43,095 nt of DNA from UHGV virus genome UHGV-1678524. One strand, written 5' to 3'. The DNA comes from a virus. How positions within the stretch are numbered: the stretch's first letter is position 1; the number at the start of each line of letters is the position of its first letter. The translations under genes were made by a program, and so were the position numbers. The notes below the pieces were generated by a model that was given only the letters and a program-made list of their open reading frames with translations, searched no databases and was not told the DNA's origin. Shown here one piece after another: positions 1-43,095 of the stretch.

Positions 1-173
1 TACAGATAAACTTCTGTATCGGTCTCATATGCTTTTGGGTAAAGTTTAGAAATCTTGTCAGCGATACCTGCACCCATTAAATTCATACAGTTGCAACCGT
101 GACCAATGATGTCAAACTTACCTTTATCAAATGCGGCAAAGATATCGCCATTGATGATTTTTACAATACCCAT
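1..173 (-). CDS. Macro-domain protein, Poa1p-like ADP-ribose-1''-phosphate phosphatase family; N-terminal 57 aa only, gene runs off the window start
   Basis: Reverse-strand translation from ATG at 173: MGIVKIINGDIFAAFDKGKFDIIGHGCNCMNLMGAGIADKISKLYPKAYETDTEVYL. HGCNC...GAGIA...YPKA matches the yeast Poa1p-type macro signature (HSCNCNGSWGGGIA...YPKA) as recalled. Confidence 0.45.
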   Translation of the reverse strand, partial: MGIVKIINGDIFAAFDKGKFDIIGHGCNCMNLMGAGIADKISKLYPKAYETDTEVYL

Positions 174-374
174 TTAACATCTCTCCCAAGATTCTTTATC
201 TTCTGAAGGTTTTACACGTTGCCCTTCATGGTCTACCCAGATGCACCCACAACCTTCACAGATTACTGGCATTGCATAGCCAGCTTTGAAGTCATCTTCA
301 GTGATAAGACCTTTCAAATCACCTGTATCACGTCCGAACATTTCGATAGAACAGTCTTTGCAGAAGTCAGCCAT
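174..374 (-). CDS. Small Cys-rich protein, putative zinc ribbon
   Basis: 66 aa with CxxC ... CxGCGC pattern; tightly packed with flanking genes. Confidence 0.4.
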   Translation of the reverse strand: MADFCKDCSIEMFGRDTGDLKGLITEDDFKAGYAMPVICEGCGCIWVDHEGQRVKPSEDKESWERC

Positions 375-386
375 ATAATATACACC

Positions 387-614
387 TTATAGTTCAGTTT
401 CTCGTAATTCTTTACCTTCATCATAGAAGCATTTATAGAATGTATCTATAGAAATTCTGGCAAAGGTAAGGTCTTCAAAGTATTCTTCTGGAGTTATCCC
501 TGTAAAACTAAAACTATCGAGATTGTAAAATGGTATCACTGTGTTGTTACTAACGAAAACACATGCTGATGTAACTTCTCCAGTGTCTTTATCAATTACC
601 TCTAGAGCTTTCAT
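387..614 (-). CDS. Hypothetical protein
   Basis: 75-aa ORF co-oriented in a compact minus-strand gene array. Confidence 0.35.
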   Translation of the reverse strand: MKALEVIDKDTGEVTSACVFVSNNTVIPFYNLDSFSFTGITPEEYFEDLTFARISIDTFYKCFYDEGKELRETEL

Positions 615-915
615 AGCTTACCTTTTCGGTTAGTTCATATAAATCAACATGCTCAATACTGTCAATGTTGATATCAATCTTTTTGAAACGTTCTATCACT
701 TCGTTGTCAGTCATCCATATTAGACACCAATGGTTGTGTATGGACTCTTCAAGAAGGTCAACACAATCTTTAAAAGTCTTTGTGTCACTCCTTGTTCCGA
801 CTACTGCGATTGTTCCATACAACCACTTGCCATTACCATAAGATACTTGTGCTACGCCAACTTCTTTATCTTTCTCGTAGTAAACGGCTACAAAGTCTCT
901 TCCATTAATCTGCAT
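592..915 (-). CDS. Hypothetical protein
   Basis: 107-aa ORF, co-oriented; small overlap with neighbour. Confidence 0.35.
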   Translation of the reverse strand: MQINGRDFVAVYYEKDKEVGVAQVSYGNGKWLYGTIAVVGTRSDTKTFKDCVDLLEESIHNHWCLIWMTDNEVIERFKKIDINIDSIEHVDLYELTEKVSYESSRGN

Positions 916-917
916 AG

Positions 918-1187
918 TTACTTCCTCGTTTTAAGAACTGCTAAGATTTCTTTAGAGTCTGGTAAGAACCATGTGTAGTGATTCTCTTTGATTTCTGGAT
1001 GAGTGTCAACCTTTATTTTGCACTCTTTACCAACATGCTTAAGTTGTGCTGTGATACCTTGCATAAAAATATGACACATCACATTATCCATAATGGTTGG
1101 TGAGAAATCAATCCGCATATAAGTTTCTTTTGGCCGTGGTAGCAGTAAGTATCCTTCTACATAGAAAGTATCTTCATTCTCTGTCAT
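918..1187 (-). CDS. Hypothetical protein
   Basis: 89-aa ORF; ATGA-type stop/start overlap with the upstream gene at 1184-1187. Confidence 0.35.
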   Translation of the reverse strand: MTENEDTFYVEGYLLLPRPKETYMRIDFSPTIMDNVMCHIFMQGITAQLKHVGKECKIKVDTHPEIKENHYTWFLPDSKEILAVLKTRK

Positions 1188-1453
1188 TGCTGTTTGTTTC
1201 CTAATAAAATCATATCAATAAGGTTATTAGCTTTGATTGTGCACTGGTAAAAACCATCACGATAAAACTCAAGGGCTGCTGCCACATCACTACCGGTATT
1301 ACCTTTGACAGTGAATCTTGACTCCTCTTGAGTGTACTTGTCACTCTCACTTACTTGGGAGTTTTTGAATGTACTGTTCACTTTGTTCGTTGAACACCCT
1401 GACATAATTATCAGTAACACAAATATTATAAAACTCTGGCTTAGTTTTTTCAT
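1184..1453 (-). CDS. Putative lipoprotein, possible outer-membrane spanin (Rz1-like)
   Basis: N-terminus MKKLSQSFIIFVLLIIMSGC looks like a signal peptide with lipobox-like MSGC; its 5' end lies in another frame inside the 3' end of the upstream TM-protein gene. Confidence 0.35.
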   Translation of the reverse strand: MKKLSQSFIIFVLLIIMSGCSTNKVNSTFKNSQVSESDKYTQEESRFTVKGNTGSDVAAALEFYRDGFYQCTIKANNLIDMILLGNKQQ

Positions 1454-1694
1454 ATGTTAGTACCTCTTTTGTATGCTTATTCTTAGCAAGCACATCTTTC
1501 AAATCATTTTTGTAATTGGTGCTGAGTGTGGCTAAACCTTCCTGATAAGCATCTTTAGCAACACTTATTAGTTTCTCATTGTTTAGTTCAGTTTCAGCAA
1601 CTTGATAGTCTCTGTAAGAGTATCCTCCCCAGACACCTGCTCCAACTAAGAAAACAATTATGAAAGTAGCTTGACAGAACTCTTTAAATGTCAT
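1347..1694 (-). CDS. Putative inner-membrane spanin-like protein (N-terminal TM helix plus charged periplasmic region)
   Basis: 115 aa; hydrophobic N-terminus FIIVFLVGAGVWGGY then charged, helix-prone sequence; overlaps the lipoprotein gene by about 107 nt. Confidence 0.35.
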   Translation of the reverse strand: MTFKEFCQATFIIVFLVGAGVWGGYSYRDYQVAETELNNEKLISVAKDAYQEGLATLSTNYKNDLKDVLAKNKHTKEVLTYEKTKPEFYNICVTDNYVRVFNEQSEQYIQKLPSK

Positions 1695-1710
1695 TTAACA
1701 ATCTCCTGAA

Positions 1711-1737
1711 ATGAAAAAGGCTCCCGAAGGAGCCTGT
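1711..1737 (-). terminator. GC-rich hairpin plus U-tract (rho-independent terminator-like) on minus strand
   Basis: AGGCTCC-cgaa-GGAGCCT at 1718-1735; minus-strand transcript has the hairpin followed by UUUUUCAUUU. Confidence 0.45.
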
Positions 1738-1746
1738 ATCTTAACC

Positions 1747-2211
1747 TTAACCGAGGACTTTAGCAAGGACATTTGCAGCCATCGAAGAAGCTTTTGCAGC
1801 AGCAGCTACCCCAGCTTTGATAGCATTATCCTTGATAGCAGATACCGTTGCAGCATCAGTAAAGAGATAAGTAGTTGTTTTAGAACCACTTGTAAAGGAA
1901 AGCATAAGAGCAGTTTCCAGATTGAAAGAGCGATACGGAGCACCTTCTTTAACGATACCTTCAGCACCTAACTCTGAAGCCATACCCATATCATAGATAG
2001 TCATCAGGTTTTCTTTGTGTGCAGTCGTTGAACCAGCACCTTTGACGTGTTTCTTAACATTCAGAAGAGCACGGTACTCTCGGATGTTACCATCTGCTTT
2101 CACATTAACAGCACGGAATATTTTACCCTCAAAGTTGCTTTTGATAATGTTACGAACTACTTCAGATTTGTTTGCCGTAACGTCCAGTGCTACCGTAATG
2201 ATATTGTTCAT
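1747..2211 (-). CDS. Hypothetical protein
   Basis: 154-aa ORF with Ala-rich C-terminus; no recognisable motif. Confidence 0.4.
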   Translation of the reverse strand: MNNIITVALDVTANKSEVVRNIIKSNFEGKIFRAVNVKADGNIREYRALLNVKKHVKGAGSTTAHKENLMTIYDMGMASELGAEGIVKEGAPYRSFNLETALMLSFTSGSKTTTYLFTDAATVSAIKDNAIKAGVAAAAKASSMAANVLAKVLG

Positions 2212-2221
2212 AAGTTTTCTC

Positions 2222-2917
2222 TCAATGTTTAACTAACATGGTTTTAATGTGTGGAAGGATTCTGTTTACCTTCTGAACATTCTTCTCTGTATCTTCTATA
2301 AAGCATACTATATTAAAGTAAGGAAGAATGCAAGACTGAATCATCCTAACTTTCAAACTTTCTGCATTTATAGAGTTAGTCCCAAAACCACGCATAAAAA
2401 GCATGTAATCATGCTCTATGTTATGCCTTAAAAACATCTCAGTAGGTATTCTCTGGGATTCACCTCTCGCTGTCAAGAGTCCAATGGCAGCGTGATTAGC
2501 AATTGCATCAATAATACTAAAAACATACGTTGGTTTTGCTCTTACAGAGTCAAGAAGATTAGTGTACTGTGAGAATGACCCGTCAGTCAATTCCGTTGAG
2601 CAATCTTCGTGATTAAAATTTGTAAGAACACCATCAATATCTGCTAAGATGAGGTTACCTTTTTCTACTAGGTCTTTATTGACTATGACTAAACTGTCAC
2701 GTCTTACACCTATAGATTGTCCAGTCTCTTTGTCCACAACGTTCACAATCGGTTCTGGTGTGTGGAACTCTTCAAGTGAACATACAACTTCTCTTGCAGT
2801 GTCTTCAAAATCCCTGCACTGTTCTGGAGTCCATATACAGGAATCAAGACCTAACTCATGAGGATGCAAGTCGTAAGCATGACACAGTACTTCATCAGAC
2901 TTTCTTAATTTTTTCAT
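2222..2917 (-). CDS. Putative HAD-superfamily hydrolase domain protein (possible nucleotidase/phosphatase)
   Basis: LILADIDGVLTNF resembles HAD motif I (DxDGT/V). Confidence 0.3.
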   Translation of the reverse strand: MKKLRKSDEVLCHAYDLHPHELGLDSCIWTPEQCRDFEDTAREVVCSLEEFHTPEPIVNVVDKETGQSIGVRRDSLVIVNKDLVEKGNLILADIDGVLTNFNHEDCSTELTDGSFSQYTNLLDSVRAKPTYVFSIIDAIANHAAIGLLTARGESQRIPTEMFLRHNIEHDYMLFMRGFGTNSINAESLKVRMIQSCILPYFNIVCFIEDTEKNVQKVNRILPHIKTMLVKH

Positions 2918-3443
2918 GATTTACCTTAGAAATGTTTGTTGCAAATTCACATTGAGCAATGACTTTCATATTGTTATAGACATCTTGAGAGTATTTCTTA
3001 GCTTTAGGAATTTTGTACGAATACCCAGCATTATATGATGCTAAAACTTTTTGTAAAGTCTTCTTTGACTTTGGCTGACCATGTACCTTCGTCCAAAATT
3101 CAAGCTCTTTGTGTGTTTCCTTTGCAGCATAGTCAAAATCTTTTAAGAGTTTCTTTTTAGCCACATTAGGACTGATTTTGTTACGCTTTACAACAGTCTT
3201 CAAGTGATTCTGGAAGATACCATAATCATGTGTCTTTTTATTCTCTACATTCAGACCTAACTCTGACTCTTGTAAGGCTATAGCAGCTAGAGTGATACCC
3301 CAACCTTTACCCATATTATTCTCACCATACTGGTAAGCTTTTAACATGTTTACTTTTTGGCTAATTGATAGCTCTGGGCAGTCAACTGCATAAGATAAGT
3401 GTGCTGTAAACATTAAGCACAAACCTAGAATCAACTTCTTCAT
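2895..3443 (-). CDS. Lytic transglycosylase (SLT domain) with N-terminal signal peptide; candidate secreted endolysin or murein hydrolase
   Basis: MKKLILGLCLMFTAHLSYA signal peptide; SLT-like motifs ALQESELG, DYGIFQ, SYNAGYS. Confidence 0.55.
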   Translation of the reverse strand: MKKLILGLCLMFTAHLSYAVDCPELSISQKVNMLKAYQYGENNMGKGWGITLAAIALQESELGLNVENKKTHDYGIFQNHLKTVVKRNKISPNVAKKKLLKDFDYAAKETHKELEFWTKVHGQPKSKKTLQKVLASYNAGYSYKIPKAKKYSQDVYNNMKVIAQCEFATNISKVNHEKIKKV

Positions 3444-3502
3444 TGGTTCTCCTGTTTAGTTTATCGTGACAACAATTATACAGCACTCTGCACAAAATAC
3501 AA

Positions 3503-3532
3503 ATAAAAAAGGCCGCCGAAGCAGCCTTTTAA
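3503..3532 (-). terminator. Hairpin plus U-tract, minus strand
   Basis: GGCCGC-cgaa-GCAGCC at 3511-3526 (one G-U pair on the transcript) flanked by A-run and T-run. Confidence 0.4.
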
Positions 3533-3543
3533 GAAATTACTTA

Positions 3544-4653
3544 TTAGATTTCACGTTTACGTTGAGAGATGAGTTCACCAGCAGTGCCAACGATGACATG
3601 CAAAGCTTCAGTCTTACCATCCCATGCTTTCAGCACTTTACGTTGATTATCAACGATTGCTGCAACTTCATAACGGGATGAACGCATCTTCATATCATTA
3701 TAATCAGTTGGAACAGCTACAACATCTCGTGGATGGACACGAACCTTCAGGATTGTATCACCTGAGAAGCAACGAACGTAATCCCAAGCACCAACATGAA
3801 GACCTTGAGAACAAGTTACGTTACGGTTATTATCAACCATCCAACGTGGCATCTCTACAATATTACCCAAATCATTAGGTACTTTGTAGGTGCGGGAATC
3901 AACCAGCTTGCATTCATGAGTAGAGACTTTCTTCCAGCCAATGATGTAACCTTCTTCATCAATTTCAACATCAAGGTGGGATACGAATCCCCAAAGTTGT
4001 TCTACAGAATCTTTAGATGGGTTTTCCATCAGTTTTTCGAAGAACATTACAAGTCGTTCAAAACCTTTATCACCAGTCTTCATCATATGGAGAATACGGT
4101 CAACCAGAGTAGAACGCATCTCAACAGCACCGTAGAATAACTTGTCACCTTTGATTGTGATAGCACCATGAGTGAAGTTCTCGATAGACTTACGAATGTT
4201 CATCAGTTCGAAAGCTTTCTTGTACTCACCACCTACAACAGCCATTACAATTTCTTTGTAGTTCGGATGGGTAGACTCAACGATTTCAGAATCTGCACCG
4301 AAAGTCATGATAACAGAATCGCCAGTAATCATGTACTCAATCTGGTTACCATTCTGCATAGCTTCGTGTAGTTTATTTACCGGAGCCTTTTGTACAGCCT
4401 CTTTAACAACCTTTTCAACTGGTTTTCCAGCTTTCTTTTTAACTGATTTAGCAACTTGCTTCAAAGTCTTCGTAGCTGGTTTAGAAGTTGCCTTTTTCTT
4501 ACCTTTTAAGGTTGCTTCATGACGCTCTACAGCACGACCAACTGAACGGGTTGAAGTATTGAACTTCTGTGCAATAGCTGTTTTAGTCAGCTTACCTTCT
4601 TTAACCAGTTTGTAAATTTCTGCGTCAATCTGTGCTTTAGTTTTAGTAGTCAT
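3544..4653 (-). CDS. rIIB: rIIB-like protein (N-terminal HTH-like segment, Lys-rich linker)
   Basis: Immediately downstream of the rIIA-like gene, as in T4; size and order fit. Assigned by synteny, not a diagnostic motif. Confidence 0.4.
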   Translation of the reverse strand: MTTKTKAQIDAEIYKLVKEGKLTKTAIAQKFNTSTRSVGRAVERHEATLKGKKKATSKPATKTLKQVAKSVKKKAGKPVEKVVKEAVQKAPVNKLHEAMQNGNQIEYMITGDSVIMTFGADSEIVESTHPNYKEIVMAVVGGEYKKAFELMNIRKSIENFTHGAITIKGDKLFYGAVEMRSTLVDRILHMMKTGDKGFERLVMFFEKLMENPSKDSVEQLWGFVSHLDVEIDEEGYIIGWKKVSTHECKLVDSRTYKVPNDLGNIVEMPRWMVDNNRNVTCSQGLHVGAWDYVRCFSGDTILKVRVHPRDVVAVPTDYNDMKMRSSRYEVAAIVDNQRKVLKAWDGKTEALHVIVGTAGELISQRKREI

Positions 4654-4697
4654 CTTGTTACTCTCTCTTGTTAGTTAATAAATCATTTTGTGAGGTT

Positions 4698-4727
4698 ATT
4701 CTAAGGGGCTTCAAAGCCCCTTGTCAA
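4698..4727 (-). promoter_or_regulatory. Sigma70-like promoter candidate on minus strand, with a palindrome in the spacer
   Basis: Minus strand reads TTGACA-(17-18 nt containing GGGGCTTTGAAGCCCC)-TAGAAT, about 45 nt upstream of the rIIB-like start. Confidence 0.3.
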
Positions 4728-4738
4728 ACACTTTAATC

Positions 4739-7099
4739 TTAAATTGTAGTTCCTTCTGGAACACACTTCACATCAAAGCCTAAGAACTTACTCACCTCAA
4801 TAGGTGACACTTTATTCCAATCTAAATGAGAAAGCAAGAAGTTTTCTTGTTTTCTTTTTGAAAGATAGTTTGTCACCTTGATGACCATACGGTCACCAGC
4901 TTTCTTAATTTTCTTGTACAGCTTTGTATCGTTGTCAAGGCATTCTTTCAAAGTTTGCAACCTACTAATAGTGTAAGTGTATGCAAACGGTGCAGCAACG
5001 TATTGGATTTTACCAAACATTGCCTCAACAGCATCTTCATTACCTTCTAAGAAGATAGTTTTGTTTGTGTCTCGTGAATAGCAATAACCACGAGAAATCT
5101 TCCTGTTATTGAACGTAAAGTTTCTGGCAATAATCCAACTACTTGTCAGGTCTAGGACACCATTCATATAGATACGTGTCATATACCTGTTATGATTAAT
5201 CCAGTGAACATCAGTTAAGCTGTCGTTCAAGAGCCTCTCATCTACTTCAATCCAGTCTTCTGGTATCTTTTTCCAATTTGCTTTTCGGAAAACATAGACT
5301 GTCTTTCCAATGACATTGGCAACTGACTTAGCTACATCATCTGGAGATGAGCAAAAACATTCACCATCAACAGTATCACCTACTGCCTTGATATAAATCT
5401 GAGGCTCTTCAATTGTGTCTAAGTCTTCTGACACCTCTGTGTATGAAGCTACACCTTCTGCTGGAACAGCTTTCCAGAGTTTTACAACACCTCTTACAGC
5501 TTCTTTACGTTGATAATGGTGTTCCTTATCAGACATCTTCACAATCTTTAACAAGCTTTTATCAAGTTTGTGTAGATTGATTAGGTCGTCTAACTCTTTT
5601 TCAGTCGAGAATACAAAGACAATACCATTGTATCTGTGAAACATACTTGACTCACTGGCATAGTCTCGACATGCACCACGCAAGATTTGATTGCGTCCTA
5701 CAGTCTTCTCAGTACCGTTTTTATTGCGACGGTCATTTATAACAAACAAAAACTGTTCAATTTGGCTTTTACGCATTGCGCCAAAGATATTGAACATACT
5801 TGCCTCTTGAGTGTAGGAAAGTGCTGTTGCACGAATCTTACTTTCTAAAGAGTTAAACTTAACATAAGCAACTGGGTCATAAAGATAATCTACTTTAGGG
5901 ATATTGTTTCCGTTCCTGTCAACCTTAATATTACCCTTACCATCACGTTCATAGATGACTGAGCCGTCTTCTGCGTAGATAATTCCACGACGAATGTTTA
6001 GTAATTCTTCTTCCAGAGAATCAAGCTTAACACCTCCCCACTCTAGCTTTGGACACACAGCATTAAACATCTCTCGTGAGTTCAAACGTAACTCAGCATA
6101 AGCCTGTGCAGCATCCATGAGTGTAGGTTGGTTATTAACTTTCTTGATAACATCCTTTGTAATTGCTTCAGTTATCTTTTTAGTAGCCTCAATGATAACA
6201 TTTTTTGTCGTGTCATTCATCTGCAATGCTTCACGAGAAGCTGCAATAGCAACTGAACCAATAGGCATGTAGATGTTTACAAGGTCTACGCTCCTACGGA
6301 AAAATTCTGGTAAGACTTTGAAGAAATCATCACCAAGTAATGCTTCCATATTCACTGGATAGGCAATATTACCCATCACCACATTAAACTCTGTCCTGTT
6401 AGCACCAGAACGCCAGCTTTGCTTATGAATCATGGCATCATAAACACCTTCTTCACGGGCAATGACATTCATATCTGCTAATACATCGTCATACTCGATA
6501 TTACTTTCTGGTTTTACAGCAAAGTATGAGTATACGTGACCAGCCTCTTCAAAGAACTTTGAGATACGATGGTCAGCAACTGCTACACGTACAGCTAAAC
6601 CATTAGGCTCTTTTGTTGGGTTGGTGGTCAGCTTAGTTACTTGAGGGATACCATTCTCAAGGTAAACAGAGTACTTATTAACAACACCATCAACATAGCT
6701 AGATACTGTGAATGACTGAGCAATTGCAAATGGGGATTTTGAGCCGATACCCATTGCACCAATGTAGTCATTAGAGTCATTCTTCGTAGAAGCCCCGTAG
6801 TTTAGGTACAAACTCATAACTTTATCATGAGTTAATCCAGTTCCAAAATCACGAACTTCAAAGTAAGGCTCAAAACGAGTAGGTAAATGCACATGGAACG
6901 GAATGTTCTCTTTTCCAGCCTCTTTCTGAGCATCTACTGCGTTACATGACAGTTCACGAATAACTGCCCTTTCTTTAAAGGTGTATACACCAGAACTCAA
7001 AAGGCTGAACATTTCGGGTGTCATTGTAATCTGTGCTTGAGACGTCTCTAAAGAAGTTGAACTCTTAATCACTTCTGCGTGGTCATTTACCATGCGCAT
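4739..7099 (-). CDS. rIIA: rIIA-like protein with N-terminal GHKL/Bergerat-fold ATPase domain
   Basis: 786 aa; N-box-like ERAVIRELSCNAVDA and G1-box-like VRDFGTGL; T4 rIIA has this domain. Confidence 0.6.
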   Translation of the reverse strand: MRMVNDHAEVIKSSTSLETSQAQITMTPEMFSLLSSGVYTFKERAVIRELSCNAVDAQKEAGKENIPFHVHLPTRFEPYFEVRDFGTGLTHDKVMSLYLNYGASTKNDSNDYIGAMGIGSKSPFAIAQSFTVSSYVDGVVNKYSVYLENGIPQVTKLTTNPTKEPNGLAVRVAVADHRISKFFEEAGHVYSYFAVKPESNIEYDDVLADMNVIAREEGVYDAMIHKQSWRSGANRTEFNVVMGNIAYPVNMEALLGDDFFKVLPEFFRRSVDLVNIYMPIGSVAIAASREALQMNDTTKNVIIEATKKITEAITKDVIKKVNNQPTLMDAAQAYAELRLNSREMFNAVCPKLEWGGVKLDSLEEELLNIRRGIIYAEDGSVIYERDGKGNIKVDRNGNNIPKVDYLYDPVAYVKFNSLESKIRATALSYTQEASMFNIFGAMRKSQIEQFLFVINDRRNKNGTEKTVGRNQILRGACRDYASESSMFHRYNGIVFVFSTEKELDDLINLHKLDKSLLKIVKMSDKEHHYQRKEAVRGVVKLWKAVPAEGVASYTEVSEDLDTIEEPQIYIKAVGDTVDGECFCSSPDDVAKSVANVIGKTVYVFRKANWKKIPEDWIEVDERLLNDSLTDVHWINHNRYMTRIYMNGVLDLTSSWIIARNFTFNNRKISRGYCYSRDTNKTIFLEGNEDAVEAMFGKIQYVAAPFAYTYTISRLQTLKECLDNDTKLYKKIKKAGDRMVIKVTNYLSKRKQENFLLSHLDWNKVSPIEVSKFLGFDVKCVPEGTTI

Positions 7100-7127
7100 A
7101 ATACTTTCCTCTTAGTTTACTGTTAAA

Positions 7128-7304
7128 TTACTTATTAAACATTTTACCAGAACCACCACATATAGGGCAACAGCCTGTTCTTGTATAACCTTCCCCATTA
7201 CAGAAGTCACATTTTTTGTGCTCTGCATAGTACTTGCAAAGAAGGTAAACGAACACTGCTACACTACCAAGTGACAGTAAAATTTCTATCCAATATGCTT
7301 GCAT
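7128..7304 (-). CDS. Small membrane protein with DnaJ-type CxxCxGxG zinc-finger-like C-terminus (58 aa, absent from ORF track)
   Basis: Manual translation: MQAYWIEILLSLGSVAVFVYLLCKYYAEHKKCDFCNGEGYTRTGCCPICGGSGKMFNK; fills the gap between rIIA-like gene and 7286-7633. Confidence 0.3.
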   Translation of the reverse strand: MQAYWIEILLSLGSVAVFVYLLCKYYAEHKKCDFCNGEGYTRTGCCPICGGSGKMFNK

Positions 7305-7633
7305 GACTCACCTCTCATATTCTTGTAAAGGATGAAGCTTCTATCATGGACGATACTTGTAGACACTGCAAAGTTACTTTCAAGTATCTGTTTGTTTGGA
7401 TTGTAGAAGCTTTCTTTAAACTCGTCAAGTGCAAATTGGTGATTGTCTGGAAGACCTTTTACACAGACCTTTATTGTAATTGCTGCTGCAACCTTGCCAG
7501 TCAGTTCTTCTTTAGCTGCTACTAAGATTTTGTTGATGAACTTATGACCATTTTCAGGCTTCTTGATGTTCTCCCATCGCTCTTCTAAGACAATATTGAT
7601 GTTCATTTCTTTGATTTTCATAATTTTCACCAA
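7286..7633 (-). CDS. Hypothetical protein
   Basis: 115-aa ORF, co-oriented. Confidence 0.35.
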   Translation of the reverse strand: MVKIMKIKEMNINIVLEERWENIKKPENGHKFINKILVAAKEELTGKVAAAITIKVCVKGLPDNHQFALDEFKESFYNPNKQILESNFAVSTSIVHDRSFILYKNMRGESCKHIG

Positions 7634-7971
7634 GTCCAGCTAACAAGTATTCCATCAAAACCTTTTGCTAAAGGTACACCCTCGTGCTCATAAAATTCAG
7701 GATTAACTTCGAATCCACGATTTTCAATATACTCTATCATGTATTTCATTACAAAGCTAATCTCTTCGTAGTCATCTGGGTCTCTGCCAAAGAACTGTTC
7801 TATGACAAACATACCTTCTTTTGTAGCAAATTGGCAGTGATGATTGTAGATACCTTCACAAAACTTTTCAAACTTTTCTTTACCGAGAACTTCAAGGATG
7901 TCTGTATAGGCAACTTGTAAGTATTTCGGTTGTACAGGTTTATTGTTAAACCATATGGAAAGGTTGTCCAT
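7627..7971 (-). CDS. Hypothetical protein
   Basis: 114-aa ORF, co-oriented. Confidence 0.35.
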   Translation of the reverse strand: MDNLSIWFNNKPVQPKYLQVAYTDILEVLGKEKFEKFCEGIYNHHCQFATKEGMFVIEQFFGRDPDDYEEISFVMKYMIEYIENRGFEVNPEFYEHEGVPLAKGFDGILVSWTW

Positions 7972-7984
7972 AGCAATCTCCAGA

Positions 7985-8012
7985 AATTAAAAAGGCTCCC
8001 GTAGGAGCCTCT
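7985..8012 (-). terminator. Hairpin plus U-tract, minus strand
   Basis: GGCTCC-cgta-GGAGCC at 7994-8009; minus transcript followed by UUUUUAAUUU; 23 nt upstream of the next start codon. Confidence 0.45.
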
Positions 8013-8024
8013 TATCATATACTT

Positions 8025-9806
8025 TTAAAGTTGCTTGTCAATATTATTTCGAATATCACCAAGAGATGTGTAACCGAACTGCTCAGAGTCACTAAAGACT
8101 AAACGTAAAGCACAAGCTGGATGTTCAAGCACATCTGCAAAGCTCTGGAATCCATAGCCATCTACAGCTTTCAGCTTATCACCATCCCACATAGGTGCTA
8201 CACCACCAAAAGCAGACTTCTTAACACCACTATCTGTTTTAGGGTCTTTTGCAAGCATAATCTCTTTACCACCAATGCTTGCCAGAGTTGCTTTGACAGC
8301 AAATGCAAAGGTGTCACGAGTCATGTACTGGTAAGTGTAAGAACCTACACCAAACACTACGTTAGAGCTTGCAAAACCCATTTCATACAAACGCTTCAGG
8401 ATTTCGTTTGCACGTTCCAACGTGATAGAGTCACCATAGATGAGGCCAATGTGCTCATCCAGTACCTTAAAGCCTTTAGAGTTGATAGTCCCTCCAAAGG
8501 TGTTATACAAGGTCTTAATAGCCCCATCAATCTCTGCTACAGGACGTGTTACAACGTTTGCAGAACCAACCATATAAGCATTTTTCAACAGCACTGTATC
8601 AGCAACTTCAAAGTCTTCTCTGTCAACAACCATCTCGTAGCCTTCTGACAGTAGCCATCCAGCAATACCATAGTTGATGTTTTCAAGCTTCATGTTCAGA
8701 ACAGCATTCAGCATTGTGTCGCTGGCTTCCAGCTTGCTTAGGTGTTCATAGTAAGCCTTTTTAGCACACTCTAAGTGGATTGCTTTATAACCTGTGACAA
8801 TATGTACAGGGTCACCAGAGTCAGGACGAATTACCAGTCTGCCGTCACGTTCCATAATCTCTTTACGAAGTGCTGGTAAGATTTCTGATACAGTTCTCCA
8901 GAAATTATAAGTATCTGAAACAATACTTACAATACCAGTTGGGTAAGTTTCTGTTAAGAATCGACGGAAGGTTTGCAACTCACCTTTAAAGCGCCTTTCT
9001 TCTTCAATCAACTCATTCCCACCTTCCCAAGCAATGTTTGCACACATGACAGAGTGTTCAGTGGCTGGTACAGAACCACCAATATCGGAAATTGGATAGG
9101 ACTGTCCATAAATGCGTTTAGCTGTATATACAGCAGGGAAGCTATCAGTCCCTTTAAAGCTGGTTAAGTGGCCTACAGCGTTAAATGCGTCATCAGTAAA
9201 GCCAGACATACCACGCATAGCAAAGTCATGGCACTGATAAGGTAAATGCAAGGCATTGTCGCAAGTAAGGTCAGCCCACTTCTTACAGATACGTTTGTAG
9301 TGCAATGCAATAGTTGCAATGGTACAAGCCTTCCAAATCTCAGCAGAGAAAGCATCTTCCAGATACCCTGCTACCCAATGGAAACCTGAAACAGTGTTCT
9401 GGAATACAATCATTGGGACACGCATAGGAACAACTGTACCTTCTTCTACAGCGTATACTTCAACTGGTAGATAACCTAAGTCGTGAAGTGCTTCCCAATG
9501 TTCTCGACCAATAGCATCTTTACCCAGAACACCGTTCATGACTTCTAAGATTTCGTCAATTGCTTCTTTTTTGTCACGTTCAAAGAAGGTGGCATTCCAG
9601 TGGTCTATCAAGTAATCTTTAACAAAACGTTGAATACCAAAAGCTACTACACCGTCAATTGCTAAAGGGCTGTTAAACCATTTATCACTACGTGGTGTCA
9701 GGTTGAACATTAGGTACTCTGTTGCACTAGGATACTGATAAATATGGCCAGATTTGTAAGCATCTGCGTTTAAACCTGCTGGTACTGCATAAAGTGATTT
9801 AGTCAT
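8025..9806 (-). CDS. Nicotinamide phosphoribosyltransferase family protein (NAMPT/NadV-like; possibly Namat-type)
   Basis: 593 aa; segments align with human NAMPT as recalled: DAYKSGHIYQYP vs DSYKVTHYKQYP, YLPVEVYAVEEGTVVP vs HLPIEIKAVPEGFVIP, SVPATEHSVM vs SVPAAEHSTI, IVSIVSDTYNFW vs VSVVSDSYDIY, VIRPDSGDP vs IIRPDSGNP. Confidence 0.75.
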   Translation of the reverse strand: MTKSLYAVPAGLNADAYKSGHIYQYPSATEYLMFNLTPRSDKWFNSPLAIDGVVAFGIQRFVKDYLIDHWNATFFERDKKEAIDEILEVMNGVLGKDAIGREHWEALHDLGYLPVEVYAVEEGTVVPMRVPMIVFQNTVSGFHWVAGYLEDAFSAEIWKACTIATIALHYKRICKKWADLTCDNALHLPYQCHDFAMRGMSGFTDDAFNAVGHLTSFKGTDSFPAVYTAKRIYGQSYPISDIGGSVPATEHSVMCANIAWEGGNELIEEERRFKGELQTFRRFLTETYPTGIVSIVSDTYNFWRTVSEILPALRKEIMERDGRLVIRPDSGDPVHIVTGYKAIHLECAKKAYYEHLSKLEASDTMLNAVLNMKLENINYGIAGWLLSEGYEMVVDREDFEVADTVLLKNAYMVGSANVVTRPVAEIDGAIKTLYNTFGGTINSKGFKVLDEHIGLIYGDSITLERANEILKRLYEMGFASSNVVFGVGSYTYQYMTRDTFAFAVKATLASIGGKEIMLAKDPKTDSGVKKSAFGGVAPMWDGDKLKAVDGYGFQSFADVLEHPACALRLVFSDSEQFGYTSLGDIRNNIDKQL

Positions 9807-9851
9807 CTTTTAATCTCTCTCAAAATGGGGCTTTGAAGCCCCTATAAAGTT

Positions 9852-10733
9852 TTAATCAATGGTTACTACAGTAACTTGGGCATAATGTGTTAATCCACGG
9901 TCTTTAGCTTCCCCTAAAGAGTTTGTAGTGTAGATATGGTCAATACCATTGTCAAGTAAGTTTTCAACACCTTTAGAGAAAATACCATGAGTTACATAGA
10001 GTTCCACACGTTTTGCACCTGCTTCACGAAGATGTTTAGCTGCTTCTATGAAGGTTCGGCCTCCATCACAAATATCATCAAGAATCATGACAGTTTTATC
10101 GGTCAAATCAACAGCATCAAGGATTCGCATACCAGTAATTTCACCAGTCTTAAGGTTGCGTACTTTAGACATTGTGATATATGGTTTATCCACCTCTTTA
10201 GCAGTCTCTTCAGTCTTCTTAGCTGCACCTGCATCTGGGGCTACCAAGAAATCAATGCGTGGGTCACTTGCAAAGTGTGCTGCTACATCTTTTTGCTTCA
10301 TGCTCTGAAAGCACTTAAATAAGTTTTCTGCAACATTACTGTGAGGGTCAAGAGCACATACTGCATCAAAACCCATTGCATTAACGAGGTTGGCAAAAGC
10401 TTTCAGTGCTGCTGAATCACCTTTGAACATATGGCGGTCATATCGAGCATTCGGTAAGAACCCGAAAACAACGGTTTTCATCGCTGATTTGTATGGAACA
10501 AGGCTGTCAACGGCATCCTTAGCCAAAGCTAATGCAAACAGTGTATCTTTATCATACCCCTGCACAGTCAATATAACATTGTCAATCTTACCAGCATTAC
10601 GCTCAGTAAACTTAACAAAATCTTCAGAGAAGTTTCCACCAATTTCTCCAGATGGGAATTGGGTGATATTAAATTTTTCTGTGTGGAAGAATTTCTCTTG
10701 TGCGGTGACAACGGCTTCAATAATAGTTTTCAT
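9852..10733 (-). CDS. Ribose-phosphate pyrophosphokinase family protein (Prs-like; possibly Adps-type ADPR pyrophosphokinase)
   Basis: 293 aa; FPSGEIGG N-terminal motif, LDPHS, and PRPP-binding-loop-like DDICDGGRT. Confidence 0.7.
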   Translation of the reverse strand: MKTIIEAVVTAQEKFFHTEKFNITQFPSGEIGGNFSEDFVKFTERNAGKIDNVILTVQGYDKDTLFALALAKDAVDSLVPYKSAMKTVVFGFLPNARYDRHMFKGDSAALKAFANLVNAMGFDAVCALDPHSNVAENLFKCFQSMKQKDVAAHFASDPRIDFLVAPDAGAAKKTEETAKEVDKPYITMSKVRNLKTGEITGMRILDAVDLTDKTVMILDDICDGGRTFIEAAKHLREAGAKRVELYVTHGIFSKGVENLLDNGIDHIYTTNSLGEAKDRGLTHYAQVTVVTID

Positions 10734-10744
10734 AGCTCTCTCTC

Positions 10745-11050
10745 TTAATCAAAAGTTACGTTTGTTACTGCCATTGCAGATTTGCATTTTGCAGGGTCTA
10801 CAACGTGATAAAGTACACTACAGTTGCCTGTGCTATCTGGTACAGGTTTAACCCATTGTTGCTTGACAGTTGGTTCTCCTAAGTCTTTGTAAGAGCCATC
10901 TGTAAAATTGTTTACCATCTCAAGTGCAATTGGTTCTGGAACATGACCTCGTATCATGTACATTTCACAACCATTGCCACCCTCACTGACTAGTGGTAAA
11001 ATCTCCCACTTCTCTTTAGCCATTGTAAGTTGCCCTATAAACTGTCTCAA
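10745..11050 (-). CDS. Hypothetical protein
   Basis: 101-aa ORF, co-oriented. Confidence 0.35.
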   Translation of the reverse strand: MRQFIGQLTMAKEKWEILPLVSEGGNGCEMYMIRGHVPEPIALEMVNNFTDGSYKDLGEPTVKQQWVKPVPDSTGNCSVLYHVVDPAKCKSAMAVTNVTFD

Positions 11051-11531
11051 ACTTCAACAGGAGAGATATTGCCAAATCTGTATAGTTGTTGTCAAGCACA
11101 TCTGGCATATTATTTTTGATATATTTCTCTTGCTCTTCATAGGTCATCTTAGGGATGCTTAGGAGTCTATCTCCTTGCTTCTGGTTATCAGCTTTAGTTT
11201 GGATAAACCAGTTCGCACAGTGATGCTCACCACCTTTTGTAACAGGTTTATGGTGACCTAATGTGAAGGACTGGTTACCTGTGTATCTGCAAAGCTTATT
11301 GAGTACTGCAATAGTGTTCTTCACAACAAAACATTCATACATGTTATCTATGGTGTAGTGTGGGTAATATTGGAATAGTGCTCTTTCACGGGTACTATCA
11401 CGATTCCAGAGAATCATGTGATTTGAGTTAGAAGGGTCGTATTGGTGGGAGTCAATGAACTCTTGACGTTCCTCGAAGCTGAGTCTTAGAACTGACATTG
11501 CAGCAGAACGTTTTAGATTCGACAGATACAT
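11016..11531 (-). CDS. Hypothetical protein
   Basis: 171-aa ORF; start may be an internal Met given overlap with the upstream gene. Confidence 0.35.
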   Translation of the reverse strand: MYLSNLKRSAAMSVLRLSFEERQEFIDSHQYDPSNSNHMILWNRDSTRERALFQYYPHYTIDNMYECFVVKNTIAVLNKLCRYTGNQSFTLGHHKPVTKGGEHHCANWFIQTKADNQKQGDRLLSIPKMTYEEQEKYIKNNMPDVLDNNYTDLAISLLLKFETVYRATYNG

Positions 11532-11582
11532 ATTATCTCCAAAATAAAAAGGGAACCTTTACAGTCCCCTTATAGTATCTGT

Positions 11583-11903
11583 TTACTGAGCTACTTTCAA
11601 GATGCTTGTGAACGAGATTTCACTCTCATCCATAAACTCTTTTGCTTCTCCAGTAACTTTTACAAAGTTATCTAGGCAGATAATCTTCTTATCTTTCTTG
11701 CTGTAGGTTAGCTTAACCTTTTCAATATCTTTCTTAGAGCTTTCCTCTTCATTGAAGAGTTTTACAGCCTCTTTGAATGGTAGGTATGAGCCGTCATCAT
11801 CACTAATGAACCCTGTACCACAGTAGTAGTAGTTATACTCTTTAGCCATAAATTGGCACAGTACGAAAATCTGTAATTTGCGAGTGTTATAAACTTTGCT
11901 CAT
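11583..11903 (-). CDS. Hypothetical protein
   Basis: 106-aa ORF. Confidence 0.35.
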   Translation of the reverse strand: MSKVYNTRKLQIFVLCQFMAKEYNYYYCGTGFISDDDGSYLPFKEAVKLFNEEESSKKDIEKVKLTYSKKDKKIICLDNFVKVTGEAKEFMDESEISFTSILKVAQ

Positions 11904-11905
11904 GA

Positions 11906-12238
11906 TTATTTAGCCTTTTTGTTACGTTTACGGTTACGAGATTTCTTAGCTGCACGTTTAATTGCTGCTGCACCAGTTGGTCGATGTGCTTGTTTTTTAC
12001 CACCTTTTCCACGACCTACATAGATACTTTTCATAATCTCATTAGCCAGCTTTTCATCCATCTTGAAGTTTTGCATAAGATGGGTCACATCAACACCAGT
12101 GAGCATACCTAATGATGCCAATGCTGCTTTTACTTTTGATTTAAAACTGTTCCAGATTCCCATTTCACTATCTCTCAAACTTTTATACAGAACTTGGTTA
12201 ATTCTTCTGGAGTAATACCGACTCTCCACATTCAACAA
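11906..12238 (-). CDS. Hypothetical protein with highly basic C-terminal tail
   Basis: C-terminus KKQAHRPTGAAAIKRAAKKSRNRKRNKKAK. Confidence 0.35.
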   Translation of the reverse strand: MLNVESRYYSRRINQVLYKSLRDSEMGIWNSFKSKVKAALASLGMLTGVDVTHLMQNFKMDEKLANEIMKSIYVGRGKGGKKQAHRPTGAAAIKRAAKKSRNRKRNKKAK

Positions 12239-12406
12239 AAGAGGTTTGTTTTGTAGTACTCTCCAAACTTTTCATCTAAGACTAGGAATACACCTGCTCC
12301 AACTATACAAGCAAGAGATTCTAAACCACCCTTCCCGTGGTTATCAGATGTAAACTTAGTCCACTCATCTAATAACTCGCTGTTGTATGTGTATAGCCCT
12401 GCTATA

Positions 12407-12892
12407 CTACTCTGCTCGCCATTGACAGTCGCCTTGCCATCCATACTCTTTTCTCCAAAGGTTTTGGTTATCAGAACCACGATAAGGTTTAACTGTTGGT
12501 TTAGAAGCATCATACTTACCGTCAACTACCACGTCAACATATTTCATCACATCTAGGTGGATTTTTTCGTGCAGTTGAAAACCTGTCCAAAGCCATATAG
12601 ACTTTTCTGGATAAACAGTTTTAATACGCTTGCATATGTTGGTAACCTCTTGAATGTTTCTATCATCCAGAGGCTCCCCACCAAGTATTGATAGCCCACT
12701 AATGGCCTTATCATCCATTAACTTAATGATGCCGTAGAGGTTTGCATAAGTAAACTCTTTACCAGCATTAAACTTCCAAGACTCCCTGTTAAAGCAGCCT
12801 TCACAGTGATGCTTGCAACCAGCTACGAAGAGGCTTACACGAACCCCTTCACCATTAGCTGTGTCAAATGGTCTAATCTCCATGTAATTCAT
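12407..12892 (-). CDS. nrdG: Anaerobic ribonucleotide reductase activating protein (radical SAM)
   Basis: 161 aa; CKHHCEGC radical-SAM cysteine cluster near N-terminus; adjacent to nrdD. Confidence 0.7.
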   Translation of the reverse strand: MNYMEIRPFDTANGEGVRVSLFVAGCKHHCEGCFNRESWKFNAGKEFTYANLYGIIKLMDDKAISGLSILGGEPLDDRNIQEVTNICKRIKTVYPEKSIWLWTGFQLHEKIHLDVMKYVDVVVDGKYDASKPTVKPYRGSDNQNLWRKEYGWQGDCQWRAE

Positions 12893-12951
12893 CTAGTTAC
12901 CTCACCAATACATATGAACGTTCTTTAAACCTTTTCTTCGAATTGTTTTAC

Positions 12952-13347
12952 TCATTCAAACACCACCTGACAGGGAACCTGTTTAGTAATAAACTCTTCG
13001 CAGTACTCTTTAATGAAGTTTTGTAATGGCACACAGTCTTGTGCACAAGTCATTAGCATAATGTACTCTGGATTCATAATGTTTTCAAGACTGTAGAAGA
13101 CAATATCGTTAGATAGTTCATGACCGTCTTCTTCAGACCAAGTTCCAGAGACTACAGCTAGTTTATCAAGTAATTCATTAGGCAATACTACACCATCTTC
13201 TACAGAATCACTTAGAACATTGTCACCTATGTACAATGTGAAGACCGTGTGGAATGTTGAGTATCTTACGTGATTCTTTTCGCAAGAGCCACACTCTGAG
13301 GCGTAATCTTTAATCCACTCTAACTGTTTTTGATTCAACTTAATCAT
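12952..13347 (-). CDS. Hypothetical protein
   Basis: 131-aa ORF. Confidence 0.35.
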   Translation of the reverse strand: MIKLNQKQLEWIKDYASECGSCEKNHVRYSTFHTVFTLYIGDNVLSDSVEDGVVLPNELLDKLAVVSGTWSEEDGHELSNDIVFYSLENIMNPEYIMLMTCAQDCVPLQNFIKEYCEEFITKQVPCQVVFE

Positions 13348-13544
13348 AATTTCACCTTAGTTGGTAATGCACTGAATGCTATAGCTAACCCCAAAAATGG
13401 TTTGAAGCATGACCATAAATCCATCTGACCATGATATGAGAAACTCCATTGTGGGTCTGAAAAACCCCATACCATGACACTAACCCCAAAGAAGAAGACT
13501 AGTATGTGGAATATGGGTATCAACGTTTTTGATATTTTAAACAT
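13344..13544 (-). CDS. Small hydrophobic membrane protein
   Basis: 66 aa with LIPIFHILVFFFGVSVMVWGF TM segment. Confidence 0.3.
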   Translation of the reverse strand: MFKISKTLIPIFHILVFFFGVSVMVWGFSDPQWSFSYHGQMDLWSCFKPFLGLAIAFSALPTKVKL

Positions 13545-13698
13545 TTTAACTTATCTCTCAATTCACAATAAGAAAGCCCTAAAAAGAACCCTAGTAAGAC
13601 AGAACCTATGAACAACCCAATAATACTCTCTGCCATATCTAACATCCAATAAAAAAGGTGATGTAAGCCTATCAAGACTCACACCACCATGTCAAGTT

Positions 13699-14646
13699 TT
13701 ACATAGAAACTCTGTCACGAATCTCAGCGATTTTTGCATCATTCATTCGTGATTCACCTTTAATCTTAGTCCAGCCAAGATAACCACACACCCTGTTAAT
13801 CACAGAGATATCATGTGAATGGCAAACCTCACATTCTTCAACATCAGCCTTTGGCCTGTTACCACAATGCTCACAGATTGCTAAGTCAAAGTTAAGTCCC
13901 TGATAAAAACCCTTCAACATCCCTCTGGTAATACAACTTTTAAGTGCTGTTAAGTTTTCTGGGTTAGCTACCCTTACATACTGGATTCTGCCACCTCTAC
14001 AGATATGGAAGAATGGTTCTTCTAAGTCCTGCTTCTCAAATGGTGAGATGTTTGCTGCAACATTCATATGGAAACTGTTTGTAAAGTATTCCTTGTCAGA
14101 AACGCCTTTGATAACACCAAACATATCTCTGAACTGTTTTAGCTGAGTTCCACACAATGACTCTGCTGGAGTACCATATACCGCATACAAGAAGCCATCC
14201 TCATTCTTAAACTCTTCAGTTTTCATGTTAATGTATGCCAGAACATCGTATGCAAAACTAGAGCTTCCAACTTCATGAAGTCGTTTACCCTCAGTAAGAA
14301 CAGATAACTCATCAAGCGCAGTAACCCCAAAAGAAGCTGTGAAGGACTTCACGATATCCCAACCAACCTTGTCGGTGGATTTTTTAGTTCCTTTGTACAG
14401 ACCACCTTGTGTGAATGCAAGAGGGTTAGAACTTGCTGGCATATTAGCAATCATTTCGTAGCGTTTCTTGTGGAAGCTGCGAATCATCTCTAGGTACTTA
14501 TCAAGCTCTTTCCAGAAATCTAAGCCATTCTCTTTGGTGTACTGATAAATCATTGGTAAGTTCAAAGATACAGCACCAATGTTAGCACGACCTACATAAA
14601 ACTCTTCACCATGTTCGTTATGGTATGGTGATAAAAATGCTCTACA
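13699..14646 (-). CDS. nrdD: Anaerobic ribonucleoside-triphosphate reductase, exon 2 (C-terminal part with Zn ribbon and glycyl-radical motif)
   Basis: CEHCG...CEVCHSH and RVCGYLG near the C-terminus; the M in the ORF track is a TTG artefact, with an in-frame stop just upstream at 14668-14670. Confidence 0.7.
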   Translation of the reverse strand, partial: CRAFLSPYHNEHGEEFYVGRANIGAVSLNLPMIYQYTKENGLDFWKELDKYLEMIRSFHKKRYEMIANMPASSNPLAFTQGGLYKGTKKSTDKVGWDIVKSFTASFGVTALDELSVLTEGKRLHEVGSSSFAYDVLAYINMKTEEFKNEDGFLYAVYGTPAESLCGTQLKQFRDMFGVIKGVSDKEYFTNSFHMNVAANISPFEKQDLEEPFFHICRGGRIQYVRVANPENLTALKSCITRGMLKGFYQGLNFDLAICEHCGNRPKADVEECEVCHSHDISVINRVCGYLGWTKIKGESRMNDAKIAEIRDRVSM

Positions 14647-14962
14647 CTTGTTGTTCAAGTAAGTTCGCTAAGCTTACCCCGCTTTATTCAAGCTGCTTAC
14701 TGTCGCCAGTAAGTCCAGACTATATCTTCTACTTATTTCTAAGTAGCGTACCATTTCGAGTCGCTTGACCCTACACCGCTACATTCATCACGGTTAGTCG
14801 TTCGGCATTTAGATGTACTCAAACTTATATTCGAAGTTGTTTGGCATGTAAGACTCCTATGTTGTATAGTTTCTTACATCATACATCATTTAGCACAGGA
14901 TTGTCTACATCTGTAGAGTTTCCCTGTTTAGGCACGTTTTAGATGAGCTATAGAGCTTGTTA
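14647..14962 (-). ncRNA. Group I self-splicing intron in nrdD, ORF-less (about 316 nt)
   Basis: Interrupts a conserved gene; minus strand contains AAGAUAUAGUC (S element, plus 14718-14728) and CGACUAACCG (R-like, plus 14791-14800); exon 1 ends in U, GCUCAU guide candidate in the intron, intron ends in G; in-frame join ...VISPMG|CRAFLSPY... Confidence 0.65.
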
Positions 14963-16159
14963 ACCCATCGGTGAAATAACCTTGCCAGAACGCTCAAAAG
15001 CCTCTGCTACAGCACCATGACCAGATACACTTAAGAAATCTGGATACATCGCTTTAGAGCAACACTCAATGGCTTTACTATACAGGTGTCCTTGACAGAT
15101 ATTCTCATCGTGTCTCTTCTGGTCATAAATATAAACCAGTTTAGGGAATACAACAGGCTTCTTGCTCTTACCTTGTCCATTCATACGAACATCTAGGAGA
15201 GTACTTGCAATCATATATTGCAGTCGGTTATCTTCATTGGACATATCTGAATCAAGTAACCCGAATGTCAAAGTTGTAAATGCAAAATCCCCACGACTAC
15301 AAGGTACAGTGTTTAGTTTCATTTCAAGTGACTGGAAACCTTGAGTCAGTTCAATCTGTAGCTGCTCCATGACATAATTGTGGTAATGTTCTTTAGGAAT
15401 ACCATAAGATGCTGCTTTCTCAGCATGATAGCGTAGAGACTTCTTAGCATACGGCACAAGTACCTTATCAATCTCTGCTAAAGTAAAACCGCCAAATTGC
15501 TGTGCAGTTGCTGAAAGAACTACGTCACCAATAACCTGTAAGGCCGACAGCACAGACTTTGGTTCACAATATTCGATGCCAGACATTTCAAAGCCACCTT
15601 TCAGGACTTTACCAATGTCAAACAGGCAACAGTTGATACCACCAAAAATTAGGTCTCTTAAATCATGGATATAGATAAATCCTTTTTCAATGGCTTCAAG
15701 TTCCTCTGGTGTTAAATGGTACTGTTTAAAGATTTCTTTAGTCAGGTAACCACGAATAATTGAACCTTTTGTAGAAATTAAACTGCTGTCAAAGTTAGCA
15801 TTTTCACGGTCACCTAAGAAGAGTGTGTCTCTAGTCTTTTGGTAAAGCTCATCCCAATTTTGAGCAACTTCTTTACGGTAATTTCTATATGTTGAATAAG
15901 ACTCATAAATCTCGTGATTGACTTCTGCCAAAGCACCCTCAACAATACTGTGAATATCATTTACAGAAATCAGCAAATTATTCTGCTTAGTGGACTTTAC
16001 CAGAATCCTCATAAATGCTGACTCAAGAGCTTGGGTAACATCTGGTGGGAGTTCTTTATATCCAACCCTGTTAGCTGACTTAGTTACTGCTGCTAAAACT
16101 TTTTTGATATCAGGTTCTTCAAGTGAGCCATTCTTTTTAATAATCTGTACTTTGTTCAT
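14963..16159 (-). CDS. nrdD: Anaerobic ribonucleoside-triphosphate reductase, exon 1 (N-terminal ATP-cone and catalytic part)
   Basis: N-terminus MNKVQIIKKNGSLEEPDIKKV is ATP-cone-like; ORF runs into the intron and stops at 14960-14962. Confidence 0.7.
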
Positions 16160-16177
16160 TATTGCCCCTTTACATGC

Positions 16178-16202
16178 TAAAAAGGTCTCCGAAGAGACCC
16201 TT
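16178..16202 (-). terminator. Hairpin plus U-tract 20 nt upstream of the nrdD start (terminator or attenuator/processing element)
   Basis: GGTCTC-cgaa-GAGACC at 16184-16199; minus transcript followed by UUUUUAGC. Confidence 0.3.
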
Positions 16203-16207
16203 TCATT

Positions 16208-16414
16208 TTAAATCTTTTTAGAAAACTTTGAAACGAGTTTTCTTAGTTTTTCAGTGATGCCTAGCTGTATCTCTAATATTTCAAAGATAACCCATAGTAA
16301 CATGGCTCCAAACAATGAACCTTGTTCAAAATCAGTAAATAGGTTAACAACAAGCATACCAATCACAATAGCTGGTGCATCAACAACCAAACCTTCCCAA
16401 AGGCGTTTAAGCAT
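16208..16414 (-). CDS. Small membrane protein
   Basis: 68 aa with hydrophobic segments (LVVDAPAIVIGMLVVNLF, LFGAMLLWVIFEI). Confidence 0.3.
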   Translation of the reverse strand: MLKRLWEGLVVDAPAIVIGMLVVNLFTDFEQGSLFGAMLLWVIFEILEIQLGITEKLRKLVSKFSKKI

Positions 16415-16649
16415 TATTCACCTCTGCCATAAAATTCTGTAGCGTTCCAACAGGTTTTAGGTTTTGACCGTCAGTTTTCATGATGAATGGCATCTGACGA
16501 ACTGGCATCTGTGCAATATCCATCAGGTCTGGCAGTTCATAATCCTGCCCTAACATTCTCACAACATGGTCAATACCACGAGCTTTCGCAAAATTCTTTG
16601 CAGTCTCACACTGAGGGCATCCAGTTTTGGAGTAAATTACATAAGTCAT
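16407..16649 (-). CDS. Glutaredoxin/NrdH-like redoxin
   Basis: 80 aa; CPQC active-site motif near the N-terminus; adjacent to nrdB. Confidence 0.6.
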   Translation of the reverse strand: MTYVIYSKTGCPQCETAKNFAKARGIDHVVRMLGQDYELPDLMDIAQMPVRQMPFIMKTDGQNLKPVGTLQNFMAEVNNA

Positions 16650-17782
16650 TAAGGAACCTCTAAAAATCCACTATTCAAATCATCTACAACAGTATTCAAT
16701 AAATACGCACCGTTCTGTTGCTCCTGATTAGCATTCTGCTCTTTATCAATTTCCATCTTCTTAATCATATACTTCAAAGGTGGTTCTTTAGGAGCTACAA
16801 AATCTCTGGGAATGCCAAACATATCATACAGTGGGGCAGCATTATAGTAAACCCACTCATGAAGAAGCTTTGTATTTAATCCAACTACAGCGCGTCCTTC
16901 GGAGAAGATATAATACGACCATTTCTCTTCGCTTTCAACTACTTCATCTAAGATTACTTTAATCTCTGGAAGAATTTGTTGGAAAGCTTTTTGCCACTCA
17001 TCATCTCTTAAAGTTTCTTTTAAAACTTCAATATCAATTTTAGTGTGAAGGATTTCATCAAGCATAATTTTCTGGACAGCTTGAGCAATACCCTGAAATT
17101 TATCTTGAGCATCAAGTGCAAAAGTACATGCAAAGGATGCCATAAAGGATATACCTTCAAGTGCAGTCACTGCAAATAGACCTTTTAGAATCACTTTATG
17201 GAAGTGTAAAGGGTCTTTGTCCAGAAGTGAGCCACGCACATAACTCAGACGGTAGTTTATACCTTCATCCAGTAATTCTTCAAGAACACGATTCACAGTT
17301 TTTAATCGGTCTTGCACAGCAACATTCTGGTTAATCTCATCTAAGATTGTTTCAGGGTTTTTAATACATTGCCTTACAATCTCTGAGTAAGTAAGGGCAT
17401 GTAGGTTTTCAATCTCAGACTGCTTCATAATTGCAGTTGCATAGATGTCATCAGAGATAAAGGGTGCAAAGGCAAATGCCAAGCTCTTAGCAACTTGAGT
17501 ATCTGCTTCCCATTGCCACTTAAGAATCTCAAGCATTACACCTGACATTGATGCTGGAACACTCTCAAAATCAAGACGTGATTGTTCAAAAGGGAACTCA
17601 TCTTCTGACCAATCTTGTGCTTTTTGTTGCTTATATAGTTCAAAGATTTTTGGGTAGTGTTTATTAAGTGAGTCAAAAGTTTTTCTCTCACCACCTAAAA
17701 AGATTGGGTGCTGGTTAATCATAGCGTGATTTCTCCTTTCTTTATCATTTCTAAGGCTTGTTTTCTGTCTAAAACTTCCCAA
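16649..17782 (-). CDS. nrdB: Ribonucleotide reductase class Ia small (beta) subunit
   Basis: 377 aa; adjacent to nrdA; ferritin-like iron-ligand spacing (e.g. EILHT). Confidence 0.75.
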   Translation of the reverse strand: MGSFRQKTSLRNDKERRNHAMINQHPIFLGGERKTFDSLNKHYPKIFELYKQQKAQDWSEDEFPFEQSRLDFESVPASMSGVMLEILKWQWEADTQVAKSLAFAFAPFISDDIYATAIMKQSEIENLHALTYSEIVRQCIKNPETILDEINQNVAVQDRLKTVNRVLEELLDEGINYRLSYVRGSLLDKDPLHFHKVILKGLFAVTALEGISFMASFACTFALDAQDKFQGIAQAVQKIMLDEILHTKIDIEVLKETLRDDEWQKAFQQILPEIKVILDEVVESEEKWSYYIFSEGRAVVGLNTKLLHEWVYYNAAPLYDMFGIPRDFVAPKEPPLKYMIKKMEIDKEQNANQEQQNGAYLLNTVVDDLNSGFLEVP

Positions 17783-18060
17783 TTTTCTTTGTTAAACATC
17801 TCATAAGGTCTTGCGTAGATTTTACCATCTGCTGTAGAGATGTAAGAGATACCAGCAACCCATGAGTCATCATTTTGTTTTATCATCATGTCTGTGCTAC
17901 TCACATAGTACATCGTTTTCCGAGGCTTGTGGAGCAAGTATATAGGTCGCTTATGTTTTTCTATTAAATCTTTCATGGTCTCTCCAAAGTTATTTTTAGA
18001 GGGTCTTTTACGACCCTCATAGTTGTTAAAACTAAACACCACAACCCTCGCAATAAGCAT
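17719..18060 (-). CDS. Hypothetical protein between nrdA and nrdB (true start probably an internal Met)
   Basis: 113-aa ORF overlapping nrdA's 3' end by 29 nt and nrdB's 5' end by 64 nt. Confidence 0.3.
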   Translation of the reverse strand: MLIARVVVFSFNNYEGRKRPSKNNFGETMKDLIEKHKRPIYLLHKPRKTMYYVSSTDMMIKQNDDSWVAGISYISTADGKIYARPYEMFNKENWEVLDRKQALEMIKKGEITL

Positions 18061-20266
18061 CTTGCAGTGCAGATTTACCTACACCAATGCGACTGTTAAG
18101 GTAGTACATGGTTTTCATACCTACAGAGTTGGCATAAATCATGTACTTCAGAGCTTGAGCCAATGATACCTTCTTAGACTTTGCATAGTCAACATAGAAG
18201 TCTGAAGAGATAGCTTGACCAGTGAACTTTTGAACAATTGCATAACAGTCAATCATATCAAAGGTGTCGATATCCCAAGCAATTTCATAGACATACTTCA
18301 ACTCTTCATAATCTGGAACAATAAACAGCACGTTACCAGTTGCAGACTTTTTAGTTAAAATAAAGTCACGAATTGGGTACAAGCCATTTGTCGTATTAGT
18401 TGCTAGTGAAGAACTCTCATTAGGCATGTAAGCTTCTAATACAGAGTTTCGGATGCCACCGTTTTCTTTGATACGTTGTGCTAAGTCATCCCAATCATAT
18501 CTTAGTTTTGCATCATGCTTCTCATCAATCTTCTTGTTAGCTGTCTTTGGAGGAACCCAGCCTTCAGGATACTTAGTGAACTTCATGTACTCTGGAACGC
18601 CACGCTCTTTAGCAAGTCTCAGAGAGGCTTCATGCAGATAGTAAGAGTGCATCTCTGCAAGTTCATGAAGTTTCGTTTTACCTGCTCGTGAAGAGTAGTT
18701 CACGTAGTTCTTCGCAAGATAATGAGCCACATTTGTAAGGCCAATCCCAACAGAACGACGCTTCTGAACATGGTTACGCATCGACGGATACGGATAATCC
18801 ATAAGGTCAATAACGGAGTCAACCATTGCAAGAGCATAATAAGCAACGTCAGCGTATTCATCTTCTGAAATTCTCCCTGCAACCAAACTAGCTAGGAAGC
18901 AAAGAGCCACCTCACCATCCTCTTTCACAGCATCGTCTCTGTAAAGGTCTGTCTCTTTCTCAAAACCATACACTGGCAATACAATTTCCATACAAAGATT
19001 TGACATCTTCAAAGGCTCTTTAAATGGTGTATGTGTGTTTGCATTGTTAGTGAAGAATGGATACACACGACCTGTAGCATAACGCTGCTGAATAAACAGC
19101 TTAGCAATTTCACGAGCCTTGACTCGTCTGTGCTTAACTCCTGAATGTACTGCGTGACCAACTGCCATAGCAAACTCATCAGCAGATGCTGTGTAGAACA
19201 TGTCATAAAGTTTTGGTGCATCTTTGTAAGAGAATAGCAACCAATCTGTATCATACTGAACACACTGCCAGAAATAATCGTTTGTGCCGAATGAGTAGTC
19301 CATCTCATTAATACGTTTAGAAGGAACCGTTGTAGGGTGCTTCAAACGCAGTAAATCTTCAATCTGAGGGTCTAGAGCAGTATAGAAGTTATTAGCTGAA
19401 CCACCACGACTCTTCTGTTTGTTTGCCTCTACAGATGAACGTACAAGCTTGTAATAAGGTAGCTTACCCATGTGCTCAATAGTATTTTGACGGATACCAT
19501 CACCAATAGTGCGAGTCTCCATCAGCATACCAATACCGGCTTGCTTTGTAGTCATATCATAAGCAACCTTTGCAGCAATACCAAGTGATTCAGCAGTATC
19601 GTTTGCCTTAATCAAGCAGCATGACGCATAACCTGATTTAGTTGCCCTCAAACCGTTTAAATAAGGCGTAGGAGCGTTAATCTTCAGGTCAGATAGGTAA
19701 GTGTACAGCTTGATAACATCTTGCAGTCTACGATGCTTTGGTTGCTTCTCAAAGGCTTTCATAGCCATACCCATAAACATAAATTGTGGCGACTCAAAAA
19801 GTCTTCCCGTTTTAATATCACGGATACCATACTTGTCTCTGAACTGTTTCAAGACTGCATAACCGTAAGAGATATCTTTTGAGTGCACGATGTAACCTTG
19901 CAGGTATTCAAGCTCTTCCTGTGAGTAATCCATCTTCTCCCAAAGTCCTGCTCTCTCCATATTTTTAACGAAGGTAATCAGCGTAGGAACCTTAGTAAAG
20001 CCTCCAAAGGCTTCTTTGTAGATAATCCCCAGAAGTAGCCGTCCAGCCATATCTGAGTACTCTTGAGTTTGTTTATCAACACAAACATCAATCATGGCTT
20101 GGTGCATCTCTTTTGTGGTGCATCCTTCATAAACACGTTTCATAGCTTCCATAGTGACTTCTGACCAGATAATTCCACGTTTATCTGCCCATGATGCCCA
20201 TTTATTCAGTCTTTCTGGGTCAAAGCTTACTACTGTACCGTTTGATTTTTTAATTGTCTTAATCAT
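18032..20266 (-). CDS. nrdA: Ribonucleotide reductase class Ia large (alpha) subunit
   Basis: 744 aa; ATP-cone N-terminus; NLCMEI active-site-like motif; C-terminal CEGC pair. Confidence 0.85.
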   Translation of the reverse strand: MIKTIKKSNGTVVSFDPERLNKWASWADKRGIIWSEVTMEAMKRVYEGCTTKEMHQAMIDVCVDKQTQEYSDMAGRLLLGIIYKEAFGGFTKVPTLITFVKNMERAGLWEKMDYSQEELEYLQGYIVHSKDISYGYAVLKQFRDKYGIRDIKTGRLFESPQFMFMGMAMKAFEKQPKHRRLQDVIKLYTYLSDLKINAPTPYLNGLRATKSGYASCCLIKANDTAESLGIAAKVAYDMTTKQAGIGMLMETRTIGDGIRQNTIEHMGKLPYYKLVRSSVEANKQKSRGGSANNFYTALDPQIEDLLRLKHPTTVPSKRINEMDYSFGTNDYFWQCVQYDTDWLLFSYKDAPKLYDMFYTASADEFAMAVGHAVHSGVKHRRVKAREIAKLFIQQRYATGRVYPFFTNNANTHTPFKEPLKMSNLCMEIVLPVYGFEKETDLYRDDAVKEDGEVALCFLASLVAGRISEDEYADVAYYALAMVDSVIDLMDYPYPSMRNHVQKRRSVGIGLTNVAHYLAKNYVNYSSRAGKTKLHELAEMHSYYLHEASLRLAKERGVPEYMKFTKYPEGWVPPKTANKKIDEKHDAKLRYDWDDLAQRIKENGGIRNSVLEAYMPNESSSLATNTTNGLYPIRDFILTKKSATGNVLFIVPDYEELKYVYEIAWDIDTFDMIDCYAIVQKFTGQAISSDFYVDYAKSKKVSLAQALKYMIYANSVGMKTMYYLNSRIGVGKSALQDAYCEGCGV

Positions 20267-20283
20267 TTTTGAGTCCTACAGAT

Positions 20284-20308
20284 GAAAAGAGCCTCCGAAG
20301 AGGCTCCC
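20284..20308 (-). terminator. Hairpin plus U-tract, minus strand, 23 nt upstream of nrdA start
   Basis: GAGCCTC-cgaa-GAGGCTC at 20289-20306; minus transcript followed by UUUUCAUC. Confidence 0.4.
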
Positions 20309-20312
20309 TAGT

Positions 20313-20651
20313 TTAAATCTTGAAAATTTGCTCATTCTGCCACATATCGTAAAACTTATCACTTACCTTTGTGACTGAAGAAGTGTGCATACAATTCAGG
20401 GAGAACCATGATGGTGTATTATCATCCATAAGTGTTTCAAGTTTTTGTGTAACGTTCACATCCATGTCTGCAACAACGTAATTGCCTCGCATCTTGCAAA
20501 CAATTCTTCCAAACAAGATTGCACTTCTGCCTCTTCGGTCATCACAGTACATAACTGTGTCTCCGTGCTTAACATCTTGTCCGATACTATCAACACCTAA
20601 TTTAGCACCTGAGATAATGTCATCATAAGATAGCTCTTTTGCTTTAGACAC
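20313..20651 (-). CDS. Hypothetical protein
   Basis: 112-aa ORF. Confidence 0.35.
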   Translation of the reverse strand: MSKAKELSYDDIISGAKLGVDSIGQDVKHGDTVMYCDDRRGRSAILFGRIVCKMRGNYVVADMDVNVTQKLETLMDDNTPSWFSLNCMHTSSVTKVSDKFYDMWQNEQIFKI

Positions 20652-20976
20652 GGTATTTCTCCAAGTTTCTTTTTAGATACAACCAACCATCGTCAGTCCT
20701 TTCTACACCCATAAAGAGTGGAGCCATCACAACTTTCCCAAAAGTATTTCTGTGTTGGCAGATTTCAAAGGAATACTCTTTCTCAATGTCAATCCCGTAT
20801 TTGTACAGAACTGCTTTTAAAACTTGTTCATTGTCCAGAAGTGTATCTGGAGTCTCACCATATTTTTCTAGTAACGGGTCATTCATGAACACCGTCATAG
20901 AAATATTGTAGTTTGAGAAGTGGCTCTTCTGAGCCACACCCTCTTTATTAATGTTCTGTGAATCCATTATAACCAA
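20644..20976 (-). CDS. Hypothetical protein
   Basis: 110-aa ORF. Confidence 0.35.
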   Translation of the reverse strand: MVIMDSQNINKEGVAQKSHFSNYNISMTVFMNDPLLEKYGETPDTLLDNEQVLKAVLYKYGIDIEKEYSFEICQHRNTFGKVVMAPLFMGVERTDDGWLYLKRNLEKYRV

Positions 20977-21703
20977 CCCCTTTTAACCAGCACTTCAGGT
21001 TATTAGCATCATAATTCAGTTTCGGGTATGAGGTTACATGGAACTGCTCACCATCATAATAGACAATATCTGCAATCCATAGTCCATTCTCTTTACAGAA
21101 GTCTTTATCTGCTTTAGAAGTAATTGGATTAACTTCTACAAAACCATCTACACCCAAATCCTTTAAGCTACCTACAATACCTTTGCAGATAACGCATGTC
21201 TCAGATACTACCACAAAAAGTTCTTGGCTTTCAAGTTCTACAATGTATTCACCAAGCTGTACTTTAGGGAGATTCGATTGCTTCATAATCTTCCCATCTG
21301 CTGCACGAACAATCGCATACCACTCTTTACCATCAACTACTGACATTCTGATAATACACTCTTGACCAGTACGCTTTTCAATGTCTGCAAGACGTTTTAA
21401 AGCTTCTTCATAGTTATCTGTGTACTTCAGGTCATTATTATGGCAAACAGCTTTCATAGCACCGTTATGGTCATGCTGTGACAGGTAAATCAAACCGTCA
21501 AGAACATATTGCAAATCTGCCTGAGCATCCAGTGTCTCAATGGGGTCTTTCTCTTCAATTGCTTTTACAAGCTCTTTTGCTTCTTCAAGCATACACAGAG
21601 ATTGAGATTTTAAAGATTCCCAATACTCATTACTGTAAGGTTGTTTTTGAGTGTTTCCACAACGAAGGTTCCAGTTTTTTACTGATTCTCTTGAGTTAAA
21701 CAT
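20948..21703 (-). CDS. Hypothetical protein (weak MazG-like all-alpha NTP pyrophosphohydrolase resemblance in N-terminal half)
   Basis: 251 aa; EEAKELVKAIEEKDPIETLDAQADLQYVLDGLIY loosely resembles the MazG EExxE...D pattern; not diagnostic. Confidence 0.3.
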   Translation of the reverse strand: MFNSRESVKNWNLRCGNTQKQPYSNEYWESLKSQSLCMLEEAKELVKAIEEKDPIETLDAQADLQYVLDGLIYLSQHDHNGAMKAVCHNNDLKYTDNYEEALKRLADIEKRTGQECIIRMSVVDGKEWYAIVRAADGKIMKQSNLPKVQLGEYIVELESQELFVVVSETCVICKGIVGSLKDLGVDGFVEVNPITSKADKDFCKENGLWIADIVYYDGEQFHVTSYPKLNYDANNLKCWLKGVGYNGFTEH

Positions 21704-21942
21704 TCGGACTCCTTAAAATATCTGTTAACTTTTAGCTCTCGTGTTTCAATATATTCTAGATGCTCACGTAGCTCTTGGCGTTTAAGCATTAGGTGCTGCA
21801 TTTGAGATTCAACAGCTTCAACTTCTTTAATTATTGACTCTCTAGCATTTGCAAGGATGCGCTCAAGTTCTTCAATCTTGCTGTCAACTTTTGCTACATG
21901 ACTCACAGCTTTACTTTTGTTAAACATTTTATTCTCTCTCAA
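21679..21942 (-). CDS. Hypothetical coiled-coil protein
   Basis: 87 aa, heptad-like charged sequence. Confidence 0.3.
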   Translation of the reverse strand: MRENKMFNKSKAVSHVAKVDSKIEELERILANARESIIKEVEAVESQMQHLMLKRQELREHLEYIETRELKVNRYFKESECLTQENQ

Positions 21943-21948
21943 TAGTTA

Positions 21949-22446
21949 TCAAGCACAATTTGCTTTCATTACCTTATGGATTCTTTTTTCAGCATCTTCA
22001 TAAGTTTCTTTAGTAATAAACTTAATTGCTGCAATATTGGCATTGTAGAAGAGTCTGAGCTTCGAGTCAATCCTTTTTGTCATTACATCGAACTTATGTT
22101 GAAGGTTTGCTTCACCATAAACTAGGCCACCTTTTGTGTAGTAGGTTTGGATAATGTAAAAGTCAAAAAATTCTTTTCCAAAGCTCTCAATATCTTTTTT
22201 AATATACTCAGAAGAAGTCTCGTAAGTCATCCAATCACTTTCCTTAGTGACTATTTTCTTCCGAGTCTTACCAGCAACTTTTCTTTTGGTCACGCTATTA
22301 AACTGTTTCCTTCCGATATAATATTGTCCAGTCTTCTTACAGTGTACTAAATAGACAAAGCCAAAATGTTTAGTGGGGTCAACTTCCCCACATAAAGATA
22401 CCCAATGACCATAGGTAGGGCAATTACCAAATCCTTTAATCTTCAT
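21949..22446 (-). CDS. GIY-YIG nuclease-like protein (possible free-standing homing endonuclease)
   Basis: FVYLVHCKKTGQYYIGRKQ fits GIY-(10-11)-YIG with following Arg; downstream YGEAN and FYNANIA resemble the conserved Glu/Asn region of I-TevI-type domains. Confidence 0.4.
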   Translation of the reverse strand: MKIKGFGNCPTYGHWVSLCGEVDPTKHFGFVYLVHCKKTGQYYIGRKQFNSVTKRKVAGKTRKKIVTKESDWMTYETSSEYIKKDIESFGKEFFDFYIIQTYYTKGGLVYGEANLQHKFDVMTKRIDSKLRLFYNANIAAIKFITKETYEDAEKRIHKVMKANCA

Positions 22447-23476
22447 TCATACAAGGCTCCCAATTATATTTCTTAAAAGTGAAATCGTCTTTCTTGTTTC
22501 TTTCCTGATAAGCTAAGAAAAAGTGTTGCTGCATTAACTCTAAAGGTGTTCTGGTAATTGTTTGACCATCCCACGAGACATAAGTGTATGACTCTTTCTT
22601 AGCGTAAAGCTCATAAATTGCATCAAGACACTCTTTGTAAGTGGTTTTACCTTCAAGGACTTTCATTATAGTAGCCTTACCAACACCCTTTAAACCAAAA
22701 TAATTATCCGCATTATCACCAGCCACAGCTTGGTAACAAAGGAATTTAAAACCTACCCCAACTGTCTTCTTAGCTTTTGGTGTCGATTTTATTGGACAAT
22801 CCCAAATTTCACCAACGTTGTTATCAGCAATGAAAATCAAAGGTGACTTTTCATAGGTCATATCAATACAGTAAGTCCCTTCAGCTTGTCGAAGGTCTTT
22901 ATCAATACTCATTAAGGCAGCCTTTTTTCCCATCTTTTCAGCTTTAGCAATAACGATAGAGTCAGCTTCAAATCCATCAAGAATCAATTTGAACTCTGGT
23001 CTTGACAGAAGATATTCACGACAAGCAACTAAGTGTGTTGGTGTGACAGCATCTTTACGGTTACCTTGATATTGGTGCTCAAGACCTTTAATGTCTTTGT
23101 GTTTATGCACACCTTTCTCTGTTAAATAACCTACCCAAGTTCTCTCTTTGCCAACAACCTTAAGCCATTCCTGAAGCACCTGTTGAGTAGCCATGATAGC
23201 TTCTTTTTCACTCTTAGCTTCTTTCCAAGTCTGTCTTTCCCATTCATCTTCATCAAATGTCAGGCCAAGTTCTTCCACAAGGATTCTCTGGTCTGCTAAC
23301 CATCTTGCAGCATCTTTTGCATTATCAAATGGTTCAGATTCTTCTGCTGTGAGTTTATTGACGTATTTATATTTTGCTTTCTCAACTACACAAGCACCTT
23401 TATAGGCAATGCTGTCAGAGTCAATAAAAACATGTGTAACTGAATCGGGAAGTTTTGTTAATGTGTACTTCTCCAT
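22436..23476 (-). CDS. RNase H / 5'-3' exonuclease (FEN family, T4 rnh-like)
   Basis: 346 aa; FIDSDSIAYKGA (cf. T4 RNase H LIDFSQIAL), FEADSIVIA (cf. YEADDHIA), SIDKDLRQ and GDNADNY acidic clusters. Confidence 0.6.
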   Translation of the reverse strand: MEKYTLTKLPDSVTHVFIDSDSIAYKGACVVEKAKYKYVNKLTAEESEPFDNAKDAARWLADQRILVEELGLTFDEDEWERQTWKEAKSEKEAIMATQQVLQEWLKVVGKERTWVGYLTEKGVHKHKDIKGLEHQYQGNRKDAVTPTHLVACREYLLSRPEFKLILDGFEADSIVIAKAEKMGKKAALMSIDKDLRQAEGTYCIDMTYEKSPLIFIADNNVGEIWDCPIKSTPKAKKTVGVGFKFLCYQAVAGDNADNYFGLKGVGKATIMKVLEGKTTYKECLDAIYELYAKKESYTYVSWDGQTITRTPLELMQQHFFLAYQERNKKDDFTFKKYNWEPCMNED

Positions 23477-23489
23477 TATGGCTCTCCAT

Positions 23490-23522
23490 ATGAAAAAGCC
23501 CCATACTAAGTACAGGGCTTTA
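23490..23522 (-). terminator. Hairpin plus U-tract, minus strand
   Basis: AAAGCCC...GGGCTTT inverted repeat; minus transcript followed by UUUUUCAUAUGG. Confidence 0.4.
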
Positions 23523-23538
23523 AAGTAACTTTTAGAGA

Positions 23539-24405
23539 TTAGTCTTCTGTATCGAAGTCTTCATCTTCTTCGTCATCTGGGTCTGGCAAATCTTCATCAT
23601 CACCGTCATCAGAATCATCAGAATCATTCGAAGGTTTGTGGTCTGTTGCGTCTTCTTCAGTGATTTCACCGTTATCTTCAACACCATCAAGACCAAGCAT
23701 AGCCAGTTCATCTTCATCCAGTTCAGGTTCACCATTAGCACCGTTACCACCAGTGTAAGGTACAAGAGTATCAATGATAAACTGTTCCTGAATAGGTTTT
23801 GTCAGAACATTGTTCTCAAAAGTGTAGAAGTGAGTAGAAAGAATCACACTACCAAAAGAACCGTTACCAACTGCAATATCTGGATGAATTACATCATAGT
23901 TCTTATCATCTTCATGTTTATCAGATGCTTGAGCTTTGATTTTCTTCATCGGCTGTTTAACAGCTACACGCTTACCATTTACTTCTTCAATCAGCATTAC
24001 AGGGAATGACTGTTTAGCTGTCCATACAGCACCATCTTTATAAGCTGCTGCACGACTCACTTTCAAGATGTAGTAAGTGTCTGCTTCAAATGGTGGTTTG
24101 CAGCCAAACTTCTCTTCGAAGTCATCTGCATCAACTGCTTCAGTAGTAACTTTATCCCAACCTTCTGGGTTCTTCTTAGACTTAGTAAACTCTTTAAAGA
24201 GCTTGTTACCGTCTTCTGCCAGAATTGATACGCTGTAGTTACAGTCTTTTCCTGGGAATTTCTTGTCAATAGATTTACCTTTACCCGGACGTGGTGAAGT
24301 GTTCAGGTAATAAAACCAGACATCTTTCAGCAGGTAACGCAGAGTTTGACGTTCAGTACCGTTGTACTTCTCTACCGGAGCTTTCATTTTAACAACTTTA
24401 GACAT
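23539..24405 (-). CDS. Putative single-stranded DNA-binding protein with acidic C-terminal tail
   Basis: 288 aa; C-terminus DSDDSDDGDDEDLPDPDDEEDEDFDTED with Phe near the end, as in T7 gp2.5-type SSB tails; within the replication module. Confidence 0.4.
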   Translation of the reverse strand: MSKVVKMKAPVEKYNGTERQTLRYLLKDVWFYYLNTSPRPGKGKSIDKKFPGKDCNYSVSILAEDGNKLFKEFTKSKKNPEGWDKVTTEAVDADDFEEKFGCKPPFEADTYYILKVSRAAAYKDGAVWTAKQSFPVMLIEEVNGKRVAVKQPMKKIKAQASDKHEDDKNYDVIHPDIAVGNGSFGSVILSTHFYTFENNVLTKPIQEQFIIDTLVPYTGGNGANGEPELDEDELAMLGLDGVEDNGEITEEDATDHKPSNDSDDSDDGDDEDLPDPDDEEDEDFDTED

Positions 24406-24477
24406 TATTTAAACCTCTATCTCAATTTATGAAGAGTACCAATTCTAATTTGTTGATACTCTATTGTCAAATACTAA

Positions 24478-24627
24478 TTACTGGAAATTGTGCTTATCTT
24501 TAGAAGCTGCTTTACGTGCAGTTTTTCCAGTTCTTACACGTTTTTCTTCATAGTATTTTGCTGGTTTTCCAGCAGTGGCTTTTAAGGAATCCCCAAAAAC
24601 TTTTTCAAATGCTTTAGAGTGTTTCAT
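24478..24627 (-). CDS. Small basic protein (49 aa, absent from ORF track)
   Basis: Manual translation MKHSKAFEKVFGDSLKATAGKPAKYYEEKRVRTGKTARKAASKDKHNFQ; its ATG overlaps the stop of another 49-aa ORF as ATGA. Confidence 0.25.
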   Translation of the reverse strand: MKHSKAFEKVFGDSLKATAGKPAKYYEEKRVRTGKTARKAASKDKHNFQ

Positions 24628-24773
24628 GATATTCTCCGATATACTTGATATTCAAACACATTTTCTTTAATTATAAAGAGCCAACTAATGTTATGCTGAG
24701 GTAGTGTAATGATGACTGTAATCGTGCTTTGGTAGGAATCTTCTTTTATAGCAACCCCCCCATCGCATTTCAT
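24624..24773 (-). CDS. Small ORF (49 aa), translationally coupled to the downstream small basic ORF
   Basis: Manual translation MKCDGGVAIKEDSYQSTITVIITLPQHNISWLFIIKENVFEYQVYRRIS; stop TGA overlaps the next ATG. Confidence 0.2.
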   Translation of the reverse strand: MKCDGGVAIKEDSYQSTITVIITLPQHNISWLFIIKENVFEYQVYRRIS

Positions 24774-24780
24774 GAGGAGC

Positions 24781-24808
24781 ATCTATAGAACCTATCAATC
24801 TTTGTCAA
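24781..24808 (-). promoter_or_regulatory. Sigma70-like promoter candidate on minus strand
   Basis: Minus strand AGTGTTTGACAA-(15-16 nt)-TATAGAT; same AGTGTTTGACAA context as the 4698-4727 candidate. Confidence 0.25.
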
Positions 24809-24878
24809 ACACTCTTCCTGAAATTTATTTAAACTTTTTTCTTCAAAGAAGGGTGTGAACCCCTCTCTTTTATAGCTA

Positions 24879-26870
24879 TCACTCAGTTTCGAATGGGCAG
24901 TCATCTGCATCCTCACTTAATACAGGTGGAATCGTTGAGCTTTGACGCTGCTCTTCAGTATAGACTTCACCAGTCTCACGGTCAAACACTTCATCCTCAT
25001 AATGTGGCAAAGAGTCATCATAATGGTCTTCAGCTTCACCAATACCAAACTGTTGGCGAATATTTTCTGCTGCGCCATCAATGTCAACTCCACAACCAGA
25101 TGCTTTGATAAGACGCCCTGTATCTGGATTGTACCAAGTATGACCAGCAATACCAGTTGACTTACCATGACGACGACACTTAGTTAGCTTGATTTTTGTC
25201 AAGTTTTTCTTAACAGGGTCTGGGTCAACCTTGTTACGCATTAACAGAATGTTGTTCATAGAAATCTGGAAATACGCACCAGAACCTTTAATATCCTCTT
25301 CAGAGATATCTCCACCTTCGGAGTTAGCCTTCTGACCACCTGCACTCTTACGAACGTGACAGACGTTCACCTGTGCATACTGGTAGCGTTTGCAACGACG
25401 CAATAACTCAGACAAGACTTCTTCTTCATCCGTATCAGAACGTGACAGGGCTAACGTAATAGGGTCAAGAATAATAATCTTACAGTCTAAGCTGTTAACA
25501 AGATAGTCAACAAACTCCAGCAAGTTATCTTGGTCAATTGCCCCTTGATGGTCTACGATGTGGATACGACGACCTTTAGACAGTTCTGCGTGTGCTTCCT
25601 TCAATTCATCCCAATCACGTTCGTCATAAGGAATCTCAGAAATCTGCTTGCTAAGGTGGATTGCACAGAGCATCTCCATCAACTCTTCATAGGTATCTTC
25701 GACCGGAATTACGCCAATATTGTAATCGGTATCTTTCCAAGCAGTATAAATCATTTCACGAGTGTATGCAGATTTACCCACTGAAGATGGTGCTGCCAGA
25801 GTTGTAATCTCACCTAAACCGTAACCACCATAAGTCAGCCTGTTCAAATCTCCGAAAGATTCTGGGAAAGGAATCAATGGAATCTGACCACGATTCTTCA
25901 TTGCCTCAAAACCATCTGCGAAGTTCTTGATACCAGCAGGGCAGTAACGGGGTGCATTGTAGATACGCTGCTTAAACCCTTCAAGAACTGTATCTTTCTC
26001 TTTATAGAACTTTGTCCACCATTCGTTAAGGTCTTTTACACCCTCTGGATACTGGAATAAACGAACCTTCTCAATAGGTAGGATACCAGCAGCCTCTTTA
26101 GTAGCTTTAGCACCTGCTTCATCATTATCAAAGCACAAGTAAATCTCATCAAATGATGTGATGTACTGATAGTTGTCTTTGATAGACTTAATGTTTGCAC
26201 CTGATGGAACAGATACGTGACAGTAATTCTTACGACGAGACTTATCTTTAATCGCCAAAGAAGTCATGTAGATTGCTGTCGCACATTCCATCTCGCCTTC
26301 CCAGATGAATAGACGGTTACCACCTTCTGGAGCAATCCATGAACCGAACATTGCCAGTTCACCTTTAATGTCTCCAACACCACCTGAAAAGTCTTTTAGT
26401 TTACCTCGTAGGTGTTCTTTTGGATGGTCTTCTGGATAACGATGACGTACACGGTAGCCAACGTGCTCTAACTTACCATCTTCATTACGTTTGTAAGTTG
26501 GGTAGAAATGTGCGTCAATTTCACCGTCACTGTCAATGTCAACCTTAATACCTAAACGTTCAAGAACTTTTGCAGGAATCTTCCTGTCCTTTAAGTCCAT
26601 CGCTTCAAGGTTTTCTTTCACATCATCTAAATCCATTCCACGGAAAGTACGGTTTTTATTGTCTGAACCAGTAGAATAAGTGCTCACGATTTGTCCTTTA
26701 TCAAAATCCCACTCTGGGAAACCTTTGTTACAACTAAAGCAAGTCATCGAATAAGAATCATCGTCATGATGATAGATTGAACCAGCATCTGATGAACCAC
26801 AACGTGGACATGCACAATGACCAACAAACTGACCAGCCTCTTTCAATTTACGACCTTTAGACATTAGCAC
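24879..26870 (-). CDS. DNA primase/helicase (T7 gp4-like: zinc-binding domain, TOPRIM primase, DnaB-family helicase)
   Basis: 663 aa; N-terminal CACPRCGSSD...CFSCNKG zinc ribbon; Walker A-like APSSVGKS in C-terminal half. Confidence 0.8.
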   Translation of the reverse strand: MLMSKGRKLKEAGQFVGHCACPRCGSSDAGSIYHHDDDSYSMTCFSCNKGFPEWDFDKGQIVSTYSTGSDNKNRTFRGMDLDDVKENLEAMDLKDRKIPAKVLERLGIKVDIDSDGEIDAHFYPTYKRNEDGKLEHVGYRVRHRYPEDHPKEHLRGKLKDFSGGVGDIKGELAMFGSWIAPEGGNRLFIWEGEMECATAIYMTSLAIKDKSRRKNYCHVSVPSGANIKSIKDNYQYITSFDEIYLCFDNDEAGAKATKEAAGILPIEKVRLFQYPEGVKDLNEWWTKFYKEKDTVLEGFKQRIYNAPRYCPAGIKNFADGFEAMKNRGQIPLIPFPESFGDLNRLTYGGYGLGEITTLAAPSSVGKSAYTREMIYTAWKDTDYNIGVIPVEDTYEELMEMLCAIHLSKQISEIPYDERDWDELKEAHAELSKGRRIHIVDHQGAIDQDNLLEFVDYLVNSLDCKIIILDPITLALSRSDTDEEEVLSELLRRCKRYQYAQVNVCHVRKSAGGQKANSEGGDISEEDIKGSGAYFQISMNNILLMRNKVDPDPVKKNLTKIKLTKCRRHGKSTGIAGHTWYNPDTGRLIKASGCGVDIDGAAENIRQQFGIGEAEDHYDDSLPHYEDEVFDRETGEVYTEEQRQSSTIPPVLSEDADDCPFETE

Positions 26871-27057
26871 CTCTTCGTTGTAGTTCTGTCTTCAATCCAT
26901 TTTCAATCTTGTCAAGTTCATGAATTTCATCTGCAATCTCTTTCCTTCGTGATTCAACTCTCTTAAGACGTTCAATCATTACCTCATTGGAAAGAGATGA
27001 GAGTTCCACTAAACGGTGGTCAATAACTTTAAAATTGTCTTTTACTCTCATCTTCAT
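26857..27057 (-). CDS. Hypothetical small coiled-coil protein
   Basis: 66-aa ORF. Confidence 0.3.
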   Translation of the reverse strand: MKMRVKDNFKVIDHRLVELSSLSNEVMIERLKRVESRRKEIADEIHELDKIENGLKTELQRRGANV

Positions 27058-27065
27058 TCTCTCTT

Positions 27066-27809
27066 TTAAATCTTCAGGATAGCTCTTAGCTTGCTCTCAA
27101 GGTCTGCAAGAGTACCATTATTATGAATAATGTCACGCTCATATTTTGTAGAAATTCCATTCTCTGAAACATGTGACGAAACTTTGTCCACATTGTCTCT
27201 TTTTACTTCAATGGTTTGGTGTGCAAATCTACTCAGCCACTCAGCTTCAGAGTCAAATCTTAAATCACTGATTAAAACAACACCTTCTTGGTTTCTAAGT
27301 GAGCAAACATCAAAGAAATTTACCATTCGTTTTTCGAGGTCTTTAGCCCAGAACTTGTCACCCATAACTTTACGGATGACTTCAGTGCCCCAAATCTGTT
27401 GAATTTGTCTTGATGAGAATTTATACTTTTTGCTAAACCCCAGACGTGTCAATAGAGTCGGTTTAGCAACCTTCTTAAGCTCCATGATTAAGCGTCCTGT
27501 CAATTCCGACATAAGCTTAAAATCCATATGGTAACGCTCACCTTTGAAGGTAAACTCCATAGCTTCTGTAACTTTGAACATCAGTTCAGGATATGATAAG
27601 TCAAAAACCTGTGGAGTCTCTTTAGTTTCACCATACAGGTCATTCCAAGTTAGGTCAAATATCCTTGATGCAGATAGCTTAAGGTTGTCTGCATAGGCCA
27701 TTACCGCAACATTGTAGCCGTACTCATCCTCTAAGATGTTCTTCACAATCGAACATGAGGTGTCTTTTCCAGAGCGTGCCTTTCCAGTAAATGCAATAAT
27801 ATTACTCAT
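27066..27809 (-). CDS. Deoxynucleoside monophosphate kinase-like P-loop kinase
   Basis: N-terminus IIAFTGKARSGKDT resembles T4 gp1 dNMP kinase LIFLSGVKRSGKDT. Confidence 0.55.
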   Translation of the reverse strand: MSNIIAFTGKARSGKDTSCSIVKNILEDEYGYNVAVMAYADNLKLSASRIFDLTWNDLYGETKETPQVFDLSYPELMFKVTEAMEFTFKGERYHMDFKLMSELTGRLIMELKKVAKPTLLTRLGFSKKYKFSSRQIQQIWGTEVIRKVMGDKFWAKDLEKRMVNFFDVCSLRNQEGVVLISDLRFDSEAEWLSRFAHQTIEVKRDNVDKVSSHVSENGISTKYERDIIHNNGTLADLESKLRAILKI

Positions 27810-27832
27810 TTTATCTCCCTTAATTACTAAAA

Positions 27833-27858
27833 AGCCCCCAACTAAGGAGGCTTGTAAG
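27833..27858 (-). terminator. Hairpin plus U-tract, minus strand
   Basis: Minus transcript AGCCUCC-uuaguu-GGGGGCU followed by UUUUUAGUAAUU. Confidence 0.4.
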
Positions 27859-27870
27859 ATTTATAAAGAC

Positions 27871-28671
27871 TTAGTGCAGTTGCTCAGCAGACTCTTTTTC
27901 AGCCATAGCTGAGATTTGCTTCACAAAATCATCACCGAAGTTAATGCGTAGTTTCTCTTCAATGATTGAAGCACCAATATTCACCAAAACATCATTGATT
28001 GCTTGCATACTGACACCGCCAGTCATCTCCTCAATGAACTCAATACTCATACCCATCATCTGTGAAAGTTGGATTAGTGCAACGATATTCATCATCGTAG
28101 AGATAGCTGGAATCATCAGTGCAACTTTCACCTGAAGTGGTTCTATATCAGCTACAGAATCATTTTCAACAGCTTCTTCCAAAGACTCTTTAGTTTGCTG
28201 GATAATCTCTCTGATTCGTGGGTTTAACTCTTCTACACCCCAATCAAGTTTTTCATATCGTGACAGCTTCTCTTCCATGCGCTTCTCAAGAGCAGCCATA
28301 ACAGCACTTGTTGATGCAATGATTGTATCAATAAGGGAATCAGTATCCTGAGTCAGCAACAGTTCTTTATTTTCGTCTGACATCCTGATATAGTCATTCT
28401 TTTGCATTTCATAAAAAATGAACTCAGCAAGTGCGTCAACACCAACAGCGATAGATGCCAGAGCTAGTGAAGTGTCTGTCAACATCATGTTAACCTGTTC
28501 TGCAAAAGCACCATTATCAGACTTATCTTTAGGCAAGTTATAGCTTGCAGGCATAAACTGTTCTGTGTAGTTGTTTCCACGAAGAATCATAGCCATGCTT
28601 TCTACGGCATTGATTAAGAATGCTTCGTCAATACCTTTTTCTTTAAGCATTTGGTCTACAGTAGTGTTCAT
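27871..28671 (-). CDS. Hypothetical protein
   Basis: 266-aa ORF. Confidence 0.4.
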   Translation of the reverse strand: MNTTVDQMLKEKGIDEAFLINAVESMAMILRGNNYTEQFMPASYNLPKDKSDNGAFAEQVNMMLTDTSLALASIAVGVDALAEFIFYEMQKNDYIRMSDENKELLLTQDTDSLIDTIIASTSAVMAALEKRMEEKLSRYEKLDWGVEELNPRIREIIQQTKESLEEAVENDSVADIEPLQVKVALMIPAISTMMNIVALIQLSQMMGMSIEFIEEMTGGVSMQAINDVLVNIGASIIEEKLRINFGDDFVKQISAMAEKESAEQLH

Positions 28672-28672
28672 A

Positions 28673-29095
28673 TTATTTCTCTCTCAGTTGGTTAAGTTTC
28701 TTTCTAGAACATTTTAAGTTTTCTGATGAAGAAAAGTCAAGTGTCTTTTCAGAACGTGGATAGTAATGCCTATCCCAAGAAGTTTCAACATCATTAATTA
28801 GTGACGCTAGATTACACAGGTCTGTACCACTTTGCAACCTCTTTTTAAGAGAATCTAGTAAAGCAACTGTGTCTTTAGCTTTACGCCTCGCTGTAGCAAC
28901 ATCTTTCATATGCTCAAATACAGAGCATTTTAAGTCATCTTCATAGTTTTCAGACAACTCTATCTCATGTTGTATATCAACCATTCTCCTGTGATGGTGA
29001 GCATATTCCCGTTGAGCAGCAATGTCAAGTTCTTCCAACTTCTGCAAAGCTCTAACAAAGTCAGCTATGTCTGGGTGAACAAACATTTTCTGCAT
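28673..29095 (-). CDS. Hypothetical protein
   Basis: 140-aa ORF; first gene of the minus-strand block. Confidence 0.4.
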   Translation of the reverse strand: MQKMFVHPDIADFVRALQKLEELDIAAQREYAHHHRRMVDIQHEIELSENYEDDLKCSVFEHMKDVATARRKAKDTVALLDSLKKRLQSGTDLCNLASLINDVETSWDRHYYPRSEKTLDFSSSENLKCSRKKLNQLREK

Positions 29096-29352
29096 GTAAG
29101 CCTCTTTTAAGTAACTATTAAGTTTTAATCTTTTATCTTAACGTATTCTATACGTTATACTTTAAAGCTTTTTAAAAGCTATTAAATAATCTTTTAAGAG
29201 TTTTAAAGTATCTGTATAGTTAAACTGTTAAGTAACCTTTTAAGTAAAAACCCACTTCGCAAAGATTAACACCTTGTCAAGTACATTGTCAACTTGCTTT
29301 TTATAATTTTTTGCAGTAATGTATGAGGTTAATGATTTTAGAGGGAGTAAAA
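29096..29352. promoter_or_regulatory. AT-rich divergent intergenic region (probable bidirectional promoter region)
   Basis: 257-nt AT-rich spacer between divergently oriented blocks; minus strand has tandem TTGACA hexamers (GTTGACAATGTACTTGACAAGG); RBS GAGGGAG precedes the polymerase ATG at 29353. Confidence 0.35.
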
Positions 29353-31495
29353 ATGGAAAACGTAGATTTTAAAAACTTACATTTGGTTGGTGATACAGAA
29401 ACTGATGGTTTACTCCTTGAGTTCACTAAAGTGCACGTAATGGCTTTCGCAGACTATAAATCTGACGATGAAGAGCCACCTGTATGGGTCTTTACAGATG
29501 AACCTATCCTCGGTCACAAGTATACCAAGTACATTAAGGGTGGCTTACGTGAAGGTGTTGAATTTGCGTTAAAGGCAAAACGTCTTTGCATCCATAACGG
29601 TCTCGGTTATGACTGGTGGGTTTTTAATCACATTGCACCTGATTTATGGAACTTTGATAATCCAAAGTGTAAGCCGTGGAGTAATTTCTTTCAGGATTCT
29701 CTTATCCAGTCTCGTGTTCAGTGGATGGATAGACCAACTCCAAAGGGTTATAAAGGTGCTCATGGCTTGGCTGCATGGGGTGCTCGTGTTGGTGTTCGTA
29801 AGCCAGAGATTGAGCATTGGGGTGTGTGGAATGCAGAAATCTTCACTCGTGTTGTAGAAGATATTCGTATTAACGCCAAAACTAAACGGGCACTTGATAA
29901 CGAGTATCTCAAGCTTAAGAAGTGTGGTATAGACACTTATGAAACCTACATGCGAGCTAAAGAAACATCTTTCTGGATGAGTCAACAGGCTATCAATGGT
30001 TGGAAAGCTGATAAAGAACTTATGGAGTTCCATGTAAAGGAACTTGACAAGTTGACTAATGAGCTTGCTTCAGAGGTTGAACCACATCTACCTCCAACTA
30101 TTAAGACCAAAGGTAAAGTCACTGGAGAAGAGTTTGCAAAAGCTTGGAATGAGTATGTTGAAACATTCGGTCATGCAGATGGACTGAAGAGAATTACCAA
30201 GTACCCTAAGACAAAGTATCGTCAACAGGTGCGTAACGGTGAGATGCAGACATACGAAATCAAGCCATTTGGTAAGCCAACTACAAAGATTTTTAACATT
30301 GAAAAGAGAAATTGCTATACACCAACCAACTCTGTAACTGGTGAAGAGTACAAGGAAGGTTTTGTAGCAATGAAGGATGCTCGTGCAATTTGCAACGAGT
30401 TGAATGCAAAGATTGGTAAGAAATGCAAAGACTGGAAGCCAGTAAAAACAGTTAAGACTGTGAAGTACTATAACAGCCATGTTGTTAACCACTTTGAGCT
30501 TGAGTCAAGTCGCTACACAGGTTTGATTGATGCACCATATACACCAATTGAGTTCGAAGTTTCTCGTATGACTCAGGTAGCAGTTGTTAAAGACTACTTG
30601 AAATCAGTTGGTTGGATTCCAGATGACTGGAACTACAAGAAAGACTCAGATGGTCGTCCTGTTAAGGTTTGTCGTTTCAAAGACAACAAAAAGATGATTA
30701 CCAAGCATCCTAAGTGGCAGGAGATGGTTGAACGGTGTGGTTTGAGTTATGTTGAACATGAAGGTGTCCAGTACATTGAGCATAACTGGTCTGTGAAGAA
30801 GTACACAGATTTGCTTGAGCCTTGCTTAATCCGTACTTCACCAAAACTTACTGAATCATCTTATGATACGATTGAAGGTGAGCTTGGACAGAAGATTGCT
30901 AAGTACTATACTTTGATGCACCGACGTAGAACTATTGAGAACTCAAAAGATGATGAAAAAGGTTGGTTGAACCAGATTCGTCCTGATGGTCGCCTTAGTG
31001 CTGGTGCAATGGTGTTTGGTACTTCAACTGGACGTATGACACAATATGGTATTGTAAACGTACCGTCTGGTGCTGCTGTCTATGGAGCACCTATGAGGGA
31101 AGTTTGGACTTGTGAAGAAGGTACTAATATTGTTTCAGCCGACATGAATAGCGCCCAACTTGTGCTACTGTGTAACTTTATGGGTGATAAAGATTTCACT
31201 AAAGCAGTGACGGAGGGTAAAGAAGAGGTTGAGTTTGTCAAACAAGAGGATGGTAGATACTATTGCAAACATTTTGACCAGTATCTAAACCCAGCTATTG
31301 ACAAGTATTTACATTATGATTCTGAAAATGACTTATACGTGGTGTACTCAGGGACTGATGCACATACTTTGAATAGTATCTACTTCAGTCTTAATAAAGA
31401 GGAAGACATCTTGACATGTCGAGCTACTCAGGATACAAACCTTCTTCAAGAAATTAGTAAAGGTCGTAAGAAAGCCAAAAATGGCATCTATGCGT
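29353..31495 (+). CDS. DNA polymerase, family A (T7-like), exon 1: 3'-5' exonuclease domain and polymerase domain through the first half of motif B
   Basis: Start at MENVDFK (RBS GAGGGAG upstream). Exo I motif LVGDTETDG; motif A-like SADMNSAQLVLL; ends inside motif B (RKKAKNGIYA). Confidence 0.75.
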
Positions 31496-32297
31496 CAGTG
31501 GCGCATGTAAAACGTTGTGAATTGCTGGAAGCCTAAGTCTGTAAAGATATGGTAATCAGCAGCGAAGTCTCTGTTAGGACTCCTAAAACAAAGGAGAGAG
31601 ACAATGGCAGGTTACGAAGAGAGATTATGCACTGAGTGTGGTACGGAGTTTAAACCATATCAATACAATCAGAAACGGTGCAGAAGTTGTGTATTAAAGT
31701 TTGACAGAAGGGCAGAACACAGGGTTCTTACTAAGAAATGTCCTAGTTGTGAGAAGGTGTTCATGCCGAGAACAGCAAGGCAAGTTTATTGTTCGTCACA
31801 TTGCGGTGAGAAAGGTAGAGTTAAGAATTACTCCCTAAGAACATATGGATTGGAAAGAGAAGAGGTTGAGGCTCTACTCCGTGACTGTGATTACAAATGT
31901 CAAATTTGTGGCGGTGAAGGTTTTATCATGAATGGTTCACGACACAAGGCTAAACTTGTTGTTGACCATGACCATAAAACCGGAAAGGTAAGAGGTATGT
32001 TATGCCACAATTGCAACAGAGCTTTGGGGTTGCTTGCAGATAGTGTTGATAACATGCAAAGAGCAATTGACTATCTAAGTAAATGATATAACTATAGAGA
32101 TTCCTAACAGAGAAACGTTCAGAGACTATCGAAAAGCATACTTAACGTATGAACTGAGTAGAGTAGGGTGGTAAGCTAATGACCATCCCCAAGTGCAACG
32201 GTAGCATCACTGCTACGTGATATAGTCCGACACTCCGTAGAAATGCGGAGAAGTTCATAAGAGAACTGGTACACCTTGCGAGTGTATTGACCAGATG
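31496..32297 (+). mobile_element. Group I intron in the DNA polymerase gene, carrying an HNH endonuclease ORF
   Basis: GUUCAGAGACUA (R, 32117-32128) and GAUAUAGUCC (S, 32219-32228); exon ends in U, intron guide GCGCAU (31501-31506) pairs with exon end AUGCGU; intron ends in G at 32297; in-frame join KNGIYA|LLFGAGDEK restores motif B (cf. T7 AKTFIYGFLYGAGDEK). Confidence 0.7.
31604..32086 (+). CDS. HNH (His-Me finger) homing endonuclease encoded within the polymerase intron
   Basis: 160 aa; several CxxC pairs; C-terminal VVDHDHKTGKVRGMLCHNCNRALG is a classic HNH motif. Confidence 0.75.
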   Translation: MAGYEERLCTECGTEFKPYQYNQKRCRSCVLKFDRRAEHRVLTKKCPSCEKVFMPRTARQVYCSSHCGEKGRVKNYSLRTYGLEREEVEALLRDCDYKCQICGGEGFIMNGSRHKAKLVVDHDHKTGKVRGMLCHNCNRALGLLADSVDNMQRAIDYLSK

Positions 32298-32854
32298 TAT
32301 TGTTCGGGGCTGGCGATGAGAAATTTGCTAAGACGATTAAAGCATCTACAACTGAGGAAGGCGCTTTAACTAAGCAAACATACTTTGTACGTCTCCCTAA
32401 AATTAAGAAGTTGATAGATAATTTAGAAGCAGACTTCAAAGCCACTAAGAAGGCTCTTGAAGAGGTATTTGGTAAGACCGCCGCAATCTCTAAAGGGGGG
32501 TTTGTAAAGGTTGCTGGAGCTTGGTTGTGGTGTAAATCTCCACATAAGTTATTGAATTATTTGCTTATGGGTTCGGAAAGTCAGGTTCAGAATGAAGCCA
32601 TCAACCTCGCTTGTAGAAGAACTTGTGAAGAGGGTCTTACAAAGTTGAATGGTCGAAAACCAGCTATTGGCGCTAGATTGCTTTTAGCATATCACGATGA
32701 GAATAGTTGGGAGTGTCCAGAAGACATGACACAGGATGTTAAAGCAGTAATTGACTGGATGTATGGTCAAGCATCAAGAAATTTAGGGCTTAAGGAGGAA
32801 ACGCTTGTAACTGGTACTGGTAAAGTTGGTAAAAATTGGCTTGAAGTACACTGA
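32298..32854 (+). CDS. DNA polymerase, family A, exon 2 (second half of motif B, motif C, C-terminus)
   Basis: LFGAGDEKFAKT completes motif B; LLAYHDENSWE is motif C-like; C-terminal VGKNWLEVH resembles Pol I-family C-termini. Confidence 0.75.
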
Positions 32855-32860
32855 TTAGTA

Positions 32861-32889
32861 TTGACAAGGTGCTCATGGAAGAGTACCAT
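32861..32889 (+). promoter_or_regulatory. Sigma70-like promoter candidate
   Basis: TTGACA (32861-32866)-17 nt-TACCAT; weak -10. Confidence 0.25.
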
Positions 32890-32915
32890 ATACAATATCT
32901 TATATAGGGGGTTAT

Positions 32916-33128
32916 ATGACACTTGCAGACGTTATTCAGCAACTTCACAACAACTGCTACACTCCAGAGTTGATTCAGGAGATGCTTATTGTAGTGATGC
33001 CTAGTAAGTTCGTAAAAGGTTTTAATCAGGACACTTTAAGGTCTGCGCATATTCTTATTGTTGACGGAAAGATTGCAAGAGACCGTACAGGAGTCCTTAA
33101 GGGTGAACGTATTAGTATTAACCTTTGA
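32916..33128 (+). CDS. Hypothetical protein
   Basis: 70-aa ORF preceded by purine-rich RBS-like sequence. Confidence 0.35.
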   Translation: MTLADVIQQLHNNCYTPELIQEMLIVVMPSKFVKGFNQDTLRSAHILIVDGKIARDRTGVLKGERISINL

Positions 33129-33145
33129 GTATTGGGGATACCAAA

Positions 33146-33301
33146 ATGAAACGCAAAGTAAAATTATTTAGCTTATATGGAAGAGTCGGTAAAGGTTTTG
33201 ATTGGCAACTTCTACGTTCAGATGTTAAAAGCAACGAGTTAGCACAGCTTATTATAAACTATCGACGAACGTACAGAGAGGTAGAGCATCGTGAACAGTA
33301 A
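33146..33301 (+). CDS. Small hypothetical protein (51 aa, absent from ORF track)
   Basis: Manual translation MKRKVKLFSLYGRVGKGFDWQLLRSDVKSNELAQLIINYRRTYREVEHREQ; fills the gap; 3' end overlaps the next ORF. Confidence 0.25.
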   Translation: MKRKVKLFSLYGRVGKGFDWQLLRSDVKSNELAQLIINYRRTYREVEHREQ

Positions 33302-33545
33302 AATTGAAAAGTCTGATGAAGTTATCAGAAGCAAAGACAAAGCTACAGTCCTAATCGCTGACGCTTGGAGCAGAGGCTTAGATTACGAATGGTATCTTAG
33401 TGTATGCCAAGAGTTATCAGTCTCCCCCGTATCAAAAGAAACTTTCGATAAACTCTACGCAGTTTGCCAAGAGGGATACAATGAAGCCATGCTTCAAAAC
33501 TGCATGAGTTTAATCAACCCAAAAGCATCTGACTTATTCTTTTAA
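33291..33545 (+). CDS. Hypothetical protein
   Basis: 84-aa ORF (GTG start in the track). Confidence 0.35.
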   Translation: MNSKIEKSDEVIRSKDKATVLIADAWSRGLDYEWYLSVCQELSVSPVSKETFDKLYAVCQEGYNEAMLQNCMSLINPKASDLFF

Positions 33546-33554
33546 GGTGAAGAT

Positions 33555-33761
33555 ATGCAAGTTCTAGTAAACTACATCTACTGTTATGATACTGTTCACT
33601 CCACTACAACGGTAGCCCAACGTAACCCAATCGTCCCACGGGAAGGTGAGTTGGTTAGAATCGAGGGTTGGACTTACACTGTGGAAAGCATCATTCATAA
33701 GTTTGATGTTGCTGGTGATGTTCAAGTTATAGACGTAGAGATTGGTGGTAAGAGAAAATGA
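33555..33761 (+). CDS. Hypothetical protein
   Basis: 68-aa ORF. Confidence 0.35.
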   Translation: MQVLVNYIYCYDTVHSTTTVAQRNPIVPREGELVRIEGWTYTVESIIHKFDVAGDVQVIDVEIGGKRK

Positions 33762-33949
33762 ACAAAGAAGACAAGCATAAAAATGCTGTACGAACTCCTG
33801 ATGGAAAGGTTCAATCCTTCATCTTGACAGTTGGTGGAAAACCATTCCGTTGTCACTGTGGGGCAAACTGTTTTCATAAGCCAGATAAAAATGACTTAGA
33901 GCTTTACGCATGTAATGCTTGCAATACTTGGTATCACTCAGAGGAATAA
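33758..33949 (+). CDS. Small zinc-ribbon protein
   Basis: 63 aa with CHCGANC ... CNAC cysteine pairs. Confidence 0.35.
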   Translation: MNKEDKHKNAVRTPDGKVQSFILTVGGKPFRCHCGANCFHKPDKNDLELYACNACNTWYHSEE

Positions 33950-33950
33950 A

Positions 33951-35051
33951 ATGACAACACTGTACAAACAAAATAAAGATGGCTCTTTCAACGTCTGGTC
34001 ATGTACTGCTGTAGGTGACAAAGTTATTACAACCTACGGTAAAGAAAATGGCAAGATGATGTTTGAAGAGTATACAGCAGAACCTAAAAACATTGGTAAA
34101 AAGAATGAGCGTAATGCTGAACAGCAAGCTCTCTTTGAAGTTGCTGCTAAGTATAAAAAGCAAGTTGACCGCAAAGGTTATGCTTACACAAAAGAGTCTG
34201 CACAGAATACTGAGAAGGTAGGTGTACAGCTTGCTCATGATGCTGCAAAGGTTAGTCATGCAAAGTATCTGAAGTTCCCTGCTGATGCTCAACCGAAGCT
34301 TGATGGTGTTCGTTGTAGAATTTCAAGAGATGCTAATTCAGTTAACTTCACGGCTTATTCTCGTGAGAATACTGTTTACAGCGTTCCAGAAGAGCTAATC
34401 CCAGATTTACTTTTGTTGCTAAAACTTCATCCACAAGTTGAAGACTTTGATGGTGAGATTTATGCTCATGGTTGGGACTTAGAAGATATTGTATCCATGA
34501 TTAAGAATGTTGACAATCCAGACCGTAACCTTCTTAAATTCTACTGGTATGATATCTGTGACAATTCAAAATCTTGGCCTGAGCGTCGTGAAGTTATTGA
34601 TAGTTCACCTATTGTTGAGCTTGGGGATACCTGTAGAGTGGTTCCTGTACAGACTATCCGTGTAAATTCTTGGGAAGAGTTTGATGAAGCCCATGATAAG
34701 TGGGTTGAAGCTCAGTTTGAAGGTGCAATGTACCGTTCAATCTCTGAAGACTCATTCTATGAGTGTTGTCACCGTTCATACTTCTTGATTAAGCACAAGA
34801 AGATGCACACTGAAGAGTTTAAAGTGACTGGTGTAAAGACTGATAAACGTGGTCATGGTAAGTTCGTTGTAGAGACTCTTCCTAACGTCTTTGTAGATGT
34901 CTCATGGAAGACTACTCATGAGAAGAAACAGTATCTTGCTGAGCATCCTGATGAGTTTATCGGGAAGCCTTTAACAGTACAGTTCCAGAAGATGACTCGT
35001 AAGGGTTCTTTACAGTTCCCTGTCGGGCTAGTTATTAGGGATTATGAGTAA
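33951..35051 (+). CDS. ATP-dependent DNA ligase
   Basis: Start at MTTLYKQ (RBS GAGGAA upstream); KxDG adenylation motif in QPKLDGVRCR; size typical of T7-type phage ligases. Confidence 0.75.
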   Translation: MTTLYKQNKDGSFNVWSCTAVGDKVITTYGKENGKMMFEEYTAEPKNIGKKNERNAEQQALFEVAAKYKKQVDRKGYAYTKESAQNTEKVGVQLAHDAAKVSHAKYLKFPADAQPKLDGVRCRISRDANSVNFTAYSRENTVYSVPEELIPDLLLLLKLHPQVEDFDGEIYAHGWDLEDIVSMIKNVDNPDRNLLKFYWYDICDNSKSWPERREVIDSSPIVELGDTCRVVPVQTIRVNSWEEFDEAHDKWVEAQFEGAMYRSISEDSFYECCHRSYFLIKHKKMHTEEFKVTGVKTDKRGHGKFVVETLPNVFVDVSWKTTHEKKQYLAEHPDEFIGKPLTVQFQKMTRKGSLQFPVGLVIRDYE

Positions 35052-35054
35052 ACT

Positions 35055-35201
35055 ATGTTAAGTACAATCATTCTGTTTGCATTAGTTGTCTTTGTGTTGT
35101 CTTACATCACAAGTAAACTTTTGAACACATCCTTTGCAATGGGTGTTTTGTTCACAATCTTTTGTTTTGTAACACATATAGCTATCAGGACTTTTATATA
35201 A
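35055..35201 (+). CDS. Small hydrophobic membrane peptide (48 aa, absent from ORF track)
   Basis: Manual translation MLSTIILFALVVFVLSYITSKLLNTSFAMGVLFTIFCFVTHIAIRTFI; two predicted TM segments; starts 4 nt after the ligase stop. Confidence 0.25.
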   Translation: MLSTIILFALVVFVLSYITSKLLNTSFAMGVLFTIFCFVTHIAIRTFI

Positions 35202-35208
35202 AAAGTTG

Positions 35209-35236
35209 TTGACATAGAAAATTTGGTGAGTATACT
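35209..35236 (+). promoter_or_regulatory. Near-consensus sigma70-like promoter
   Basis: TTGACA (35209-35214)-16 nt-TATACT (35231-35236); followed by an 8-bp inverted repeat GGTGAGTA...TACTCACC. Confidence 0.4.
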
Positions 35237-35310
35237 GAGCAGCATAAACCAACGGGTACTCACCAGCATCACTTAAGAGTCTTCTAAGAGGGTTTTTAAG
35301 TGATGTTCTG

Positions 35311-35490
35311 TAGGGTTAGGTTCGGTTTGGTATGGTCTGGTATGGCTGGGTTGGGTCTGGTTTGGTGAGGGTAGTTAGTCTCAACTACATTAAAATGAGA
35401 CTTACCTTTTTAAAAGGTCTTTAAAGAGGGTCTTTTAATAAGGCGGGGTGCGGCTCGGTCTGGTTGTGTGATGTTCGGCTTGGTTAGGTA
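35311..35490 (+). repeat. Degenerate GT-rich short-period repeats (GGTNTGGT-like units) in a non-coding region
   Basis: Tracts such as GGTTAGGTTCGGTTTGGTATGGTCTGGTATGGCTGGGTTGGGTCTGGTTTGGTGAGGG and GGCTCGGTCTGGTTGTGTGATGTTCGGCTTGGTTAGG; no ORF; between hairpins. Confidence 0.4.
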
Positions 35491-35549
35491 ATGTATGGAA
35501 GGATGGCAGTAGCCTTATAAAAAATCTGCCAAATAAGCTATAAAATCTG

Positions 35550-35578
35550 TTGACAAGTCAGGTGTTATAGCTTATTTT
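35550..35578 (+). promoter_or_regulatory. Sigma70-like promoter candidate upstream of the 35623 operon
   Basis: TTGACA (35550-35555)-17 nt-TATTTT; RBS GAGG precedes ATG at 35623. Confidence 0.3.
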
Positions 35579-35622
35579 TATACTCAATGTAATACAAAAT
35601 TTAATATAACTTTGAGGTCATT

Positions 35623-36006
35623 ATGAAAAAGATTTTATTAGCTGCTGCAATGGTTATGGCAATGAATTTACCAGTCAATGCAACAGAACTCCCAAATGTG
35701 GACTTGTCAGGTGTTCCAGAAGATACTTGCCAGATTGTAAAAGGTGTTGCTCTAGCTAATGGTGAGCTACTGAAACCAATCTCTGAAGAGTCTTTAACAG
35801 AGATGACTGATAAGGTAACTGACTATCAGTATCGTGTTCTTGCAGAGTATTTCCTACAATCTGCAAACATTAAAGAGAAACACCATGATGATATTGATGT
35901 ACAGGCTATGCTCAACCATCGTATCCAGTTTAAAGAAGATTTGATGCAAAAAGCTATGTATGGTGTTGAGTATTTCTTAGAAAACAGAAGCTGCACAGGT
36001 ATTTGA
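35623..36006 (+). CDS. Secreted/periplasmic protein with signal peptide
   Basis: MKKILLAAAMVMAMNLPVNA signal-peptide-like N-terminus. Confidence 0.45.
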   Translation: MKKILLAAAMVMAMNLPVNATELPNVDLSGVPEDTCQIVKGVALANGELLKPISEESLTEMTDKVTDYQYRVLAEYFLQSANIKEKHHDDIDVQAMLNHRIQFKEDLMQKAMYGVEYFLENRSCTGI

Positions 36007-36007
36007 T

Positions 36008-36220
36008 ATGGCTCTTAAAAAGTTACATCCCAGAAGTGGTTATGGTAAGATAATTGACGATACAGACGGCTTTACAGTCTTTACAGTCATCTGTCAAGAT
36101 GATTCACAGATTGAAAAGGCTCTTGACGATTATCTTAACGATGAACGTGAAAAGATTAGGGCTACAAACATAGATTCATTGATTGACACTTCACGCAAAC
36201 GGAAGAAGAAAGATGGATGA
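36008..36220 (+). CDS. Hypothetical protein
   Basis: 70-aa ORF. Confidence 0.35.
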   Translation: MALKKLHPRSGYGKIIDDTDGFTVFTVICQDDSQIEKALDDYLNDEREKIRATNIDSLIDTSRKRKKKDG

Positions 36221-36512
36221 GGTTTTTGACCCTTATGCCCCACAAGATGATTGGGAGGCTGATAGAGAGGCTGAAATGGAGAGTTATGTTTGTCCAATGA
36301 ATGTAGACGAAATGAGAGACTTCGTTGCACATCGTTTTAAGAGAGAGATTAAATCCAGAGGTCTTTCTCAAGAGCAAGTTGCTAAAATTTGTGGTATCTC
36401 TCAGTCTCGTGTATCCAACATAATCCATCTCACTGGTAACGTCTCCCTTGAGTATATGTTGGAAGTGTGTGAAAAATTTGGTGTTAATTTCAATTTAAGG
36501 TTGGCAGATTAA
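36213..36512 (+). CDS. Helix-turn-helix DNA-binding protein (start likely at MDEVFDP)
   Basis: C-terminal LSQEQVAKICGISQSRVSNII resembles an XRE-type HTH. Confidence 0.4.
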   Translation: MDEVFDPYAPQDDWEADREAEMESYVCPMNVDEMRDFVAHRFKREIKSRGLSQEQVAKICGISQSRVSNIIHLTGNVSLEYMLEVCEKFGVNFNLRLAD

Positions 36513-36513
36513 T

Positions 36514-36873
36514 ATGAAACGTGAAAACATTATCCACTCTGAAAACTTCGCATTAGGCTTTTATGGCGTACCAACTCACCTTGAAAAGTATTATGGTGTG
36601 AAGATTCTCTCCAATCTCATTATGGCTTACAAAGATGGTAAGATTAAGCATACTGAGAAGAAACGTGTCATGGGTTATATGTCTGTAGGTTCAGCAATCT
36701 CAAACATTAAGCTAGAAACAACTAGCAGTCAGATTGTGAAAGACCACTTCATCAAAGAGCTTTACCAGAATCTTGATGGTGTAGATGTTCAGGCTGTTTG
36801 GTTGGATGTTGATGGTCACAACTACACAAGTTTTGTTTTCAAAAACGACGACATTAAGTGTCTGTTCCCATAA
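36514..36873 (+). CDS. Hypothetical protein
   Basis: 119-aa ORF. Confidence 0.35.
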   Translation: MKRENIIHSENFALGFYGVPTHLEKYYGVKILSNLIMAYKDGKIKHTEKKRVMGYMSVGSAISNIKLETTSSQIVKDHFIKELYQNLDGVDVQAVWLDVDGHNYTSFVFKNDDIKCLFP

Positions 36874-36886
36874 TAGGTGATTAACT

Positions 36887-37402
36887 ATGATTGATGTCTA
36901 CTTACAAGATGCTCATGCAAATTTCCTTAAAGAGATGCTTAAAAAGTTTATGGCTTCACAGTATGAGAATGAAGCATCTTTTAAAATAGTTACATGTGGC
37001 GATGAAGCTGGCTTTGTTGAGATTGAACATGAAGGTACTGGAAAGACTGTTTGTAAGCTACCTGATAGTATGTTCTCTAGCACATTCTTAACAAAGACTA
37101 GTATAAATGTTAAGCTTGTGCCTCAGATTGAAACATACTCTGGTACAGATTATCCTAAAGGTTTTAAGTCATTGATGAAGTACTTCTTAGATGACTTTGT
37201 GAGTAATCTTCTGAGGGAGGTAAAAGAAAGTCGTACAGTGTTGACTGTAGAGAACATGGGAGGAACTATCAAGGTCACTTCTGACTGTTTTGTTATGAGT
37301 CTCTTCGACTTCGTTCCTAAGAACTTTGATGGTATTCTGGATGAAGAAGATGACTGTGTAGACTTTATATTGGCTCTTGAGCCAGTTTTTGAGGTTAAAT
37401 AA
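36887..37402 (+). CDS. Hypothetical protein
   Basis: 171-aa ORF. Confidence 0.35.
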   Translation: MIDVYLQDAHANFLKEMLKKFMASQYENEASFKIVTCGDEAGFVEIEHEGTGKTVCKLPDSMFSSTFLTKTSINVKLVPQIETYSGTDYPKGFKSLMKYFLDDFVSNLLREVKESRTVLTVENMGGTIKVTSDCFVMSLFDFVPKNFDGILDEEDDCVDFILALEPVFEVK

Positions 37403-37663
37403 ATGAAAATTGAACACTGCTATGAGTCTGATGGAACACCTATCAGATGTCCACATTGTGGGTGTACAGACTTACAAGGTGAGGTAAGTGAAATAGTCAA
37501 CGGTCATATTGCTGAAGAAAGTACCCGATGCACAGGGTGTAATGAAATTATCGCTTTCTGGGCTTATGGTTCATACCAACCATCTCCACATTTTATCTAC
37601 CATCGTAGTGAAGTTGTGAAGAGTGTCATTAACTGGTTCATTAAGAAAGGGTTTACAAAATGA
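37403..37663 (+). CDS. Small zinc-ribbon protein
   Basis: CPHCGC ... CTGC cysteine pairs. Confidence 0.35.
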   Translation: MKIEHCYESDGTPIRCPHCGCTDLQGEVSEIVNGHIAEESTRCTGCNEIIAFWAYGSYQPSPHFIYHRSEVVKSVINWFIKKGFTK

Positions 37664-38205
37664 TTAAGCTAATATTTGCAAGTGGTGAAAATGGTGAGTT
37701 TGGTACTCCAACTGGTATGCCGTGGCCTCGACATAAACAGGACATGCAAGAGTTTAAGAGACTCACTAAAAACAACTTAGTGGTAATGGGTAATGAGACT
37801 TTTAAGACTCTGGGTAGTAAACCTTTACCAGAACGTGCAAACCTCATCTTAACAAATTCTGTACCATACTTAGGCATAGACTTTGGCAAAGATGATGTAA
37901 TGTATGCTAAAGCCAGTAAAGAGTCATTTGGAGCATTTTTGAAGTATCTTGATAGCTCTATTGATGAAGATGTCTTTGTAATTGGTGGTGCAGGTGTCCT
38001 TGTCAATGCTTTACCGTATGCTAGTGTGGTGTTCCATACTGTTTTCCATAAAGTTACTGAAGAGGCCACTGTGCATTTACCTTTTGAAAACTTCTTTGAT
38101 AAACTGTATGATAGCCGTGTATTTGCAAAGGTGCAGTCAAGACCCTCAGATGATGGTAAAGCAACCTTTGAGATTTATGTTCCACAAGTAAAAGGGCACT
38201 TTTGA
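37660..38205 (+). CDS. frd: Dihydrofolate reductase
   Basis: N-terminus IKLIFASGENGEFGTPTGMPW and VVMGNETFKTLG match the DHFR fold (cf. E. coli FolA MISLIAALA...MPW ... VIMGRHTWESIG); immediately upstream of thymidylate synthase. Confidence 0.75.
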   Translation: MIKLIFASGENGEFGTPTGMPWPRHKQDMQEFKRLTKNNLVVMGNETFKTLGSKPLPERANLILTNSVPYLGIDFGKDDVMYAKASKESFGAFLKYLDSSIDEDVFVIGGAGVLVNALPYASVVFHTVFHKVTEEATVHLPFENFFDKLYDSRVFAKVQSRPSDDGKATFEIYVPQVKGHF

Positions 38206-38206
38206 T

Positions 38207-39106
38207 ATGTCACAAGCTGATTTGAGCTACAAAAATATTCTGAACCATGTTTTATCCGTTGGTGAACTGCGTACTACACGAACTGGAGATGTTATCTCTG
38301 CATTTGCTCCACCAAAATTTCGTTTTGATATGCGTACTGGTTTCCCACTCTTAACATCTAAACAGGTGTTTACACGGCAAGTTATTGGGGAAGCTTTATG
38401 GTTCCTGAATGGTGAGAATAAACTTGGTGAACTCCGTTATCGCACTTGGGGTGAAAATGATGGGGAACGCTGGACTATCTGGTCAGATGATTTTAAACGC
38501 TGGTTAAGCTCTAATTATTCTTCTGAACAAGATTGGTTAGAAGATGCAGGCGGGAGAATCTACGGTGTTCAGTGGAGAAACTTTGAAGGTCATAATGGTT
38601 GTGTTGTAGACCAGTTAGAGACCTTAGTAGCGAAGATGAAAGGTGATATCACAGACCGCTACATGCTTGTTAATGCTTGGAATGCAGCAGATATTGCAGC
38701 TAACTCGATGGCTTTAGCACCTTGCCATGTTCTGTTTCAGATTTATATCACTAACGAAGGTGAAGTTGACTTACAATGGTATCAACGTTCTGTAGACACC
38801 TTTTTAGGACTTCCATTTAATATTGCGTCTTATGGTTTTATTCTGGAAGTTCTTTGTAAGATGACTGGATACACACCACGATACTTGATAGGTGTCTTTG
38901 GGGATACTCAGATTTATCAGAATCATATGAAGCAGGTTTATGAACTGATGAACAACGAAGAGTTCCATGCACCTACTTTTGAGATTGGTGTACCACTTAA
39001 CACTTTAAGTGACTTAAAACATCTTACTGCAAGTGACTTTATTGGTGGCATTAACAACTACCAACATGCAGGAAAGATTGAAGCACCTTTGTCAGTAGGT
39101 AAGTAA
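38207..39106 (+). CDS. td: Thymidylate synthase
   Basis: RTGDVISAFAPPKFRFDMRTGFPLLTSK (cf. ThyA [28 protein letters not shown]) and active-site PCH in APCHVLFQIY. Confidence 0.85.
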   Translation: MSQADLSYKNILNHVLSVGELRTTRTGDVISAFAPPKFRFDMRTGFPLLTSKQVFTRQVIGEALWFLNGENKLGELRYRTWGENDGERWTIWSDDFKRWLSSNYSSEQDWLEDAGGRIYGVQWRNFEGHNGCVVDQLETLVAKMKGDITDRYMLVNAWNAADIAANSMALAPCHVLFQIYITNEGEVDLQWYQRSVDTFLGLPFNIASYGFILEVLCKMTGYTPRYLIGVFGDTQIYQNHMKQVYELMNNEEFHAPTFEIGVPLNTLSDLKHLTASDFIGGINNYQHAGKIEAPLSVGK

Positions 39107-39107
39107 A

Positions 39108-39148
39108 ACAAAAAAGGCTCCCGTAAGAAGGAGCCTTAAAATTTTATT
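39108..39148. terminator. Bidirectional rho-independent terminator between convergent gene blocks
   Basis: AAGGCTCC-cgtaagaa-GGAGCCTT at 39114-39137 flanked by an A-run upstream and T-run downstream. Confidence 0.55.
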
Positions 39149-39515
39149 TTTCAGTATTCTTTGTGTTCTTCTCAGTAATAGCTTGGAGGGCTGATACTGA
39201 TTGAGCCAGATTATTCACACTGTCAGAGAATTTATCAAGAGTTTTGGTAAGTTTTGCATTCTCACCCTTAACATTCTCTAACTGAACTTTCTGGTTCTCC
39301 ATCCCTAGCTGAATCAGTCTCATGTCAGACTGTAAATCACGAATAGCTGAATAGTTACTTTTGGAATAATTATCTAGCTGCTGTAACTTTGTTGTGACAG
39401 ACACTTCTTGCTTACCACTTGAAACTTGCATAGTGGTATACATCCCAATAACACTAAAAATACCAACTACAATTGCACCAATATTATTTTTAAAAGCTTC
39501 CTCTAGCCACTTCAT
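39144..39515 (-). CDS. Membrane protein with N-terminal TM helix and coiled-coil region (holin- or spanin-like candidate)
   Basis: NNIGAIVVGIFSVIGMYTTM hydrophobic segment then heptad-rich polar sequence. Confidence 0.3.
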   Translation of the reverse strand: MKWLEEAFKNNIGAIVVGIFSVIGMYTTMQVSSGKQEVSVTTKLQQLDNYSKSNYSAIRDLQSDMRLIQLGMENQKVQLENVKGENAKLTKTLDKFSDSVNNLAQSVSALQAITEKNTKNTEK

Positions 39516-39710
39516 TTATTTCTCCCCCTTAAAAGCTTTTTCTAAGTTATCTACGAACTCATCATCAATAGGCGTGTCTGTTTTACTCGCAAGGTATCTT
39601 GCAAGCTTAAAGAACACTTTCTCAATCATGTATTCACTTAGAAGGGATAAAATGAGTTTCCAGAAGAAGCTACCTAGATTTTTTAGAAGAATTGCTAGGA
39701 TTGTAGGCAT
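39516..39710 (-). CDS. Small hydrophobic protein
   Basis: 64 aa, hydrophobic N-terminal half. Confidence 0.3.
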   Translation of the reverse strand: MPTILAILLKNLGSFFWKLILSLLSEYMIEKVFFKLARYLASKTDTPIDDEFVDNLEKAFKGEK

Positions 39711-39789
39711 TTAATCACCTCATCAGCCAAGATGGTGAGAATACCCATAAAGAATATTAACACCATCTTAACAATCAGTCAACAATGGA

Positions 39790-42321
39790 TTAAGCAGTTC
39801 TTACCCAAGCCATTAACTTGTAGAACTGGTTAGTAACGCTAAATGCTGACCCAGAACCTGCACCACCAGTGTTACCACTTACTGTATGGCTGTGAGCACC
39901 AATACCAACACTGTGAGCATGGTCACCAGCATAGGCGGCAGTACCACTAATTGAATGCGCGTGGTCACCACCCCCATCAGTGTAACCCGGACCTGTACCG
40001 ATTCTACCACCACCACCACCAGAATAGTGTGTAGAGTTCTGACCAATCCACGAGATAGCGTGGTTGTGGTGACCAGCAGATGAAGTAGAGCCACTTACAG
40101 AGTGAGCGTGAGAACCAGTCGTGTTAGTGCTTTTTGTTCCGTAGTCAAAAGATGAAGTGGTAGCAGAAAAACTGTGCGTGTGTGAAGGCAAGTTCCCAAC
40201 AGCTAACGTCACAGAGTCTGAACCACCAGTTGTAGCAACATCTGAACCATTTGCTGCTGCAATTCTGATAGTTCTACCAACACCATTGTTGAGGTACGTC
40301 CAAGTTAGACCAGGCAGTGCTGTATTAGGGTCAACATTACTGTTAAACCATGTCACAATACCCACTGGATAGATTTTATTAAGGTCTGTAGAGTCACTTA
40401 CTGCCTGTGCAATCTTCTGGTCAGTTTCAGCTTTAGTGTATGCACCAATATCTGAAGGGGTTGGCTTCAAGAGACTAGTGTAATAGTAAGCAAGTATACC
40501 AGCAACATAGCCATCCGGAGCGGTATCGGATGTCTCTGGAGTCTCAAACAGTTGTACTGTTGCATTAGATGATGACTGAACCCTAGCTGTCGTAGCGTTT
40601 TGGTAGTTACCAACTACGCAATAAATGTCATAGTTATCACCAGATGTATTAACATACCCAATTTGATTTACAACATAATTTGGTGAGTTTTTCCATGCGA
40701 CAACATTTAAGCCTTTCGGTCTACCATTTCCTGCTCTGAGAACAATTTCCGTTTTACAAGCTTGGTCAACTATACCGTAGTTGAACCCAGACCCACCAAA
40801 CAGTTCAATCACTGCTGTTGATGTGCCTTGCGGCATATTAACAGTGGCAATTTTAGCCCATTTATTAACACCACTAGTATTGAATCCAGTGCTTCTTACT
40901 CTCAGATATCTATTATCGGCAGAAGTTTTATTATAATATCTGTCGTCAATGTTACTCCAATCAGAAGGTTGAACTCGACCATTGATTCTAACAGTTTTAT
41001 TTAGAAAAAAGCCATCTTGCATAAAAAGAGTGGTCCCAGTTTTATCATTGTGGATAATGAGTTTAGATGGGTTTTCTCTCTCGCCATTCCCGATGAACCA
41101 CCTTCTCACATTATCAGCGTTATAACCAGCAAAGTATAGTGCATTATCCTGAACAGTGTTTCTTAGCTGTAACGATAGGTCATCTTGGGTAATAACTTGT
41201 GTAGACCTGAAAATGTTCATGTTACTGAGTTTAGCAAGATTACTCAAAGTTCCTGCTGGAATGTATCTAGAATCAATGTTAGTCCAGTCAGAAGGTTGTA
41301 CTTGACCAGTGATTTTGACAGTCTTACTAAATGTTACACCAGACGCGTTTAATTTAATGGAAGTGTCCCCCTTGTAATCATAAATTGTGATATTAGAGGT
41401 TACATCACCTTTACCAATATACCACAAATTATTGTTTTCACTGTCCTTTGCTAGGATGAACAGAGTCTCATTGACCGTTTTATTTTTTAGAGTGATAGCA
41501 GCACCATCAGAGTTCACATTGACATTATTACTGAATGTGTTTAAACCACTGAAGGTATTATTACCAACTAGCTGCGCAAATCTCTGATTAGCTGCTGTCT
41601 GAGTAAAGTATCTAGCATCTAAGTTAGAGAAGTCAGAAGGCTGAACTTGACCAGTGATTGCTAAAGACTTATTAACAGAGATATTGCTTGCAACAATCAC
41701 TGCTGAGTTGTATTTGCTGTTATACAGGCTTACTGCATCCTCGCCATTGCTACCAATACCAACCCACCATCTAGCTGAACCATCTAGGTTTACACCCTCA
41801 ATGTATTGTGCATTATTTGCAATCTGGTTTCTAAGGCGAAGTGCATTACCATCACTTTGAATGTTCTGATTTCTAGAGAATGTGTTTGTTACAGCAAGCC
41901 TTGCATATCTTGCATCGTTCTCTTCATTGGTTCTCATTCCAAGCTCATTAGGACTTGGCTTATTCAAAGTGTGGTAAACAGTTGCAGACCTTGAAGCATC
42001 TGCAATAGTTAGTCTAAGACCGTTTGCGTTGATTTTAAAAGTCTTTAAAACATCCCCCATAGTAATCTCAGAAGAGTCTGTAGGGTCAAATACGGCCTTA
42101 CCACCATAAAGTAACTTGACAATTCCTAAGTCACCCGTCATAGTGCTACCAGCAATCTGGACAAATCTTTCTAGTTTAAAAGATGCTAAGAAGTCTTGAT
42201 AGGTCATTCGACGGTCTTCATCACCCAGCATTTCAGGTCTCTTTTTAACCCTGACATGAAGAAGGTCGTCTGAACGAATTGTATCAATTGAGTTTAATTC
42301 ACTCAACTTGTAATCTGCCAT
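39790..42321 (-). CDS. Tail fibre protein with internal tandem domain repeats and His-rich C-terminal receptor-binding-type domain
   Basis: 843 aa; repeated GQVQPSD(F/W)(S/T)N(L/I)DxRY modules; C-terminal HxH-rich segment (HTHS, HAHS, HHNH, DHAHS, AHSHT) ending AFSV...WVRTA. Confidence 0.7.
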   Translation of the reverse strand: MADYKLSELNSIDTIRSDDLLHVRVKKRPEMLGDEDRRMTYQDFLASFKLERFVQIAGSTMTGDLGIVKLLYGGKAVFDPTDSSEITMGDVLKTFKINANGLRLTIADASRSATVYHTLNKPSPNELGMRTNEENDARYARLAVTNTFSRNQNIQSDGNALRLRNQIANNAQYIEGVNLDGSARWWVGIGSNGEDAVSLYNSKYNSAVIVASNISVNKSLAITGQVQPSDFSNLDARYFTQTAANQRFAQLVGNNTFSGLNTFSNNVNVNSDGAAITLKNKTVNETLFILAKDSENNNLWYIGKGDVTSNITIYDYKGDTSIKLNASGVTFSKTVKITGQVQPSDWTNIDSRYIPAGTLSNLAKLSNMNIFRSTQVITQDDLSLQLRNTVQDNALYFAGYNADNVRRWFIGNGERENPSKLIIHNDKTGTTLFMQDGFFLNKTVRINGRVQPSDWSNIDDRYYNKTSADNRYLRVRSTGFNTSGVNKWAKIATVNMPQGTSTAVIELFGGSGFNYGIVDQACKTEIVLRAGNGRPKGLNVVAWKNSPNYVVNQIGYVNTSGDNYDIYCVVGNYQNATTARVQSSSNATVQLFETPETSDTAPDGYVAGILAYYYTSLLKPTPSDIGAYTKAETDQKIAQAVSDSTDLNKIYPVGIVTWFNSNVDPNTALPGLTWTYLNNGVGRTIRIAAANGSDVATTGGSDSVTLAVGNLPSHTHSFSATTSSFDYGTKSTNTTGSHAHSVSGSTSSAGHHNHAISWIGQNSTHYSGGGGGRIGTGPGYTDGGGDHAHSISGTAAYAGDHAHSVGIGAHSHTVSGNTGGAGSGSAFSVTNQFYKLMAWVRTA

Positions 42322-42335
42322 TATAAATTTTCCTC

Positions 42336-42360
42336 TAAAAAGGGGCTATACAGCCCCTGT
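42336..42360 (-). terminator. Hairpin plus U-tract between the two tail-fibre genes
   Basis: GGGGCT-atac-AGCCCC at 42342-42357; minus transcript followed by UUUUUAGAGGAAAA (includes the RBS of the 843-aa gene). Confidence 0.4.
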
Positions 42361-42367
42361 AAAGAAA

Positions 42368-43071
42368 TTAAGCTGTTCTCTGCCATACATACAATACGAA
42401 GGATGGCTGTTCAACACTAAATGCTTGACCAGAACCAGTTGGACCAGTTGTGCCAGAGTGCGAATGCTCACCTGCTCCGGTTACTGTTACTGTTGCTGAG
42501 TGGCTGTGGGAACCAATTGCAACAGAATGGCTGTGAGCACCAATACCAACCGTATGATTATGCGCACCAATTGCTACAGAGTGAGTGTGGTTGTTAGCTG
42601 TTGTCAACGTAGCTCTTGGGTCATAGCTTGCCCCCTCAACCGATAAACCTCTCCAGCCACCATCATCATAGCCACGGTTAATGAATGTTGTTTGTGTTAA
42701 GCCAGCGGCACTTGTTGTTCTGTTGCCATAGTCGTAAGTAGATACGGTCTTGGTTCCGTAGTCAAACGTTGTAGTCCCTTTAGTGCCATAATCAAAAGCA
42801 CTGATAGAGGCCGTTGCACCATGAGTGTGACCACCACCAGTGACATACACTGAGTGGGTATGTGCAGGGATGTTATTAACCGTCAGTGCAGTAGTCTGTG
42901 AACCAAACGTTGAACCAACTGGCCTAGAATCACTATCATAACCTACAAGTGCTCTCCCTTTTGAGACTAACTCCCAAGTACCTCCACAAATTAAATATGT
43001 AGAAGGGTTTGCAGAGTTCATGGAAAGATGGATAGTACCTACTGGATAGGAAGCCTGAACAGCCTTGTACA
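42368..43071 (-). CDS. Tail fibre protein, C-terminal fragment; 5' end truncated by the contig/adapter boundary
   Basis: Shares the C-terminal domain with the 843-aa fibre (YPVG..., FDYGTK, HxH repeats, GSGQAFSV...WQRTA); track start codon is a TTG artefact and upstream sequence is adapter. Confidence 0.6.
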
Positions 43072-43095
43072 AGATCGGAAGAGCACACGTCTGAA
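43072..43095. other. Illumina TruSeq adapter remnant (sequencing/assembly artefact)
   Basis: AGATCGGAAGAGCACACGTCTGAA matches the start of the TruSeq read-1 adapter AGATCGGAAGAGCACACGTCTGAACTCCAGTCA. Confidence 0.85.

Follow-up and report, generated by a model that had tools for sequence, protein, structure and literature searches.

A Poa1p-like macrodomain gene at the edge of a Felixounavirus genome window, and its possible role as an ADP-ribose-1''-phosphate phosphatase alongside NARP1

Introduction

NARP1 was discovered in the Felixounavirus Bas63 (JohannRWettstein), where genes 79-80 encode it, and makes NAD+ from ADP-ribose (ADPR), nicotinamide and ATP. Its first enzyme, the ADP-ribose pyrophosphate synthetase Adps, pyrophosphorylates ADP-ribose, and its second, the nicotinamide ADP-ribose transferase Namat, joins the product to nicotinamide to give NAD+. 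Defence proteins of the aRES type phosphorolyse NAD+ to nicotinamide and ADP-ribose-1''-phosphate (ADPR-1P), and NARP1 cannot use the latter (10.64898/2026.01.28.702374). Osterman et al. 2026 reported a Poa1p-like enzyme, Adpp, encoded within two genes in 15% of NARP1 operons (10.64898/2026.01.28.702374); Adpp converts ADPR-1P to ADPR, restores NAD+ synthesis and is needed for NARP1 to act against aRES (10.64898/2026.01.28.702374). Mutations in Adpp abolish anti-defence, and the primer table of that work lists H24A for the Adpp of Vibrio phage Gary (10.64898/2026.01.28.702374). The authors worked with aRES systems from E. coli, Klebsiella and Enterobacter (10.64898/2026.01.28.702374).

Phage macrodomains have also been linked to resistance against DarTG2. 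The T4 gene tk.4 is conditionally essential against DarTG2 and has been named adfM (10.1101/2025.11.20.689424). PhiKZ gp104 AdfM removes the ADP-ribose that DarT2 places on DNA; mutation of a conserved Asn in its catalytic site lowers activity, and the construct list names N23A. Two further reference enzymes are Saccharomyces cerevisiae Poa1p (PDB 6LFQ), an ADP-ribose-1''-phosphate phosphatase, and human TARG1/OARD1 (PDB 4J5R), which deacetylates O-acetyl-ADP-ribose (OAADPr) and removes Glu-linked and DNA-linked ADP-ribose.

We focus here on a gene cut by the edge of a viral DNA stretch of 43,095 nucleotides (UHGV-1678524; the window is this whole stretch). A search with the first 3 kb of the window hit 258 phage records (identity up to 96%). 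Nearly all of them are Felixounavirus, the FelixO1-like myoviruses that infect Salmonella, E. coli and Shigella, and on this similarity we assign the window to a FelixO1-like myovirus of that genus.

The gene fragment and the full-length protein

The window edge cuts a minus-strand gene of which positions 1..173 hold the first 57 codons; translation from 173 to 1 gives the stop-free peptide MGIVKIINGDIFAAFDKGKFDIIGHGCNCMNLMGAGIADKISKLYPKAYETDTEVYL, and the frame continues past the window start. The earlier note had described the fragment in these terms, and the peptide that it quoted is, correctly, the first 50 of the 57 residues. The ATG lies at 173-171 (-) and is preceded, 7 nt upstream, by a putative Shine-Dalgarno-like GGGAGAG at 181..187 (-), read from the sequence. 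An ORF of 66 aa without an assigned function (174..374, -; from the ORF list) directly abuts the gene and is kept at the same place in relatives (Bas63 gp94). Its TAA (176-174) abuts the start codon of the macrodomain gene, and the two genes are therefore probably co-transcribed and translationally coupled. A promoter scan near the macrodomain gene gave no signal above chance. At the other end of the gene, outside the window, relatives carry a strong terminator-like hairpin about 30 nt past the stop codon, with a 17-bp stem and a T-run (L001 3317-3358 (-)), and the gene that follows is convergent; the macrodomain gene is therefore the last of a long leftward transcription block.

The fragment is identical in 56 of 57 positions to the N-terminus of 261-aa orthologues in Felixounavirus. 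These full-length genes measure 786 nt, which places about 613 nt beyond window position 1; the protein (gp95, bas63_0095, in Bas63) is conserved in about 260 Felixounavirus records, where it is named either 'putative phosphatase' or 'O-acetyl-ADP-ribose deacetylase'. By itself, the 57-aa fragment matches PHROG 335 ('phosphatase') at E 5e-27 and reaches no Pfam family, so that it is the full-length orthologue that identifies the macrodomain: it matches PF01661 over residues 25-141 with 32.1 bits (cut-off 22) and upholds the family named in the earlier note. The domain has the three-layer alpha/beta/alpha macro fold, of which the fragment holds beta1, H25 and N28 of the catalytic loop and the first Gly-rich, phosphate-binding loop.

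The protein consists of a Poa1p-like macrodomain (residues 1-157) and a clade-specific beta-rich domain (about 170-261), the latter having no counterpart in the reading of the earlier note. Proteins of this two-domain form group in one clade (86% bootstrap) that is restricted to Ounavirinae-like phages. The fragment thus begins a Poa1p-like macrodomain enzyme that belongs to the phage PHROG 335 / Tk.4 / Adpp family: this family is recognisable and already annotated, and the gene is a new member of a recently characterised kind.

Active-site residues

Across the family alignment, H25, G26, N28, C29, M33, G36, A38, P46, G72, N86, L87, T89, Q90, P124, G127 and G129 are invariant, and from these residues three motifs can be written, HGCNC-x3-MGAGIA, NLYTQ and P-x-IGAGIGG. 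The description of the fragment as bearing a Poa1p-type signature was a fair one, the first motif being essentially the HSCNC-x3-WGGGIA of Poa1p. In 30 homologues the two Gly-rich loops, M33-G-A-G-I-A38 and P124-x-I-G-A-G-I-G-G132, vary little or not at all, and both line up with the equivalent loops of TARG1. Two of the invariant residues, both inside the 57-residue fragment, align with residues of the characterised phage enzymes, H25 with H24 of Gary Adpp and N28 with N23 of PhiKZ AdfM.

In the profile-to-PDB comparison TARG1 comes first (4e-17, whole domain), and it too has the His, but its catalytic residues do not recur. In HMMER and BLAST alignments, K84 of TARG1 falls on the invariant Q90, D125 falls on G131 of the IGAGIGG loop, and TARG1 has Ser in place of N28. 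There is no conserved Lys in the NLYTQ motif across the family alignment, and N-x-Y-x-Q is common to the Adpps, T4 Tk.4 and the Felix clade; PhiKZ AdfM has a Lys within the motif, which MAFFT puts one column later, so that the register is uncertain by one residue. DarG, we presume, shares the catalytic Lys of TARG1, as K80.

These comparisons bear on a broader reading in which the protein would be a general ADP-ribose-derivative hydrolase, acting on O-acetyl-ADP-ribose or on protein or RNA mono-ADP-ribosylated by host ADP-ribosyltransferase defences. Macrodomains are generally promiscuous, the closest solved structure is that of an enzyme with such activities, and several GenBank records carry the deacetylase name. 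That name is an automatic transfer, however, both catalytic residues of TARG1 are gone, and among about 110 genes of relatives no ADP-ribosyltransferase or sirtuin partner is annotated; we consider this reading distinctly improbable. The proposal of the earlier note that the enzyme could reverse ADP-ribosylation now finds a direct precedent in Tk.4/AdfM, the homologue in T4, and it may apply here by homology.

A sponge or hydrolase for Thoeris-type ADPR signals (gcADPR, His-ADPR) is the reading to which we give the least weight of all. The conserved residues of catalytic type argue for an enzyme acting at C1'' and not for a sponge, the known anti-Thoeris proteins are unrelated, and the literature searched holds no phage macrodomain with activity on gcADPR or His-ADPR, so that the earlier suggestion of a degradation of ADPR-based immune signals found no support there. 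A Thoeris link by way of a Migulavirinae preprint was dropped, the macrodomain in that work being the host's ThsA.

Genomic context and NARP1

From the macrodomain gene to beyond 10.7 kb, every gene of the window lies on the minus strand. The order, starting from the macrodomain gene, is four small ORFs, the spanins, a gene called 'polynucleotide kinase', an SLT-like gene, rIIB, rIIA and three small ORFs, followed by a NAMPT-like gene at 8025..9806 (-; Pfam NAPRTase, 119.6 bits, and NAMPT_N) and a PRPP-synthetase-like gene at 9852..10733 (-; Pribosyltran 48 bits, Pribosyl_synth 37 bits). The NAD+-related module that had been noticed about 8 kb away is thus real. Over its full length (8025-10733), it is 94.1% identical in nucleotides to Bas63 genes 79-80: the first of the two genes encodes Namat, the second NARP1 enzyme (Bas63_0080 is the characterised Namat), and the second encodes Adps, the first NARP1 enzyme, orthologous to Bas63_0079. 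As the orthologue of Bas63 NARP1, the module consumes ADP-ribose and is not classical NMN salvage; for the same reason, and because the gene called 'NAD synthetase' in relatives encodes a SegE GIY-YIG endonuclease, we set aside a NARP2 reading of the pair (NAMPT plus NMNAT). The link to NAD+ regeneration that the earlier note had drawn has thereby gained a defined pathway and, with Adpp, a precedent, and a part of this gene in it is plausible by homology.

The macrodomain gene lies 7.85 kb (about 7.9 kb), or 15 genes, from NARP1 in the same leftward block, with Adps 9.7 kb upstream, and bas63_0095 is likewise on the same strand as NARP1 and 15 genes downstream of it. At 23 loci whose two-domain homologues are 41-99% identical, the distance from the macrodomain gene to Namat is 7.5-9.6 kb, with one exception, and that to Adps is 9.3-9.8 kb, save in two loci where the flank cuts Adps off. 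The exception is a Felixounavirus contig (L019, IMGVR_UViG_3300045988_004931), whose positions 1-3200 correspond to window 6974-12925 with a clean deletion of about 3.1 kb, equivalent to window 7629-10726, which takes one small ORF together with Namat and Adps. This natural NARP1-less variant retains an intact 261-aa macrodomain gene at 95% identity, which argues either for a role independent of NARP1 or for a recent deletion.

A proposed ADP-ribose-1''-phosphate phosphatase acting with NARP1

The best explanation, which we hold tentatively and at somewhat less than an even chance, is that the gene encodes an Adpp-type ADPR-1''-phosphate phosphatase which, in trans, supplies the step that NARP1 lacks against aRES. 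The macrodomain would bind ADP-ribose through its two glycine-rich loops, and a conserved site made up of H25, N28 and Q90 would remove, by hydrolysis, the group attached to C1'' of the distal ribose. As its substrate we consider ADP-ribose-1''-phosphate most likely, which arises when RES-domain (aRES) proteins phosphorolyse NAD+ and which would be dephosphorylated to ADP-ribose; the phage's own Adps and then Namat would turn the freed ADP-ribose back into NAD+. The pathway would be a 'split' NARP1-AP, with the macrodomain enzyme acting in trans and a diffusible metabolite as the link.

Several comparisons are consistent with this. First of all, the likeness to Gary Adpp (KNV71_gp137) extends to a Poa1p-like macrodomain, to the essential His (H24, H25 here) and to the common motifs H-x-C-N-C / M-G-x-G-I-A, N-x-Y-x-Q and P-x-I-G-x-G. 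Second, the macrodomain is 31-36% identical to Adpps of NARP1 operons (31% to that of Gary, 34-36% to the others) and 40.6% to Namat-adjacent metagenomic members (L074/L084), no other characterised relative reaching a higher identity than the Adpps. Third, NARP1 itself (Adps and Namat) is encoded in this phage's genome too, and the recurrence of Namat at a similar distance in the 23 two-domain loci favours the Adpp role, although synteny inside a single phage subfamily is a weak argument that two genes are functionally linked. Finally, there is overlap between the bacteria from which the aRES systems come and the enterobacteria that these phages infect, which counts for the phosphatase.

There are also differences. 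Adpp genes lie inside the NARP1 operon, whereas this one is 15 genes away and so outside the two-gene distance used to recognise them; the mechanism does not call for such adjacency, as its intermediate can diffuse between the enzymes. All Adpps known so far consist of one domain and measure about 150-170 aa, whereas this protein has an extra C-terminal domain of about 100 aa, which a small-molecule phosphatase role does not explain and which counts against the Adpp reading. Felixounavirus is absent from Table S1 of the aRES preprint, and its text makes no statement on whether Felixounavirus was tried (10.64898/2026.01.28.702374).

A metagenomic member of the macrodomain family (P0026; HGANC, NLYTQ, IGAGIGG), found on just two short contigs (L007 1250-2269, L008 261-1280), carries, in the same polypeptide, a cREC_REC 'cyclic-phosphate processing receiver' domain (PF20274, 30.8 bits; cut-off 27). 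Its architecture suggests a two-step enzyme that might take ADPr>P to ADPR-1P and then to ADPR, and the fusion fits small-molecule ADPR-phosphate chemistry in this family. It belongs, on the other hand, to predicted contexts of RNA repair as well as of ADPr>P, and can also be quoted for a role in RNA repair like that of yeast Poa1p, in which the substrate would be the by-product ADPR-1''-phosphate left by Tpt1/KptA when it removes 2'-phosphates in tRNA repair, and the macrodomain enzyme would act in concert with the nearby 'polynucleotide kinase'. Poa1p-like motifs are indeed present, and the 'polynucleotide kinase' gene lies 2 kb upstream (2222-2917) and has a distant homologue with a weak HAD_PNKP match. 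The window's own 'polynucleotide kinase' gives no Pfam match at E<0.01, however, and the annotation of 74 kb from a relative's genome lists neither an RNA ligase nor Tpt1/KptA nor a 2H phosphoesterase. To our knowledge, moreover, repair of the T4 Pnkp/Rnl type leaves no 2'-phosphate. We regard RNA repair as very unlikely.

Comparison with AdfM-type enzymes

The main alternative, rather unlikely in our estimate, is that the protein is a DNA ADP-ribosyl glycohydrolase that would undo the ADP-ribose placed by DarT2 (DarTG2) on thymidines of phage single-stranded DNA, independently of NARP1; here the C-terminal domain might help to engage DNA or the replication machinery. T4 Tk.4 is 35% identical over residues 3-157, the whole macrodomain (pairwise E 5e-24), with HGCNC, NLYTQ and IGAGIG identical and Gln at the position of the TARG1 Lys; both are early-region phage genes labelled 'phosphatase', and loss of tk.4 sensitises T4 to DarTG2. 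This T4 evidence is genetic only, and Tk.4 is a single domain of 155 aa as against 261 aa in two domains here. The macrodomain gene is kept in the NARP1-deleted contig, and in most phages that carry a member of the family, the T4-like loci examined among them, no NARP1 lies within 10 kb of it, in which they differ from the present phage.

PhiKZ AdfM, whose important N23 has its counterpart in the invariant N28, is the biochemically proven case, but it is a Lys-type macrodomain with only 22.5% identity, in which a PTK motif provides Lys where this family has Gln and in which H25 has no equivalent; the replacement of the TARG1 Lys by an invariant Gln weighs against a glycohydrolase of that kind. 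The top NCBIfam and PADLOC matches are to DarG, with 47.7 and 47.1 bits, the former far under the family cut-off of 250 (NF048014), and the DarT-binding C-terminal domain of DarG is absent; we therefore rejected the DarG antitoxin as an identity for the protein.

Sequence comparison within the family does not separate Adpp from AdfM: identities are equal, the tree is flat, and among the three groups compared (NARP1-adjacent, T4 and Felix) there is no discriminating position. Outside the two-domain clade, the neighbour-joining tree is a star (bootstrap at most 8%), with NARP1-adjacent members scattered and no support for grouping the present protein with T4. When 15 NARP1-adjacent sequences were set against 7 of the T4 clade, four weakly discriminating columns emerged, and the Felix clade is mixed at them. 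Eighteen core positions, on the other hand, are at least 85% conserved across the three groups, and this shared core fits a single chemistry, hydrolysis at C1'' of ADP-ribose with different leaving groups. Such comparisons suggest that phosphatase chemistry may be family-wide and usable by any phage that bears NARP1. The roles of Adpp and AdfM are not mutually exclusive, and the same site may also strip DarT2 ADP-ribose from DNA. A combined reading, in which the Felixounavirus protein would be both the phosphatase of a 'split' NARP1-AP and a bifunctional C1''-hydrolase effective against aRES and DarT2, with the C-terminal domain as a targeting or inhibitor module that would bind, for example, DNA, Adps/Namat or a host defence protein, strikes us as fairly unlikely. 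Our literature search returned nothing on the macrodomain of Felix O1, nor on AdfM or DarTG2 in Felixounavirus. Taken as a whole, the functional proposals of the earlier note are partly supported.

The C-terminal domain

The C-terminal domain is an orphan and the only truly uncharacterised element of the protein. In the AlphaFold model, residues from about 158 to 261 fold into one helix, then six beta-strands, then another helix, an arrangement that is not Rossmann-like. The only invariant residues of the region are P, G and Y, and nothing there therefore looks catalytic. The C-terminal 105 aa gave no match in Pfam, a BFVD search with the domain gave none outside its own family, and when 1.84 billion representatives were searched exhaustively with HMMER, only proteins of the same architecture and repeat artefacts came back. 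A cREC_REC domain (PF20274) was considered for this region and rejected, as there is no Pfam match and the AlphaFold model is not receiver-like; the one protein that does carry cREC_REC is P0026, which is distinct from the present one.

Implications

Bas63 is a close relative of the present phage and the model in which NARP1 was discovered, for which mutants and assays already exist. If the gp95 orthologue is an ADPR-1''-phosphatase, the aRES-resistant NARP1-AP group would gain about 250 Felixounavirus genomes of the phage collection; these genomes fail the operon-adjacency criterion, and prevalence estimates of the counter-defence would change. If the split, bifunctional reading holds, surveys based on operon adjacency (15% of NARP1 phages) would substantially undercount aRES-proof phages, and one small enzyme would beat two mechanistically unrelated defences. 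If the protein is an AdfM, instead or also, anti-DarTG2 factors would extend to a genus of therapeutic phages, Felixounaviruses being in wide use against Salmonella and E. coli. Either way, the macrodomain gene is a candidate host-range determinant, and its family could be used to ask whether a single macrodomain active site of the Gln type can deal with phosphate as well as thymine as the leaving group.

Other genes of the window and related records

The 231-aa product of 2222-2917 (-) is called 'polynucleotide kinase / PseT' in many relatives, a kinase function for which we find no support; a homologue (L006 5675-6361, 35% identical) gives only a weak match to HAD_PNKP, a phosphatase domain. 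Beside the spanins, the gene at 2895-3443 (-) encodes 182 aa with a sub-threshold match to the SLT lytic transglycosylases (18.6 against 21.3 bits), and its homologue in L006 also matches SLT weakly; the protein may be endolysin-like or remodel murein. In the early region, a gene at 20948-21703 (-) encodes a MazG-like nucleotide pyrophosphatase of 251 aa (PRA-PH domain, 26.3 bits), which may bear on counter-defence that involves nucleotides or alarmones.

The gene at 21949-22446 (-), 165 aa, is a SegE-type GIY-YIG endonuclease (PF19835, 99.4 bits). It is misannotated as 'NAD synthetase' in RefSeq relatives (BPS17W1 gp049), which could falsely suggest an extra NAD+ gene. The record of Staphylococcus phage SA1 (GU169904) and two 'Campylobacter' records carry Felixounavirus sequence at about 94% identity, NARP1 included, and are probably contaminated or chimeric.

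Follow-up and report, generated by a model that had tools for sequence, protein, structure and literature searches.

The stretch of viral DNA UHGV-1678524 (43,095 nucleotides, hereafter the window) carries a Prs-family gene beside a NAMPT-family gene, and the question that this locus raises is whether the two encode an ordinary salvage route or NAD+ reconstitution pathway 1 (NARP1), in which an ADP-ribose pyrophosphate synthetase (Adps) and a nicotinamide ADP-ribose transferase (Namat) rebuild NAD+. The NARP1 interpretation is correct, and the system is an already known one; the pair is very probably the NARP1 of a Felixounavirus, orthologous to gp79-gp80 of Escherichia phage JohannRWettstein (Bas63). 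The first-pass annotation, which had proposed a NARP1-type Adps/Namat module, was thus right. Both proteins align without gaps to their Bas63 counterparts, with identities of 95% (279/293 residues, Adps against gp79) and 98% (580/593 residues, Namat against gp80).

The gene pair and its surroundings

The window is a segment of a Felixounavirus genome, and 22.8 kb of it is colinear with Bas63 at nucleotide identities of 93-96%. The neighbours of the pair likewise match Bas63 (gp77-, gp78- and gp81-83-like genes, rIIA/rIIB and nrdG). The list of open reading frames (ORFs) bears out exactly the coordinates, lengths, adjacency and co-orientation given by the first-pass annotation, which did not state the strand. 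As both ORFs lie on the minus strand (Table 1), transcription passes through the Prs-like gene before it reaches the NAMPT-like gene. Among Adps-clade genes, 97% adjoin a co-oriented Namat homologue, and the same arrangement is found here, with adps upstream, on the same strand and 45 nt away from namat.

Table 1. Positions of the features of the NARP1 locus in the window
Feature	Position	Strand	Remarks
adps, ADP-ribose pyrophosphate synthetase (Prs-family), 293 aa	9852..10733	-	first NARP1 gene
Adps Lys190 codon	10164..10166	-	equivalent to SPβL1 K162; MSK190VRN opposite SPβL1 GHK162QRN
adps-namat spacer, 45 nt	9807..9851	-	hairpin, short U-tract, GAGAGAG ribosome-binding region of namat
Spacer palindrome	9827-9842	+ (reading)	GGGGCTTTGAAGCCCC
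namat, nicotinamide ADP-ribose transferase (NAMPT-family), 593 aa	8025..9806	-	second NARP1 gene
Selectivity-clamp loop (SCL), Namat residues 39-44	9675..9692	-	RSDKWF, with Lys42-Trp43; aligned to SPβL1 R37-T-S-R40
Insertion A, Namat residues ~258-272	8991..9035	-	gap opposite SPβL1 Namat
Insertion B, Namat residues ~343-427, ~85 aa	8526..8780	-	lineage-specific α/β subdomain
Selectivity-clamp helix (SCH) signature, Namat residues 488-498	8313..8345	-	GSYTYQYMTRD
gp78-like ORF	10745-11023		beside pair
gp81/82-like ORFs	7627-7971 and 7286-7633		beside pair
Terminator-like hairpin upstream	11549..11571	-	terminator scan
Intrinsic-terminator-like hairpin directly 3' of namat	7990..8013	-	AAGAGGCUCC-UACG-GGAGCCUUUU, then UAAUUU; terminator scan

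The terminator-like hairpin upstream bounds a stretch that holds the gp77-like, gp78-like, adps and namat genes, and the equivalent site carries a terminator annotation in phage AYO145A. The hairpin 3' of namat (fold -17.4 kcal/mol, z -2.4) is identical in Bas63. A sigma-70-type scan for an operon promoter returned 27 weak sites against a chance expectation of 12.9, none of them convincing. The small ORFs that flank the pair encode 92-115 aa. One of them, the gp78-like ORF, was considered as a third NARP1 component and rejected for lack of evidence: its product is found only in Ounavirinae, in the same phages as the NARP1 pair, it matches no family in Pfam or PHROG, and the literature reports no phenotype for it.

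The 45-nt spacer with a palindrome, noted in the first-pass annotation, was recovered between the two genes. As mRNA, the palindrome reads GGGGCU-UCAA-AGCCCC followed by AUUUU, and its fold is modest (z = -1.8). Between Felixounavirus, Mooglevirus and Suspvirus the loop and flanks change but the stem does not; with both of its arms identical in 7/7 phages compared, covariation support is unobtainable. In phage AYO145A this hairpin is annotated as a rho-independent terminator, and in phage BPS15Q2 an HNH endonuclease gene sits between adps and namat. The spacer hairpin is a conserved element, for which attenuator, terminator and stabiliser are candidate roles.

Adps and Namat compared with cellular enzymes

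By family, Adps matches PF00156 and PF14572 as well as PHROG 619 ("ribose-phosphate pyrophosphokinase", E 3e-98), and it reaches the TIGR01251 subfamily with 134.6 bits against a 113-bit cut-off. It nevertheless falls below the cut-off of every NCBIfam Prs equivalog model, scoring 110.8 against 296 bits for NF002095 and 75.5 against 438 for NF002844, with still lower scores for the remaining models. To the characterised Adps of phage SPβL1 it is 33% identical over 196 aligned residues, and at equal database size this match scores 80 bits, against at most 67 for any solved Prs. By these scores Adps stands apart from the cellular Prs clade, its place in the Adps clade following from the 95% identity to Bas63 gp79. 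The catalytic flexible-loop lysine of the Prs-family fold is kept as K190. In place of the Prs 5-phosphate loop, which reads DDxxDTxGT, Adps has DDICDGGRT. In SPβL1 Adps, mutation of the equivalent lysine (K162A) abolished NAD+ synthesis (Osterman preprint), and SPβL1 Adps yielded no measurable product in an assay of Prs activity. No solved Adps structure was found in the PDB copy searched, where the best matches are ordinary Prs enzymes, or in a literature search. From its homologues, Adps is expected to catalyse the ATP-dependent pyrophosphorylation of ADP-ribose, and not of ribose-5-phosphate.

Namat matches PF04095 (E 2.4e-34), PF18127 and PHROG 448 ("nicotinamide phosphoribosyl transferase", E 3.6e-202). 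Its top sequence match in the PDB is SPβL1 Namat (9W5W/9W5X, E 5e-127), compared with 1e-41 to 3e-52 for NAMPTs, and its AF2 model (pLDDT 91.9) finds its best structural match in 9W5X, with a TM of 0.95. The profile and structure comparison that the first-pass annotation had proposed thus places Namat nearest SPβL1 Namat and not a NAMPT, and Adps nearer to SPβL1 Adps than to Prs. The NAMPT-like catalytic core is complete, comprising the partner-protomer Asp/Tyr, Phe-x-x-Arg, Asp, the catalytic His, Arg-x-Asp and Gly-Asp. The residues concerned (D15, Y17, F195, R198, D221, H251, R327, D329, G458 and D459) are invariant in a 32-sequence alignment, in which the core aligns to D13, Y15, F189, R192, D215, R306, D308, G360 and D361 of SPβL1.

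The selectivity clamp sets Namat apart from NAMPTs. The SCH motif has been defined as GS-X-Φ1-X-Φ2-X-Φ3-TRD, in which aromatic X residues serve adenine stacking and Φ3 is mainly Asn or Val (PMC12774641). The signature in Namat fits this motif with Met as Φ3. Motif positions 3 and 5 are aromatic in 30/31 aligned homologues, and position 7 is so in 26/31. The counterparts in NAMPTs differ, reading GGALLQKVDRD in Xanthomonas and GAQTYQRNTRD in H. ducreyi NadV. The SCL of Namats supplies either an Arg, or a Lys/Tyr followed by a stacking residue, and where Lys occupies the third position it is the next residue that stacks adenine, "e.g. Bas63 Namat". The RSDK42W43F loop fits the latter pattern and is identical in Bas63 and the window. 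It had been supposed that sequence alone could not separate Adps/Namat from Prs/NAMPT; the presence of this clamp signature in Namat, and the distance of Adps below the Prs cut-offs, overturn that view. By its likeness to the homologues, Namat probably prefers ADPR-PP over PRPP and yields NAD+.

That Namat exceeds cellular NAMPT by about 100 aa, as noted at first reading, is accurate (593 aa against 477-503 aa for NAMPT chains in the PDB). The suggestion that these residues reflect altered substrate use has not stood, since SPβL1 Namat has ADPR-PP activity at 491 aa and without them, and the extra length is consequently not the basis of the substrate switch. It consists of two insertions, A and B, which are Ounavirinae-specific and missing from SPβL1 Namat. 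At the site of insertion A, phage Namats vary, with 7 to 45 aa across homologues. Insertion B is predicted by the AF2 model to be a compact, autonomous and confidently folded α/β subdomain, for which searches detected neither a sequence-family nor a fold relative, and it is not discussed in the published structural paper on Namat.

Proposed mechanism and alternative readings

According to the proposed mechanism, NAD+-depleting host defences (SIR2-HerA/Nezha, Thoeris, DSR1/2, SEFIR and similar systems) would break NAD+ down to ADP-ribose and nicotinamide. With ATP as its second substrate, Adps would then attach a pyrophosphate to the terminal ribose of ADP-ribose and so form ADPR-PP, and Namat would exchange the pyrophosphate for nicotinamide, forming NAD+ directly. 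The adenine-stacking clamp of Namat (the Lys42-Trp43 loop together with Tyr490 and Tyr494 of the SCH signature) would favour ADPR-PP over PRPP.

The genetic basis for this scheme comes from Bas63 itself, as NARP1 (Adps + Namat) was defined by deleting its gp79-80 operon, which renders the phage sensitive to SIR2-HerA; ADPR-PP appears only when wild-type phage and the defence system are combined, and the anti-defence effect is still seen in a ΔpncCΔnadR host, and is hence independent of host pncC and nadR (Osterman et al. 2024). A separate knockout screen also found that Bas63 g79 and g80 counter Sir2-HerA. The in vitro chemistry has been shown only for homologues from SPβL1, DyoEdafos and Paenibacillus foliorum. 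The Adps result comes from the SPβL1 and DyoEdafos enzymes only, and the evidence that Namat prefers ADPR-PP and yields NAD+ is confined to the enzymes of SPβL1, P. foliorum and DyoEdafos; the SPβL1 homologues were used because the Bas63 protein purified poorly. None of the 27 substitutions that separate the window pair from Bas63 falls at a catalytic or clamp residue (0/27), and the enzymes of the window are expected to act as those of Bas63 and the homologues do.

A canonical salvage route would instead have a PRPP synthetase and a NAMPT supply NMN, from which host NadR/PncC would make NAD+, as a general metabolic boost. The names of the Pfam, PHROG and NCBIfam models, all Prs and NAMPT/NAPRT, agree with such a route, as do those given in nearly all of 252 related phage records, and Namat homologues do make NMN from PRPP in vitro; since they retain this activity, Namat of the window may possess some of it too. 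The route is nonetheless highly improbable as the function of the pair, in view of the fact that Bas63, with near-identical genes, beats SIR2-HerA in the ΔpncCΔnadR host and makes ADPR-PP, that no product could be measured when SPβL1 Adps was assayed as a Prs, that Adps of the window reaches 111 bits against the 296-bit cut-off of the nearest Prs equivalog, and that the adenine clamp signature of Namat is absent from NAMPTs. There is equally little reason to expect an extended or alternative pathway, be it NARP1-AP (which beats aRES), RyDEP-assisted NARP1 or NARP2. In NARP1-AP, a Macro-domain protein acts as an ADPR-1''-phosphate phosphatase, and RyDEP is a RyR-domain glycosidase that feeds cADPR signals into NARP1. 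Such variants are known in other phages, and small uncharacterised ORFs lie beside the pair on both sides; these ORFs are however short for a Macro domain, and the gp78-like protein is limited to Ounavirinae. Pfam searches returned no match to Macro (PF01661/PF14519/PF20016), RyR (PF02026), NMNAT or Nudix families among the two genes on either side (E <= 0.01) or among the ORFs of 120 aa or more across the 43-kb window. The lack of an NMNAT, Nudix, Macro or RyR partner indicates plain NARP1, and not NARP2 or an extended form.

Within plain NARP1, insertion B might add a lineage-specific function, such as regulation or allosteric control, docking to Adps (which could channel labile ADPR-PP) or to some other partner, or escape from a host inhibitor or other countermeasure. 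Its retention across the Ounavirinae as well as in remoter relatives 590-610 aa long, and the compact subdomain that is predicted with confidence, are consistent with this notion. Yet insertion B diverges faster than the rest of Namat: its identity in Mooglevirus and related Ounavirinae is 45-55%, whereas that of the complete protein is about 75%. In other Namats, unrelated insertions of widely differing length occupy this site, which is what one would expect of a surface loop that tolerates change, and the enterobacterial homologues of 496 aa have a 19-residue linker there. Searches returned neither a fold nor a family match, and homologues without insertion B perform NARP1. An added function is accordingly unlikely, if somewhat less so than either of the other pathways, and the role of this subdomain is the only, minor, new question that the locus poses.

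Meaning and relation to known systems

The Felixounavirus pair is an anti-defence module for escape from immune systems that deplete NAD+, SIR2-HerA and Thoeris among them. The value of recognising it lies in annotation, as the old names persist in almost every one of the ~250 related GenBank records and in the Pfam, PHROG and NCBIfam models. These labels read "ribose-phosphate pyrophosphokinase" and "nicotinamide/nicotinate phosphoribosyltransferase". For host-range prediction in phage therapy, the literature leads one to expect that a phage with this module resists canonical NADase defences. Because a Macro-domain phosphatase is lacking, sensitivity to aRES is predicted: ADPR-1''-phosphate should be of no use to the phage, which would stay sensitive to that defence.

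The closest known system is the NARP1 of Bas63 (bas63_0079-0080, GenBank MZ501086), which shares with the window its gene order, protein lengths of 293/593 aa, 45-nt hairpin spacer and downstream terminator. The two differ by 14 (Adps) and 13 (Namat) conservative substitutions, with no structural differences. The NARP1 of the Bacillus phage SPβL1 (Adps WIT26982, Namat WIT26983; 9W5W/9W5X) has the same gene order, catalytic Adps lysine and Namat core, at identities of 33% for Adps and about 43% for Namat. Its SCH signature is GSFTYQYNTRD as opposed to GSYTYQYMTRD, and its SCL uses Arg40 where Namat of the window has Lys42-Trp43. In SPβL1 the two genes adjoin directly, with no spacer hairpin between them, and its 491-aa Namat is devoid of both insertions. 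The Adps/Namat core is also common to NARP1-AP, which adds the Macro-domain phosphatase Adpp (e.g., Vibrio phage Gary), and to the RyDEP-associated NARP1 of mycobacteriophage DyoEdafos; unlike these forms, the window has no Macro or RyR gene in or beside the operon. NARP2 (NadV NAMPT and NatV NMNAT/Nudix, Vibrio phage KVP40) and cellular Prs + NAMPT draw on the same superfamilies, with the PRPP-synthetase and type II phosphoribosyltransferase folds, and on the same nicotinamide-attachment chemistry. In contrast to the window, NARP2 includes an NMNAT partner, and NAMPTs do not carry the clamp signature. Whereas NARP2 and cellular salvage take R5P/PRPP to NMN, NARP1 takes ADP-ribose/ADPR-PP directly to NAD+.

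Identity of the gene pair and its published counterpart

The first-pass annotation described a 593-aa NAMPT-family gene (namat) beside a 293-aa Prs-family gene (adps), and an ORF call finds both exactly at the places and lengths claimed. Both lie on the minus strand, which had not been specified, and adps is therefore first in the direction of transcription. The family claims agree with Pfam: the 593-aa protein matches NAPRTase (PF04095, E 2.4e-34) and NAMPT_N (PF18127), and the 293-aa protein matches Pribosyltran (PF00156) and Pribosyl_synth (PF14572). They also match PHROG 448, "nicotinamide phosphoribosyl transferase" (E 3.6e-202), and PHROG 619, "ribose-phosphate pyrophosphokinase" (E 3e-98), respectively.

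NAD+ reconstitution pathway 1 (NARP1) was discovered in the BASEL phage Bas63 (JohannRWettstein), a Felixounavirus, as "operon 79-80" (10.1101/2024.02.11.579819). In the Bas63 reference used here (GenBank MZ501086, positions 40000-87100; L001), bas63_0079 and bas63_0080 encode 293 and 593 aa and are separated by 45 nt, an architecture identical to that of the window. Window Adps is identical to gp79 at 279/293 positions (95%) and window Namat to gp80 at 580/593 (98%), both gap-free, and none of the 14 Adps and 13 Namat substitutions affects a catalytic or clamp residue. The window aligns colinearly with Bas63 from position 1 to 22789 (93-96% nucleotide identity), and the spacer hairpin, the terminator downstream and the upstream homologues of gp77 and gp78 are all kept.

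Bas63 lacking genes 79-80 plates ~20-fold lower on SIR2-HerA cells, with NAD+ collapse, and protection is still present in a ΔpncCΔnadR host, indicating that NMN is not the product (10.1101/2024.02.11.579819). ADPR-pyrophosphate (ADPR-PP, m/z 720.010) was seen only in wild-type phage infection of defence-system cells. Because the Bas63 protein "did not purify well", the chemistry was worked out on homologues from the Bacillus phage SPβL1, in which Adps converts ADPR and ATP to ADPR-PP, without measurable product in a Prs-activity assay, and Namat converts ADPR-PP and nicotinamide to NAD+. SPβL1 Namat can form NMN from PRPP, and when both donors are supplied yields NAD+ only; the mutants K162A (Adps) and R306G (Namat) abolish the pathway. 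Genes of the Adps clade adjoin a Namat gene in 97% of cases, and NARP1 is found in 859 phage genomes (4.3%) (10.1101/2024.02.11.579819). In an independent genome-wide Bas63 knockout study, g79 and g80 individually counteracted Sir2-HerA (plating drop 10^4-10^6), with a weaker effect on the Ec86 retron and hhe.

Namat and Adps compared with the cellular enzymes

The differences between Namat and NAMPT are defined by the 2026 structures of SPβL1 Namat (PDB 9W5W and 9W5X): the two share a catalytic core, to which Namat adds an adenine "selectivity clamp" consisting of a loop (SCL) and a helix (SCH) with the signature GS-X-Φ1-X-Φ2-X-Φ3-TRD, X being aromatic (PMC12774641). Window Namat carries this signature at residues 488-498 (GSYTYQYMTRD), as does SPβL1 Namat (GSFTYQYNTRD), whereas true NAMPTs differ (GGALLQKVDRD in Xanthomonas, GAQTYQRNTRD in Haemophilus ducreyi NadV). 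Its SCL, R-S-D-K42-W43-F, is identical to that of Bas63, in which the third position is described as Lys and the next residue stacks on adenine (PMC12774641). The conserved core is present as D15, Y17, F195, R198, D221, H251, R327, D329 and G458-D459. Among PDB sequences, the top match is SPβL1 Namat (E 5e-127), ahead of H. ducreyi NadV (1e-103) and the Xanthomonas, human and rodent NAMPTs (3e-52 to 1e-41). An AlphaFold2 model (alignment of 32 sequences; pLDDT 91.9, pTM 0.90) fits 9W5X best (E 2e-54, target TM 0.95), followed by HdNadV and then mammalian NAMPT. In both sequence and fold, SPβL1 Namat is the nearest of the solved structures.

The ~100 aa by which this protein exceeds cellular NAMPT had been taken as a possible sign of altered substrate use, a reading that does not hold, since the 491-aa SPβL1 Namat, which lacks this extra length, is active on ADPR-PP. 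Relative to it, window Namat has insertions of ~14 aa (residues 258-272) and ~85 aa (residues 343-427), and lengths among phage Namats are 7-45 aa at the first site and 14-99 aa at the second. The ~85-aa insertion occurs in Ounavirinae-type phages only (254 records) and has changed more quickly than the remainder of the protein (Mooglevirus and related Ounavirinae keep 45-55% identity in it, versus ~75% for the whole protein).

Chromosomal "nicotinate phosphoribosyltransferases" of ~496 aa in Klebsiella, Cronobacter, Kosakonia, Citrobacter and Erwinia (P0064-P0120) are 47-50% identical to window Namat and have a Namat-type SCH, GS[YF]TYQYNTRD. These may represent NARP1 copies of bacteria or of prophages, which would accord with the report of a bacterial NARP1 in Paenibacillus.

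A PDB search found no solved Adps structure for comparison. At equal database size, window Adps reaches 80 bits with SPβL1 Adps and no more than 67 bits with any of the solved Prs enzymes, and its K190 aligns with the catalytic K162 of SPβL1. Among Prs models, only the broad TIGR01251 subfamily passed; every Prs equivalog cut-off was missed by a wide margin (best 110.8 versus 296 bits), as is also the case for SPβL1 Adps. Felixounavirus Adps proteins fall into two allele classes, with 95-99% or about 77% identity to window Adps, beside a Namat that is steady at 97-98% (in Alf5, Namat 97%, Adps 76.5%), a pattern that implies a putative recombination boundary within the operon.

Operon structure and neighbourhood

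Features of the adps-namat region and of other window loci
Feature	Position	Strand	Remarks
rIIB	3544-4653	minus	
rIIA	4739-7099	minus	
Canonical terminator after namat	8013-7990	minus	terminator scan
Sigma-70-type promoter-like site	8014-8041	minus	TTGACA-16-TATGAT, near-consensus, 11/12 matches
namat	8025-9806	minus	593 aa; ORF call
adps-namat spacer	9807-9851		45 nt
adps	9852-10733	minus	293 aa; ORF call
gp78-like ORF	10745-11023	minus	92 aa; 99% identical to Bas63 gp78; PHROG 4726, function unknown
gp77 homologue	11016-11531	minus	95% identical to Bas63 gp77; two genes upstream of adps
Second terminator	11571-11549	minus	terminator scan
nrdG	12407-12892		
nrdD			split by group I intron
Group I intron in nrdD	14696-15070	minus	Rfam RF00028, 53.8 bits (gathering score 50 bits)
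dNMP kinase	27066-27809	minus	Pfam DNMK PF21448, E 2e-21
737-aa ORF	29323-31536	plus	no Pfam match
Endonuclease VII-domain ORF	31604-32086	plus	
184-aa ORF	32300-32854	plus	matches C-terminal part only of DNA_pol_A profile

The palindrome noted earlier in the 45-nt spacer is indeed there (16 nt, 9827-9842). On the mRNA strand it folds into the hairpin GGGGCU-UCAA-AGCCCC; AUUUU and a GAGAGAG ribosome-binding region come after it. The stem is invariant in 7/7 phages of three genera (Felixounavirus, Mooglevirus and Suspvirus), so covariation is not assessable, and the loop (UCAA, UGAA, GAAA) and flanks vary. Its U-tract is short (UUUU or CUUU), with a fold z-score of -1.8 for the hairpin. Plausible candidate roles are partial attenuation or mRNA stabilisation between adps and namat; the AYO145A record annotates it as a rho-independent terminator. 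Salmonella phage BPS15Q2 has an HNH endonuclease gene between the two genes (L003 2097-2588; window equivalent 9807-9851), and in at least one relative the spacer is thus a site where a mobile endonuclease gene has inserted. HNH endonucleases also appear, as presence only, among the features listed for VpaE1, SME50 and other records matched by the 2.7-kb region.

Between the two terminators lie four genes: gp77-like, gp78-like, adps and namat. The gp78-like ORF ends 11 nt upstream of adps, and its protein is found in Ounavirinae only (231 records). The promoter-like site overlaps the namat 3' end and reaches the terminator hairpin; the gp81-83-like genes downstream may be under its control, and AYO145A has an annotated promoter at the equivalent place.

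A nucleotide search with the 2.7-kb adps-namat region matched 252 phage records (top identity 97.5%), almost all from Felixounavirus and related Ounavirinae with Escherichia, Salmonella, Shigella and Citrobacter as hosts. By Pfam and PHROG, the neighbourhood is of the Felix O1-like type, with further window genes for nrdB, nrdA, primase-helicase, DNA ligase, DHFR, thymidylate synthase and tail fibres. The intron in nrdD (anaerobic ribonucleotide reductase) sits between ORFs 13699-14658 and 14960-16159; at this position Bas63 has ~425 bp more, overlapping the homing-endonuclease ORF bas63_0068, a stretch missing from the window (alignment break 14840/14841). The DNA polymerase A region (29323-32854) also looks interrupted.

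Bas63 gp77 reportedly counters the Ec67 retron, and g84 and g85, annotated rIIA/rIIB, reportedly counter QatABCD (PhageMaP preprint). Homologues of all three lie near adps-namat (rIIA/rIIB at 3544-7099), and NARP1 thus sits within a cluster of anti-defence genes. The NAD+-depleting system Kongming (KomABC) is reportedly triggered by a phage deoxynucleotide kinase and is neutralised by SPβL1 NARP1 (PMC12774641); with its dNMP kinase, the window phage may therefore carry both trigger and counter-measure.

The NARP variant and its relation to known systems

Later work has extended the pathway: NARP1-AP includes an operon Macro-domain ADPR-1''-phosphate phosphatase required to beat aRES, RyR-domain glycosidases feed cADPR signals into NARP1, and NARP2 pairs NAMPT with an NMNAT/Nudix enzyme. 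No Macro, RyR, NMNAT or Nudix Pfam match was found in the four flanking ORFs or in 28 larger ORFs elsewhere in the window, and on gene content the system is therefore a plain two-gene NARP1. As such, it would be expected to leave the phage open to aRES.

The proposal that the pair is a NARP1-type module is supported by the 95-98% identity to the deleted and characterised Bas63 genes and by the clamp signature, and the database labels Prs and NAMPT/NAPRT call for correction. The evidence supports upgrading the pair from a candidate to an orthologue of the founding example. The system itself is not new: the mechanism has been published, and two groups have deleted and characterised the same genes in a phage that is 95-98% identical.

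Follow-up and report, generated by a model that had tools for sequence, protein, structure and literature searches.

By sequence, the closest characterised relative of the intron described here is that of the phage T4 nrdD gene (sunY), followed by that of the T4 td gene. The sunY intron is 1033 nt long, and the gene for its GIY-YIG endonuclease I-TevII follows P9 in the 3' part. The td intron interrupts the thymidylate synthase gene, has a P2 helix and carries its ORF, encoding the GIY-YIG endonuclease I-TevI, in the P6a loop. In the Michel-Westhof classification, subgroup IA2 is recognised by P7.1 and P7.2 between P7 and the 3' strand of P3 together with P9.1/P9.2 extensions. Introns were stated to be absent in the Felix O1 genome paper (PMC3185647), and later papers on these phages described nrdD as "split by a homing endonuclease" and did not name an intron (PMC4837284, PMC3728262). 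From the annotation note of phage wV8 and the Felix O1 paper, we infer that nrdD of Felix O1 itself is uninterrupted. Our literature search found no paper describing this ribozyme or its ORF-less derivative, none testing its splicing, and no experiment that shows splicing in this phage or in any Felixounavirus.

The window, a stretch of 43,095 nt of the virus genome UHGV-1678524, encodes nrdA, nrdB, a glutaredoxin, a small ORF and nrdD in this order on its minus strand. Matches to the nrdD region, at 92-97% identity, came from over 200 Felix O1-like phages (Ounavirinae, Felixounavirus), and a tRNA scan of the window found no genes. A sequence-only reading had described nrdD as two ORFs separated by an ORF-less spacer of 316 nt, and this layout was recovered with exon 1 at 14963-16159 (minus strand), consisting of 399 codons that end in ...SPMG, and exon 2 at 13699-14646 (minus strand), consisting of 315 codons plus the stop and opening with UGU for the catalytic cysteine. 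The first ORF as listed runs from 14960 to 16159 on the minus strand, its stop TAA being bases 1-3 of the spacer, and its coding part is therefore 14963-16159. No ORF reached 60 aa in the spacer (14647-14962), whose longest are antisense ORFs of 47 and 33 aa, plus a relic of 12 codons.

Joining the two exons gives a 714-aa protein reading ...SPMG|CRAFL... across the junction. The uninterrupted nrdD of wV8 has a CDS of 2145 nt (714 codons), the same length as the predicted spliced NrdD, which agrees with the earlier estimate that about 714 aa makes a full NrdD, and the exon 1 product was 98% identical in amino acids to the N-terminal part of wV8 NrdD. A 400-nt query made of the ligated exons returned a single unbroken match in many Felixounaviruses (wV8, dune, VpaE1, warpig and others). 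Across the junction wV8 reads ...CCGATGGGT|TGCAGAG..., and the predicted boundaries are exact against this empty allele. The predicted ligated junction in the window phage is ...CCGATGGGT|TGTAGAGCA..., giving the junction-spanning peptide ...VISPMGCRAFLSPYHNEHGEEFYVGR. An ambiguity of 1 nt in the boundary, with T on both sides, was settled by the requirement for a terminal intron G. The spliced protein aligned with the solved NrdD structures 9d3x and T4 1h78 with no gap through the junction (SPMGCRAFLS versus SPMGCRSFLS). With wV8 and the solved structures both reading across the junction, the comparison with intron-less NrdD indicated an insertion and not a natural split of the protein. Counted along the structure alignment, Cys400 of the window NrdD is aligned with Cys290 of T4 NrdD, which we take from the T4 NrdD structural literature to be the thiyl-radical cysteine, and the intron therefore directly precedes the catalytic cysteine codon, between Gly399 and Cys400.

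Both splice sites were fixed by P1, P10 and the terminal G. The internal guide sequence (intron nt 7-21, 14942-14956, minus strand) consists of the P10 strand GCUCUAUA (14956-14949) directly upstream of the P1 strand GCUCAUC (14948-14942). The proposed pairing of exon AUGGGU with guide GCUCAU extends to 7 bp between the last seven nucleotides of exon 1, GAUGGGU (14969-14963, minus strand), which form the 5' strand of P1, and intron GCUCAUC (nt 15-21), at -8.8 kcal/mol by duplex calculation, and the terminal U of exon 1 pairs with G15 as the canonical U.G wobble at the cleavage site. P10, which was absent from the sequence-only reading and which fixes the 3' splice site, pairs intron nt 7-14 with the first eight nucleotides of exon 2, UGUAGAGC (14646-14639, minus strand; P10 3' strand), over 8 bp (-11.4 kcal/mol by duplex calculation). 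The last intron base is the omega G (14647), and both this terminal G and the in-frame join had been placed exactly where the boundaries were found. P1 might face competition from an alternative 4-bp hairpin, AGCU/AGCU at nt 6-17. Exon 2 of Vibrio phage F100 differs from that of the window, and its P10, GAUUGGCA/UGCCGAUC, shows full compensation when compared with that of the window. P10 was only 64% paired in the MAFFT alignment because exon 2 and guide differ between phages and were misaligned, and it was judged by per-sequence duplex calculations instead.

The 316 nt at 14647-14962 (minus strand) form a group I intron that is complete in structure. It is IA2-like and endonuclease-free and belongs to the phage introns of the T4 sunY/td type as a member with its ORF deleted. 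The covariance-model check of the earlier group I call was positive, with RF00028 matching the minus strand over its full length (model positions 1-253) at 53.8 bits against a gathering score of 50, a threshold that it barely exceeds, with E = 5e-11 over the 43-kb window. It was the sole Rfam family above its gathering score anywhere in the window. The Rfam placement of P1/P2 within exon 1 (up to 15070) was rejected as an artefact of a P2-containing model applied to a P2-less intron, the true P1 lying at the junction, and no P2 helix was found in the window intron. The minimum free energy (MFE) of the 316 nt was -80.7 kcal/mol (z = -3.0), and none of 100 shuffles folded as well. The MFE fold yielded P3, P4, P5, P6, P6a, P7.1, P7.2, P8, P9 and P9.1, while P9.2 lay outside it and was assigned by hand and by covariation.

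Reading along the minus strand, the 5' strand of P3 (nt 27-32) and the P4-P5 hairpin (nt 36-68) lie at 14895-14936 in the MFE fold, followed by the P6/P6a domain (nt 69-158, 14805-14894), in which P6a pairs nt 76-81 with 146-151 and the P6a loop is the position of an HNH gene in relatives. The 5' strand of P7, GACUA (nt 164-168, 14795-14799), was read from the sequence and belongs to the GACUAA at 14799-14794 already noticed as an R-like element. It pairs with UAGUC at nt 241-245 (14722-14718), so that P7 forms a pseudoknot with P3. P7.1 (nt 169-188, pairing 169-173 with 184-188) and P7.2 (nt 192-205, pairing 192-196 with 201-205) occupy 14758-14794, and the 3' strand of P3, GGUACG (nt 211-216), occupies 14747-14752, each placed by the MFE fold and covariation. 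The P8 hairpin (nt 217-234) and the S element lie at 14718-14746 (sequence, MFE fold and covariation). The S element AAGAUAUAGUC (DNA AAGATATAGTC, 14728-14718) includes the 3' strand of P7 and is identical to that of the T4 nrdD intron, as the sequence-only reading had claimed for the T4 type. The 3' end of the intron (14647-14713) comprises P9 (nt 250-267, with a GCGA loop), P9.1 (nt 270-282), P9.2 (nt 284-306) and the terminal G, as placed by the MFE fold and covariation. A hand-drawn P9.1 pairing AGCUU (nt 269-273) with AAGCU (nt 288-292) was dropped; the hairpins at 270-282 and 284-306 fit the variation among relatives. All four of P7.1, P7.2, P9.1 and P9.2 expected of subgroup IA2 are thus present, and P9.1 and P9.2 covary.

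Covariation was scored on seven aligned introns, namely those of the window, two other Felixounavirus variants, F100, a 137-kb IMG/VR contig, T4 sunY and a terminase-like gene, with ORF-bearing loops trimmed (402 columns) and pseudoknots included in the structure. Standard pairs filled 92% of cells in the proposed helices compared to 35-42% when the 3' partner was slid by 1-3 columns, pairs changed on both sides numbered 31 of 80 compared to 5-9 in the slid controls, and the covariation score was 0.41 compared to 0.07-0.10. None of 500 shuffles reached the observed pairing and covariation values. Compensatory changes occurred in P3, P4, P6a, P7.1, P7.2, P8, P9 and P9.2, with P3 and P4 both 100% paired (three and two pairs, respectively, changed on both sides), and all five pairs of P7 were invariant in the seven sequences. 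Variation in P9.2 among the Felixounavirus introns was wobble-compatible (G-C to G-U and U-A to U-G). The conserved group I core from P3 to P8, including the P3/P7 pseudoknot, is therefore present by covariation.

The Felixounavirus spacer occurred in three forms, one of 316 nt (the window and EC6), one of 742 nt with a gene of 154 codons (Mushroom, UAB_Phi87, FSL SP-010 and the BASEL phage Bas63 JohannRWettstein) and one of 292 nt (RPN213). The 742-nt intron sits at the same site as the window's, has the same ribozyme and is 95-99% identical, and its gene belongs to Pfam HNH_3 with I-HmuI (1u3e) as best solved-structure match (E = 4e-9). In alignment with Mushroom and Bas63, the 316-nt form corresponds to the 742-nt form with 426 nt removed, an in-frame loss of 142 of the 154 codons of this I-HmuI-like gene that is confined to the peripheral P6a loop and leaves all core helices intact. 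An intact intron-encoded homing endonuclease gene is absent from the window intron, where only a relic of 12 codons lies at 14809-14847 (minus strand), consisting of ATG, eleven codons and TAA (MPNNFEYKFEYI*). Retained from the lost gene are the AGGAG ribosome-binding site (14858-14854), ATG CCA AA, and the last ten codons with the stop, and the ends of the deletion meet at about 14840/14839. In the relic, the final two sense codons, UAC AUC, double as the 3' strand of P6a, and this role would explain their survival. In RPN213 the 5' endpoint of the deletion is a different one and the ribosome-binding site and ATG are also gone, so that the HNH gene was lost at least two times independently. 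The compact form had been singled out as endonuclease-free, and it does lack the gene, but as judged from these alignments it is not primitive and is a deletion derivative of an HNH-bearing intron.

Allele counts, which are approximate and were taken from BLAST piece and place counts, gave about 60 records with the HNH form, about 35 with the ORF-less form and about 125 empty, with a rough estimate of about 95 public Felixounavirus genomes carrying the intron. In some relatives, such as Mushroom (L002:3755-4255), a free-standing NUMOD3-type homing endonuclease gene was located just downstream of nrdD exon 2; it is absent at about 13545-13698 of the window, and its carriers are marked by three-piece BLAST matches spanning about 3600 nt. 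Among GenBank records bearing the label "Campylobacter phage" (MG065664, MG065668 and others), those named A132 and A126 were 95% identical to the nrdD region including the ORF-less intron, and mislabelling or contaminant assemblies are the probable cause.

A second group I intron of 802 nt (31496-32297, plus strand) splits the family A DNA polymerase gene of the window inside a Leu codon, with exons at 29323-31495 and 32298-32854. U is the last base of its 5' exon and G that of the intron, P1 is formed by exon AUGCGU and intron GCGCAU, and its Rfam score of 24.6 bits is below threshold. An ORF within it (31604-32086) is of the Endonuclease_7/HNH type (Pfam E = 6e-20), and the joined exons read ...NGIYALLFGAGDEKF..., in agreement with phage heid, in which the gene is uninterrupted. 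Relatives also have an ORF-less version of this intron that is 537 nt shorter.

The best explanation of the nrdD locus, and one in which we place high confidence on the comparative evidence, is that an ORF-deleted group I intron is spliced from nrdD pre-mRNA to give a 714-aa NrdD. Splicing would follow the established chemistry of group I introns. The gene would be transcribed as a single pre-mRNA, in which guide nt 7-21 would form P1 with the last seven nucleotides of exon 1 and P10 with the first eight of exon 2. A free guanosine bound at P7 would attack the 5' splice site, the 3'-OH of exon 1, once freed, would attack behind the terminal G, and ligation would yield the reading frame ...SPMG-CRAFL... 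of the 714-aa protein. Since the exon 1 frame stops at the UAA of intron bases 1-3, ribosomes would be kept out of the ribozyme. Having no homing endonuclease of its own, the intron cannot mobilise itself, but it might propagate by ordinary recombination, or in trans where an HNH-encoding relative infects the same cell.

The exons were open in all ten intron-bearing alleles sampled, and pairwise dN/dS relative to the window was 0.00-0.09 at dS 0.13-0.44 for both exons. Open exons under such strong purifying selection argue that the interrupted gene is expressed as a functional protein, which needs splicing, although part of this signal may date from an intron-free past if the intron spread recently. 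These data weigh against the spacer being a splicing-dead remnant in an nrdD pseudogene, tolerated since anaerobic ribonucleotide reduction is often dispensable, as do the intact core helices, terminal G, P1 and P10 and the wobble-compatible variation of P9.2. The remnant would account for the endonuclease gene already being lost, and an imprecise deletion in Salmonella phage ST11 that destroys the catalytic Cys codon indicates that loss of nrdD can be tolerated, yet we regard a dead intron as improbable. In ST11 (L025, MF370225, locus about 497-510), nrdD reads GATGGGT-TAA-TTTTTATCACC, that is, exon 1, the first three intron bases and then exon 2 from +10, so that the Cys-Arg-Ala codons are gone and a stop is left. 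This layout looks like an imprecise intron deletion, with sequencing or assembly error also possible, and nrdD is probably inactive there.

Nearly all public records that were inspected present nrdD as two unrelated CDSs, the GenBank record of Bas63 being one in which NrdD is already annotated as a joined CDS across the HNH-bearing form. In EC6 (L001 CDS 2398-3264) and Mushroom (L002 CDS 2824-3690), the annotated CDS omits the first 81 nt of exon 2, and the catalytic cysteine is consequently in neither annotated NrdD fragment. Two separate CDSs would be expected if nrdD were naturally split into two polypeptides that assemble after translation with no RNA splicing, and a TTG at 14658 would start an exon 2 protein MNNKCRAFL that includes the Cys. 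Such assembly is the case in NrdA of Aeromonas phage Aeh1, split by mobE, and a phage ribonucleotide reductase assembled from fragments gives a precedent (PMC3045599). However, no Shine-Dalgarno sequence was seen upstream of this TTG, the break cuts through SPMGC, an active-site motif left whole in the solved NrdD structures, the spacer is a complete ribozyme fold with covariation support, and intron-less alleles point to an insertion and not an ancestral split, so that a split gene appears even less probable than a dead intron. A chance occurrence of group I-like motifs in an ordinary intergenic spacer, for which only the near-threshold Rfam score speaks, is refuted by the E value of that match, boundaries exact against empty alleles, the strong covariation and 70-82% nucleotide similarity to T4 sunY/td and other Rfam-positive phage introns.

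Empty, HNH-bearing and ORF-deleted alleles coexist among close relatives. Diversity among intron-bearing alleles reached its minimum within the intron, at 1.5 differences per 60 nt, with about 2-3 in the adjacent exon sequence and a rise to 5-8 over the interval from -121 to -480. Differences between intron-bearing and empty alleles peaked at 12, compared to a background of about 4, over the initial 60 nt of exon 2, and exon 2 positions +9 and +12 separated all sampled intron-bearing from all empty alleles in a comparison that left out loci L015 and L017. The diversity trough, the exon 2 peak and the pattern at +9 and +12 are consistent with homing and with recent spread accompanied by co-conversion, short of proof.

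The intron is chiefly of use for annotation, where recognising it restores a 714-aa NrdD, and as a natural example of the homing-endonuclease life cycle. Distant Vibrio phages also have an intron at this site, F100 / 184E37.3a and the 137-kb IMG/VR contig carrying introns at the identical boundary ...MG|CR.... NrdD proteins of the Vibrio phages are only about 28-34% identical to the window's, while the intron core is homologous at about 70% identity. The F100 intron is 819 nt long with a homologous HNH gene in P6a, whereas that of the IMG/VR contig is naturally compact, ORF-less and 251 nt long (Rfam 70.5 bits). These introns differ from the window's in P10 guides that match their own exon 2, in the sizes of P6a and P8 and in phage lineage. 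A second intervening sequence of about 263 nt, also ORF-less, was observed in nrdD of the IMG/VR contig (L010:1728-1990) after ...LTSVNG (query residues 290/291). No Rfam family reached its gathering score in this insert, which marks a third nrdD site and in which GCCGUUU could pair with the 5' exon AAACGGU. In F100 (L007:222-1380), nrdD has a further break upstream, with an insert carrying a gene for a 309-aa HNH endonuclease (324-1253), and is thus in at least three pieces. The 27-mer AACGACTAACCGTGATGAATGTAGCGG, from P7 to P7.1, was identical in introns of unrelated genes in other viral contigs (L011, L016 and L021), including the intron of the terminase-like gene (L011; 87 bits against RF00028), and the ribozyme lineage of the window has evidently spread across many phage genes.

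With the self-splicing intron of T4 sunY, the window intron shares the host gene, the ribozyme type with P7.1/P7.2 and P9.1/P9.2, the lack of P2 in the alignment, the P1 guide hexamer GCUCAU and an in-frame stop at the very start, with 82% identity over nt 14-75 and 76% over nt 144-262. At P7.1/P7.2 the T4 intron has the compensatory CCCU/AGGG in place of CCGU/GCGG. The td intron shares the IA2-type core (71% identity over nt 152-311) and, in having its ORF in the P6a loop, resembles the HNH-bearing relatives. T4 nrdD had been cited as a precedent, which holds for the gene but not for the site. The T4 intron lies inside a codon at AYE|YEV (about query residues 277-281), approximately 122 codons upstream by tblastn and direct reading, so that it is not the same insertion and a shared site was ruled out. 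Both the T4 site ...UAUGAGU| and the Cys site ...GAUGGGU| pair with GCUCAU, a hexamer identical in the T4, Felixounavirus and Vibrio phage introns. It is conceivable, though on balance unlikely, that a sunY-type ribozyme colonised two nrdD sites by guide-matched site choice as in reverse splicing. Were this so, the core would later have gained different endonucleases, an HNH enzyme in P6a as opposed to a GIY-YIG enzyme downstream of P9, and Felixounavirus would display a full homing cycle at one locus, with empty and invaded alleles, at least two independent endonuclease-gene deletions and one imprecise loss of the intron. Apart from this, the locus is a textbook case and no new category, a T4-type ribozyme at the most conserved codon of a ribonucleotide reductase gene. 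With empty, endonuclease-bearing and endonuclease-deleted alleles in one genus, it offers a convenient natural system for studies of homing, endonuclease loss and trans-mobilisation.

Follow-up and report, generated by a model that had tools for sequence, protein, structure and literature searches.

Group I introns of phage DNA polymerase genes have been catalogued at sites equivalent to Pol I positions 674, 676 and 881 (PMC3428280). The IA2 subgroup is characterized by P7.1 and P7.2 between P7 and the 3' strand of P3, with GUA preceding P7.2; IA2 members from T7-like phages and cyanophages also lack P2 and carry the ORF in P6a (PMC3428280). The introns of phages PhiI and W31 splice in vivo and in vitro, according to what PMC3428280 relates of the original work (Bonocora and Shub 2004). 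A separate branch of nucleases, including T4 endonuclease VII and F-CphI, was set apart from the classical HNH family by its DHHRN pattern (CX2-4C ... D-H-x-H ... R ... CX2C-N), which does not have the central Asn of H-N-H (Fang et al. 2018, PMC6083498). In that study, the nuclease motif was C-terminal in the endonuclease clade and N-terminal in the resolvase clade, and mutagenesis of F-CphI demonstrated that the D, H, R and N residues were essential (PMC6083498). The T7-like Yersinia phages Berlin and YpP-G were reported to have, in the polymerase gene, a group I intron harbouring an ORF of the endonuclease VII type; the endonucleases of phages JH2, EC6, FSL SP-010 and '2 JES-2013' were called intron-encoded DHHRN enzymes, and those of JH2 and EC6 were placed in the endonuclease clade (Fang et al. 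2018, PMC6083498). For phage Meda, an ORF-less intron was mentioned in the genome announcement (PMC6486253). The intron analyzed here was therefore already known, having been noted before in near-identical phages. The published mentions, one sentence each, do not include the insertion site, RNA structure, splice junction, co-conversion tracts or the two diverged endonuclease alleles. Our literature search retrieved only such one-line mentions and no splicing or cleavage experiments on any Felixounavirus copy; the Felix O1-like group goes unmentioned in the paper on Bastillevirinae introns.

The window (the entire stretch of 43,095 nucleotides analyzed) was a Felixounavirus genome, i.e., that of a Felix O1-like phage. 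A tRNA scan of the window returned none, and an nrdD intron was the sole match when the whole window was scanned with Rfam at gathering thresholds.

The family A DNA polymerase gene was split by an 802-nt insertion. This insertion is very probably a mobile, self-splicing IA2-like group I intron in the motif B (O-helix) region, the most strongly conserved part of the polymerase active site, with an endonuclease VII-type (DHHRN) gene in its P6a loop. The initial annotation, made from the letters of the window, had proposed a group I intron with an endonuclease ORF in polymerase motif B; the Rfam matches of ORF-less orthologues and the empty-site alleles supported this proposal, and every sequence feature it described between 31496 and 32297 was found again in place. 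The coordinates of all features are collected in Table 1.

Table 1. Features of the split polymerase locus, with their positions in the window, strand and supporting evidence.
Feature	Position	Strand	Evidence
DNA polymerase (family A) exon 1	29323/29353-31495	+	ORF list; partial Pfam DNA_pol_A match, 18.0 bits; colinearity with intron-less alleles
P1 hairpin	31489-31507	+	Rfam alignment; 8/8 pairs standard in 8 copies
Predicted group I intron, 802 nt, IA2-like	31496-32297	+	Rfam on ORF-less orthologues EC106/IME338; pair counts; empty-site boundaries
5' half of catalytic core	31513-31563	+	Rfam partial match 31523-31613; structure count
P3 5' strand	31513-31517	+	
P4	31523-31528 with 31556-31561	+	
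P5/P5a, GNRA-type L5 tetraloop	31532-31552	+	
P6 5' strand	31562-31563	+	
P6a 5' strand (UCUCUGUUAGG)	31568-31578	+	Pairs with 32103-32113; 11 bp, all standard
Shine-Dalgarno-like AAGGAG, 7 nt upstream of endonuclease ATG	31591-31596	+	Read from sequence
Putative homing endonuclease gene, 160 aa	31604-32086	+	Pfam, PHROG and PDB matches; pN/pS
P6a 3' strand	32103-32113	+	
3' half of core	32117-32228	+	Rfam alignments; structure count
P6 3' strand	32117-32118	+	
J6/7 and P7 5' strand (GUUCAGAGACUA)	32117-32128	+	Matches model consensus
P7.1	32137-32151	+	
P7.2	32166-32189	+	
P3 3' strand	32196-32200	+	
P8	32201-32216	+	
J8/7 and P7 3' strand (GAUAUAGUCC)	32219-32228	+	Matches model consensus
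P9, GAAA loop	32233-32250	+	All pairs standard, invariant
P9.1	32252-32267	+	All pairs standard, invariant
P9.2	32268-32292	+	All pairs standard, invariant
Terminal guanosine, predicted 3' splice site	G32297	+	Intron end ...CAGAUG
DNA polymerase exon 2	32298-32854	+	Pfam DNA_pol_A, 27.1 bits (profile positions 218-380); T7 gp5 alignment

The annotated ATG of the relatives corresponded to 29353 in exon 1. From there, the polymerase frame reached ...RKKAKNGIYA at 31494, and T31495, the first base of the motif B Leu codon, was still exonic and the last base of exon 1. Reading through past this point gave 13 unrelated codons and then a stop (TAA, 31534-31536) that fell within P5. Polymerase homology picked up again at 32298/32300 (LFGAGDEKFAKT), where exon 2 opened with TA, finishing the Leu codon, and continued with LFGAGDEK. 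The spliced protein scored 58.3 bits against Pfam DNA_pol_A and passed the cut-off of 34.3 bits, whereas both halves scored below it when taken separately (Table 1). Spliced motif B (RKKAKNGIYALLFGAGDEK) aligned without gaps to that of T7 gp5 (RDNAKTFIYGFLYGAGDEK), showing the same spacing, as the initial annotation had claimed. The break split the O-helix motif centrally, at a point flanked by the counterparts of T7 Y526 and Y530; the insertion point was the equivalent of T7 F528, roughly position 764 of E. coli Pol I.

The predicted ligated junction was ...ATCTATGCGT|TATTGTTCGG..., and the empty-site alleles of 3HA14 and FO1a read ...GIYALLFGAGDE..., the same as the predicted spliced product. 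The A-L-L codons were GCT-TTG-TTG in 3HA14, GCC-CTG-TTA in FO1a and GCG-T|TA-TTG in the spliced window, the two intron-less target types being GCTTTGTTGTTCGGTGCAGG (3HA14) and GCCCTGTTATTTGGAGCCGG (FO1a). Exon bases at the site were GCGT|TA in all intron-containing alleles and GCTT|TG or GCCC|TG in the empty ones. Removal of the insertion restored the empty-allele sequence to the nucleotide, and the predicted splice sites were the only ones that reproduced the intron-less alleles in both DNA and protein; likewise, the 3' end proposed earlier at G32297 was the only boundary colinear with the empty-site alleles. The junction KNGIYA-L-LFGAGDEK predicted by the initial annotation matched these intron-less relatives, and the comparison with intron-less relatives that it had suggested as a check, made here with 3HA14 and FO1a, confirmed the insertion site. 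The boundaries it had regarded as inferred were retained and are now fixed by the empty-site alleles, that is, by sequence comparison rather than by cDNA.

When compared with the Rfam group I model (RF00028; gathering score 50 bits), the ORF-less copies of EC106 and IME338 scored 62.9 and 62.2 bits, respectively (E ~1e-14), and covered the whole model (positions 1-253). Their cores were 98.0 and 99.6% identical to that of the window. The window's own copy gave no RF00028 match at the gathering score and a partial match of 24.6 bits (31523-31613) in a permissive scan, because the 524-nt ORF-bearing loop in P6a breaks the covariance model. Family membership therefore rests on the near-identical ORF-less copies; the Rfam scan proposed as a check was negative at the gathering score for the window copy and positive, over the full length, for the orthologues.

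In P1, the exon bases UAUGCGU and the intron C (31489-31496) paired with GGCGCAUG (31500-31507) over 8 bp, an extension of the pairing between AUGCGU (31490-31495) and GCGCAU (31501-31506) that had been recognized earlier. The 5' splice site was placed right after U31495, whose partner in a U.G wobble is G31501. The G at -2, needed for P1, was present in every intron-containing allele and absent from the empty ones, and the helix was invariant in 8 copies. The R and S elements of the initial annotation were recovered as GUUCAGAGACUA and GAUAUAGUCC (Table 1). Altogether, the P1-P9.2 structure contained 82 proposed pairs, and 100% of the 632 pair-cells across 8 copies were standard. The only changes in paired columns were two compensatory and two wobble substitutions, none of them disruptive: the closing pair of P6a was U-A in ORF-containing copies and C-G in 268-nt copies (compensatory), P8 had a compensatory C-G/U-A change with a U.G intermediate, and wobble changes were observed in P7.2 and P8. 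The L5 loop differed among copies (GUAA/GGAA/GAGA/UAAA). Since variation was this sparse (covariation at 2 pairs only, in copies that were 97-100% identical and from which the structure itself was drawn), most pairs say nothing either way. Covariation as independent proof was set aside given the similarity of the copies, and the Rfam model was relied on instead. The assignment as IA2-like was consistent with P7.1 and P7.2 being drawable, GUA directly before P7.2, the lack of P2 and the ORF in L6a, with the qualification that the gap between P7.1 and P7.2 was 14 nt and not GUA alone.

The 160-aa ORF that had been placed between the polymerase halves was present, lying inside the 524-nt loop between the P6a strands. 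Its product matched Pfam Endonuclease_7 (PF02945) with 71.3 bits (E 6e-20; cut-off 23.6) and PHROG 307, 'endonuclease VII' (E 3e-41); the PDB matches were Hpy99I (E 1e-5) and T4 endo VII (E 5e-3). Two CxxC...CxxC zinc-ribbon-like motifs were observed at the N-terminus. The nuclease motif (residues 98-138 of 160) consisted of C98xxC101, D120 H121 D122 H123, R130 and C134xxC137 N138, showing that all DHHRN catalytic residues and zinc ligands were present when aligned to T4 endo VII and Hpy99I; its C-terminal position fits the endonuclease clade. No HNH-family Pfam model matched the ORF at E<=0.01, the matches being Endonuclease_7 and weak zinc ribbons, and one PHROG labelled 'HNH endonuclease' (E 9e-14) was weak next to the endonuclease VII PHROGs (3e-41). 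The Endonuclease_7 match and the DHHRN residues therefore place the protein within the His-Me-finger superfamily, in the branch of T4 endonuclease VII and F-CphI. The label 'HNH endonuclease' of the initial annotation was correct at the level of this superfamily; the family had to be changed to endonuclease VII/DHHRN. The pN/pS was 0.16 against the EC6/Tribble allele (a deeply diverged pair), indicating purifying selection on the ORF. A promoter and terminator scan of 31300-32500 gave no sites of either kind, including no sigma-70-like promoter for the endonuclease gene, and thus nothing was learned on the expression of this gene.

The insertion was found at the identical site in ~97 of ~300 related polymerase genes. 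The junction query was spanned by ~260 records, many in one uninterrupted piece, and in 10 of 10 intron-containing relatives examined the intron was located between the same two T residues. The ribozyme core was 97-99.6% identical across phages whose exons were only 70-80% identical. IME338 was FO1a-like apart from a donor-type patch of ~55 bp around the intron, BPS17L1 had a donor-type patch of ~25 bp, and EC106 differed from 3HA14 near the site at -2 and +2 only (patch ~4 bp). The contrast between core and exon identity and the donor-type co-conversion patches are signatures of homing. The endonuclease gene was intact in the window, put out of frame in VpaE1 by the loss of 22 nt and missing from the ORF-less introns of EC106 (311 nt) and IME338 (268 nt).

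Two endonuclease alleles were recognized, with 73% DNA identity and saturated synonymous sites; they had diverged like the host polymerase genes, and the ribozymes housing them were 96-100% identical. Around the insertion site, the exon variant differed according to the allele. These patterns could reflect allele-specific retargeting of the DHHRN endonuclease; alternatively, its gene may have been swapped, or may have invaded repeatedly, within one intron. The site differed from the catalogued sites at 674, 676 and 881 and was 11 nt away from a related T7-like site, which could make motif B a small 'hot spot'. That ribozyme and endonuclease gene evolve as separate modules, with motif B DNA as a 'hot spot' for target shifts, is a tentative idea which we consider possible but rather doubtful.

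In the proposed mechanism, the polymerase gene would be transcribed as a single pre-mRNA, in which the intron would fold into P1-P9.2. Exogenous guanosine would attack after U31495, whose U.G wobble anchors it in P1, and the freed exon 1 would then attack after the terminal G32297. We infer that this splicing is catalytic; the ligated message (...KNGIYA-L-LFGAGDEK...) would encode a polymerase of 899/909 aa. The 160-aa endonuclease would be translated from its own ribosome-binding site within the intron. In a mixed infection, the endonuclease, whose activity and cut site are predicted, would cleave a polymerase allele lacking the intron close to where the insertion lies, and repair off the intron-containing genome would copy the intron and short flanking exon stretches into the empty allele. 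After fixation of the intron, the endonuclease gene would be free to decay or be deleted, but the ribozyme would be retained, as no polymerase could be made without splicing.

Homing endonuclease genes are known to split phage genes, and most GenBank records of this locus give two 'DNA polymerase' CDSs and an 'endonuclease VII', which together with the in-frame stop 13 codons into the insertion would agree with an endonuclease cassette between two separately translated polymerase halves and with no RNA splicing at all. This explanation is extremely improbable: a complete group I ribozyme was kept even in copies without the ORF, the changes in its helices were compensatory, the break fell in the middle of the O-helix motif, and removal of the insertion gave exactly the empty-allele sequence. 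Moreover, no in-frame ATG or Shine-Dalgarno sequence was found just upstream of exon 2, and the only start available was a TTG, one codon into exon 2. Conserved sites of replication genes are likewise targeted by inteins and group II introns; for this insertion, both were refuted already by the sequence. The polymerase frame stopped after 13 codons, and the endonuclease ORF had its own start and Shine-Dalgarno sequence; neither an intein nor a reverse-transcriptase domain was among the Pfam matches of the ORF, and Rfam placed the RNA in group I.

Splicing without present mobility was considered separately, with an endonuclease that is inactive, decaying or recruited elsewhere (e.g., for excluding competing phage genomes or for general recombination). 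The ORF is often lost or broken in relatives, as in the frameshifted VpaE1 and the 311-nt and 268-nt forms, and endonuclease VII-type domains also act as Holliday-junction resolvases and restriction enzymes. However, we regard this as very unlikely for the window, in which the ORF was intact with a complete set of catalytic residues and zinc ligands and was conserved, as judged by its pN/pS, across a deeply diverged allele pair; its nuclease motif was C-terminal as in the endonuclease clade, not as in the resolvase clade (PMC6083498), and the co-conversion patches show that transfers into different polymerase backgrounds took place. A mobile self-splicing group I intron with a homing endonuclease thus remains the preferred reading.

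In genome annotation, the polymerase should be given as one spliced CDS, both for this phage and for ~100 relatives. Most public records instead show two 'DNA polymerase' fragments and an 'endonuclease VII', and in the EC6 record the endonuclease is mislabelled as polymerase. In the record of Meda (MH586731), the polymerase is a joined CDS with a length that fits the removal of exactly 268 nt. The related phages represent the homing cycle in successive natural stages (empty site, intact endonuclease gene, broken gene, deleted gene) in a group widely used in Salmonella and E. coli biocontrol. The endonuclease is a candidate intron-encoded member of the endonuclease VII-type homing family, whose sole studied representative is the free-standing F-CphI. 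The current understanding of mobile introns is unchanged by this finding.

The introns of JH2, EC6, FSL SP-010, '2 JES-2013' and Meda were copies of this element inserted at the identical nucleotide, with no essential difference. JH2 was 97.3% identical to the window over the whole polymerase locus, and the 268-nt intron of Meda was 99.3% identical to the IME338 form. The T7-like Yersinia type was examined in Yersinia phage AKS2022HT54F, which likewise had an intron in motif B of a family A polymerase and an ORF that preceded P7 and apparently lay within the P6 region. The endonucleases of T7-like Yersinia phages were 44-51% identical to that of the window, with the C-terminal DHHRN motif common to both, and the 15-mer AGUUCAUAAGAGAAC followed P9 in the window as well as in AKS2022HT54F. 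However, the AKS2022HT54F site was located 11 nt upstream (AAG ACG TT|T ATC TAC, inside T7 F524), whereas that of the window was inside the F528 equivalent; the AKS2022HT54F endonuclease lacked the first zinc-ribbon-like motif, and its ribozyme was otherwise divergent, with 27 bits against Rfam when the ORF was in place.

Goodrich-Blair and Shub are said to have noted in 1994 that the introns of HMU phages were alike and their ORFs very divergent. The intron group of the window resembled them in this respect, having similar ribozymes and strongly diverged ORFs. Comparable to the IA2-like intron of the window, the introns of SPO1, SP82 and Bastille (I-HmuI, I-HmuII and I-BasI) and of Pf-WMP3 (I-PfoP3I) are IA2 introns at conserved sites of family A polymerase genes (PMC3428280). 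Their endonucleases are intron-encoded His-Me-finger enzymes like that of the window, but they come from another family, being HNH enzymes that nick DNA, and their site (Pol I 674, or 676 in phiL7) is ~90 codons upstream of that in the window (PMC3428280). As far as the account in PMC3428280 describes them, the PhiI and W31 introns (I-TslI; Bonocora and Shub 2004) are similar to that of the window in interrupting a family A polymerase gene of enterobacterial phages, lacking P2 and having the ORF in P6a; they belong to subgroup IA2, which the IA2-like intron of the window resembles. By the same account (PMC3428280), they differ in their site, E. coli Pol I 881 instead of motif B, and in their classical HNH endonuclease, that of the window being endonuclease VII/DHHRN.

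F-CphI of cyanophage S-PM2, the DHHRN prototype, was 33% identical to the window endonuclease over 96% (E 3e-11), with the same catalytic motif and domain order, the endonuclease VII motif being C-terminal. All residues essential in F-CphI were present in the window endonuclease. F-CphI is a free-standing enzyme encoded beside the psbA intron, and its target is psbA ('collaborative homing'); unlike F-CphI, the endonuclease of the window is intron-encoded and presumably targets the polymerase gene.

The DNA polymerase gene carries a predicted group I intron with an endonuclease gene in motif B, as the initial annotation had proposed. The finding is real and its interpretation correct, with splicing and endonuclease activity as predictions from comparative sequence, and all features described were found in the sequence. 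The polymerase region (29323-32854) matched 263 phage records, nearly all from Felixounavirus (Felix O1-like myoviruses); the best matches were Escherichia phage HK3 (97.7%), Salmonella phage Seyj1-1 (97.4%) and Escherichia phage JH2 (97.3%). The reading frame was interrupted and then resumed as claimed: the 737-codon ORF was homologous to polymerases through ...RKKAKNGIYA, followed by 13 unrelated codons and a stop, and homology restarted at LFGAGDEKFAKT. The two flanking ORFs scored 18.0 and 27.1 bits with Pfam DNA_pol_A, both under the cut-off of 34.3, whereas the spliced protein reached 58.3 bits.

Coordinates of the two introns and associated features in the window
Feature	Coordinates	Detail
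Polymerase exon 1	29323/29353-31495	
Polymerase intron	31496-32297	ends in G32297
Pairing in P1	31490-31495 with 31501-31506	AUGCGU with GCGCAU
Stop of first polymerase ORF	31534-31536	TAA
P6a stem	31568-31578 with 32103-32113	ORF in loop
AAGGAG 5' of endonuclease start	31591-31596	
Endonuclease ORF	31604-32086	160 aa
Element R	32117-32128	GUUCAGAGACUA
Element S	32219-32228	GAUAUAGUCC
Polymerase exon 2	32298-32854	homology from 32300
nrdD intron	14647-14962, minus strand	316 nt, without ORF; ends in G14647

In the Rfam alignment, P1 was 8 bp and thus longer than initially drawn, pairing UAUGCGU^C (caret, splice or insertion point) with GGCGCAUG; the U31495.G31501 wobble pair marked the 5' splice site. 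Joining T31495 to TA at 32298-32299 gave TTA (Leu) and the junction product ...KNGIYALLFGAGDEK.... The empty-site alleles of 3HA14 (GCT TTG TTG TTC GGT) and FO1a (GCC CTG TTA TTT GGA) encode A-L-L-F-G like the spliced window, and a one-base shift at either intron boundary destroyed colinearity with them. This comparison bore out the predicted boundaries at both DNA and protein level and fixed the exact insertion site. The spliced protein aligned to T7 gp5 without gaps through RDNAKTFIYGFLYGAGDEK, restoring motif B with the T7 spacing. The split codon corresponded to T7 F528, between O-helix Y526 and Y530, which we take to be about position 764 in Klenow numbering (R754, K758, F762, Y766). Exon 2 in the window had no in-frame ATG and no Shine-Dalgarno sequence, which argues against separate translation. 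The Meda GenBank CDS, which joins both exons, spans 2968 nt; subtraction of its 268-nt intron leaves 2700 nt, as expected from the proposed boundaries.

Annotation of this locus in GenBank was inconsistent (e.g., JX560968 EC6, KM657822 VpaE1, MW423797 Seyj1-1). Most records held two separate 'DNA polymerase' CDSs, the second beginning at a TTG one codon into exon 2. The EC6 record gave the name 'DNA polymerase I' to the endonuclease ORF and called each of the two exons a 'hypothetical protein', and in Seyj1-1 exon 2 lacked any annotation. Among the records opened, the exons were joined only in Meda's. The longest ORF began at ATG 29323, while the annotated start in relatives lay 10 codons 3' (MENVDFKNL..., equivalent to 29353), giving spliced lengths of 909 and 899 aa, respectively.

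The claimed R and S elements and P1 pairing were confirmed. An Rfam scan of the whole window at the gathering threshold did not report the polymerase intron, and a permissive scan gave a partial match of 24.6 bits to the P4-P6 part of RF00028 only, because the ORF in the P6a loop interrupts the covariance model. The orthologous ORF-less inserts of 311 and 268 nt, whose ribozyme cores were 98.0 and 99.6% identical to that of the window, matched RF00028 along its entire length, with 62.9 and 62.2 bits against a cut-off of 50 (E ~1e-14), and the Rfam match is independent evidence for the predicted group I identity. An explicit structure was drawn with P1, P3, P4, P5/P5a, P6/P6a, P7, P7.1, P7.2, P8, P9, P9.1 and P9.2. 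Over eight intron copies, all 632 of 632 pair-cells were standard. Paired columns held only two compensatory and two wobble substitutions, the compensatory ones being U-A/C-G closing P6a and C-G/U-A in P8, for which BPS17L1 showed a U.G intermediate. Other variable positions were all in loops or bulges (L5 tetraloop GUAA, GGAA, GAGA or UAAA). The pair count indicates consistency and not independent proof, since few positions varied and the same eight sequences had served to draw the structure.

The internal ORF matched Pfam Endonuclease_7 (71.3 bits, cut-off 23.6) and PHROGs 'endonuclease VII' (E 3e-41). Two CxxC...CxxC zinc-ribbon-like motifs preceded a C-terminal endonuclease VII motif (C98xxC101, D120-H-D-H123, R130, C134xxC137-N138). 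Among proteins of solved structure, its relatives were the Hpy99I restriction endonuclease, at E 1e-5, and T4 endonuclease VII, at E 5e-3. The protein was 33% identical to F-CphI of cyanophage S-PM2 across 96% of its length. F-CphI is the characterised prototype of the DHHRN homing endonucleases, a family set apart from classical HNH by Fang et al. (PMC6083498). The initial 'HNH' label was therefore correct for the fold superfamily and wrong for the family. On evolutionary criteria the gene counts as functional, with pS 0.82 and pN 0.13 (pN/pS 0.16) against the EC6/Tribble allele.

The predicted spliced junction served as query to collect related polymerase genes. They were uninterrupted (e.g., 3HA14, FO1a, Mordin and Erwinia phages) or carried inserts of 268 nt (IME338, BPS17 phages, Meda), 302-311 nt (EC106, GEC_vB_BS) or 780-805 nt. 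The insertion was present in about one third, invariably at the identical nucleotide. In intron-containing relatives, the flanking 300-nt exon segments were mostly 70-80% identical to the window, compared with 97-99.6% in the ribozyme core. Exon alignments were mosaics: IME338 was almost identical to intron-less FO1a in distal exon sequence but had the window-type base at all variable sites from about -32 to +22, and BPS17L1 had a shorter window-type patch. EC106 differed from intron-less 3HA14 near the junction at -2 and +2 only; all intron-containing alleles had GCGT^TA, the G at -2 being needed for P1. These patches are co-conversion tracts, as expected of double-strand-break repair in homing.

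The relatives also illustrate stages of endonuclease-gene decay. A 22-nt deletion in VpaE1 (509-969 of L004, the VpaE1 sequence) shifts the frame and divides the ORF between two frames, the 311-nt introns of EC106 and GEC_vB_BS keep only both ends of the ORF region, and in the 268-nt form P6a is 4 bp capped by UUAA or UUGA. Short sequences that resemble each other, CCTAAAAC upstream and CTAAGCAAA downstream, lay at the deletion end-points in the 311-nt introns and suggest gene loss by recombination between microhomologies. Window-type (31596-32095) and EC6/Tribble-type endonuclease genes were 73% identical in DNA and 79% in protein, with saturated synonymous sites. This divergence was similar to that of the polymerase exons, whereas the ribozyme arms flanking the ORF were 94-100% identical, identity falling where the ORF was located. 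Each allele was accompanied by slightly different exon sequence at the insertion site. Ribozyme and endonuclease gene seem, on these alignments, to have different histories; module swapping, re-invasion of ORF-less introns and ribozyme homogenisation by repeated homing are all possible. A similar pattern was reportedly described by Goodrich-Blair and Shub in 1994 for HMU-phage polymerase introns.

A second group I intron was observed in nrdD (anaerobic ribonucleotide reductase), splitting ...ISPMG^CRAFL.... It scored 53.8 bits in Rfam (14696-15070, the 5' end running past the boundary into the exon), and P1, drawn by eye, paired AUGGGU with GCUCAU. The spliced junction aligned without gaps to solved NrdD (PMGCRSFL). 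The region measured 611 nt in the window and 295 nt in intron-less FO1a and VpaE1, a difference of 316; other relatives had about 425 nt extra, annotated as HNH homing endonuclease.

The polymerase intron belongs to a class that is well understood and was already noticed in near-identical genomes. Fang et al. (2018; PMC6083498) identified the endonuclease VII-motif proteins of JH2, EC6, FSL SP-010 and 2 JES-2013 as intron-encoded, the Meda announcement noted an ORF-less intron in the polymerase gene (PMC6486253), and two introns were reported for SPJ41 on the basis of an RNA scan. No introns were found in the original description of Felix O1, in agreement with the intron-less FO1a allele. Added here are the insertion site, the explicit RNA structure, the comparative evidence for homing and the placement of the endonuclease, like F-CphI, in the DHHRN family. 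The insertion site differs from all polymerase sites catalogued in Pol I numbering, namely 674 (SPO1, SP82, Bastille, Pf-WMP3), 676 (phiL7) and 881 (PhiI, W31) (PMC3428280). With P7.1 and P7.2, no P2 and an ORF in P6a, the intron resembles the IA2 type described there for PhiI, W31 and Pf-WMP3. The T7-like Yersinia phage AKS2022HT54F likewise has a related group I intron in motif B of its T7-like polymerase (~2319-3007), inserted 11 nt upstream of the position used in Felixounavirus (AAG ACG TT^T ATC TAC GGA; KTF^IYGFLYGAG); its 144-aa endonuclease VII-type ORF is 44-51% identical to the window endonuclease, and both introns share the 15-mer AGUUCAUAAGAGAAC after P9.

Follow-up and report, generated by a model that had tools for sequence, protein, structure and literature searches.

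T4 gp37-like C-termini have been described in both gp76 and gp77 of Felix O1 (Whichard et al., 2010, PMC3185647) and in both gp74 and gp75 of VpaE1 (2015, PMC4690856); the latter paper gives 54% identity between the C-terminus of VpaE1 gp75 and the long-tail-fibre adhesin of T4, and states that LPS serves T4 as a receptor. With the cryo-EM studies of Sf14 and Bas63 published in 2025, the sharing of gp37-like C-termini by two fibres of one phage is already known.

Bas63 (Escherichia phage JohannRWettstein) belongs to the same genus as the virus considered here and has the same gene order and tip pair, with gp26 as the short tail fibre (STF) and gp27 as the long tail fibre (LTF) (Sci Adv 2025, PMC12609058). 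In its cryo-EM map both fibres are seen attached to the baseplate and have tips made up of a collar, a needle carrying HxH motifs and a head, and a return of the chain into the collar is reported, the fibre density being too poor for side-chain modelling; the HxH counts given are seven for the STF and six plus HHxH for the LTF. In T4 gp37, as summarised in the same paper, Fe2+ is coordinated octahedrally by HxH motifs of the three chains of an interdigitated homotrimer. Bas63 requires an intact LPS core (PMC8594841), and nothing retrievable on gp26 or gp27 was found in the Bas63 PhageMaP essentiality preprint (PMC11482910).

Identity of the Locus

The window, that is, the whole 43,095-nt stretch of virus genome UHGV-1678524 analysed here, is part of a genome of Felixounavirus, the Felix O1-like myoviruses. 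Megablast returned 258 phage records, almost all of them Felixounavirus from Escherichia, Salmonella and Shigella, with Escherichia phage finno (MN850619) ranking first overall at the DNA level (coverage 94%, identity 91.9%), and these relatives have the gene order of the window, thyA / 123 aa / 64 aa / LTF / STF / baseplate. The truncated fibre gene, placed downstream of the 843-aa gene in the preliminary description, actually lies upstream (5') of it, both being on the minus strand (Table 1). The two genes close the late structural operon, with the STF gene first (only its 3' 705 nt lie on the contig) and the LTF gene second.

TABLE 1. Features of the fibre locus; motif positions were found by regular expressions in both ORFs and are numbered by LTF residues or by residues of the STF fragment (fr.), and the limits given for parts of the LTF tip are approximate, being derived from its alignment with T4 gp37.
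Feature	Nucleotides	Strand	Residues	Description
Illumina TruSeq adapter remnant	43072..43095	+		24/24 nt match to AGATCGGAAGAGCACACGTCTGAA; non-phage
STF gene, 3' part	42368..43071	-	149-382 of 382, plus stop	ORF 42368..>43072, open to window end; orthologue of Bas63 gp26
STF tip			fr. 9-234	
STF collar, N part			fr. 9-67	
STF descending needle			fr. 68-115	HTH, HTH, three (F/Y)DYG repeats
STF head			fr. ~116-161	
STF ascending needle			fr. 162-212	five HxH
STF collar, C strand			fr. 213-234	
STF-LTF intergenic region	42322..42367	-		46 nt; GC hairpin (GGGGCU-GUAU-AGCCCC), U-run, GAGG ribosome-binding site
LTF gene	39790..42321	-	843, plus stop	ORF; orthologue of finno_98 (843 aa), Bas63 gp27 (784 aa), Felix O1 gp77
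LTF conserved N-terminal region	41917..42321	-	1-135	baseplate-binding domain by homology to Bas63 gp27 (PMC12609058)
LTF variable rod cassettes (three)	40912..41916	-	136-470 (~136-225, 241-345, 361-450)	from repeats, Pfam and identity scan
LTF module	40426..40911	-	471-632	unrelated sequence stands here in Bas63 gp27; common to fibres of other phages
LTF receptor-binding tip	39793..40371	-	651-843	2XGF homology; Bas63 gp27 tip 99.5% identical
LTF collar, N part			651-710	
LTF descending needle			711-754	HTH, HAH, HHNH
LTF head			~755-786	
LTF ascending needle			787-821	HAH, HAH, HSH
LTF collar, C strand			822-843	
Two small ORFs	39144..39710	-	64 and 123	after LTF, same orientation; N-terminal hydrophobic stretch in each
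Bidirectional terminator	39114-39137			closes the transcription unit
YPVG			651; fr. 9	
FDYGTK			725; fr. 93, 103	plus YDYG at fr. 113
HTHS			714; fr. 71, 162	
HSHS			fr. 180, 189, 203	
HNHT			fr. 171	
AHSHT			809	
GSG(S/Q)AFSV			822; fr. 213	
W(V/Q)RTA			C-terminus of both proteins	

BLAST homology to the relatives stops at position 43073, and the last 24 nt of the window are the Illumina adapter. The STF gene is truncated at the window end because the contig ends there; it is indeed partial, as described earlier, but the truncation is that of the contig, and the apparent TTG start of the fragment ORF is spurious, the fragment corresponding to the last 234 aa of a protein of 382 aa. Its sequence is identical to Bas63 gp26 at 229 of 234 positions and to finno_99 at 227 of 234, and its tip is 99.1% identical to that of humlepung. 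Both the gene position and these 234 residues (98% identity to Bas63 gp26) fit the Felixounavirus STF, with the N-terminal 148 aa beyond the contig end.

The LTF has 83% identity to the finno LTF, which is of equal length and carries the same type of module at residues 471-632, and 70% identity to the LTF of Bas63, which is 784 aa long compared to 843 aa here. It matches phrog_4277 (tail fiber protein) over its full length with 1286 bits, and Pfam gp37_trimer (PF20744) three times (E=2e-59). Position between the STF and the block of small ORFs and thyA, the N-terminal domain, a gp34-like repeat rod and a gp37-like tip, all characteristic of Felixounavirus LTFs, are found together in this protein. 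Felix O1 gp76/gp77 and VpaE1 gp74/gp75 are the pairs orthologous to the STF and LTF of the window.

The intergenic hairpin folds at -19.3 kcal/mol (z=-1.9), and across 29 related loci its stem is conserved and its loop variable. It is not called a terminator here, since the consensus terminator scan did not flag it and the z-score is only -1.9.

Of the two small ORFs that follow the LTF gene, the 123-aa one is annotated as holin in relatives; they match phrog_402 and phrog_4038, both of unknown function. The T4 fibre is built of four proteins, of which gp37 forms the distal quarter, and the gene for the gp38 chaperone comes next after that for gp37, whereas in the window a single polypeptide makes the whole fibre and no recognisable chaperone gene adjoins it. 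T4 gp37 folding needs gp38 and gp57A. Neither the 64-aa nor the 123-aa ORF has a match to fibre chaperones of the Tfa or gp38 family in Pfam or PHROG, and fibre assembly may differ from that of T4 gp37, as no chaperone gene of the gp38 or gp57A type adjoins the fibre genes. The Sf14 cryo-EM paper (2025) reports no chaperone homologues either. A chaperone gene alongside the fibre gene is a contextual feature, not one that defines the gp37-tip fold.

Two Tips of the T4 gp37 Type

We observe homology of both tips to the T4 gp37 tip. In phmmer searches against PDB, LTF residues 709-819 match 2XGF with E=7.9e-17, and STF fragment residues 5-204, with E=1.9e-11. In the alignment of both tips with T4 gp37 the YP.G, FDYGTK, H.H columns, V.IGAH.H.V and the terminal R.A are invariant, and the HxH columns of both tips fall on the T4 HxH motifs. 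The same layout of collar, HxH needle and head is present in the T4 gp37 tip (2XGF) and in the C-terminus of lambda Stf, which have in common with the window tips YP(I/V)G, FDYGTK, GxHxHS repeats and VGIGAH(S/T)HTV; identity to them is approximately 38-50% and is confined to the needle, whereas the heads differ. The C-terminal collar strand differs as well, with GSGxAFSV...RTA in the window as against NIAFNYIVRLA.

The preliminary description had likened the HxH motifs to those of gp37 and gp12. The likeness to gp37 is borne out by the 2XGF matches and the aligned motifs; for gp12, PDB sequence searches with the two proteins gave no chain at E<=0.01, the matches being to gp37 and gp10 chains only. 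By sequence, the relevant analogue of the tips is gp37, with the gp10 C-terminal domain as the analogue of the collar.

In both tips the HxH series occupies both needle strands around a non-repetitive head. The LTF has six HxH motifs, at 714, 738, 752 (as HHNH), 787, 801 and 810, three on each side of the head at 755-786; the STF fragment has seven, two before and five after the head at fragment residues 116-161. These counts are those reported for Bas63, compared to nine in the STF of Felix O1. Histidine makes up 7.3% of the LTF tip, 6.6% of the STF tip and 0.46% of the rest of the LTF.

By analogy with T4 gp37 and the Bas63 map, both fibre products would be homotrimers, each C-terminus forming a receptor-binding tip of the T4 gp37 type. 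The chain would start in the collar (YPVG...), run down a thin needle to a small distal head and then up the needle again into the collar (GSGxAFSV...WxRTA), so that the needle would be a six-stranded beta structure. If metal is bound as in T4, each HxH of three chains would contribute to six imidazoles around one axial ion (Fe2+ in T4 gp37); with one metal per HxH, six sites are predicted in the LTF and seven in the STF, and they would staple the needle together. The STF needle may differ in detail from that of T4, as it has two descending HxH motifs vs five ascending. The head would contact the receptor, for which the LPS core is the most likely candidate, as papers on close relatives suggest.

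Relationship of the Two Fibres

That both fibres end in a shared His-rich domain, as proposed earlier, is confirmed: every listed motif was found, and pairwise alignment of the C-termini gives similarity beyond chance. BLASTP aligns the LTF and the STF fragment over 246 columns with 31% identity (E=3e-16), and their Smith-Waterman score is 238 (z=16), whereas 2000 shuffles gave scores of 66.5 on average, with sd 10.7, and of 114 at most. Taken part by part, the shuffle z-score is 7.3 for the N-terminal collar, 7.2 for needle plus head and 12 for the C-terminal collar. The likeness of the collar ends, comprising YP.G...LP.H.HS in the N part and a 22-aa C-terminal strand, is consistent with the return of the chain. 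The head segments of the two fibres are unalignable, the best 40-residue window (45%) falling in the collar and needle.

The claim of two receptor-binding proteins built on a duplicated tip is supported by the 2XGF homology of both proteins and by the presence of both fibres in the Bas63 cryo-EM (PMC12609058). The duplication is, however, an old paralogy, not a recent one, as all of Felixounavirus and Mooglevirus have the pair. A recent tandem duplication within the lineage, leaving redundant fibres of the same specificity, appears improbable, even though the genes are adjacent and equally oriented and phages of the Felix O1 clade have almost the same head on both fibres: the window heads cannot be aligned and overall identity is low, both paralogues with the same architecture occur across two genera (STF and LTF genes were both found in 35/35 Felixounavirus and Mooglevirus loci), and the score of each window tip with the other (66-69 bits) is about that which it has with T4 gp37 or with lambda Stf (60-79 bits).

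Less probable still is that the upstream protein is a structural component of the baseplate similar to T4 gp10, with a C-terminal domain merely resembling a collar. Gp10_C (PF21939) is the only Pfam match of the STF fragment above the cut-off (73.1 bits, with a curated gathering threshold of 27 bits; the LTF scores 24.7 bits, under the threshold), T4 gp10 chains are among its PDB matches (2FKK, E of about 1e-4), and one relative, Moogle, is annotated as "baseplate wedge subunit and tail pin." But the match to gp10 is limited to the first ~70 residues, in the collar, whereas the gp37 match extends far beyond it, and in the cryo-EM of Bas63 and of Sf14 the orthologue is seen as a 430-Angstrom wedge-attached fibre with a gp37-like tip. 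The gp10 C-terminal domain matches the N-terminal part of both window collars, and T4 gp10 is without an HxH needle or head.

Duplication of one gene during assembly, with the fragment as a mis-assembled or duplicated LTF 3' end, is ruled out. The adapter at the contig end does indicate imperfect assembly there, and the STF and LTF regions have short repeats in common; nevertheless, apart from the protein divergence, the two genes match in DNA over no more than one stretch of 43 nt (84%), the STF genes of Bas63, finno and humlepung have 98-99% identity to the fragment, and the same 46-nt STF-LTF spacing is found in every complete relative.

Chance similarity of unrelated fibres with His/Gly/Ser/Thr-rich low-complexity tails, suggested by the repetitive, biased needle and by the HMMER bias term of 26-34 bits in the 2XGF searches, is ruled out by the composition-preserving shuffles, as well as by the His-free collar segments that are each significant, the BLASTP E-value obtained despite compositional adjustment and the motif order collinear with T4 gp37.

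We consider it highly probable that the locus encodes a Felix O1-like STF/LTF pair with trimeric tips of the gp37 type, which are old paralogues with exchanged needle/head cassettes.

Cassette Exchange in Ounavirinae

The preliminary description regarded the tip domain as a likely hotspot of domain swapping, and comparison with the fibre genes of 35 Ounavirinae loci (Felixounavirus, Mooglevirus) supports this: we observe cassettes reshuffled among these loci and an LTF that is a mosaic of differing nearest relatives. Needle/head segments form approximately 17 clusters in approximately 12 STF/LTF combinations, the counts being approximate because the segments were delimited crudely and clustered at 60% by single linkage.

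The N-terminal region of the LTF is conserved: its best match has 97-100% identity in each 30-aa window, and in most windows most of 32 relatives (9-26/32) reach 90% or more; Bas63 has the same domain. The three rod cassettes are set apart by conserved junctions, ...ITGQVQPSDWSN(I/L)DxRY, and a 71-nt direct repeat occurs three times in this region, at 40933, 41260 and 41605. Cassettes 1 and 2 are 100% identical to finno only, and cassette 3 has at most 73% identity to any relative. Against Bas63, cassette 1 (residues ~140-220) has 38-42% identity, and cassettes 2 and 3, 60-82%.

The module at residues 471-632 has 7-23% identity to Bas63, 57-75% to finno and 83-97% to three other loci (L026, L023, L027); residues 476-632 match phrog_21552, 3299, 11029, 22609 and 6722, and a single-sequence AlphaFold2 model of residues 469-639 is unusable (mean pLDDT 38.6). 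The tip is identical to that of the Bas63 LTF at 192 of 193 positions. Followed along the LTF, the best match is at first finno, then no relative at all, next L026/L023/L027 and finally Bas63, with the junctions conserved. Identity to the finno LTF is 93-100% in every 40-aa window of residues 1-345 (complete at 121-240), compared to 25-38% in cassette 3 and 92% in the tip; given this mosaic identity, the window is a recombinant, not a finno strain.

Heads are also common to the two fibres of one genome. In phages of the Felix O1 clade the same head is present on the STF and the LTF: in Felix O1 itself one head cassette is common to both fibres, with 50% tip identity and 270 nt shared at 81%, whereas the window heads are unrelated and the genes share only the 43-nt match; in L028 the two heads are alike in 40/40 aa, with 200 nt at 91%. 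In L015 and L019 the LTF carries a head almost the same as that of T4 gp37. A statement of such sharing between STF and LTF was not found in the cited fibre literature.

These comparisons point to variable needle/head cassettes flanked by conserved collar and needle sequences; the cassettes appear to be exchanged among phages, between the paired fibres of a single genome, and with T-even phages. The unrelated window heads suggest that the two fibres probably recognise different surface features.

Implications

The observation of two fibres with two tips is real but ordinary. The window may be confidently labelled as Felixounavirus, with its genes named STF (partial) and LTF, and the adapter should be trimmed off the contig end. 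The STF/LTF tip pair is also present in Bas63, finno, humlepung and four IMG/VR contigs; as E. coli K-12 was the isolation strain of Bas63, finno and humlepung alike, a rough E. coli with the K-12 core is the likely host. The Bas63 structure can be used directly as a model for the window tips.

The cassette map, with its conserved junctions, variable rod cassettes and variable needle/head segments, marks sites for fibre engineering or natural host-range shifts; it adds detail to an established picture and opens no new question. Whether the coding sequence of the HxH needle and collar serves as a shared recombination scaffold, by which heads move and a phage switches between one-receptor and two-receptor states, the window being in the two-receptor state, we regard as an evenly balanced proposition. 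The sharing of heads within a genome is a modest extension of the known mosaicism of tail fibres, and, if the proposition is true, a Felixounavirus would be able to change from a single receptor for both fibres to two receptors, and back.

Context and Identity of the Two Fibre Genes

Megablast with the region 39000–43095 matched 258 phage records, nearly all of them from Felixounavirus (Felix O1-like myoviruses infecting Escherichia, Salmonella, and Shigella), the top matches being Escherichia phages finno, momo, Barry, and JohannRWettstein (Bas63). In complete genomes the genes for dihydrofolate reductase and thymidylate synthase are followed, in the opposite orientation, by genes for a 123-aa protein, a 64-aa protein, a "tail fiber" of 780–850 aa, a "tail fiber" of 382 aa, and baseplate proteins, an arrangement that the window shares. 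Its 843-aa ORF encodes the long tail fibre (LTF), the counterpart of finno_98, Bas63 gp27, and Felix O1 gp77. The neighboring fragment covers the last 234 residues of the short tail fibre (STF; finno_99, Bas63 gp26, Felix O1 gp76) and is identical to Bas63 gp26 at 229 of these 234 positions; the first 444 nt of the STF gene are missing.

The preliminary description had placed the truncated gene downstream of the 843-aa gene, but in the direction of transcription it lies upstream (5′). The gene is indeed truncated, the cause being an adapter left at the contig end: as the untrimmed contig ends in this remnant, the STF reading frame is cut and its TTG "start" is spurious. Similarity of related genomes to the window ends at 43073.

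Coordinates of features in the fibre region of the window
Feature	Position	Strand	Remarks
GC-rich perfect palindrome AAGGCTCC...GGAGCCTT	39114–39137		T-runs on both strands
123-aa ORF and 64-aa ORF after the LTF gene	39144–39710	minus	each with an N-terminal hydrophobic stretch
LTF ORF, 843 aa	39790–42321	minus	ORF call
LTF module (aa 471–632)	40426–40911		about 160 aa
STF/LTF spacer, 46 nt	42322–42367	minus	GC hairpin GGGGCU-N4-AGCCCC, short U-run, LTF ribosome-binding site
STF 3′ part	ends 42368, open up to window edge	minus	ORF call
Illumina TruSeq Read-1 adapter remnant AGATCGGAAGAGCACACGTCTGAA	43072–43095		exact match, final 24 nt of the window

The 123-aa ORF is labeled "holin" in relatives, though the label is given without evidence. 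In T4, the holin gene t lies shortly after genes 37 and 38, a similar placement relative to the fibre gene. No fibre chaperone (gp38 or Tfa-like) is recognisable in the two small ORFs 3′ of the LTF gene, both of which match only families of unknown function; chaperone homologues are absent according to the cryo-EM study of phage Sf14 (PMC11821841).

The hairpin in the STF/LTF spacer is present in 29 related loci, where the stem is kept, the loop is variable, and the U-run is not always present; instead of terminating transcription, it may act in the processing or stability of the mRNA. The palindrome, located between the convergent thyA (plus strand) and 123-aa ORF (minus strand), resembles an intrinsic terminator acting in both directions, which would close the late fibre operon and separate it from thyA. 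GC skew tracks gene orientation, with sign changes near 29 and 39 kb. No tRNA genes are found in the window (1–43095, a 43-kb half of the genome); 22 tRNAs are described in Felix O1 (PMC3185647), and those of the window phage must be located on the missing part of the genome.

Homology of the Two C-Termini

All motifs listed in the preliminary description (YPVG, FDYGTK, HTHS, HSHS, HNHT, AHSHT, GSG(S/Q)AFSV, and W(V/Q)RTA) are found and are collinear in both proteins, with six HxH motifs in the LTF (one of them HHNH) and seven in the STF fragment. Histidine accounts for 7.3% of the C-terminal domain in the LTF and 6.6% in the STF fragment, compared to 0.46% of the remaining long protein. The claimed similarity withstands alignment statistics: BLASTP between the C-termini yields 31% identity (E=3e-16), and the Smith–Waterman score is 238 vs. 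66.5 ± 10.7 (maximum 114) in 2000 composition-preserving shuffles (z=16). Moreover, the collar segments, which contain no histidine, are each significant separately (z=7.3 and z=12). The shuffles and the His-free collars exclude low-complexity bias, and we therefore consider the similarity of the two C-termini, as judged from these alignments, to be real homology. Nor is the fragment an assembly duplicate of the LTF gene, because the two DNA sequences have in common only 43 nt at 84% besides short repeats.

In the PDB sequence search, the C-termini of the LTF and STF match 2XGF, the crystal structure of the receptor-binding tip of T4 gp37, at E=7.9e-17 and E=1.9e-11, respectively. The proposed analogy with gp12 was not confirmed, as no gp12 chain was returned for either C-terminus; gp37 and gp10 were matched instead. 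The collar start matches T4 gp10 chains at about E=1e-4 and the Pfam domain Gp10_C with 73 bits in the STF and 24.7 bits, below the threshold, in the LTF. In a five-way alignment including Felix O1 and T4 gp37, YP.G, FDYGTK, several H.H columns, V.IGAH.H.V, and the terminal R.A are invariant. The LTF rod comprises three Pfam gp37_trimer repeats (E=2e-59), which correspond in the DNA to a 71-nt direct repeat with a spacing of about 330–345 nt.

The homology of both tips to 2XGF supports the suggested interpretation of two receptor-binding fibres built on related tips. Paralogy of the tips holds as well, while their "duplication" is old, with both paralogues present in Felixounavirus and Mooglevirus; each tip scores about equally against T4 gp37 or lambda Stf and against the other tip.

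Published Fibres and Predicted Architecture

Resemblance of both C-termini to T4 gp37 was described for gp76 and gp77 of Felix O1 in 2010 (PMC3185647) and likewise for gp74 and gp75 of VpaE1 in 2015, with conserved N-termini and variable C-termini (PMC4690856). Cryo-EM studies of 2025 report two fibres in Sf14, one with a gp10-C-like domain and the other with a gp37-like tip (PMC11821841), and, in Bas63, the STF gp26 of 430 Å and the LTF gp27 of 630 Å, along with high tip variability across the genus (PMC12609058). As these papers describe the pair, and the window agrees with Bas63 in HxH counts and in 192 of 193 LTF tip residues, the shared tip, though correctly recognised, is a feature already documented.

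From homology to T4 gp37 and the Bas63 map we infer the metal binding, trimer topology, and ligand of each fibre. Each fibre would be a homotrimer, whose chains would run out of the collar, down the needle to a distal head, and back, forming a six-stranded needle. Each HxH motif would contribute from three chains to an octahedral site with a metal ion on the axis, so that the LTF is predicted to hold six such sites and the STF seven, and their role would be structural; in T4 gp37 the metal is Fe2+ (summarised in PMC12609058). The head would contact the receptor, and the probable ligands are sugars of the LPS core, since infection by Bas63 fully depends on an intact core (PMC8594841).

Mosaic Structure and Probable Exchange of Head Cassettes

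The comparison covered 35 STF/LTF pairs, 29 of which come from IMG/VR Ounavirinae loci, five from reference phages, and one from the window. In these data the window LTF is a mosaic, with conserved junctions separating its cassettes: aa 1–345 are 93–100% identical to finno in each 40-aa window, aa 361–450 have at most 73% identity to anything compared, aa 471–632 are nearest to three of the loci (L026, L023, and L027; 83–97%), and aa 631–843 are essentially those of Bas63 or locus L008. The structurally characterised LTF of Bas63 differs in having unrelated sequence in place of the aa 471–632 module. This module also occurs in fibres from phage groups that are unrelated (phrog_21552, 3299, 11029, 22609, and 6722) and may provide the shaft with an additional binding domain.

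Crude clustering of the needle/head segments of the 35 pairs yielded about 17 clusters in 12 STF/LTF combinations, and these segments are reshuffled. Together with the mosaic LTF, this supports the suggested hotspot for domain swapping. The window combination also occurs in L008–L011 and in Bas63, finno, and humlepung, the latter three all isolated on E. coli K-12. As its STF and LTF heads cannot be aligned with each other, we infer two specificities.

In Salmonella phages of the Felix O1 clade, both fibre genes carry the same needle/head cassette. The two heads of L028 are identical in 40/40 aa (4748–4947 vs. 7207–7406, 200 nt at 91%), and in L004 (Felix O1) 2761–3030 matches 5220–5489 (270 nt at 81%). 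The sharing in this clade points to exchange between paralogues inside one genome. The same head on both fibres in some relatives, unlike the window phage, is the only mildly new point. Moreover, the LTF heads of two Felixounavirus contigs, L015 and L019, including SNTNAAGNHSHTFSF, almost reproduce the head of T4 gp37, a sign that Ounavirinae and Tevenvirinae have exchanged cassettes.

Follow-up and report, generated by a model that had tools for sequence, protein, structure and literature searches.

Residual adapter at the ends of assembled contigs is a known class of contamination. The 24-mer considered here, with which the Illumina TruSeq read-1 adapter begins, is carried by at least 120 IMG/VR viral contigs (L031-L150), and among the IMG/VR matches listed, 121 of 123 occurrences lie less than 250 nt from the end of the locus and point outward, the median distance to that end being 25 nt. 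At least three IMG/VR loci carry the 24-mer twice; among the matches listed, L074 and L080 have it at both ends. The stretch of DNA analyzed in this work (43,095 nt, referred to below as the window) shows the same geometry of TruSeq read-through at a contig end as those viral contigs, with no essential difference from them; in the case of the window, the first two adapter nucleotides also match the genome by chance.

The window DNA comes from a FelixO1-like coliphage, a myovirus classified in the genus Felixounavirus. Members of this genus have been reported to package their DNA with fixed ends that carry direct repeats (PMC8303462; PMC11737134), and the terminal repeat of Pr103Blw measures 581 bp (PMC8303462). 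Within the window, the gene reached by the adapter has its described counterparts in finno_99 and BARRY_0070, a gene of 1149 nt that likewise lies between the baseplate genes and a larger fibre gene; BARRY_0070 is annotated as similar to the FelixO1 "putative tail fiber protein GP37" (NP_944921). The encoded fibre of 382 aa appears, from sequence homology, to share features with both the tip of T4 gp37 (PDB 2XGF) and the C-terminal domain of T4 gp10 (Pfam PF21939). The T4 gp37 protein has roughly 1000 aa, whereas the fibre of 382 aa is much shorter, and the role of the fibre here is putative.

Source contig, phage identity and other assemblies

An exact look-up of the adapter-containing partial product of 241 aa returned one record, and the window proved to be the complete contig NODE_296_length_43095_cov_4.532319 of ENA ERZ1304533; therefore, the adapter sits at a true contig end. 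The last 3728 bases of this contig (L151) are identical to window 39368-43095, and the k-mer coverage of the NODE_296 assembly is just 4.5x (cov_4.53).

When window 1-4000 and 39000-43095 were used as queries, both ends matched about 260 phage records, chiefly from Escherichia and Salmonella phages and mostly of 84-89 kb, with identities of up to 96% (left) and 95% (right). Felixounavirus genomes have about 87 kb, and positions 7910-51664 of Salmonella phage BPS17W1 are collinear with the window, which therefore covers about half a genome; the annotated region of finno is collinear with window 34863-43073 and that of Barry with window 35405-43073. The relatives align from window base 1, and the left end is free of adapter; there, a phosphatase gene (window 1-173, minus strand; phrog_335, 5e-27), present with its first 57 codons, runs off the contig. 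No tRNA gene was detected by ARAGORN in the window; the tRNA cluster of Felixounaviruses would accordingly be located in the half of the genome that the contig lacks. The unannotated record "Campylobacter phage A132" (MG065664, 70.7 kb) also matches the window DNA, with 90% identity over 82% of the query, and one "Staphylococcus" and one "Listeria" record likewise match this enterobacterial Felixounavirus DNA; the records bearing these three names are probably mislabelled or contaminated.

The same phage is found, with 100% identity, in at least four other public assemblies (ENA ERZ28599375, ENA ERZ27263527, JGI 3300056420 and Logan ERR260238). The run ERR260238 is taken here to belong to ERP002469, the type-2-diabetes gut cohort of European women (Karlsson 2013), an assumption based on the "KARL13" label of a scaffold and on the range of the accession; in a literature search on the run, sample and analysis accessions, the study ERP002469 was the sole one mentioned. 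The labelled scaffold, scaffold_269 of ENA ERZ28599375 (KARL13-1_SAMEA1906497; L003), has the same first base as the window, shows one difference from it in 13,284 bases, and crosses the junction into an ORF of 382 aa. The other assemblies are more fragmented still than the window: a MEGAHIT-style contig of 4490 nt corresponds to window 38582-43071 and a JGI contig to window 38586-43069; a JGI contig and a Logan contig from ERR260238 both have an end at window base 11, further breaks occur at window 5994, 8899 and 38582, and the scaffolds of two other assemblies contain gaps of 10 N. The contig ends of several assemblies thus fall within 0-4 nt of one position near 43071, which would point to something systematic if the libraries were independent. 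Nevertheless, because of the 100% identity, the shared breakpoints, the coverage (cov_4.53) and the N gaps, the other assemblies are probably re-assemblies of one thin, low-coverage read set. The name k119 of one contig suggests reads of at least 119 nt. A second strain in a JGI contig (L007) was considered and rejected, since its "10 mismatches plus a gap" correspond to the 10-N scaffold gap.

The adapter and its junction with the phage genome

The final 24 bases of the window (43072-43095, plus strand) read AGATCGGAAGAGCACACGTCTGAA and show 24/24 exact identity to the start of the TruSeq read-1 adapter. When both strands of the window were searched with up to 3 mismatches, this was the single site of the 24-mer, and no match was obtained in 100 dinucleotide-preserving shuffles of the window. 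The 13-mer core, AGATCGGAAGAGC, has its sole exact copy at the 3′ end; a second match, at 1919, has 2 mismatches and is at chance level (two or more matches were obtained in 8 of 100 shuffles), and apart from it no adapter was detected in the left end and the interior of the window with the 13-mer core at up to 2 mismatches. The adapter is oriented outward, at the extreme end of the source contig of 43095 bases. A literature text match retrieved 996 papers containing a 33-mer that opens with these 24 bases, and this 33-mer is the TruSeq read-1 adapter supplied to trimming programs. In summary, positions 43072-43095 are leftover sequencing adapter, an assembly artefact that holds no biological novelty. 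An earlier note on this DNA had identified the last 24 nt as the start of the TruSeq read-1 adapter, left untrimmed at a contig end; the complete match, the empty shuffles and the identity of the window with an entire contig all bear the identification out.

The junction was compared among 25 related loci, comprising finno, Barry, scaffold_269 and 22 further Felixounavirus contigs gathered from metagenome and IMG/VR collections with a 30-mer from just past the junction. These loci read ...CCTTGTACAAG up to the boundary and TTATTTACTG... directly after it, corresponding on the gene strand to ...AATAACTTGTACAAGG... in 25/25, and the adapter 13-mer is present in 0/25. The description of the 24 bases in the earlier note as not biology was therefore well founded, since all 25 loci, including scaffold_269 from the same phage, continue without adapter. 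The junction 28-mer of genome and adapter had no exact match in IMG/VR or in JGI metagenome contigs.

The relatives are identical to the window through 43073 and diverge from 43074; finno and Barry, for instance, align through 43073 and continue as TTATTTACTGCTCTTGC..., versus ATCGGAAGAGC... in the window. Because the AG at 43072-43073 fits the adapter and the genome alike, as an overlap of 2 nt, the boundary could on homology alone be placed anywhere over 43071-43073. Read directly, the sequence at the junction is CA/A/GATCGG (slashes added here). In library preparation, end repair is followed by A-tailing and then by adapter ligation; on the basis of this ligation chemistry, the fragment would have ended at 43071, as one further A would be seen if the insert had stopped at 43072. 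In agreement with this, an identical contig of another assembly (L004) has 43071 as its first base, the very position to which trimming of the adapter would cut such a read back.

A block of about 45 nt, at about window 43027-43071 and continuing at positions 977-1000 of scaffold_269 (L003), is invariant in 25/25 related loci. The truncation point falls inside this block, at the start of the homology to the gp37 tip and Gp10_C, around residues 144-149. The block could represent a conserved linker for swaps of the receptor-binding module; the part downstream is far more variable among the relatives.

The truncated tail-fibre gene

The features at the right end of the window are collected in Table 1.

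Table 1. Features at the 3′ end of the window (positions in the window of 43,095 nt)
Feature	Position	Strand	Description
Second tail-fibre gene, complete, 843 aa	39790..42321	-	Immediately downstream of the truncated gene; gp37_trimer repeats
Tail-fibre gene, 3′ part	42368..43071	-	Codons 149-382 plus stop (42368-42370); Gp10_C domain, T4 gp37-tip-like region, HxH motifs
Spurious "TTG start codon"	43070..43072	-	Start of the ORF list entry 42368..43072; real identity Leu149
Adapter-coded codons	43073..43093	-	Seven in-frame codons, QTCALPI (translation)
Illumina TruSeq read-1 adapter	43072..43095	+	A-tail base plus GATCGGAAGAGCACACGTCTGAA; not phage DNA
Sequence running into the window end			...ACAAGATCGGAAGAGCACACG

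The complete gene in scaffold_269 (L003 558-1706) encodes 382 aa, of which residues 149-382 are kept in the window and residues 1-148 are missing, so that the window holds neither the whole CDS of about 382 aa nor the start codon of the gene. In comparison with finno_99 and BARRY_0070, the window gene lacks codons 1-148 and has the seven adapter-coded codons instead. Codon 149 begins at 43072, scaffold_269 reads AAT AAC TTG TAC AAG around Leu149, and within the seven adapter codons just the last base of the seventh (43073) agrees with the genome. In translation, the minus-strand frame shows no interruption between 43093 and the stop codon at 42368-42370. The earlier note had reported a minus-strand tail-fibre ORF at 42368-43071 that runs into the adapter, so that its apparent start is artefactual and the true N-terminus lies beyond the contig. 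The coordinates are right, with the frame open through the adapter to the stop; the listed TTG is an internal leucine codon of the protein of 382 aa, and the 148 N-terminal residues do lie past the window end. The assignment to a tail fibre is also upheld, by the matches to Pfam Gp10_C and phrog_2097, by that to 2XGF, and by the gene order shared with finno_99 and BARRY_0070. As an observation apart, the partial product of 241 aa, starting with QTCALPI because a gene caller took in the adapter codons, is catalogued in a public gene and protein collection (L151 3-728).

The truncated product matches the Gp10_C domain (PF21939) with 72.8 bits, versus a Pfam cut-off of 27, and an E value of 7e-20, and the tail-fibre family phrog_2097 with 2e-65. 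The match to 2XGF_A (E = 3.5e-14) spans residues 146-352 of the full-length protein of 382 aa and includes the repeated HxH motifs; the N-terminal part of this fibre had no Pfam match. The 772 nt that were kept share 94-99% identity with coliphage relatives, the highest value being that for phage humlepung (99.0%). Position 42666 differs between assemblies: it gives GAT (Asp) in the motif GYDDGGW in the window, L004 and L005, and GCT (Ala) in scaffold_269, finno and L023; this difference may be either a minor population variant or a low-coverage consensus error.

The neighbourhood shows the conserved order of baseplate genes, the fibre of 382 aa, the large fibre, holin and thymidylate synthase. 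The large fibre of 843 aa matches Pfam gp37_trimer (2e-59) and phrog_4277 (E=0), in the gene order of finno_98 and BARRY_0071. Between the stop of the smaller fibre gene and the start of the larger one, a stem-loop (GGGGCT-GTAT-AGCCCC followed by five T) lies at 42340-42362 on the minus strand; the terminator scan left it unflagged.

Origin of the adapter tip and its consequences

Taken together, these data point to the 24 terminal bases as an untrimmed TruSeq adapter, incorporated by the assembler at the end of a metagenomic contig of low coverage, a reading to which a probability of about 0.97 is assigned. Most probably, the adapter tip goes back to a single read from a short insert, which continued into the adapter at a position of thin coverage. 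In this scenario, one library fragment with a length below that of the reads would have ended at 43071; after end repair and addition of an A (43072), GATCGGAAGAGC... would have been ligated, and read 1 would have run through the insert into the adapter. With few reads at the junction, the furthest-reaching of them would have been the short-insert read entering the adapter, and the assembler, having no better-supported path, may have kept the adapter tip; the contig end, 24 bases into the adapter, would then mark where this read stopped. That just 24 adapter nucleotides are present suggests a single read, and the assembly stopped here because coverage was low (4.5x); we infer both the single short-insert read and the thin coverage at the exact junction base. 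The differences among the assemblies may be explained in the same way: where adapters were left untrimmed, the contig would gain 24 bases; where they were trimmed, contigs would end at 43071 or 43069; and a more permissive assembler would have bridged the thin spot.

It is very unlikely that the break arose from ambiguity in the assembly graph, through co-occurring strains or through fibre-gene repeats at a conserved domain linker, with the adapter tip as an incidental addition. The location of the junction in the block invariant among the 25 relatives, at the start of the gp37-tip and Gp10_C homology, would fit such an ambiguity, as would the C-terminal domain (30% amino-acid identity) and the short DNA repeats shared by the two fibre genes, and the one SNP (42666) that separates two assemblies. 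However, no direct or inverted repeat is present at the junction, and an intragenomic repeat was rejected as the cause of the break since the repeats shared by the fibre genes lie 300-500 nt away; the assemblies are otherwise identical, a second strain being barely visible. Moreover, a graph branch would not place the ends produced by different assemblers within 2 nt of the end of an adapter-trimmed read, and the coverage of 4.5x together with the N gaps accounts for the break without it.

That 43071 is a real, recurrent DNA end, such as a terminus of packaging or a break specific to this site in the tail-fibre gene, is extremely unlikely. Contigs of three assemblies end at 43071, 43071 and 43069, adapters ligate to natural ends as well, and Felixounaviruses have been reported to possess fixed ends with direct terminal repeats (PMC8303462; PMC11737134). 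Nevertheless, 43071 lies within a conserved CDS that is continuous in the 25 related loci, many of which belong to contigs or genome records with lengths of about 84-103 kb, and scaffold_269, from the same phage, crosses the site. In Pr103Blw (MW481326), the 581-bp repeat is annotated in two identical copies, and this repeat has no blastn match anywhere in the window; on this ground a physical terminus at the window end was rejected. Both window ends lie inside genes, phosphatase on the left and fibre on the right, and the 3′ end is, by these comparisons, not a genome terminus, so the caution of the earlier note against inferring termini or circular permutation from this end was justified. The recurrence itself would require assemblies from independent libraries, and such independence looks unlikely, since the assemblies are 100% identical and have breakpoints in common (window 1 and 11), as would a single low-coverage read set assembled repeatedly. 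As for a phage or other biological sequence equal to the adapter by chance, the minus-strand frame does stay open through the 24 bases, but for 2 x 43 kb the expected number of exact 24-nt matches is about 3e-10, and a match appeared in 0/100 shuffles; the sequence is absent at this site in the relatives, and the same phage continues differently. A biological origin of the 24 bases is thus refuted by scaffold_269 and the 25 related loci, and chance identity is vanishingly improbable.

The untrimmed adapter therefore bears on the use that can be made of this contig, and the value of the finding is one of data hygiene only. The contig represents about half a genome, neither complete nor circular, and no inference on circularity, permutation or termini should be drawn from its 3′ end. 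In the annotation, the tail-fibre gene model needs a flag as 5′-partial, and neither the TTG start nor the residues QTCALPI should be retained in it; because the recorded product of 241 aa begins with these residues, adapter has been catalogued as protein. The adapter should be trimmed ahead of comparisons of host range or receptor-binding proteins, for which the better copy of the locus is scaffold_269 of ERZ28599375, with the full gene of 382 aa.
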